Source: Eledone cirrhosa
Taxonomy: Eukaryota
Length of the DNA: 64,000 nucleotides
Direction of reading: 5' to 3'
NCBI GenBank assembly: GCA_964016885.1
Contig: OZ024750.1
Span: forward strand, 49,166,001-49,230,000
Part shown: one piece after another, positions 1-64,000 of the stretch
How the letters are laid out: the number at the start of each line of letters is the position of its first letter
Position numbering within the stretch: position 1 is the first letter of the stretch
Made by a program: the position numbers and the translations under genes
The notes under the pieces: model-generated
Told to the model about the DNA's origin: nothing
Databases searched by the model: none
Seen by the model: the letters and a program-made list of their open reading frames with translations, nothing else

Positions 1-14780: not shown

Positions 14781-15381
14781 GAGGGGGGACTAGATAAAAT
14801 ATTTCAAATCAAATGTGTATAAGTTATAAGTTAAAATGTATAAATCGAGACGATAGTGGAGGTATATCTGTTTAGTGGAACAGTAGACGATAGAATTAAA
14901 TACAGACGAGAATCTCCCTTTAATGAAACAGCAGACGATAGAATTAAGGCAATTTAAATTTTAAGCATTTGCATTTCATCGTTACGGGGTCGATAAAATA
15001 AAGTACCAGTAATACACTGTCACTATAAGTAGACGACTTTCAAATTGAATTGTTGGTTCCATTTCTTTAGTATTTTCAATTGTAGTTATCTACTTAAAAA
15101 GCGTTACACGGTTAGAGACATAATTGGTAAGTTATATCTTCCCTATTAAACCATTGCATTATTTCGCCTACAATAGAACAAAAATGAAATGTTCTTTAAA
15201 GAAACAGGAATATAACTTTATAAAAAAAAAAGTTGCATCCGCTTCTTTTATCATTGATAATTTTTTCGTTTTAATATTAATTGTTTTTTGTAGTTGTTTA
15301 TATTAAAAATCTTACTGTAATATTTACTTAAACGAAGGCAGACATCTAAACTTATAGATTAATCTTGAGCGAAGGACTAGA

Positions 15382-15456
<75 letters not shown>

Positions 15457-15954
15457 GAAGAATGATAACATTTCAAGCAAAGAGTTTAATTAGGTAATGA
15501 CTTACAAATTTGTTTCAGTATATAGACAAAGCCTGAAGCGCTAATTATAATAATTAGTTAATAATATTACAAAATATATTAATATTATATTAAATATATA
15601 CTGAAACAAATTTGTTTAGCAGAAAGTTTCCAGACAAGAAATACGCATATTTTGCTATCCTCAAACACGTTTACACATGGCATGAAATATAACTAATCCG
15701 AGATGGCTAGGTTTCATCTTCTAACTGGATAAACGAAATCCATTATGTCTTGACAACAACATGAGGTAACATTATGTTATTCACAGACACACTTTGTACA
15801 CTGTACCATATCAGAATGTATTTCCTTCGTCACATTCACAAACAGTATTGAAAATATGTTCTTCGGCAAATAAAAATGTTTTGTTCATAATATTTCAACT
15901 AGCGATTGCTCTACTCCACGCACGACCACCATAAATTAATGACCAGCTCAACAC

Positions 15955-16127
15955 AAGTATTGGTAGAGCGTCAGACACCATGCTTTGCAGTATTGTTATG
16001 GTCCTTTGCATTCTAAGTTCAAATCCTGCCGAGGTTAACTTCGACTTTCATACTTACTAATTCGATAAAATAAAGTACCAGTAATGGACTGCCGTAATGG
16101 ATTTGTGCCGAAAAATAGAAACACTAT
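15955..16127 (+). mobile_element. Diverged SINE (family 1)
   Basis: B box GTTCAAATCC and core TCGATAAAATAAAGTACCAG. Confidence 0.8.
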
Positions 16128-16680
16128 TAATGTGTAATAAGAGCAAAATATAACGACATTGCTCAATTATTTTATCTAATGTTGTAATAACACAAGGAAA
16201 TGTTGTTTGTGTATTTTTTTTTATATTTGCTCATGGGCTTTTACAATTTCGCTCAGCCAACAACTATTAAAAAGTGAGTTGCTTGAGATAACAATTTAAT
16301 CACAAATTGTTGCTATCTTTTAATACACACCAACAAGTCATCAAATTATGTACAATAAAAACAAATCTTATTAATTTGCTCAGGGAATATAAAGAAAATG
16401 TATATACACTGATAATTGCAATTGTATGTAAATATTTTGTATTTGTATTGTTTATTTTATGTCTTCTATTATGTATAATATATTGATTTAATATTGATTG
16501 TTTTTTTGTAGTTGTTTATATTAAAAGTCTGAAAATATTTTTATACATCTTACACTAATATTTATAAGATAATTTATAATAACAATTACATAATCTAATT
16601 ACATTACAACGATAATTTATTATTAATATATATCCTGTTTAACTAGAGTTATTACAAGCGTTGCCTTAAAAAAATATTAA

Positions 16681-17637
16681 ACTAGACATGAAAAATGCGC
16701 AAGCTCAAAAGTGCCACAGAATGTTATAATAAACCTTCAAAAGTGTGGGACTAGAGTTGTTGCTAAAAAATATTGTAATCATTATATATCGTACATTCTG
16801 TGGCATCCTTTATAAAAATAGCTTAAACCAACGAAGCCTTTATTTTTACGCTATTTCACTTAGTTAATTCTTAGAGTGTAACATATAAAAATAAATACAT
16901 CTATGTTTAATGTAATAACAGCTATAAATAATTACGTAATATTATTATCATATACTCATAGTAACAAAATAATTGTGTTGAAAATTAATATTATGCTTAT
17001 ATGAACGATCAAATCTATAATGATAATTTCTTAAATATACTAATAGTAAAATAATTTAGTTATCTATTGTTACATTTTCATAGAACTATAATATTAACAA
17101 TTGTATTGCATTATCAAATTTTTATCACTACAAACTTTCATATTGGAATTACCTTAAGCCACTTATTATTACTTCGCTTTCGTACTTTTACAGCTGAATA
17201 TATTGCGCTGTATCTTATATCTAATATCAATATCTCATGGTAATTTGCATGCAGTGTAAAATAGGTTTATTAATAACTTTAATATGAAATGTATTATACA
17301 GGGCTGCGGAGTCGGCTAAAAATTGACTGGCTCCAACTCAGGATCCGATACTCCATTATTTCCTAAATTTCAGCTCCGCAGCTCTGTTATTATATTAATT
17401 AATTTATTTTATAGTTGTAAATCATATTTTTATATGTTACACTCTAAGAATTAACTAAGTGAAATAGCGTAAAAATAAAGGCTTCGTTGGTTTAAGCTAT
17501 TTTTATAAAAGATGCCACAGAATGTACGATATATAATGATTACAATATTTTTTAGCAACAACTCTAGTCCCACCCTTTTGAAGGTTTATTATAACATTCT
17601 GTGGCACTTTTGAGCTTGCGCATTTTTCATGTCTAGT
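16681..17637. mobile_element. Element with ~212-bp near-perfect terminal inverted repeats (fold-back/MITE-like)
   Basis: 16681-16892 is the reverse complement of 17425-17637; termini ACTAGACATG...CATGTCTAGT; non-coding AT-rich spacer. Confidence 0.75.
17299..17386. mobile_element. 88-bp hAT-type MITE
   Basis: TIRs CAGGGCTGCGGAG / CTCCGCAGCTCTG; 8-bp TSD GTATTATA / TTATTATA (one mismatch). Confidence 0.75.
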
Positions 17638-18167
17638 ACAATATGTGCTATCTTTATACAATATGGGTTATCTCTATACAATATGTACTATCTCTATACA
17701 ATATGTGTTATCTATATACAATATGTGTTATCGTATTACAATATGTGTCATATTACACATTCGCTGACATATTCGAGTTTGGTTATATCTAATATAACGT
17801 GAACAATCAATGATAGCCGTAATAAGAGGACAACAACTGCAAACATAAAACCAGGAAGGGGACGGAAACATTCATACTACGTAACATGGATTTGGGTACA
17901 CAAACATATACGACGACATGCTGCAGTTTCCGCCTAGAAAATTCCACTCTCCACAAGTCATTCTTCCAAGGTGTCACATAGGCGACTAAACTCATAATGA
18001 CGTGGTTCCAAAACAGACTGCTACTAACATAACTATGCCTATACTGGTTACCATAACATCTCTGTTTAATATTCACTCTATAACAAAATGTAGCTTTTGG
18101 TCCGAAATATATACATATTTACTCTAACTAGTAAATTATATTTTGACTACATTTTCAGTAGATAATT

Positions 18168-19040
18168 ATTAATTGTTTCTACCTTAGGCACAAGGCCAGC
18201 AATTTTCCAGTACATTACTGGTACTTTATTTTATCGACCCTGAAAGGATGAAAGGCAAAGTTAACCTCGGCAGGATTTGAAATCAGATTGTAAAGGGACG
18301 TAACTATGCTAGAAAGCATGGCGTCCAACCCTCGACCGATACTGCCAATTCAATAATTATTAATATTACTCATTAATCTGTAATATCTAGACAAATAATT
18401 ACAATATTGATGTAGAGTTATTTCGATGTTTAATTAGTTAAAATAGATATTTAATTAATCTAATATGGTATCAGTGTTGTTTCCAATCCTTTTCATGTGT
18501 GGAATATAATTTATCTGATTCTACTTTAGGCACAAGGCCAGCAATTATCCAGTTCATTACTGGTACTTTATTTTATCGACCCCGTAAGGATGAAAGGCCA
18601 AGTTAACCCCGGTAGGATTTGAACTCAGATAGTAAAGGGACGTAACTATGCTAGAAAGCATGGCGTCCAACCCTCTACCGATACTTCCAATTCAATAATT
18701 ATTAATATTACTCATCAATCTGTAATATCTAGACAAATAATTACAATATTGATGTAGAGTTATTTCGATGTTTAATTAGTTAAAATAGATATTTAATTAA
18801 TCTAATATGGTATCAGTGTTGTTTCAAAGCCTTTTCATGTGTGGAATATAATTTATCTGTTTCTACTTTAGGCACAAGGCCAGCAATTATCCAGTTCATT
18901 ACTGGTACTTTATTTTATCGACCCCGTAAGGATGAAAGGCAAAGTCAATCTCGGCGGGATTTGAACTCAGATCGTAAAGGGACGTAACTATGCTGTAAAG
19001 CATGGCGTCCGACCCTCTACCGATACTGCCAATCCACCGC
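18168..19040 (-). mobile_element. Three SINEs (family 1) in a ~345-bp tandem duplication
   Basis: SINEs at ~18170-18350, 18515-18692 and 18857-19038, separated by two near-identical ~165-bp spacers. Confidence 0.9.
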
Positions 19041-19217
19041 AGTATATAATTTATTATTTGTTGAACTAACATTAAACATTTCTCATTACTCATATATATA
19101 TTTTGTTTTATATATATTTTACAGTGGCGTCTAAATATGATGAAGTATGTTTGATAATGGGCATACATTTAATATCAACAAAATTACTAACGTATATATT
19201 CATTTACACATGCATAT

Positions 19218-19288
<71 letters not shown>

Positions 19289-19815
19289 ATATTTGGGGAG
19301 GGTCATATTTGCGTAATTTTGCCAGAATTAATAACAGAACACACTCACTGTTTAGTTGGTTTTCGCTTCTCGCTGTCTTTTATATCTGCGATCTAACTTA
19401 TTCGGTCCTCAATGTTGCCATTGACTGACCGGCGGTCAAAGATAATACAGATACAATATAGACACAAAAACATATATATAGTTTACATAATTTACATAAA
19501 TCTTTGGTTGCACATCTGCAACATCGTCAGTGGTGTTATATTCATTGTTCCTCCTGTTGTGTTGTATGTCTACGCCATTTTTTTTTTGTTCAGTCTCTCT
19601 ATATATTTATTTATTTATTTGCTTGTTTGTTTATCTTATTTTATTTTGTCTTCTTTGCGCATGCGTTTGCGTGTGTGAATAGTGTTATGTGTGATGTGTG
19701 ACTAGTGTGTATAGTGTTGTGTCTGCTGGGTGACTAGTGTGTGTTTATATGCTTGTTGTTATTGTGCTTGTGTATGTATTTATTTATCTTATTTTATTTA
19801 ATTTTATTTACTTAT

Positions 19816-20230
19816 TTATACTTCTCTTGGGTCAGTGTTGTTTGTTTGGGTGTAGTTGTTATTCCATTCATTCTTTCTGTTTAGTTTTGGTCTTCCAATT
19901 TCTATTTCATTGGCCTCTCTGATTTGCCTATCTGCTGAGTCATTTCTATGTTTAGATATACTTCTAATTTCTATGTTGTCTATGTTACCGTCATGTTGTT
20001 GTCTAGCATGTTCGTATAGTACTGACCCGTTTTTTCGTCCTTTTAGTTCCCCCCAGTGTTGGTCTATCCTTTCACCTATGCTACGAGCTGTCTCACCTAT
20101 GTATGTTGTTGTCATGTTTCTGCAAGTACCCTCTGTACATCTTATGCTATAGACTACGTTTCTAGTTTTACAGTTTATCCGGGGGTTCACCTTACATATG
20201 ATACATTTCCTATTGGTACAGTGGGTTTTC
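19816..20230 (-). pseudogene. PLE GIY-YIG endonuclease with Cys-rich linker
   Basis: NVVYSIRC...TTYIGETARS..ERIDQH...RQIREA..I...PKLNRKNEW. Confidence 0.92.
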
Positions 20231-21750
20231 TTAAAAGGGTAGGTTTTATGGTGGTTCCTGGCTTTTCTACCACCTTTATTTTTAAGTGGGTCTTTCTCAG
20301 GGCCTTTCTACACTGGTTAGCTAATTTCCCTCCAGGGGTGGCGTCCACAAACATGACACTCTGATATCTCTGGTTGTCGTACCATGATGTGGCCTTCCCT
20401 ATCTTATGTATAGCCCTATCTAAGCTATTCCATGATTTGCTCCTGTATAGTGGGCAAATTCCTTTCATGTCCAGTTCTATGAGGGTCTTATACTTTTCCA
20501 TGGCTCTTTCGTATAGTCTGACTCTGTCTCTTTGGTTGTAGCCAGAGAACTGCATGCGGTTGATGAAGTGTTGGATGTGTCCTTCCATTTCTGTTGGGTC
20601 GCACATGCTGGACACATTCTTCATCACTCGTACCAAGTCTGCGATCAGAATATTAAACTTAGCACTACTGGACATTGCTGAGTTTTTGAGTATCAGGTAT
20701 TTGGAGGCCATGGGTTTAGCATAGTGTGAGTGGAGAATTTGTGCTCTCTCGTCTATAGTGTTAATCCAGAGTTCTGTGTCTAATACAGGTAGTCTATTGT
20801 TAGGGTGTTTGGAAGGGAAGTCTATAGTTACAGTTATACTCTGGTGTATGGAATTAGCTATCTGCTGGATGTTTTCCATCGTGCTACGTTCTAAATCAAA
20901 CTTGTTAGTGCTCTCTAGTGGGGGTGTTCTTATAACTATATTGATGTCGTCTACATAACGAGAGTACATGATGAGGTCTATGGAGCTTTCATTAAGGAGG
21001 TCTTTAAGTCTCCTTTCCCACCATACCATGAAAAGGTTGGCAACATCACCAGCTATGCTGACGCCGATGGCTGCTCCCTCATTTTGGGTGTAGATGTTCT
21101 CATTAAACTTAAATATGTGGCCCTTTAGGGTAGTTTTTATACTAGCCCCTATTGCATGTGCGACCATTTTTCTTACCTGATAAGTGTTTTGGGGGGTCCG
21201 TATAGCTTTGGTCCACCCAATCCACCTTCCTATGGGAGTCTTTTTAGCCATTGAGGTTATGGTGGGGGGTCTACCTCTTATAGGTCTACTAGGGCAGAAA
21301 CATCTAAGGTCATGGCTGTCTAGGTAGTCAGTGTCGTAGGTAAGTCTAAGTAGGAGGCCCAGTTCGTCTGTGTCGACGTCGCAGAACTCCACCTCACTCT
21401 CAATGATCATCTCCACACATCTTTTCACAGCAAAATCAATGTTAATGGATGGGTACAGTGACACCACATCCATGCTGCCTATTATGCAGTTGGATAGGCT
21501 CCTGTTTTTGTTGCACTCACTGATTCTGCTGAGGAGGTCCTCTGTACTTTCACATACATCTGGGGACATCTTGATTATGGGGTGTATAACCATTGAGAGG
21601 AAGTAGGAGATCCTGTAGTTGCTAGCTATATTAGCTCCGCATACGGGTCTTGTTGGTGGTCCTGTTGTCGGGTCGTCGACTGTCTTGTGGTCTTTGCGGA
21701 GCCCATACAAGGGTGGTATGCCATTGTTAGACGCCTGGAAGTTGTTGGCG
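20187..21750 (-). pseudogene. PLE reverse transcriptase (RT + thumb)
   Basis: Motifs PPLYGLRKDHK..PTRPV, GSMDVVSLYPSI, YTQNEGAAIG, YSRYVDD, LPVLD, HYAKPM. Frameshifted from the endonuclease by a 16-bp deletion. Confidence 0.92.
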
Positions 21751-22344
21751 TAATACAAATAAGTAATCGAGAATCGCAATCTCGGCTCACGAAATAACGA
21801 AACACAATCTTCGACATGCATGGCAGAGGGCTCAATAGTTTGGATAAACCAGAGCTATAACTATCGTTTAAATACCAACACATAGAGACAATGCTTAAAA
21901 TCATTCGTACAGCCGAAAAGACGACCAGGAAAATTCGGGTCACACAAATAATAAATTAATAAATTAATAAATTAAATATATATATGCAGAAGTTATATTT
22001 AATTTGTTGGGATTCCAACAAACTTGAAAATGTATAACTAATATAGAGCAGTCAACTGCTAACTGGAGTAAATATTCAATATATTAATAAATTAATATAT
22101 TAATAAATGGTGTAAATATTCAGTTTATTGGGTGTGTGTATGCTGAACTATCGAGCGAATTTTCAACCGTCGGTTATGTCACTATTTATGAAACACATTT
22201 TGTATTTTATCTGATGAACGCGCACCAAGCTGGCCTTGGTTGCCCTTGAAATATATATAATAAAATAATTATTGTTTTATAAATATAGTATCCATTTATG
22301 AATATATATAAATATATATATATATTATGAATATATATATATTT

Positions 22345-22490
22345 GACGCACAGAGTTACGGCCCTTGCCATTCTGAGTTCAAATACCGCGAGGTTAACTT
22401 TGACTTTCATCCTTACGGGGTTGATAAAATAAAGTACCAGTAATACACTGGAGTAATTGCTGGCCTTGTGCCAAAAGTAGAAACAATTAT
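22345..22490 (+). mobile_element. 5'-truncated SINE (family 1)
   Basis: B box, core and 3' end GTAGAAACAATTAT running into (TA)n. Confidence 0.85.
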
Positions 22491-22495
22491 ATATA

Positions 22496-22528
<33 letters not shown>

Positions 22529-22542
22529 AATATATATATATA

Positions 22543-22823
22543 TCAAAGAAGAGAGAAATATTATTGCTATCAGTCCATTATTGCTACACATAGTATAGCA
22601 ATAATGGACTGAAATTCTGATGAAACAATTGTTAATACGTGGATTAAATTCTTTTGTAACTGTTTACCTTCGTCCTATTTCTCTCTTCTTTGATTACACT
22701 CCTCGTTTGTTCGTGTTTCCACTACTGAATCCCTACCAACCTGTCGAGTCACCTTAACGTATGTTGAGAACTTTCCTCACAACTTGTTCTACCAAGCTTT
22801 GGAATACTCCTAATTACTGAATA
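22543..22823 (+). mobile_element. Fold-back mini-element in (TA)n
   Basis: TCAAAGAAGAGAGAAATA (22543) is the inverse of TATTTCTCTCTTCTTTGA (22676-22693). Inner hairpin at 22570-22612; ~130-nt tail. Confidence 0.6.
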
Positions 22824-22838
22824 AATATATATATATAT

Positions 22839-22951
<113 letters not shown>

Positions 22952-23164
22952 TGCACAAGTATTTATGCGTACATGTGTGTGTGTGTATGCTGAACAATGA
23001 AATTAATCAAAGGTGGAATACAAGATCTTAATAAGTTCATTGCTTTACGATAGTTTCAGAAGGTAGTTTGATCATGTTCCATCAATATATAAACTTGTAA
23101 GTATTGGTTATGTTAACATCTCTGATCCATCACTCTTAATTCCTCTCTCCTCTCTCTCTCTTTC

Positions 23165-23255
<91 letters not shown>

Positions 23256-23834
23256 GTGTGTGTGTGTGTGTGCGTGTAGATGTGTTACGAGTATGTCAGT
23301 TGTGTATACAAATCAAGCGGAGGTCCATTTTACATCTCATCATTTCATGGTCGATAAGGAGAACACCATGCTCCTGCTGGGTGCTGCCTTCTCTTCTTCC
23401 AGGCTCCACAATTTGGATATTCTGTTGCGTCAAATGGGGGTGGGTCGAGATTGTGTCCGCGGCTGCTCGAAATAGCCTAGATGTCTCAAATCCTTGCAGA
23501 AACCATGATTCTTGCTATCAATCCAACTCGAGAACTAATATATATATTTGAACATCTTTCGAATTATATTTACATGTATCTCATTTCATATGTTTCAAAT
23601 TGGCTGATGCATATTTGCGATTAAATATGATGAAATGTTTATAAGCACCTTTGGCACTGTAATTATTTCTACGAGCAATAATCAATATAAGCTATGTAAA
23701 TCAAAACCCAAATTTCCCCGTTTGTATGATTGCTCACCAGCCCGTTATTCCTGGTAAATATGATAAATTGATTATGTTCTGAAATTTGGTGAAGGCACGT
23801 GGTAATAGGTCTAAATCTGAGTATGTCTTAAGCC

Positions 23835-24088
23835 TGGAGGCTTGTTAGACCACGTCTTCATCCCGGTTTCATGGTGTGAATCGATTCAGAGTATAAGACT
23901 CCCCGCTAGAATGGACGCCAGTCCATCGCAGGGTTAAATCCCCGGTACACATTATCAGTAGAATATACTGAAGCAATGTGGAGTGACGTGTTTTGCTCAA
24001 GAATAGAATACGCAAACTAGCCCTGGAATTGAATGCATTACATTATCATTGTAAGTCGAACACACTTACCATTAGGCCACACGCCTCC
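23835..24088 (-). mobile_element. Degenerate tRNA-derived SINE (family 2-like head)
   Basis: Reverse complement begins AGGCGTGTGGCCTAATGGTAAG and contains CTTGAGCAAAACAC, like 62225-62345. Confidence 0.65.
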
Positions 24089-24545
24089 TCGCCTGACACC
24101 AGGTATTAACACAACTGCATGAATCAACACTAACACCAAAAGGAACTGATCCCGTAAGTGGACCAACCAAAAACTGTTTCAATTGGATTTTCCGTCGCTC
24201 ATAATATCTGATGGAAATTCCTGTTAGGCGGCGGGAGTTTAAATCCGAACACAAGGCCGGATCAGATATTGTTTCACAACTCCGCCGATTAACAGCGCCA
24301 GACGCTGGCCACAGCAGCACACGTACCGAAGTTTTTAAGTCCGTCTGGTAACAAATGTACACACACACACACATACACACACGCGCACACACACACACAC
24401 ACACACACGCGCGCACACACACACAGACACACACACACACACACATACACACATACACACATTCTATCTTTCTCTATCACGCACACACACACACATTCTC
24501 TATTTCTCTCTCACGCGCACACACACACATTCTCTCTTTCTCTCT

Positions 24546-24642
<97 letters not shown>

Positions 24643-24644
<2 letters not shown>

Positions 24645-26018
24645 CGAAGGAAATGTGGTAAGGAACCAGGTGGACCATAACGCACCAAAGTACTCAATAC
24701 TTGAGGTAGTAGAGTGGGTAATAGGAACCAGTAAGACCCCGACAGCTATAACACCCCACTTGCCGATTTTGCAATGGGTAACCAGTAAGACCCCGACAGG
24801 CTATAACACCCCACTTGCCGATGTTGCAATGAGTAACCCCTGCTTGCCAAGGAAGACGTAAGATCTTCTTTGTATTCTTTTATCGCTTCCTTTATTTCCT
24901 TCCCCCCTCTCTCCCTAGTCCTTCTACCCCAGCTCTTCTCCTTTGTCGGCGTCTTTTCTCGCCCACCCGAGGCTGCCCTTTGGCCCCATGTAGCCTTAGT
25001 ACCCCCCCCCCCCCCCTCCCCTAGTCTATGATAGATTTGGCGGACTCCGCCCTTTATAGCAGTTGGCTTAGACCCCGGATACTTGCCCCCTTTTTCCGAC
25101 CGCTCCCACTATTCTCTGTGCCCTCTATATTTCTTAGTGGCACTTATGCCTTATTTTTTCGTTTCAGTATTTCTTGCTTCGCTTTTCTTCTGGGCGGGGT
25201 GGATTCTGAATTTATTTCTCCGTATTCTACCTTTATTTCGTACGAACTTTCATGTAGCTTGTTTTCGATCTTTTAGAGTTAGCATTAGTATATATTTTTC
25301 TCGGGACTCAGAATTATTATCTCGTACAAGTTCACTTTGCCGCACTGGGTCGTTGCTGGCCCGGGATGGAAACCTTTATTGTTTATTTCGGGGTAGTCTC
25401 TTTAGTATTTTGGCCCCTTTTGTTGACCCGTCACCGTATCATTTACGTACTTATACCTCTTAAAAGGGTCCTTGCCTAATTCGTCCCACCTAGTTCTTTT
25501 ACTTATTTCGTTATTTCGTTATTTATTTATTTCTTTACTTCTTTCTTTCCTTCTTTATTTTATTCTGCCTAACAATAGCCTGAGACCTAGGTCGTAGTAT
25601 TTAATTTACTTTACTTTTTTCTTTACACTTATTTGCTTTTCTTCACTCTCAGTATTTTTTTTTTTTTTTTTTTTCTTTCCTATTTCTTCCCCCATTGTTC
25701 TACCTACCGTCCCGACTTACTCCCCCTCCCCCTCCCCTGTATCTTCTTTGACCTCATGCCCAGCTGTAGCTGGCACTACCAACGCTTGATTGGGTCTACT
25801 CCACCCCCTCCCCTCTTTCTCCTACTGGCAGGTTTAGCCACCATCTCCCCTACTAATTTGCAACCACAGAATTACTACTGATTTTTGACAATCACTTTGA
25901 CCATATATGGAATTACCCCTTGAGAAGATCGGCTATTTAAATACCAGTATAAATTTTCATTTAGTCCAGAATTAGCCGTCGAGACGGCTTGAGCTCAGCT
26001 GTCGGGGTCTTACTGGTT

Positions 26019-26021
<3 letters not shown>
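24643..26021. mobile_element. PLE-type non-coding element with inverted ends (family C) in (TA)n
   Basis: 24722-24747 is the inverse of 25997-26022; tail 24643-24721 is the inverse of 31385-31464; HHR at 25915-26008. Confidence 0.75.
25915..26008 (+). ncRNA. Type I hammerhead ribozyme motif, U3-A8 variant
   Basis: Stem I ACCCC/GGGGU; core UUGAGAA; stem II GA(U)CGGCUA/UAGCCGUC; GAGA (GAAA in copies at ~31277 and ~31343); stem III ACGGCU/AGCUGU; GUC triplet ending at 26003. Confidence 0.75.
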
Positions 26022-26069
<48 letters not shown>

Positions 26070-26072
<3 letters not shown>

Positions 26073-26545
26073 TAAACGGAATAGAAAATGCTGACAAATT
26101 GTTCACAGTTGAAAAATGGTTTAATTAGGAATAAAAGAGTATTAGTGATTGTATGGGTTAGTATTCAGTTGTGGTTTTAAGTTTTTAAGTTTTTACCGGT
26201 TGCGCATTTCTAAATGCTTTTCAAAAATAATTTTGAGATAGAGTGTCCGTGCTGTTTGCTCTGATCTGATTAGTTTTGGGAATTCTACCTGTTTTTATGT
26301 TAAAAAAGTGGCTCCAGCGTTACTTTGATGTTGCAAAAATTCTTGTGGTCAAAACAATTTTGATTGGTCGGTAGAGGTCATGTGAATGTAAAAATTGATT
26401 TTCCCCCAAGACTGTTTTGATGTTAAAAAAGTGGCTCCAGCGCTATTTTGTGTTTGCAAAAATTCTTGTGGTCAAAACAATTTTGATTGGTCGGTAGAGG
26501 TCATGTGAATAAAAAATTGGTTTTGCGCTAAGATTGAGAAATGAC
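26070..26545 (-). mobile_element. PLE pLTR/3' UTR fragment (family of 29042-29285, related to 57272-57800)
   Basis: Shared sequence with 29090-29270; HHR-like motif at 26190-26228; internal ~117-bp tandem duplication. Confidence 0.65.
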
Positions 26546-26649
26546 TCTTTCACAACAAATATGTGTGTGTGTGTGTAGTAGTAGTAGTAAGGTGTTCGAT
26601 GTTGTGATAATGGTTAGCAGGGATGTGTGTCAAATGGCTATTAAGATAA

Positions 26650-26685
<36 letters not shown>

Positions 26686-26857
26686 TTGTGTGTGTGAGAG
26701 TCAGAGTGTGTGTTTGTGAGTGGGTGTGCGTGTGTCCATATTTGAGAGTAAGTGAGTGTGTGAGTGTGTGTGCGTATGTAAAAAGTAAACAGAAATAGCG
26801 AATGACACAGTACAATAAGAAGTGTTTCGGTCATTTTATTTCTTCATTATTTGTTAG

Positions 26858-27461
26858 TTGGCAGTATCGGTAGAGGTCGGATGCCATGCTTTGTAGTATA
26901 GAGTTACGGCCCTTTATGATCTGAGTTCAAATCCCGCCGAGGTTAACTTTGCCTTTCATCCTTACGGGGTCGATAAAATAAAGTACCAGTAATGCACTGG
27001 GGTAATTGCTCGCCTTGTGCCAAAAGTAGAAACAATTATTTGTTAGTCGGGACGTTGGATTGGCAGTATCGGTAGAGGGTCGGACACCATGATTGAAGCA
27101 AAGAGTTACTTCCCTTCATGATCCGAGTTCAAATCCCGCCGAGTTTAACTGTGTCTTTCATCCTTACGGGGTCGATAAAATAAAGTACCAGTAATACACT
27201 GGTTTAATTGCTGGCCTTGTGCCAAATGTAGTAACAATTATTTGTTAGTCGAGTAGTCTACATCACTGTCCAGCAAGTCAGTGGCTTCTAGATTATATTT
27301 CCTATGTTGTTTCATAACTGTTTCTACTTTGCACAAAGCCAGCAAATACCCAGTACATTACTGGTACTGTAAGGACGAAAGGCAAAGTTAACCTCGGCGG
27401 CATTTGAACTCAGTTTGTAAAGGGACGTAACTGTGCTGCAAAGCATGGCGATACTGCCAAT
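26858..27461. mobile_element. SINE cluster (family 1): two plus-strand copies and one deleted minus-strand copy
   Basis: 26858-27037 (+), 27056-27240 (+) and 27318-27461 (-). Target ATTATTTGTTAGT is present three times. Confidence 0.9.
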
Positions 27462-27828
27462 AACAAACAACAGGCTCTTTCTAATTCATCCTCTAACCTC
27501 CGAGCTGCTTCAGTCTCTCTTCCTCTCACATATACTTACAATTGATAAACACCTATTGATACAAGTTTACTGTACAGTTACTACGACGCATAATGAGTTG
27601 CAAAAGAAAGCCACATTTCTTTTTCAAAATATTTCAATATGTCAAAATTAATACATTTGGTTATAAACTAATATTAACATATTCCTCCTTAATCATTAAA
27701 CAAATGTTTAACTTCACACCTAAATATCATATAAAGCAAATATACGAGACTATTGATATTTTCCTCACTGACTCAGTCCCTCCCCCTCTCTCTCCCTCTC
27801 TGTATATATGTGTATATATATATATATT

Positions 27829-28434
27829 TACAATATGTTGAAAAGGTAACACACCAGAGAGAGATATATAGTGCGTAATCAATAATACGGTGAAAAAACC
27901 CACCAGTGTATGGAATCGATAACCTATGAAAGGCAGACTATAGATACGATAATTAAAAATATAAATTAAAGCGTAAATAAATACCTCTATAACTATATAA
28001 CACACGTACAAATCCAAAGATATGTTTCACCAAACATTTGTTGAAAGAAATGGTCTAGTCGCGGTTCATCAGCGCGTGTTGTCTGAAATGTATGGCCTTA
28101 CACACGCTGATGAACCGAGACTAGACCATTTCTTTCAACAAATTTTTGGTAAAACATATCTTTGGATTTTTTACATGTGTTATATAGTTATAGAGGTATT
28201 TATTTACGCTTTAATTTATATTTTTAATTATCGTGTCTATAGTCTGCCTTTCATAGGTTATAGATTCCATACACTGGTGGGTTTTTCCCTGTATTGCTGA
28301 TAACGCACTGTATATCTCTCTGGTGTGTTACCTTTTCAACATATTGTATTTTAAAGAGCTGAGGATCTCTTCTCCTTTGAGCACATTATTTACGGGGAAT
28401 AGCGAGGGCCTATGCCTCCGTTAATTTATCCTGA
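27829..28434 (+). mobile_element. Fold-back mini-element in (TA)n with ~250-bp arms
   Basis: 27829-28079 is the inverse of 28100-28348; ~20-nt loop; ~86-nt tail; HHR-like motif next to the loop. Confidence 0.8.
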
Positions 28435-28452
28435 TATATATATATCTATATA

Positions 28453-28656
28453 TATCAATGATATTAATATATGGAAACTCTATTTATAAAACCATATTTA
28501 TGCTATTATATATATATTATAAATATATATAATAGGATAAATATAATTTTATAAATATAGATTCCATTTATTAATATCAAGAGAATTATCGAGTGCTTGG
28601 AATCTGTTATAAATATATTTTTTGAATTACCAATAACTTACATATCCCTTTGCTTA
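28453..28656 (+). mobile_element. Short fold-back mini-element (same family as 62775-63383)
   Basis: Starts ATCAATGATATTAA and ends ATATCCCTTTGCTT as in the 62.8-63.4 kb copy; imperfect inner hairpin. Confidence 0.65.
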
Positions 28657-28662
28657 TATATG

Positions 28663-28744
<82 letters not shown>

Positions 28745-28840
28745 TTAAGTTATTCCGGGTTGAATCGGTGATAACCACAGTAAATAAGGTACTCAATACA
28801 TAGCAGAGTATACATGTTTTAATATAGAAGAGATTCTACC

Positions 28841-28880
28841 GGACTGGAACTGTTTCATTCGTGAGAAATCATCAGCTTCC
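28841..28880 (-). ncRNA. HHR-like motif in a PLE-type terminal fragment (28741-28888)
   Basis: CUGAUGA-UUUC-UCAC-GAAU-GAAA-CAGUUC; stems I and III are weak. Confidence 0.5.
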
Positions 28881-28885
28881 TGTCT

Positions 28886-29037
<152 letters not shown>

Positions 29038-29299
29038 TATATAAAAGAATAGAGGTGTAACACACGAGTTGTGATATATTAGTAAAAGGAAAAGAAATTG
29101 GTGACAAATTGTTCCCAGTGAAAAATAGTTTAATTAGGAATAAGTAAAAATTAGTAATAAGTATTGGTTAGTATTCAGTTTTAGATTTAAGTTTGTACCC
29201 TTTGCGCATTTCTAATGCTTTTCAAAAATAATTTTGAGATAGAGCGCCCGTGATGTTTGCTCTAATCCGATAAGAGCAAACATCACTAGTGCTCTATCA

Positions 29300-31205
29300 C
29301 AAAATTATTTATACCCCCCAAAACAATTATCAGGTAAGAAAAATGGCCGCACATGCAATATGGGTTAGTATCAAAACTACACTAAAGGGCCACATATTCA
29401 AGTTCAACGAGAATATCTACACCCAAAATGAGGGAGCAGCCATTGGCGTCAGCATAGCGGGTGATGTTGCCTATCTTTTTATGGTATGGTGGGAAAAGAG
29501 ACTTAAATATCTCCTTAATGAGAGCTCCATAGACCTCATCATGTACTCTCGTTACGTAGACGATATCAATATAGATATAAGAACATCCCCACAAGAGAGC
29601 ACTAACAAGTTTGATTTAGTACGTAGCACAATGGAAAGCATACAGCAGATAGCTAATTCCATACACCAGAGTATAACTGTAACTATTGACAACCCTTCCA
29701 AACACCCTAACAATAGACTACCTGTATTAGACACTGACATCTGGATTAACACTATAGACGAGAGAGCCCAAATTCTCCACTCACACTATGCTAAACTCAT
29801 GGCCTCCAAATACCTGATACCCAAAACTCAGCAATGTCCAGTAGGGCTAAGTTTAATATTCTGATCGCAGACTTGGTACGAGTGATGAAGAACGTGTCCC
29901 GCATGTGCGACCCAACAGAAATGGAAAGACACATCCAACACTTCATCAACCGCATGCAGTTCTCTGGCTACAACCAAAGAAACAGAATCAGAGTATACGA
30001 AGGCGCCACGGAGAAGTATAAGACCCTCATAGACCTGGGCATGAAAGGAATTTGCCCATTATACAGGAGCAAATCATGGAATAGCTTAGATAGGGCTAGA
30101 CATTAGATAGGGAATGTCACCTCATGGTACGACAACCAGAGATACAAGAGTGTCATGTTTCTGGAAGCTACCCCTGGAAGGAAATTTGCTAACCAGTGTA
30201 GAAAGGCCCTGAGAAAGACCCACTTAAAGATTATGGTGGTAGAAAAGCCAGGAACCACCATAAAATCCCTGATCAGCAAAACATAACCTTTTAAGAAAAC
30301 CCTCTCTACTAATAGGAAATGCATCATATGTAAGGTAAACACCCGGATAAACTGTAAAACTAGAAACGTAGTCTATAGCATAAGTTGTACAGACGGTACT
30401 TGCAGAAACATGACAACAACATACATAGGCGAGACAGCTCGTAGCATAGATGAAATGATAGACCAAAACTGGGGGGAACTAAACGGACGAAAAAACGGTT
30501 CAGTACTATACGAAAATGCCAGACAACAACACGACGGTTACATAGACAACATAGAAATTAGAATAATATCTAAACATAGAAATGACCCCGCAGATAGGCA
30601 AATCAGAGCGGCCAGTGAAATAGAACTCAGAAGGCCAAGGCTAAACAGAAAAAATGAATCGAATAACAACAACACCCAAACAACAACACTGACCTTAGAG
30701 AAGTATAAATAAATAAATAGATAAATAAATAAATAAATACACAAGCACAATAACAACAAACACATATAAACACACACTAGTAAAGATAGAGTACATTAAC
30801 CAATACGCAGTCACCCAATCACGAACATACATTAAACAAATCACGATACACACACGCAAACGCATGCGCAAAGAAGAAAAAAAAACAAATAAGTAAATAT
30901 ATAAACAGACTAAATAAAGATGGCGTAGAAAATACAATGCAACGGGAGGAAACAATAGCACCACTGACGATGTTGCAGATGTAAGACAAAAGAACTTTGA
31001 TGAATTATATATATGTGTTTGTGTCGATATCGTATCTGTATTTTTGACCGTTGGTCAGTCAATGGCAACATTGAGGACCGAATAAATTAAATTAACCGAT
31101 TTAAAAGACACAGAAGCGAAAAGCGAAAACCAACCAAACAGTGAGTGTGTTCTGTTATTAATTCTGGCAATATTACACAAATATGATCCTCCCCAAGTAT
31201 ACAAT
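29300..31205 (+). mobile_element. Second, more degraded copy of the 19.3-21.7 kb PLE
   Basis: YSRYVDD, LPVLD and TTYIGETARS in frameshifted ORFs; 3' UTR matches copy 1 and ends at (TA)n. Confidence 0.93.
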
Positions 31206-31239
31206 ATATATATTTATATATATATATATATATATATAT

Positions 31240-31462
31240 AGGAACCAGTAAGACCCCGACAGCTGAGTTCAAGCCGTTTCGACGGCTAATTCTGGACTAA
31301 AAAAAAAAAAAAAAAAAAATTTTTAGTCCAGAATTAGCCGTCGAAACGGCTTGAGCTCAGCTGTCGGGGGTCTTACTGGTTCCTATTACCCACTCTACTA
31401 CCTCAAGTATTGAGTACTTTGGTGCGTTATGGTCCACCTGGTTCCTTACCACATTTCCTTCG

Positions 31463-31464
<2 letters not shown>
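31240..31464 (+). mobile_element. Minimal fold-back of family C with poly(A) loop
   Basis: 31240-31302 is the inverse of 31320-31384; 80-nt tail; (TA)n on both sides; carries only the 3' half of the HHR. Confidence 0.8.
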
Positions 31465-31514
<50 letters not shown>

Positions 31515-32206
31515 TTATATATATCGTGTGTGTGTACGTTTGATTGTGTGCAAGTGTATTTTAGATTTAAAAACTGCAATGTAATTAGCAATGCATGCGT
31601 CACGCTAATACTCCTTTGTATTCGTTCTATGTAATTGTAGGCTCTTTTATTATCGGGTTATTTGCTGTAGTTAAAAATAAGGTGAAGTTATTAATCCTGT
31701 TTAATTTAAAAATCCCACCACCTGATTCTAATCACGTAATGATAACATATATATATATATATCGCTACTTAGACTGAAGTTTCTAAATTTAACGGATAAA
31801 TATGGATAAAGTGGAAAACAACTGGGTGAAAAAGATATCAAGCCCAAGCATGCAAACACCATTGAATTCAAATCGAAGTTGAAAATGGAGTAGAGGATAT
31901 TCAACACAGCAGTTTCCGTTTCAGTCTTTAAATGTTTCGGGTAAAAAGCGGACCCGTGTGGTAACCGGGTAGGAGGTGACACTCCTGGTTGAATCACGAT
32001 ATTAAAGGTGGCATGGAAAGGACTCTTACAGAACATAGCTTGGAAATAAGTATTATTTACTGCACTCATAGCAGAATCATCTTTAACCGAATAAAAAATG
32101 TTATCTTGTCATTGGTGCTATTAATCTCATTTTATTCCTCTCTCACTGTCTTCCTTTCATTGGTTTAAAAATGTACACACACGTATGCATACGTAATAGT
32201 ACATGC

Positions 32207-32282
<76 letters not shown>

Positions 32283-32290
<8 letters not shown>

Positions 32291-32860
32291 TAAAATAACA
32301 GATTAAAGTTTAAGCAAAGATATCGCTGCTTTCACCCTTAACGGGATCTTCTGAAACTTACAAATTCAATCTGTAAACGCAGAAGTGAATATTTCAAAAA
32401 AGGTTGCAACGGGAGGAAGACATGAAGACGATACTTTGGTTCGTGGAAACGTTCGCTGGCAAAGAACGGACAAAAACGAATATAATACGTCATTAATAGG
32501 AGCGGTGAAAAACAATTATGTGCAAAGACAGAACCACGTTTATGGTATTAAAGAGGTCGTAGACTAATGTTCTCTTAGGTGGTTCATAGAGACGTTCTCT
32601 GGCAATGAACGAAAAAAACGAAGATAATACGTCATATGTGGAGCGTGGAGAACAATAGCACGCAAAGACAAAACCACGTAAAAGGTATAGCAGAAGTCGT
32701 AGACTAAAATTCTAACTATTGTTCTCCACAACCCACATATGACGTATTATCTTCGTTTTTTTCGTTCATTACCAGAGAATAAATATTTGCTCTAGGGTTC
32801 TTATATATTTGATATATATTTATCCTTATCGAGCCCTCTTTGGATTTTACTTTTCAAACT
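32283..32860. mobile_element. Family A element with rearranged interior
   Basis: Left arm and right tail match 83-349; internal ~143-bp tandem duplication and a short inversion (32715-32778). Confidence 0.7.
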
Positions 32861-32872
32861 TATTATTATTAC

Positions 32873-32923
<51 letters not shown>

Positions 32924-33327
32924 AGTTGCATTTATCTTGCTTTATGTTCATACGAGTTATCACCAAGTCACAACTAGTGACCTCAAGAGACAACAAGGTC
33001 CGCCATGTTCAAGAAAGAACATACATACTCACACATGCATCTTTAGTGTTTAGACTTGTGATGTACTTATATTGACAGAATCTTCATTAGTATATGGGCA
33101 GTTCCCATTAGTACTATCTTTTGTTTATTATTATTATTATTATTATTACTATATATATGGATGAGAAGAGGGGCTGTGTGGTTACTGATAACGGGTGTTA
33201 GAAGGTAAGGAGACGCAAACAAGAGTTGGACAATCTCCCTTCGTCAGTAGTTAACTACGGATCACGGATGTTTCCGCGCATTATTAACTATACATCTACC
33301 CGTATGTATGCATAATGTATGTATGTA

Positions 33328-33865
33328 GGGTCACTCCTGAGTGCTACTAGAAACATGTAACCCAGTACAACCTATCGCATGGTCTGGTCGTCGGCGACTA
33401 AACCGGCAACCCCACCAAGTTTACTTGGTGAGGACGGTGATTTTGAACACCCTGCAGGACAATAAACAAAACCTGACAAAAGGGCGGAAGAACTCATAAG
33501 TGTCAACGGCCATCCAAAAGTGTGTAAATATGTATATAGACATGTACCACATGGTTAAATCACTGGGAGTGAATGTCCCCTAGCCTTTGTCAGGGCATTC
33601 TTCTAGGAGAAGGCAACTGAGGAAACTGGGATAACTCCGATTTAAAACCTGCGACTTAGTAGTTAGCGATGATGTTGATCTTTTCCTCTTTTCGGGTTAT
33701 AGCTACTGTCGCTCAGAGAGTGGGACTGGATCAATGCGCAGTCTGTCTTCACTTTAAAATCATCTTCATGCACAGGCATTGCATGATAGAATTAATTAAT
33801 AATTATTAATAATGTTGTATCGTGCAATGGCAATACTCGATAACGAGGGGACAGCCATCATCATG
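33328..33865 (+). mobile_element. Interspersed repeat, probably LINE (RTE-like) 5' UTR-derived
   Basis: GGCGACTAAACCGGCAACCCCACCAAG...GGTGAGG...CAACGGCCATCCAA recurs at 38920-39110. The RTE assignment is inferred. Confidence 0.5.
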
Positions 33866-33957
33866 CATGTATGTGTGTATGTATGTATATACGTTTAATA
33901 ATGTATGTAAATATATATATATATATATATACATACATTATTAAACGTATATACATT

Positions 33958-34024
<67 letters not shown>

Positions 34025-34395
34025 ACTCACACTCACACAGGTATATATATATACATTATTAAACATCATTCTATGTCTGTTCATACACAACAGTACTGCG
34101 ATGCAACTATAAAGAAATATATATGATGTACAAACGTGATTATGCACGAGTAACGTTAAACACTTGTAAGCGATCTGTTCTTATATTTTAATAATTATTT
34201 ATTTTGTTTCAGTATTTCTAGATTCACTTATGAAGCTGTCATTGTATAAAAACCTCAAACATAATTAATTAATTAATTTACAGACTTTTCTAAACGATTA
34301 ATCACTTCAGAAAAGTTTCATTAGCATAAGAATGTTGATTGATTGTCTCATTACAATTGCAAATAGTGTTATTAAGATATGACACCAGCTCGCCT

Positions 34396-35880
34396 GTCAG
34401 TTCCCTTACTTCTATAAAATAGTTTATATAGGTGACTGTATGATGGTTTAAATTCTGTCCAGTTCCGTTACGTGTATAAAATAGTTTATATAGGCGACTC
34501 TAGGATGGTTTAAATTCTGTCGAGTTCCCTTATTTCTGTAAAATAATTTATATAGCTTACTGTATGTTGGTTTAAATGCTGTCAAGTTCCATTACTTCTA
34601 TAAAATAGTTTATATAGGTGACTGTATGATGGTTTATATTCTGTCGTGTTCCCGTTACGTCTGTAGAATAGTTTATATAGGTGACGGTAGGATGGTTTAA
34701 ATTATGTCCAGTTCCCTTACTTCTATAAAATAGTTTATATAGGTGACTGTATGATGGTTTATATTCGTGTTCCGTTACGTCTATAGAATAGTTTATATAG
34801 GTGACAGTAGGATGGTTTAAATTTTCTCCAGTTCTTTACTTCTATAGAATAGTTTATATAGGGGATTAAAGGATGGTTTAAATTCTGCCGAGTTGACTTA
34901 CTTCCATTGAATAGTTTATATAGGCGACTATATGATGGTTTAAATTATGTTCAGTTCCCTTATGTATATAAAATAGTTAATATAGGTGACTGTATGATGG
35001 TTTATATTCTCTCGAGTTCCCTTACGTTTATGAAATAGTTAATATACGTGACTGTATGATGGTTTATATTCTCTCGAGTTCCCTTACATTTATGAAATAG
35101 TTTATATACGTGACTGTATGATGGTTTATATTCTCTCGAGTTCCCTTACATTTATGAAATAGTTTATATACGTGACTGTATGATGGTTTATATTCTCTCG
35201 AGTTCCCTTACGTTTATGAAATAGTTTATATAGGTGACTGTATGATGGTTTATATTCTCTCGAGTTCCCTTACGTTTATGAAATAGTTTATATAGGTGAC
35301 TGTATGATGGTTTATATTCTCTCGAGTTTCCTTACATTTATGAAATAGTTTATATACGTGACTGTATGATGGTTTATATTCTCTCGAGTTCCCTTACATT
35401 TATGAAATAGTTTATATACGTGACTGTATGATGGTTTATATTCTCTCGAGTTCCCTAACGTTTATGAAATAGTTTATATACGTGACTGTATGATGGTTTA
35501 TATTCTCTCGAGTTCCCTTACATTTAGGGAATAGTTAATATACGTGACTGTATGATGGTTTATATTCTCTCGAGTTCCCTTACATTTAGGGAATAGTTAA
35601 TATACGTGACTGTATGATGGTTTATATTCTCTCGAGTTCCCTTACATTTATGAAATAGTTAATATACGTGACTGTATGATGGTTTATATTCTCTCGAGTT
35701 CCCTTACATTTAGGAAATAGTTTATATACGTGACTGTATGATGGTTTAAATCATGTCGTGTTCCGTTACGTCTATAGAATAGTTTTTATAGGTGACTGTA
35801 TGATGGTTTAAATCCTGTCGAGTTCCCTTACCTCGATAGGATAGTTTATATAGGCGACTGTAGGATGGTTTGAGTTCTTT
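34396..35880. repeat. 62-bp minisatellite (~24 units)
   Basis: Unit CTCTCGAGTTCCCTTACATTTATGAAATAGTTTATATACGTGACTGTATGATGGTTTATATT; homogeneous at ~35000-35750 and diverged at the edges. Confidence 0.97.
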
Positions 35881-35988
35881 ATAGATATGACTGTGTAGCG
35901 TATGTATAATAGTTCGTAGTACGTAATTTCCGTAACTGTAAATTAATCATATTTATCAACGTGTACTTCATTGAAGCTAACTATATAA

Positions 35989-36838
35989 TAATTGTTTTTA
36001 CTTTTGGCGCAAGGCCAGCAATTTGAAGAGGTTGGGGGGTCGATTTAATCGACCTCAGTGCATTACTGGTACTTTATTTTATCAACCCCGTTAGAATGAA
36101 GGACGAAGTTAACATCGGCAGGATTTGAACACATACCGTAAAGGCGTGTAACTCTATGCTACAAAGCATGGTGTCCGACCCTCTACCCTTACTGCCAATC
36201 GACCGCGTTGTATATATATATATAATAATTGTTTCTACTTTTGGCACAAGGCCAGCAAATACACAGTACATTACTGGTACTGTATTTTATCGACCTATAT
36301 ATATATACGAATTGTTTCTAATTTTGGCACAAGGCCAGCAATTATCGCAGTGTATTACTGGTCCTTTATTTTATCGATCCTGTAAGGATGAAAGGCAAAG
36401 TTAGCCTCGCCAGACAATAAAGGGCCGTAACTCTTTGCTGCAAAGCATGGCCCCGACCCTCTACCGATTCTGCCAATCCACCGACCTATGTATATCATTT
36501 TTTTTTAAATTGTTTCTATTTTAGGCACAAGGCCAGCAATTAATCCAGTGCATTACTGGTACTTTATTTTATCGACCACGTAAAGTCAAAGTCAGCCTCG
36601 GCGGGATTTGAACTCAGATCGAAATGAGACGTATATAATAATGATTTCTAGTATAAGTACAAGACCATCCATTTTTTTAGGAAAAAACCCATTGCATTAC
36701 TGGTACTTTATTTCATCGACCCCGTGAGGGTGAAAGGCAAAGTTAACCTCGGCGGGTTTTGAATTCAGAAAGACAAGGGCCGTAACTCAATGCGTCAAAG
36801 CATGGCGTCCGACCCTTTACCGATAACTGCCAATCCAT
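35989..36838 (-). mobile_element. Cluster of about six co-oriented or nested SINE copies and fragments (family 1)
   Basis: Repeated AATTGTTTCTACTTTTGGCACAAGGCCAGCAA starts at ~35990, 36227, 36310, 36508 and 36640, with heads at ~36200, 36480 and 36835. Confidence 0.88.
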
Positions 36839-37132
36839 TCAAATTAATAGTGAATGAATTTCACGACTTCATGCTAGCTGTGTATTAAGCAGAGAACAGC
36901 AACCAATCTCAGGCGTTTAATCTAGTGGAGTATATATAGATATATATTGCTGCTGCCCTTGCAGATGTTACTCTACATATTTTGAATGTGATCCCCACGC
37001 CCACATTATTGGTTATGCCAAGCAAATTCATCTATATGACTATATACATATACATGCACAGGCACAAACTGATATTAATATATATACGTAGAGGAGAACG
37101 ATCATCAGATAGAGATAGATAGATAGATAGAC

Positions 37133-37181
<49 letters not shown>

Positions 37182-37771
37182 CATTTCTTTATTAGCCACA
37201 AGGGGCTAAAAGAAGGGGTCAAATACAAATGGGGAGTTTACATACAGGTATATGAAAATAAAACTATTAATAAAATAACAAATAACAATTGAAATCCCCA
37301 ATAAGGGTGAGGCGTTACACAGGGTTGTACACACCCCGAATAAATGTACGAACCTCATCTCCAGGCGCACCAAAGAGTGAGTACCTACCTACCTCTCTTC
37401 CTCTTTTTCCTCAACCTACAGGCTTATATAGAGAGAAGGCCCAACCACTCGGGCCATCTTTGCCACATTCACCCAACTTTTATAAAAAATGTTGGGGTAC
37501 ATTCTGATTCTTCTCCCATCCTGATTCTTCTCCCAACATGATATTTGAAATAGGTAGATATATAGATTGTGTGCGTGAGGGGGATATAGATGGATGAATA
37601 AGCAAAAAAAATATAGATAGACAGGCAGGCATACGGATAGCAAAGAAACAAATATACAGATAGAGGGAGACAGAGAGAGAGAGAGAACGATAGGTAGTTG
37701 TAGGAAAGGTAAGTATGATCGGAGAGAGAGATAGAGAGAGACCAAAGGTACGGAGGTGTTGCCTTCGTTAG

Positions 37772-38126
37772 TACACCTGAATGTAAGAGACATTTCTTGT
37801 GTGAGAAAAAACTAAAAAAAAACCATCGATATTACAGCTAGGTGTAAGAGACATTTTTAATGAGAAAAAATGAAAAAAAACCATCGATATACACCTGAGT
37901 GTAAAAGACATTTCCTGTGTGAGAAAAAAAAACTCAGGAAAGCATCGATAGAACACCTAGGTAGAAGAGCGGTATACGGTGTGATAAAGAACTCGAGAAA
38001 TCATCGATAATACACCTACTAGAAGAGATACTTCCTGTGTGAGAAAGAACTCAAGAAATCTCCTTGATACACCTGAGTGCAAGAGACATATTCTGTCTAA
38101 GAAAGAACTCGGGAAACCACCGATAG
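37772..38126. repeat. Diverged ~60-bp minisatellite (~6 units)
   Basis: Recurring ACACCTGAGTGTAAGAGACATTTCCTGTGTGAGAAA...CCATCGATA. Confidence 0.85.
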
Positions 38127-38500
38127 TGATTTCATTTCTTCAATATATCACATGATGTATTTTAGCTAATTTTCTTTCACTTCCCTTCAACTAGAATGTT
38201 CTGAAAGGACATGGTGATTTCACTTACTAGACAATATTTACTATCAATCTAAACGTATGTGAATATTGTGTAACCAGCGATCATCTATTGTGTAACCCAC
38301 TACTTCATTTATATATAAGTTATACCAGTAATTCAAATAGTAATTCCAGCCACATTCTTTGTCAAGCTGAGTTTACATGAAAATCGCATTAAGAATACAC
38401 GTGTCTGTGGGATGTTGAACAAATTTCACGTTAATAATTTCCGTTGATCGAATAACTAGAACACTTGTCTGAATTAACGGAAGTACATCATGCACTCACA

Positions 38501-38542
<42 letters not shown>

Positions 38543-38869
38543 TACACACACATACACCCGCACATACACACATACACACACATACACACACACGCACATA
38601 CACATACACTTATCCACACGTACACACACAAATACACACCAATAGACACACACATACACAGGCACACACCCACATACGCACGCACATACACATACACACG
38701 CACACGCATACATACACACACATACACACACGCACAACCACACACACACACACATGTGTATATATATATATATATATGTGTGTGTGTTTATGTATGTATA
38801 AATGTATATATATATATATGTCTCTATGTATGCTTGTATGTATGCTTGTATGTATATACCAGTCAGGTC

Positions 38870-39362
38870 ACCAGTTGGTACTACTGGTAACATGTATCCC
38901 AGTATAATCTGTCACATGATCGGGTCGTTGGCGACTAAACTGGCAACCCCACCAAGGTTTCTTGGTGAGGAAGGTGACTTTGGACATCCTGCAGGACTAA
39001 AACCAAAACCTGTCAAGGGGCAAAGGAGCTCTTAAGAGACAATGGCCATCCAAAATCACCGGGAGAGATGACCCCTGAGCCTTTGTCAAAGCAGAATTCT
39101 AGGAGGAAGGAAACTCTGATATAACACCTGCAACCCTGATGGTATCCAATGATGGTACCCAATGTTTGTACCAGAGTTTGTACCTGATGGCATCCCGTGG
39201 TATCCCTGATGGTATCCAATGATGGTATCCAATGTTTGTACCAGAGTTTTCAAGTCGTTGGCTGGACTAAAAAGTCACACTCGTTCAGCGCATCGGTAGG
39301 GGTTCTCCTACATGGATATAAAGTAGTGGCCGTACTCGAAAACGAGTTGGCAGCCACCAGGC
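38870..39362. repeat. Composite interspersed repeat, partly duplicated at 41897-42305
   Basis: 39065-39152 and 39232-39358 match 41897-41989 and 42180-42304. Confidence 0.8.
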
Positions 39363-39789
39363 ATATACGTGTATACATTTGTATGTATATATGTGTGTGT
39401 ATGTATCTGCATGCAGGTATGTATGGTGTATGTATGAGTGTATGTATGTATGCATGTATATATGTATCTGCATGCATGTATGTAAGTGTGTATGTATGCA
39501 TGTATGAATGTGTGTGTGTGTATGTATGTATGCATGTATGTACGTATTTGTGTGTGTGTGTATGTATGTATGTATGTATGTGTGTGTGTGTGTATGTATA
39601 TTCTTCTGGTTTTATAATTTCACAAATCTTTTCCCAATAGAGAGAGAGTCGGTTTCTAACATAGATACAAGACTCTCTCATTGCCATTTACATAACATCA
39701 ACTGGGTAGATATGTATGCATGATATGTATGTTATTGCATGTGAGGATGTCTCTGTTTTGAGTTGTATGTGTGCATGTGTATATGCTTT

Positions 39790-40020
39790 GTATCTGTACA
39801 TATTTTGCATATTTTTACTGTTCCTGTAAAGCCTAGCTTCTCAAGATTTGTATTGGGGCAGTTACTAACATACCCCAGTGCCCCAATAATCACAGGCATA
39901 AATCTGAAGTTGTAATCAGGGTGAATTATCAGCATATTTCTCATCAGTTCTGCATAAATATACTCCTTTTCGCTAATCATTGATATTTCATGTTAATTTC
40001 CTGTTCTTGGATTGCAAAAG
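39790..40020 (-). pseudogene. Fragment of an RLE-type LINE C-terminus
   Basis: EKEYIYAELMRNM...PDYNFRFMPVIIGALGYV..NLEKLGF resembles 40179-40460. Confidence 0.75.
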
Positions 40021-40079
40021 CAAAACCGGTATGTATGTCTGTATGTATGCATGTATGTATGTGTATGTGCGTTACCTTT

Positions 40080-41745
40080 TTCGCTTAATTTTGAGTATAA
40101 TTATTTGAACGCCACCTTCCTGGTGGCAAGGTTGTAAAACAAAAGAAATTGTCATCCCTTGAATCGCAAGAATGTTTTTCAAATCTTGAAGGTGCCAGCT
40201 ATCGCAGCCATTTGTAGACTATAAATTAGGGAGCTGCGCTCTTTGTCCGCAAATCCAAGTTCAGTCATACTTTGGTCGAAGCGGGTTGGTATATAAACCG
40301 TAGCCCCAATAATGATGGGTATGAAGCTAAACGTGTGTCTTGGATACTGGATTTGTAAACTCCCCATCAATGGTCCGTAGATGTCCTCTTTCTCCTGTAT
40401 TTTTCTGACAACGTTTACATCAAGTGGGCAGCTGATCTCCACAACAGAATACGTGTTCAATGTGTGGTTCCAAACAACAATATCAGGCCGGTTGTGCTTT
40501 AATTTGGTGGCAGTTTTTATTTTTAAGTTCCACCAGTGTTCCTTAGTGCCATCTGTCTAAATATATTCTTCCTCGTTTTGTTGTTAATTTTGTTTTCCGA
40601 AGTGCGTTCCAAATGGTTCTAGCTATCCCATCAGGTCTCATGGGGAGGTAGTAGCGAGATGACATTCTTTCGCAGCTGGCGACAATGTGGCTTACATCCT
40701 CGATCTTTGTTTTACATAGCCTACATTTATTGTCAGCTGATGGCCCTCCCCTTTTGTGTAGCAGATATTTGGTAGGGAGTTCTTGTTCGTGTATTGCATA
40801 CAGATATAACTCAAGGTGTTATTTCATAAAATTGTCGGAACTCCATGCCAGCCTCTTTGAGTGGTTTACCCCCTCTATGGTATGTGATTTACGTCTCAAG
40901 TATCCATGCACAACTTTTTCTGTAAATTGGGCAATTATTTATCTTGTTTGAACATTGAATAGGATCTTCCAATTTCTCTTGGTGAGAGATTTATATTAGG
41001 CTTTATTCCATATCTCTCCTCCAGATCAGTGGATATTCTAATTTTTTTTTTTTCATGCTCACAAACCTGGGCAAGATGGTTACCAACCGTTTTCCTCTGT
41101 TGAAGATGTTGCTTCAGTGTTACTATCCGGGTATCATATGATGTTAATATAGATTTTAGACCCCGGCCACCTTCCTTGTGTGAGAAGTATAACCTATCCA
41201 CATCACCATTGATGTTAAAGTTCCCAGTAATACTGAGAAGAATGCGAGTTCTAACATCCATCTTAACTAGTTCTTGCAATGACCAGTTCAGCAGGCCAAA
41301 TGTTGGCGTTAGAATTGGCACAGCAGAAGTATTGTAGGCAATGCATTTGTTGTACGCTGACAGTTCTGATGACCATATTTTCTTTACTCTTCTGAGGTAT
41401 TCAGTTCTGGTTCTCTCCTTATTTATGGGTCCATCATATCTGACATTCTCATCCTGTCCAAGATATTTGTAGTTGTCACCTGAATGTAGAGGTTGTATTG
41501 TCAGGCCGTTCATCTCTAGATTTCTAGAGAAGGACGCAGCTCTTCCACGTTTTACTGCCAACTATGCACACTTGGACTCACAAAATTTCATTTTGATGCC
41601 TGATGAAAATTGTGTAATGAGGTCCAATTGTTTCTTGATTTTATTGATATTTGGCCCATATAACTTCAGGTCATCAACAAAGAAACGATGGGAGATACTT
41701 CTTGACCCACTTCTTTGTCCACCTTGTTTCCTGAGTAGGAAAGAT
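40080..41745 (-). pseudogene. 5'-truncated non-LTR retrotransposon with RT, CCHC knuckle and restriction-like endonuclease (R4/Dong-like)
   Basis: ISHRFFVDDLKLY, YKYLG, RLYFSHKEGGRGL, CRLCK..EDVSHIVASC, HNRPDIVVW, VEISCPLD..KEDIY, IPIIIGA; stops and frameshifts present. Confidence 0.88.
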
Positions 41746-42551
41746 CGTGGTTTTAGTGAGAGAACGAAGAGTAGCACTGACAAGCTATCAGTGTATGTAT
41801 GTATGCACGTATGTATGTATGTGTGTATGTATGTATGTATATACATGTATGTATGTATGTATGTATGTATGTATGTATGTATGTATGTATGTATGTGGGA
41901 GAGATGATCCCTTAGCCTCTGTTAAGGCAGAATTCTAGGAGAAGGAAATCTCTGATATAACACCTGCAACCCTGATGATATCCAATGATGTTGACTTGTT
42001 CTTCTTTTTGGTAAATATCATCTTGGTTAAGAGAGTGGGACTTGCTTTGTGCAGTGCCTTTGCTCACTATAAAAGCTTCGCGGCACAGGCATTGCTTTAT
42101 ATATAGAGATCTCACTGCACTTGTCGTCACATGGTACCATGGGCACAGCACTATGTGTCAATAATTGTCACAAGTGTACTGTTTGTACCAGAGTTTTCAA
42201 GTCGCTGGCTGGACTAAAAAGTCACACTCGTTCAGCTCATCGGTAGGGGTTCTCCTACATGGATATAAAGTAGTGGCCGTACTGGAAAACGAGTTGGCAG
42301 CCACAATGTATGTAAATAAGTATGTTCTGTTTATCCTCCGAATTTATTAAACATCAACTATGTATGTAACTGCGGGTGTATATATTTGCAAGTGTGGATA
42401 TCATTGATTAAGTGGATTTATATGTAATTTTAAGTAATGTATTTGACTGTTTGTGTAAGTATGAAACTATGTATATGTGCACGTATGTACGTACGTATGT
42501 GTGTATGCATCGGTATGTATGTGAATACATATATATATATATATATATATA

Positions 42552-43228
42552 TAAGACAGTGATTGAAATATAGTCATACACAGTTAAGTGTACACTAAGA
42601 CATATCAAAACATAGACCTAGAGACAATTTAAACTGAAAGTAAGACTACATAATTCGTTGAGTATCTTATTAAATCTAATAAAAAATTAAAACAAAATGT
42701 CTGACAACGATCAAATAAATTTCCATCATATGTATTCTCCACAAAATCAGAATACTTTTAACCAAATAACGGCGAAATTAGATATTTGAAACGGATCATC
42801 AGTGTGAGAATTTCAAAACCATCTAATCTCAGTCAATACATGAACTTTAGCACTCGCAACGCTATGGGGTATTATCGTTCGCTAGAAATAGGAGTCCAAC
42901 CTCTCGACAAAAACAGTTCACCACACAAGGAGCAGATATATTATTATTATTACTTTCAAAGTAAAGGGTGTCATGAATGATACAAAATCAAACATATGTC
43001 TTCTCAGCTCAAAATAGAATACAGATAATAAAATCGACCCTTAATCATGTTCTATGTTTGATATGTCTTAGTGTACACTTATCTGTGTATGAATATATTC
43101 CAATCACTTTCTTATAATGATTAAGGCTCGATTTTATTCTCTGAATTCTATATTGAGCTGTTTTTAGAGACAAGACATGCTTGATGTATTATTCACGGCG
43201 CCCTTTATTTTGAAAGTAATAATAATAA
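42552..43228. mobile_element. Nested inverted-repeat element
   Basis: 42552-42616 is the inverse of 43050-43115, and 42940-43048 is the inverse of 43117-43228; degenerate HHR-like motif on the minus strand at 42725-42816. Confidence 0.55.
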
Positions 43229-43411
43229 TTGTTTCTACTTTTGACACAAGGCCAGCAAATACCCAGTATATTACTGGTACTTTATTTTATCGACCCCGTA
43301 AGGATGAAATGCAATTTTGACCTCGGCGGGATTTGAACTCAGAATGGAAAGGGCCATAACTATATGCGTCAAAGCATGACGTCCGACACTCTACCGTTAC
43401 TGCCAATCCAC
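43226..43411 (-). mobile_element. SINE (family 1)
   Basis: A and B boxes plus core on the minus strand. Confidence 0.88.
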
Positions 43412-44699
43412 GATGTAAAGTGGTGTGTGTGTGTATATATGCATGTATATATGTATGTATGCACATTCTTAATGAATATGCTTTTATTGATATCCTTTTG
43501 AGAAAGAAAAATGTAAATTGTTACATAAACTGGAATTATATATTGCCCATTTTCTCATCAATCTAATTGATTTTCTTGTAATTACATGACAAGATGCTTT
43601 TAATTCCAGCTATCCTATTGAACTACACTTGTGTATATGAAATAACAAACATTTTCATAACATCAATATAATGAATCTGGAATATCCTCATCCATCTACC
43701 TATGTGTTATTCTGACATGACCCTGCGTCCAATATATTATTAAACTGAATATCATATATCATATATTAATAAATTAATTCACATGTGATCAGTTGAGAAT
43801 ATGAAAGAATTACTAATAAATTGCTTTGATATTAATATAAATTGTATTATAATTTCTATGGTTGGTAGCAAGAAATTTAAGATGCCAAATAAGTCGATAA
43901 AGAATATCAGCGACTGAAACTACTTAGAAAATTCTACAATGCCTGCCTGACTGCTATAGGCTGGGAAGTTTGCGCCAAATGTTACCTCGAAATATTACAT
44001 TAAATGATATTTGCATTTTCATTGAAAAACGCGCCTGCACATACAAATATATGTAGTCTCGATATGTGCTAATACGTGTGAAATGATAGCATCATCGATT
44101 ACAACGTCCCAGTTTTAGATGAGGCTAGGTCTTTGACAAAAGTAAAAGGCTTTCAAATATTTTTCCGAATATCATTTTCAAATATTATTCAGATATTATT
44201 TTTCAAATATTATTCAATATTGAATACGTACATTTATAAATATATTGCTATGTAGGAACGTCAATACAAACATATATAGTTGATTAATAGACCTTTATAG
44301 ACATAATTAATTACTTCTTTATTGGCCAATTAATAACATCATATTCATCCGTTTCTCTATCTATCGACACACATACATATATACACACACAGACATAAGT
44401 ACATTCATAAATACATGATGGCTACAAACTCGGGTTCGAGCATTGCCATCGCATGATAAGCTGCTCAACAATGTGAGGTACGAATATGGCTCTCTAAAGC
44501 AGCGAAAGACTTGCACCCTCTGTCACATATATGCCAAATGTAGGCTCCTCCGGGACTTTCCATTGATTTTTCTCGTTGTGTGATCTTATGTGTATTTTAC
44601 GACCTCCCATGCTACCACATTCCTTGCCACATTCCTTTCACTTTTCCGATCATAATCTACATGAGGTCTACTGATATGACTTTGTTCCTGTCTAGTCGA

Positions 44700-45115
44700 A
44701 CTAGCTTTGTTCCGACAGACTCGACCATACTGCTAGCAAAGCAGATGATGTTCAACAGCAGGCAGTTCAGAACAGTCCCTTTCCTCACCTTCCTTTTCAG
44801 TGTGAGGTGTTCTCTCCAACGAGTTTCAAGGTGTTTACTACCTCACTTGATGAAACGTCTCCACTTCACACGTTCCTCAGCCATTTTCTCCAATTCCTCA
44901 AATGAAATTCCAACACAAGCCAAGGTGCCCTTGATACAGTCCCGGTACCACATTTTAGGTTTGTGTGGTGATCGCCTTCCATCACACAGTTCTCCGTAGA
45001 GTTGTTTTGGAATGCGATCATCAGACATCTGCACCACGAGTCCACACCACCTCAGCCGGTGCCGAAAGATCATACTCTCTCTAATCACGCACCTGCTCCG
45101 ATCGAGAACTTCCAA
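44700..45115 (-). pseudogene. RTE-clade LINE 3' coding fragment
   Basis: RLRWCGLVVQMSDDRIPKQLYGELCDGRR..KPKMWYRDCIK..WRRFIK matches the RTE C-terminal pattern. Confidence 0.85.
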
Positions 45116-46295
45116 TAAATCCATACATATATATATACATACATACATGATGACGGCTTCAACTAGATTTCGCGTCATCCCATCGATTAATAACTAAGCA
45201 TAAGCATCTCGGACGTTTATTGTGAGCCCTGCTAGGAACTTGCGTATGGCCAGAAATACCAACGTCATTTGATGCAAACAGAGTGGCAGGTTTGAAGTTA
45301 GAGTGACCTTCTCCTAGGCAGATGCCTTAATAAAGACTAGGGGTGTCTCACACCACAAAAAAAAAAAATGATTTATTTCGATGGCGTTTGACAATCCTGA
45401 GTTAATCCGTCTTTTGACCCGTTTGTTTTTCATCCCGCAAGGTATCCCAAATCAAACTCGTCACCAAAGCAAGGGTGTTGGGTTTGATGGTTTCGTTGCA
45501 AACGACGCGACTAATCACAGGTTGTACTGGGTTATATGTCACTAGAGCAACATTATATGAATACATACATACAAACATACAAGTGCGTGTGTCTATTTTG
45601 GACCTTCGTCGATTCAGAGGACCAGATTTTATCATTCTATACCTGAAATGTGTTCATGTGAACACTTTGTTTGTTATATATATGTATATATATATATAAT
45701 GTCAGAAGCCTATTGGGTCTTGTGATCGACTAAGACAAGTCGTACCTGTTAGGTTTATCCATTATTCATTAATCAGATTTTCGGGGGCTTTTTTGTTTAT
45801 GTTATTTCCCAGGCCATCAGACCCCATTTTTGGCTAGATGACAGTGTGGCCATTTTTACTTTGTATGCTGTGTTAGTCGTTATAGTATGTGCCATTTTAG
45901 ACTTAATAGAACATTTTTACGTTGAAAGTAATTTCAGTGAACAAAGTTTTTCTTAAGTATCAGGAAAACATAGTGAATATTGTAATGCAGTTTCGAAGAC
46001 AAAAGATGAAATTTGACGAAACTTTACACGGAATTATCGAGAAACTTTGCTGAAATTGTTCGCTGTCCGTGTATTACTCCTATCTTCAATATAATCTAAA
46101 CTACGCAGGATGCTTACACAAGCATATATGTTAACAGCTTTAAAATTTCATTTTCCGTAAAGTTATATAGAAAGTTATACATCATCCTCTACCACTGAAT
46201 ATTCAACCTGGTAATATTCATCGATTTGAAAAGATATAGATTCCATTATTCTATCGTCAATATGTTTTGCTTGCTTGAAAGGCCTCGCTATAACT

Positions 46296-46389
<94 letters not shown>

Positions 46390-47589
46390 GTGTGTGTGTA
46401 TGGGTGTGTGTGTGTGTATGTGCGTGTGTGTGTGTATGTGTATTTAATTTCATTATGAGTCCTGAACTTCTGAATCGTAATGGCTTTTAATGTCATATAT
46501 CTTGTTATTCAGACATTTTACACCTGGCGGAGACAATCCCTCAACAGATGTGAAAGCAGCCATATTCGTGCAGTGAGACAGAGAGTGAGAGTGAGAAATA
46601 AAACTGGCTTCGTAAACATATGGCCCAGGGCCATTGTTCTTTGTTGTCTAATTTCGGGTCAATCAAAGTCTAATGAGTGAAATTAGTAGCCTAGTAAATG
46701 GATTGTACCTATAATTCCAATGTCAAACCTATTTATATATTTCGTCAGGATGGTTCAGCTGCAGAATTAGATTAAAGGTACACATCTCTGTCAAATAATA
46801 AACTATTTACATTTTACTTTCACGCTCAAGTTATTTCATTGACTGGGAAGATGTGACGCTCATCGTTGAAACCGACGGAGGACTATATCATGCTGCACAT
46901 TACAAGGCTTTGTAAAGAAATGTTTTCGTAATTCCATCGACAGCGTAGAAAAATACATTTGCATGTACAACAGATCACGATTTACTTAATACAGTTCATT
47001 ATGTAAATATATATATATCTTGTTTATGTATAAAACATCGCATGAGTTAATTTCTGCTATCGCGTTATTTAAATTGCATGGCTGGTCGTAGGGAGAAATA
47101 TTTACGTATTAACATTTATAATATCAATCTAAACTCATTCCATTCACTCCTATAGATATAAACTAAATATCACTGAGATTCTACTGTACATGTTTTGAAT
47201 TTGCTTCTGGCAATGCAAATACGATTTTTCATTCCAAAACTGAATGTAAAATGACCCTTGCCCTTTACTTGACGATTCAGAGTTTCTGATTCCTGCTTCT
47301 AACTAATATGATGATCTTTGCTTCTTTTATGTTTTAATCTCTTGGCTCTTTTCAAAAGATACACAAACATTTTACGTCCAAAGATGAAAACATTACTGTA
47401 TTTCTATGACAGCTGGTGGAATGATTGATAATGACAACCACACTATTGACAGTTTTCCCCGACAATGTAGTGGTTTCATCTCATCTCTCGACTTCATTAT
47501 ATTAACGATAAATATGTGTATATATATATATATGTGTGTGCGTGGGTGTGTCATGTGTGTGTGCGTAAATGTGTACGCGTGTATGTGTA

Positions 47590-47644
<55 letters not shown>

Positions 47645-47709
47645 ATATATATATACAAATATATATTCATATATATACATGTGCTCACACAAACGCACAC
47701 ACTCACACG

Positions 47710-47741
<32 letters not shown>

Positions 47742-48129
47742 GATATAAATATCAACATTGGTACGTACATGTATATAAGCTATAATGAGAAAATATCCAA
47801 TGACCTCGCCTGTTAAACACACACGTATTCAGTAATGTTCTCCACAGAATTCACAATCTGGTTTGACCTATTTCCATTCACCTTAGTCCATTAGTAGGAT
47901 CGTACTTGCCAGTTACATGTCTGCACTGAACGTTACCAACTCACTAATATGTCTGCATAGAACCACATTCACTCCAATATTACGTACGTGCTATAAATGT
48001 TATGAGCTATGAAGTTATATCGGTGCGAAGAACAGCATGTATGCATGCATACAATATATATATGTGTGTGGGAGGGGGGCGTGTGTGTTGGTGTGTGTGT
48101 GTGTGCGTGTATGTATGTATACATATATG

Positions 48130-48219
<90 letters not shown>

Positions 48220-50099
48220 GTAGTTCATGAGTTCGCTTCGCAGCCATGCGATTCTGGCTTTATTCATGTTGTGTGGAAGCTTGGGCTTGTCTTTTTCTAT
48301 TCTCTATTATAAGCTTCATGTTGACGCATGCGATGCGGATGGAATTTGGTAAAGGTATTGTTTGAGGGAGGGATAAACATAGTAAGACGTAAGGGAGGAA
48401 GGAAAGGAATGAAAGAGGTAGGAGGGTTAGAGAAGAGAACGAGAAGCATATTGCACTACTTAAGTTTTTAGGGCAGTGATATGTAAAATGGTATGATTTA
48501 AATATAATTCATAAATAACATCAACCGTTTCTTTGTAGTACACTCACGAATTAAAATATTCCTAGACTACCCGTCATAAAATATTGATATTCTTATATAA
48601 AAGTTTCTCCACTTCAATTCCTCGCTTCGTTACTTTACGAACAAGCTGTTTCAGACATTTGCATTATGCAAAAGTTTACGACAGATATAGATGAAGTAAA
48701 CAGGAAAATTTAAATAATTACCTTAAACAGAATCTTAAATATCACCAATAATTTTCGTCCATAAAATATATATTCTTTTCAATAAAATATCTTCTCTTTA
48801 CCTTTATGAAATATCAGCTGTGCATCGTTTTATTGTAAGCACATGGTTCCTTCAATGAGAATATGCGTATGCTAGCTATTATACAAAGTAGAAGCACATT
48901 AATATTCTTAATAGCAGCTGGAGTTTTATTACTGACATTTTAAGAACAATTCTGATTGTGACTGGCATTTATTCTTACTCTAAAGGATATTTTCTATCTG
49001 TCAGACATCTTTCTTAGTAAGTCAACAAGAAAAGGAAAACAATAACGAAATCAAGGAAATATATATTTTGGGATATATTAATGAACGTATTCGAAGGTTC
49101 GTATACTTATACAGATATTCATGGATTTACTTTACTATTTTTTAGCCCGAAAAACATTTAAACACTAAATAATATTTATATATTTCCAACTCCTAAGCTA
49201 CGACCCGATAATATTATTCAGTAACAGTTTTTCTTAAATTTATTATAGATCTTTGTTGTTGGTGGGTTTATTTTTATTTTGTATTTTTTTTTTGTATTTT
49301 TCGCTTTTGTGTGATCATTAGGTTATAATTTATACTACTTGAATTAGGTTTTATGAATGGGTGGCCTGATATATGTGAATGGGAAAAGAAAATAATAAAC
49401 CCACAAACATTCGATACATTGATGGTATATATTTAAGGTAAGATACAATCTTTAATATAAGTTTTAAGATAATCGGTACGGTGCCAAAATTTGATAATCA
49501 TATGGTTAATTTACTGAAAACAGAAGGAAAATTACTTTCGCTGATAATATGTTTTGCCTAAAAATACAACCCAAACCCTGAAGACTGAATGTGTTTCAAT
49601 GTCAATCTTTATTTGCCTTGTGTATGCTTCCTTCGAGTAACTAAGCAAAATGGTCTGTTGTAGAAATAATTCAAGCATTTCCAGTGGCTCTCTGATACGT
49701 AATTGCTGTAGTATGGCAGTATCTTATTTTACATTTTGGTAGCTAAATATTCTGCAAACCTTACCGAGCTGAGTAAGTGCTAAAGAACAGCAACTAGCAT
49801 GATATGAATATATTTACTGTTCTTGAACTTATGCATCGACCATAGACGTATTCGGTGCTACATAAACAAATTGCACATAGTTTTATATACGCAGACGAAG
49901 TCACAGCAGATTTAGATGTAGTTAACTCTGATGTATATATATATATTACTGAGAGGAGAGATATACCTACAGGATAAGTGGGAAAGGATGGACTATTATG
50001 TGATGAGAACCAGGTATGCGACTACTATTGCATCCAGATTCTGAACAAAGTGAGTACGTGAAAGTGCAGTGAAGTCTGTTCGACTTAGCAGTTACCGCT

Positions 50100-51250
50100 T
50101 CAGCTGCTAAAGGATGCGTGGAGAGTGGTTAGGTGTGGCACTGCGTTGCAGTAGGACCCCTGCTTCAATCAGGAGATTAATGATACTATCGAAGCAAAGA
50201 TGAGCAAATAAGTTATTCAGGCAGACCACCCAACGACTACGCCTTAATAAGCCCCCCCCCCCCCTGCCCTCTTGTCAAAAGGAATTCGCGATATGGAAAA
50301 CTATTTTGTTTATCTTCCAATCCCGGTTACAACAACGTGTGATGGAAATAAGGGGCTTCTAGTAGCAAAGACTGACATCTTTTAATATTGGATCACCACA
50401 GCAATTAATGCACTTACAGGTAGTATGTCGCCTGGAGAGGATGGATTTAGACTTGAGATGTTAACCACCTAAATGGAGAAGGTATGCTCTGGTTTACTTC
50501 TGTGTGACGCGTGTACTGGATCTTTGGAACGGCAAGAAAGCACAGACAATGGGGAATAATACTCCCAATTTTCCAAAAGGATAACACGATGGATTGCACT
50601 AATTATAAAAAAATATCATCCTTCAGCTTCCCAGATAAAGTCTATGTAGGTGTCTCACAAAGAAATGTAGTTATATTGTCAAATCCAAATTAGTAAACGA
50701 AAGGTGGGGAGTTTGCACCTGGTGTAACTCAGCCGACAAAATATCCACTCCTATCTCCGAGAAATTATGGAGACACTGCGAAGAGGTGTATGTTTTCTTC
50801 GTGGACCAAGATGAGGCATGCGATCACTTGCCACAGAAATGGTTATGGAAGATTCTGCAGGACTAGGAAACTGATGGACAGCCTCTTATTTTCGTGAAAC
50901 CACTGTATGTATGCGTTAGTGATTCATTTAGAATTAGTATTCAATATTGGTATCGGGATTTATCAAGAGTGCATATTATCACCTGTCCCATTTATTATAA
51001 ATTGGACTGAGGGAGTAGCCTAGATAGAATTTCTATCAGTGCCAGTGGGTGTAAGATGAGTCGGTTGATATTTGCAAACGACATGGTGCTACTTAACCCT
51101 TCGCGAGGTGTTCCTTGTTTTCCAATGGATAGGTCTCCTCTCGAGTGCTGCAAGACAGGAATCAAAACCAATCAAGTGAAAATGGAAGCAGTTAAGGAAA
51201 TTCAATTTGCGTGTGTGGTTTACCTCGATATTCCTTGGTAATATAACTTT
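50100..51250 (+). pseudogene. Ancient degraded LINE reverse transcriptase (RTE-like)
   Basis: PIFQKD..DCTNYKKISSFSFPDKVY, FVDQDEACDHLPQKWLW, GIYQECILSP and LIFANDMVLL are decayed RT motifs. Confidence 0.75.
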
Positions 51251-51502
51251 TTAGACGAGTAAATTTGAGGGAAAGATAATGTTGATTAAAGCAGACTCAG
51301 TCCCTGCCTAGTATTTCGTATTATCTATCTGCAATGATGAAGTGCACGGTAGTTATCAGGGGAATTTGAACTCGGCATGTGTAGAGACAGGATGAACGAC
51401 ATTATGGTATCCGAACCTCTAGAATTACTGCTAATCCACCAGGATTATATTCTTTGGAAATATTAAGAGCAAATCAGAGCTCTTCTATGTTAACTATCCA
51501 CC

Positions 51503-51618
51503 TAGAGATACATGAATACATATATACATATATGCATATATATTTACACATGCACACATACACATATATACACACACATAAACACCCCCTCCCATACACA
51601 CACACACACACATATATG

Positions 51619-51691
<73 letters not shown>

Positions 51692-52148
51692 GCATTACAT
51701 ATATAAATATATACATATATTATTGATATTATGCGAAATATCACTAAATATACATTCTGTAAAGATGTATATTTCTTATAAATATGTTGTTATCGATGAA
51801 TTGATCGCTCCACCTCAACAACATACCACATTTGTTTCCTTTGGAAGATCTCAGAAATATATTTTCATACTTATATTAATTGTGTACACGTATGAACATC
51901 TTTACAGAATATATATTTAGTGATATTTCACATAATATCAATAATATATATATATATATTTATATGTGTAATGCGTTGAATATGAATCTAGTTCCCTCTC
52001 GCTCGCTCTCTCTCTCTCTCTATCTATATATATAAGTGTGTGTGGGGGGGGGGTATGTGTGTGTGTTTATGTGTGTGTATGTATGTGTGTGCGTGTGCCT
52101 GTGTAAATATATATGCATATATGTATATATGTATTCATGTATGTATAT
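51503..52148. repeat. Inverted duplication that includes microsatellites
   Basis: 51503-51767 is the inverse of 51896-52148, with a ~130-bp spacer. Confidence 0.8.
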
Positions 52149-52987
52149 AGACCCAGTAGTAATAAATGCATCAAACATCTCGTAAAATGACATCGCGCAG
52201 GAAATGAAATCATCAGTTTAAACCAATCAAGCTAACAAAAATGTTTAGCGGAATCAACTATTTCCTATATCACATCAGAAGATTAATTTTCCTGCACGTC
52301 ATATGGCATAGCTTGCTAAAGAAATAAATACATTGCTGATGTTTGATAATAAAAGATTAAAGAAAGGGCACTTATATAGATGTGAAATTAGGAAATTCCT
52401 AAATCAATGCCTAGATCGATTTTAAGGCGCGGAACTTTAGCAATGTCTTTCATCGTTGGCCGCCTCCGGTTTGTATATAGGTCATAAATGTAATTCGTTA
52501 GTGGAACACTGTTTACAAACACGTCATATATGCACTCACACACATACACAAACAGATGTATGCATAAGTGCAGTGTTAAATGATAATGAAATACAGAGAA
52601 TATACACAGGTTGGGGGGAAATGAAACTAACATACATGAATGAATGTATGAAGTTAATGTGCATGAATGGTAACGGTGAAGCGTGGATGATCTGAGAGAA
52701 AAACCGATTATAAGAAGAATAAAATGTAGTATCTACAAGAGAAGACAACACTTGTATGGTCATGTGATAGGCATTGAGAATTATCACTGTTTGACGATGC
52801 GCTTTCAATTCTGCCGGAAGTAAGACATAGAAGTGTAAGGTGAAGGAAATTATAGCAAGGCTTTGTCAAAACACAATATATCCCAGAGGATAAGATAACG
52901 GAAGTTAGCATATGAGGGAATGGAAAAAAAAACAATATACAAGTGATGATTATGAGGATGACGCAAAGCACACACACACACATATAC

Positions 52988-53018
<31 letters not shown>

Positions 53019-53062
53019 GATACACACATATATATATATATGTATATATGTATATATATATA

Positions 53063-53892
53063 TATCAATTGAGATAGCATAGTAAAGGAATCGCATATAA
53101 TCCTGTAATTAAATGAGCTTACGGAAACGAGTTTTCTTGGGCACTTTAAAATACAATACATAGAGGGGGGTGGAAAACACAGAAGAGTGTGTTTTCCTTT
53201 ACAGAAATGTCAAACCACCAGCGCGAAGAGAATATAAGCTAATAGAGGAATAGGGAAAACATTAAAATTAAAAGTATAAATTGAAATGAGAAACCAACCT
53301 CATACCTAAATCACACATGCACAAACTCACCAGGAGATTGTTTCGCCATTTAGTGTGGGTTCCAATTCGGCCCAGTGAGTCATCAGCATGTGGAGAGCTC
53401 GATATTGTCAGCACCACTAGAGAGAGAACTATAGTAAACCACCTGTCGCACGTGTAAATATGAGGAAAATATGCGCGAGGCAATGACCGGTGGTATGAAC
53501 AGACCAACTTGTTTGAGATGGCAGCCTATACAGTGCAATTGATGGAGCTCGACAGCAGAGAGAATGTAAGGGGCAAATATCAATTAAGGTAACGTAGTAA
53601 AAGACTCACGTATAATCCTGTAGTTAAATGACCTCAAAGGAAAGAGTTTTTCTGGGCACTTTAAAATACAATATATAGAGGGGGAAAAACACATGGTGTC
53701 ACAGTCTCCTGGTGAGTTTGTACATGTGTGATTTAGGTATGACGTTTGTTTCTCATTTTAATTCATACATTTTATTTTAATGTTTTTTGTCCTATGCCTC
53801 TATTAGCTTATATTCTCTTCACGCTGGTGGTTTGAAATTCCTGTAAAGGAAAACACACTCTCCTGTGTTTTTCCCCTCTATGTATTGTATTT
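53063..53892. mobile_element. Direct-plus-inverted repeat element between (TA)n tracts (PLE pLTR-like geometry)
   Basis: 53063-53180 repeats directly at 53578-53692; 53148-53338 is the inverse of 53705-53892. Confidence 0.65.
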
Positions 53893-54086
53893 ATATATAT
53901 TTATATATATATATGTGTGTGTGTGTAATACCAGCGCTTCAGTTCGTATCTAGATGTTGAGACGGACGGAGCTTCGCCTGGAGGTCCTTACTGAATTGTT
54001 TTCATATATATATATACACATATATAAATATATGTATATATATATATTTGAAAGAGTAAGACAAAGAATCCTTTAATACATCAAAA

Positions 54087-54147
54087 GTTTTTATTAGCCG
54101 AGAATGTTTCGTCCTATTAAGGACTCATCAGGGCAATCAATCAAAAC
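54087..54147 (-). ncRNA. Type I hammerhead ribozyme (inverted copy)
   Basis: GCC-CUGAUGA-GUCCU-UAAU-AGGAC-GAAA-CAUU-CUC-GGC. Confidence 0.7.
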
Positions 54148-54478
54148 AACAAGAAGTAATATCGGCACATACAAGCCGGAAGCTCCGAAGAATATGGAGT
54201 GTACATACACTAAAGTCTTGCAAAAGTATATAATAAAAACAAAAATAAAAATAATAAAAATATATAATAAGAATAACTAAGGATGTATATAACATTAAGA
54301 ACCATATTACAAATATAGTCCAAAGCAACTAACCTAAATCTAAACAAATGTGGTTATATAGAGCAGGAATTATATATAACACAATGTAATATAACATAAT
54401 ACATTATAATAATATACCTTTACCAACACTAAAATTACAATTAAAAATCAAAAGGTACAATATATACATGTATATATG

Positions 54479-54574
<96 letters not shown>

Positions 54575-55715
54575 ATAATACGCACATCTATGTTCAACTA
54601 CACAAATTAAGCCTTATTAGAAGTTTGAATATAAAAATAAAAATAAGCATGATAAGAGTGAAAATAATACCAATACATCTACCCAATATACATGAGGCAA
54701 TAATATGATATAATTACAAGAGACACATATAATAAATAATAAACAATAAAATTATATAATTCAATATGATATAATAGATAATCCCCGGTTAATTTACACA
54801 AACAATATAGATGTCACAATAAAAATATAATGATAATATGTTAACAATGTACTAACATTTACAATAAACAATATATACAAATCGATTCATACTGGGTTAC
54901 AGAGTAAATGAGGAAAAATAAATTATACAATACTCAAAAAACACTATGATGGTACAGAAAAAATTATATATTCTATTTTTATATTCTATTTACTATTCAC
55001 TGTCTGGCTTTACTTACACATCCACATATGTCTGTCTACTAACCTTGTAATTATAAGTATTTATATATATTATTTTATGTCAATTTATTTTATATAATAT
55101 ATTATATTATATTATATTGTATTGTAATATTGATCCTTATTACTTACTGTTCATTATATGTAACATTATGATAGTTAAACTTTATATATCATGTAAGATG
55201 TCTGTATTTTTGTAATATTGTAATATTGATCCTTATTACTTACTGTTCATTATATGTAACATTATGATATTTAGACTTTACATATCATGTAAAATGTCTG
55301 TATATTTTTTTCTGTACCATCATCATTTTTTTCTGTACCATCATAGTGTTTTTTGCGTATTGTATAATTTATTTTTCCTCATTTACTCTGTAACCCAGTA
55401 TGAATCGATTTGTATATATTGTTTATTGTAAATGTTAGTACATTGTTAACATATTATCATTATATTATTATTGTGACATCTATATTGTTTGTGTAAATTA
55501 ACCGGGGATTATCTATTATATTATATTGAATTATATAATTTTATTGTTTATTATTTATTATATGTGTCTCTTGTAATTATATCATGTTATTGCCTCATGT
55601 ATATTGGGTAGATGTATTGGTATTATTTTCACTCTTATCATGCTTATTTTTATTTTTATATTCAAACTTCTAATAAGGCTTAATTTGTGTAGTTGAACAT
55701 AGATGTGTGTATTAT

Positions 55716-55762
<47 letters not shown>

Positions 55763-56094
55763 ACATATATACATGTATATATTGTACCTTTTGATTTTTA
55801 ATTGTAATTTTAGTGTTGGTAAAGGTATATTATTATAATGTATTATGTTATATTACATTGTGTTATATATAATTCCTGCTCTATATAACCACATTTGTTT
55901 AGATTTAGGTTAGTTGCTTTGGACTATATTTGTAATATGGTTCTTAATGTTATATACATCCTTAGTTATTCTTATTATATATTTTTATTATTTTTATTTT
56001 TGTTTTTATTATATATTTTTGCAAGACTTTAGTGTATGTACACTCCATATTCTTCGGAGCTTCCGGCTTGTATGTGCCGATATTACTTCTTGTT

Positions 56095-56151
56095 GTTTTG
56101 ATTGCTCTGATGAGTCCTTAATAGGACGAAACATTGTCGGCTAATAAAAAC
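56095..56151 (+). ncRNA. Type I hammerhead ribozyme, canonical core
   Basis: GCU-CUGAUGA-GUCCU-UAAU-AGGAC-GAAA-CAUU-GUC-GGC; extended stem I GUUUUGAUUGCU / GGCUAAUAAAAAC; predicted cut after 56138. Confidence 0.85.

Positions 56152-64000: not shown

What the first reader, a model, noticed from the sequence alone, without database searches (positions are those of the whole stretch)
25915..26008. Hammerhead with U3-A8 core, full 6-bp stem III and long stem-II insert
Seen: all three stems pair and the core is UUGAGAA. Loop III holds the palindrome GAGCUC and stem II encloses ~37 nt. Sister fragments at ~31277 and ~31343 show GAAA where this copy has GAGA. Known: the C3-G8 pair can covary to U-A, and PLE HHRs usually have a very short stem III and act as dimers. 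Inference: the family consensus may be a monomer-active HHR that standard CUGANGA descriptors would miss.
Basis: partly seen in the sequence, partly recalled or inferred. Interest (0 to 1): 0.75.

Follow-up and report, generated by a model that had tools for sequence, protein, structure and literature searches.

The report
Penelope hammerhead with fossil cut marks
This is a likely dead copy of a self-cutting RNA motif carried by a very abundant animal jumping gene; its unusual core is already known, but hundreds of the family's genomic copies start exactly at the predicted cut site, which suggests the RNA does cut itself in living cells.

Summary
The motif is real: a type I hammerhead (UUGAGAA core, three stems) at the 3' end of a Hydra-clade Penelope-like retroelement. 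The genome holds 5,383 5'-half and 55,071 3'-half matches. This copy's GAGA is a sporadic A14G change (1.4% of copies differ there) and is probably inactive. U3-A8 cores in Penelope hammerheads are published (Cervera 2014), so the headline is not new; Rfam does miss even an intact copy. Within the family positions 3 and 8 do not covary: about a quarter of copies carry a C3·A8 mismatch. 'Monomer-active' is not shown: the sixth stem-III pair is recent, the palindromic loop is invariant, and a swapped fold competes. The stronger result lies outside the finding. In 19 of 50 unselected short two-armed insertions both arms can begin exactly at the predicted cut (26003|26004), 14 with untemplated bases between them. 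Genome-wide, that base is used about 6-fold more than the two upstream neighbours. This looks like a fossil of cleavage in vivo in a minority of templates. The scan noted this family on another piece of this genome, and similar footprints in other genomes.

The parts
24800..26021 (+). 5'-truncated arm of a Hydra-clade Penelope-like element: the 1.2-kb 3' UTR/pLTR, starting just after the ORF end and ending at the 'short' 3' end
   Evidence: Aligns end to end with genomic copies, whose upstream ORF has RT and C-terminal GIY-YIG
24642..24747 (-). Inverted second arm of the same insertion, carrying the ~85-nt tail ('long' 3' end) and reaching 7 nt past the cut site
24748..24799 (.). Short duplicated junction piece between the two arms (includes a 20-nt inverted copy of the cut-site region, 24780-24799)
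25915..25919 (+). Stem I 5' strand (extension 25909-25914 pairs with 26015-26020)
25920..25926 (+). Core U3 U4 G5 A6 G7 A8 A9; position 7 is G/U/A/C across subfamilies, position 3 U or C, position 8 A (G in one small old subfamily)
25927..25980 (+). Long stem II: G10.1-C11.1, 6-bp helix, internal loop and distal hairpin (25947-25967, weakened here by G25948T)
   Evidence: three subfamily-level compensatory pairs
25981..25983 (+). G12 A13 G14: A14G change of this copy; predicted to pair G14 with C17
25984..26002 (+). Stem III (5 conserved pairs + 1 recent pair) with invariant palindrome GAGCUC at 25991-25996
26003..26004 (+). Predicted cut site C17|G1.1; genomic copies pile up starting at G1.1
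26004..26008 (+). Stem I 3' strand
26020..26069 (.). (TA)n target microsatellite (also left of 24642)
31239..31465 (.).

Best explanation
This is a likely inactive (A14G) copy of a type I hammerhead motif with a U3-A8 core at the 3' end of a Hydra-clade Penelope-like retrotransposon, and intact copies likely cut their own RNA after C17 in a few percent of the templates that get inserted. Shown: the element, its clade motifs, the family consensus, and the pile-up of insertion ends at the base after C17. Inferred: the element's reverse transcriptase starts from two sites downstream of the ribozyme (one arm with, one without the tail). When the RNA has been cut it runs off the new 5' end, adds a few untemplated bases, and the two arms are joined. 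Most templates are uncut and truncate further upstream, inside stem II. Cleavage is probably slow and gated: stems II and III share sequence, so a swapped, inactive fold competes. The invariant palindromic loop III probably lets two RNAs pair into the dimer form known from other Penelope hammerheads, although stem III is long enough to fold alone.
For: Element and clade: ORF with RWR, DKT, CxCX5C, YIG, CxxC, CxH as defined for Hydra (PMC8557442); (TA)n target. Constraint: between oldest and youngest subfamilies the hammerhead+tail block is 78-80% identical while the upstream UTR gave no BLAST alignment in the output seen. In the nine subfamily consensuses, core positions 4,5,6,9,12-17 and G10.1-C11.1 are unchanged while N7 varies. 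Three stem-II pairs change on both sides (covariation score 0.090, 0 of 500 shuffles; swapped fold 125 of 500). Footprint: in 50 unselected short two-armed insertions 38 of 100 arms start at G1.1. In the 24 with untemplated bases, 34 of 48 arms do and none starts at -1 to -9. 14 have both arms there and 5 more are blunt joins of the same kind. Genome-wide, about 750 junctions at +1 against about 120 at -1, 120 at -2 and 215 at +2 (fractions read by eye from the first 100 listed). 49 of 50 events have one long and one short arm, as expected from two start sites (PMC11167929). Ribozyme-cut ends with untemplated bases are known for R2 (PMC3774820). Dimer: the loop palindrome is unchanged in all nine consensuses; dimer gain is -13.9 to -16.5 kcal/mol against -5.4 to -7.4 for shuffled loops (1-15 of 500 as good; four subfamilies tested).
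Against: No cleavage assay. Relative to an internal control (microhomology joins) the footprint is not weaker in subfamily groups rich in C3·A8 (41:7, 38:8, 15:5; Fisher p 0.78 and 0.32). A strictly 3-8-dependent cut would predict a drop, though the groups mix U-A and C·A masters and the counts are small. All three compensatory pairs fall on one branch, so they are one lineage split, not independent events. RNAalifold did not recover the hammerhead fold from the 30-copy alignment. Folding z-scores are weak (-0.4 to -2.3). In the best-studied Penelope element no RNA reads ended at the cut site and ribozyme mutants inserted normally (PMC11167929). One earlier scan note judged such a footprint only mild in another genome (e1-9850483).
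Confidence: 0.6

Rival explanations
1. One reading: the family is a self-sufficient monomer ribozyme thanks to the full stem III, and the palindrome is incidental.
For: Stem III folds alone at -4.9 to -7.1 kcal/mol. For subfamily A and F consensuses the three-stem monomer is 72% and 96% of sampled structures. Fungal Penelope hammerheads with a large helix III cleave as monomers (PMC4209133). The cut-site footprint fits this rival equally.
Against: The palindrome is invariant while its flanks change. The swapped fold dominates in B-E and G (57-83%) and is 49% in H. Subfamily A (best monomer fold of the pair) has 14 both-arm cut-site events per 1,000 read-through arms against 30 for B (46 of 99 typed hits are B-type, 29% expected, p=2e-4).
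Confidence: 0.22
2. The motif is a catalytic relic kept as a protein-binding or RT-pausing structure; the pile-up at G1.1 comes from a polymerase stop or a cellular nuclease at the helix junction.
For: A master lineage with a C3·A8 mismatch made about a quarter of the full copies and another had U3·G8 (28 of 80 non-A8 copies). The footprint does not track the 3-8 state. More than 95% of arms read through the site (estimate about 4% start there). Cleavage is dispensable for PAc insertion in vitro.
Against: A stop at the base of stem III would leave arms starting at C17 (-1) and a stop on entering stem I at +5; the peak is at +1, the hammerhead cut position. The lineage appears to have returned from C·A to U-A. 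The rest of the core is unchanged across the lineage.
Confidence: 0.15
3. Chance resemblance: a repeat end that happens to read like a hammerhead.
For: Folding energy of this copy is ordinary (z -1.0); no Rfam hammerhead hit.
Against: It sits where Hydra-clade elements carry their hammerhead (PMC8557442 file S2); N7 is free while its neighbours are fixed; stem II shows compensations; junctions peak at the cut site.
Confidence: 0.02

Closest known systems
Hydra-clade Penelope-like elements and their hammerheads (Craig et al. 2021, PMC8557442; passages, section 11, supplementary files S1/S2 and alignment passages read)
   Same: C-terminal GIY-YIG, RW[KR], DKT, CxCX5C linker, CxxC/CxH, (TA)n targets, type I hammerhead near the 3' end, motifs close to Hydra-1_Obim by eye.
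   Different: All 26 Hydra rows of file S2 have CUGANGA, a 3-4-bp stem III with a 1-3-nt loop and a short loop II. This family has U3-A8, a 5-6-bp stem III with a 7-9-nt palindromic loop, a branched ~54-nt stem II and a 1.2-kb 3' UTR.
U3-A8 min-HHRs of Schistosoma Cercyon PLEs (Cervera and de la Pena 2014, PMC4209133; parts 1-2 of 4 read) and natural U3-A8 cores (Perreault et al. 2011, PMC3088659; passages read)
   Same: U3-A8 core missed by CUGANGA descriptors, long helix II, short helix I, palindromic helix III region.
   Different: Those lack a real helix III; here it is a stable hairpin with a palindromic loop, and the lineage passed through U·G and C·A states.
PAc Poseidon element of Anolis (Frangieh et al. 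2024, PMC11167929; part 1 of 4 and passages read)
   Same: Two RT start sites giving tailed and untailed ends; uncut RNA is the main template.
   Different: No RNA reads ended at the cut site there; here genomic junctions peak at it.
R2 HDV-like ribozyme 5' junctions (Eickbush et al. 2013, PMC3774820; passages read)
   Same: Insertion ends match the ribozyme cut site and carry untemplated bases.
   Different: R2 uses an HDV-like ribozyme at its 5' end on every insertion; here a hammerhead near the 3' end marks only a few percent of arms.

Membership tests
Hammerhead ribozyme, type I | Three helices round a junction, stem I open | tested here: met
   (consensus folding by RNAalifold did not recover it)
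Hammerhead ribozyme, type I | Core with paired positions 3 and 8, UGA, A9, GAA, A15.1-U16.1, H17 | tested here: met
   Met by the family majority (U3-A8, GAAA); not by this copy (A14G) nor by C3·A8 and U3·G8 subfamilies
Hammerhead ribozyme, type I | 3-8 covariation within the family | tested here: not met
   Position 3 and 8 change singly; 5 of 80 non-A8 copies are C3-G8, all sporadic
Hammerhead ribozyme, type I | Match to an Rfam hammerhead model | tested here: not met
Hammerhead ribozyme, type I | Site-specific self-cleavage after N17 | tested here: inconclusive
   Indirect genomic footprint only; no assay possible
Hammerhead ribozyme, type I | Loop II-stem I tertiary contact | not testable with these tools
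   Stem I bulge and stem II internal loop both vary between subfamilies; no conserved pairing seen by eye
Hydra-clade Penelope-like element | RT with C-terminal GIY-YIG; RWK, DKT, CxCX5C, CxxC and CxH motifs | tested here: met
   RWR, DKT, CNCPDRSIC, YIG, CNLC, CKH, YRDD in L038; definition. Pfam gave no hit for the L039 ORF
Hydra-clade Penelope-like element | (TA)n targeting, inverted 5'-truncated arm, optional tail | tested here: met
Hydra-clade Penelope-like element | Placement in an RT phylogeny | not tested
   Only motif comparison and a by-eye look at the published alignment
Dimer-type Penelope min-HHR | Helix III too short to form alone | tested here: not met
   5-6 bp, -4.9 to -7.1 kcal/mol
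Dimer-type Penelope min-HHR | Palindromic helix III/loop 3 | tested here: met
Non-LTR retrozyme | Non-coding tandem monomers | tested here: not met
   Family has an RT-EN ORF and occurs as inverted pairs

The most novel reading that the evidence does not exclude
The genome holds a base-precise fossil record of a non-canonical Penelope hammerhead cutting in vivo: hundreds of insertions were copied from self-cleaved RNA, often with both arms from cut ends. The footprint persists through master lineages with a C3·A8 mismatch, so in cells this ribozyme may work without the 3-8 pair thought essential, switched on by dimerisation through its palindrome rather than by its monomer fold. Junction counts per subfamily would then be an in vivo activity assay across evolutionary time.
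Probability: 0.3. Interest if true: 0.75.

Novelty: new variant of a known kind. Interest (0 to 1): 0.52.

Why it matters
Whether Penelope hammerheads cut in cells is open. The discovery paper had no in vivo evidence (PMC4209133), and the one reconstituted element showed no reads at the cut site and did not need cleavage (PMC11167929). A sharp junction peak at the predicted base, with untemplated additions, makes the question testable from genome sequence alone and suggests cleavage is a side route for a few percent of templates. The family also shows that descriptor and Rfam searches miss an abundant hammerhead. Its subfamily ladder (U-A, U·G, U-A, C·A, U-A at positions 3 and 8) is a ready-made set of natural variants for an assay.

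Tried and rejected
Taking the 30 best BLAST hits as the family suggested GAGA was common; this was ranking bias, corrected by unbiased patterns. Naiad or Neptune assignment rejected on domain order and motifs. A canonical C3-G8 ancestor in this genome was not found: the oldest subfamily reached is already U3-A8 and G8 copies are sporadic or one small branch. No RNA holder listed, so expression was not examined; the two read layings were contigs of runs of unrecorded kind and only echoed allele frequencies and the step in depth inside stem II. Pfam found nothing for the element ORF. RNAalifold gave a different fold; its alignment is poor at the 3' end. Constrained partition-function probabilities were faulty (one value above 1) and were replaced by sampling. 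Eight copies were dropped as misassigned before the subfamily consensuses were made. The tree is midpoint-rooted and includes truncated copies with unrelated flanks; subfamily age order rests on its ladder and on copy divergence (1.1% to 7.5%), with no outgroup test. Subfamilies D (U-A) and E (C·A) cannot be told apart in cut-site junctions. Lunse et al. 2017 was not held and was not read; it may describe similar variants. Paper searches that did not turn up a report of Penelope insertions beginning at the hammerhead cut site: (listings only); subscription papers are not covered. No protein, structure or complex jobs were needed.

Full report
Observation. The motif is as described: stem I 25915-19/26004-08, core UUGAGAA, stem II 25927-35/25973-80 round 37 nt, GAGA, stem III 25984-89/25997-26002 with loop UGAGCUC, C17 at 26003. 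The minimum-energy fold has all three stems, but its energy is ordinary (z -1.0). Rfam finds no hammerhead here or in an intact GAAA copy, while it does give weak hammerhead hits for another family at 54093 and 56101.

The element. The motif ends a 1.2-kb stretch (24800-26021) with an inverted, tailed second arm (24642-24747), set in (TA)n. Longer genomic copies have an RT ORF with a C-terminal GIY-YIG domain upstream. Its motifs RWR, DKT, CxCX5C, CxxC and CxH are those defining the Hydra clade (PMC8557442 section 11). The host is a 3.0-Gb animal genome, probably a cephalopod by inference. The 'sisters' at 31.2-31.5 kb are the two arms of one insertion truncated inside stem II.

Family consensus. 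The genome has 5,383 matches to the 5' half and 55,071 to the 3' half with GAAA, against 769 with another base at position 14. So A14G is sporadic. In this copy G14 is predicted to pair with C17 (free core in 1% of sampled folds against 56% for the subfamily consensus), so the copy is probably dead. The tenfold excess of 3' halves is truncation: 23 of 30 unselected copies break 0-17 nt upstream of the stem II 3' strand.

Positions 3 and 8. I sorted 131 full copies into nine subfamilies; copy divergence runs from 7.5% (I) to 1.1% (A, this copy's). The inferred order is I (U-A), H (U·G; 28 of 80 non-A8 copies), F (U-A), G/E (C·A; 1,486 copies with non-U at 3, 97 of 100 listed C), then D, C, B, A (U-A) (midpoint root only). 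No C3-G8 subfamily was found. U3-A8 is therefore the long-term state, but the two positions change singly. U3-A8 itself is published for Penelope hammerheads (about 1,300 in Schistosoma, PMC4209133) and for other natural hammerheads (PMC3088659). All 26 Hydra rows in the 2021 supplement have CUGANGA and a 3-4-bp stem III, so this is a new variant within that clade.

Constraint. Oldest versus youngest: hammerhead plus tail 78-80% identical, upstream UTR at noise level. Other core positions are fixed, N7 is free. On 30 real copies the hammerhead fold has three pairs changed on both sides by a whole subfamily (score 0.090, 0 of 500 shuffles); the swapped fold has none (125 of 500). These three lie on one branch, and RNAalifold did not recover the fold. 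One of them is in a distal hairpin, so the 'insert' is structured.

Monomer or dimer. Stem III folds alone, but its sixth pair is recent (16 of 30). The loop palindrome is unchanged in all nine consensuses and roughly doubles the predicted dimer gain over shuffled loops. Stems II and III share sequence, and a swapped hairpin that buries GAAA is predicted to dominate in B-E and G, but not in A or F. If monomer folding set activity, A should show more cut-site junctions than B; it shows about half as many (14 vs 30 per 1,000; 53 A-type, 46 B-type and 1 other among the first 100 of 130 hits, read by eye; p=2e-4). This leans to the dimer, weakly.

Footprint of cleavage. A pattern for element sequence beginning at G1.1 gave 967 sites; 25 of 30 inspected were true junctions and 5 were G-run expansions. 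An unbiased pattern for short two-armed insertions gave 811 events; I measured the first 50. 38 of 100 arms start at +1. In the 24 events with untemplated bases, 34 of 48 arms start at +1, 5 at +2 and none at -1 to -9. Both arms start at +1 in 14 events, and 5 more read as blunt +1/+1 joins (also readable as a 2-base microhomology at -1). Genome-wide, after removing G-run changes and blunt joins by the share seen in the first 100 listed, junctions number about 750 at +1, 120 at -1, 120 at -2 (scaled) and 215 at +2. About 4% of arms start at the site. A polymerase stop at stem III would give -1, not +1. Untemplated bases at ribozyme-cut ends are known from R2 (PMC3774820). 49 of 50 events pair a tailed with an untailed arm, matching the two start sites of PAc (PMC11167929).

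Against. Raw rates fall from 9.9 to 3.2 to 1.7 per 1,000 in older groups, but microhomology control joins fall in step, so the footprint does not visibly weaken in groups rich in C·A (p 0.78, 0.32). Either C·A still cuts, the mixed groups hide the effect, or the peak has another cause. For PAc no reads ended at the cut site. No RNA run was available.

Earlier scan notes. One note describes this same family on another piece of the genome (seen, after the Hydra assignment). Three notes from other genomes discuss cut-site arms, two in favour and one against (after my). They are leads, not support.

Verdict. Real hammerhead motif of a known kind in a new architectural variant; this copy degenerate; headline core change already known; monomer claim unproven. 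The value is the base-precise junction peak, which I did not find in print (searches; Lunse 2017 and subscription papers not seen).

Noticed in passing
window 19816-21854 (-) and 29274-30712 (+): Another Penelope-like element (RT plus GIY-YIG with a CxxC-type linker) lies as two long inverted arms, 91-93% alike, around the insertion studied here.
   Followed up: no
window 54093-54137 (-) and 56101-56145 (+): Canonical CUGAUGA/GAAA type I hammerheads of a different family at the outer ends of a 98-99% inverted repeat; Rfam 27-28 bits, below threshold.
   Followed up: no
genome-wide; window 25955-25975 equivalent: About 90% of arms truncate within ~20 nt upstream of the stem II 3' strand, often joined at small palindromes of the distal hairpin; this may be the main route of two-arm joining.
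   Followed up: partly
subfamily A, window 25928 and 25999-26000 region: The two changes that mark the youngest subfamily both shift the predicted balance from the swapped fold to the hammerhead fold, yet it shows fewer cut-site junctions than its predecessor.
   Followed up: partly
tail, window 31385-31465 and 24642-24722: The ~85-nt tail is better conserved between oldest and youngest subfamilies (92-95%) than the ribozyme itself, suggesting a protein-binding or start signal.
   Followed up: no
L202, L205, L210, L217: Insertions with one arm starting at the cut site and the partner reading through it to stem II: either two RNA molecules were used or the cut fell between the two syntheses.
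   Followed up: no
window 5935-6574, 8148 onward and further arrays: Large arrays of a 20-bp minisatellite.
   Followed up: no
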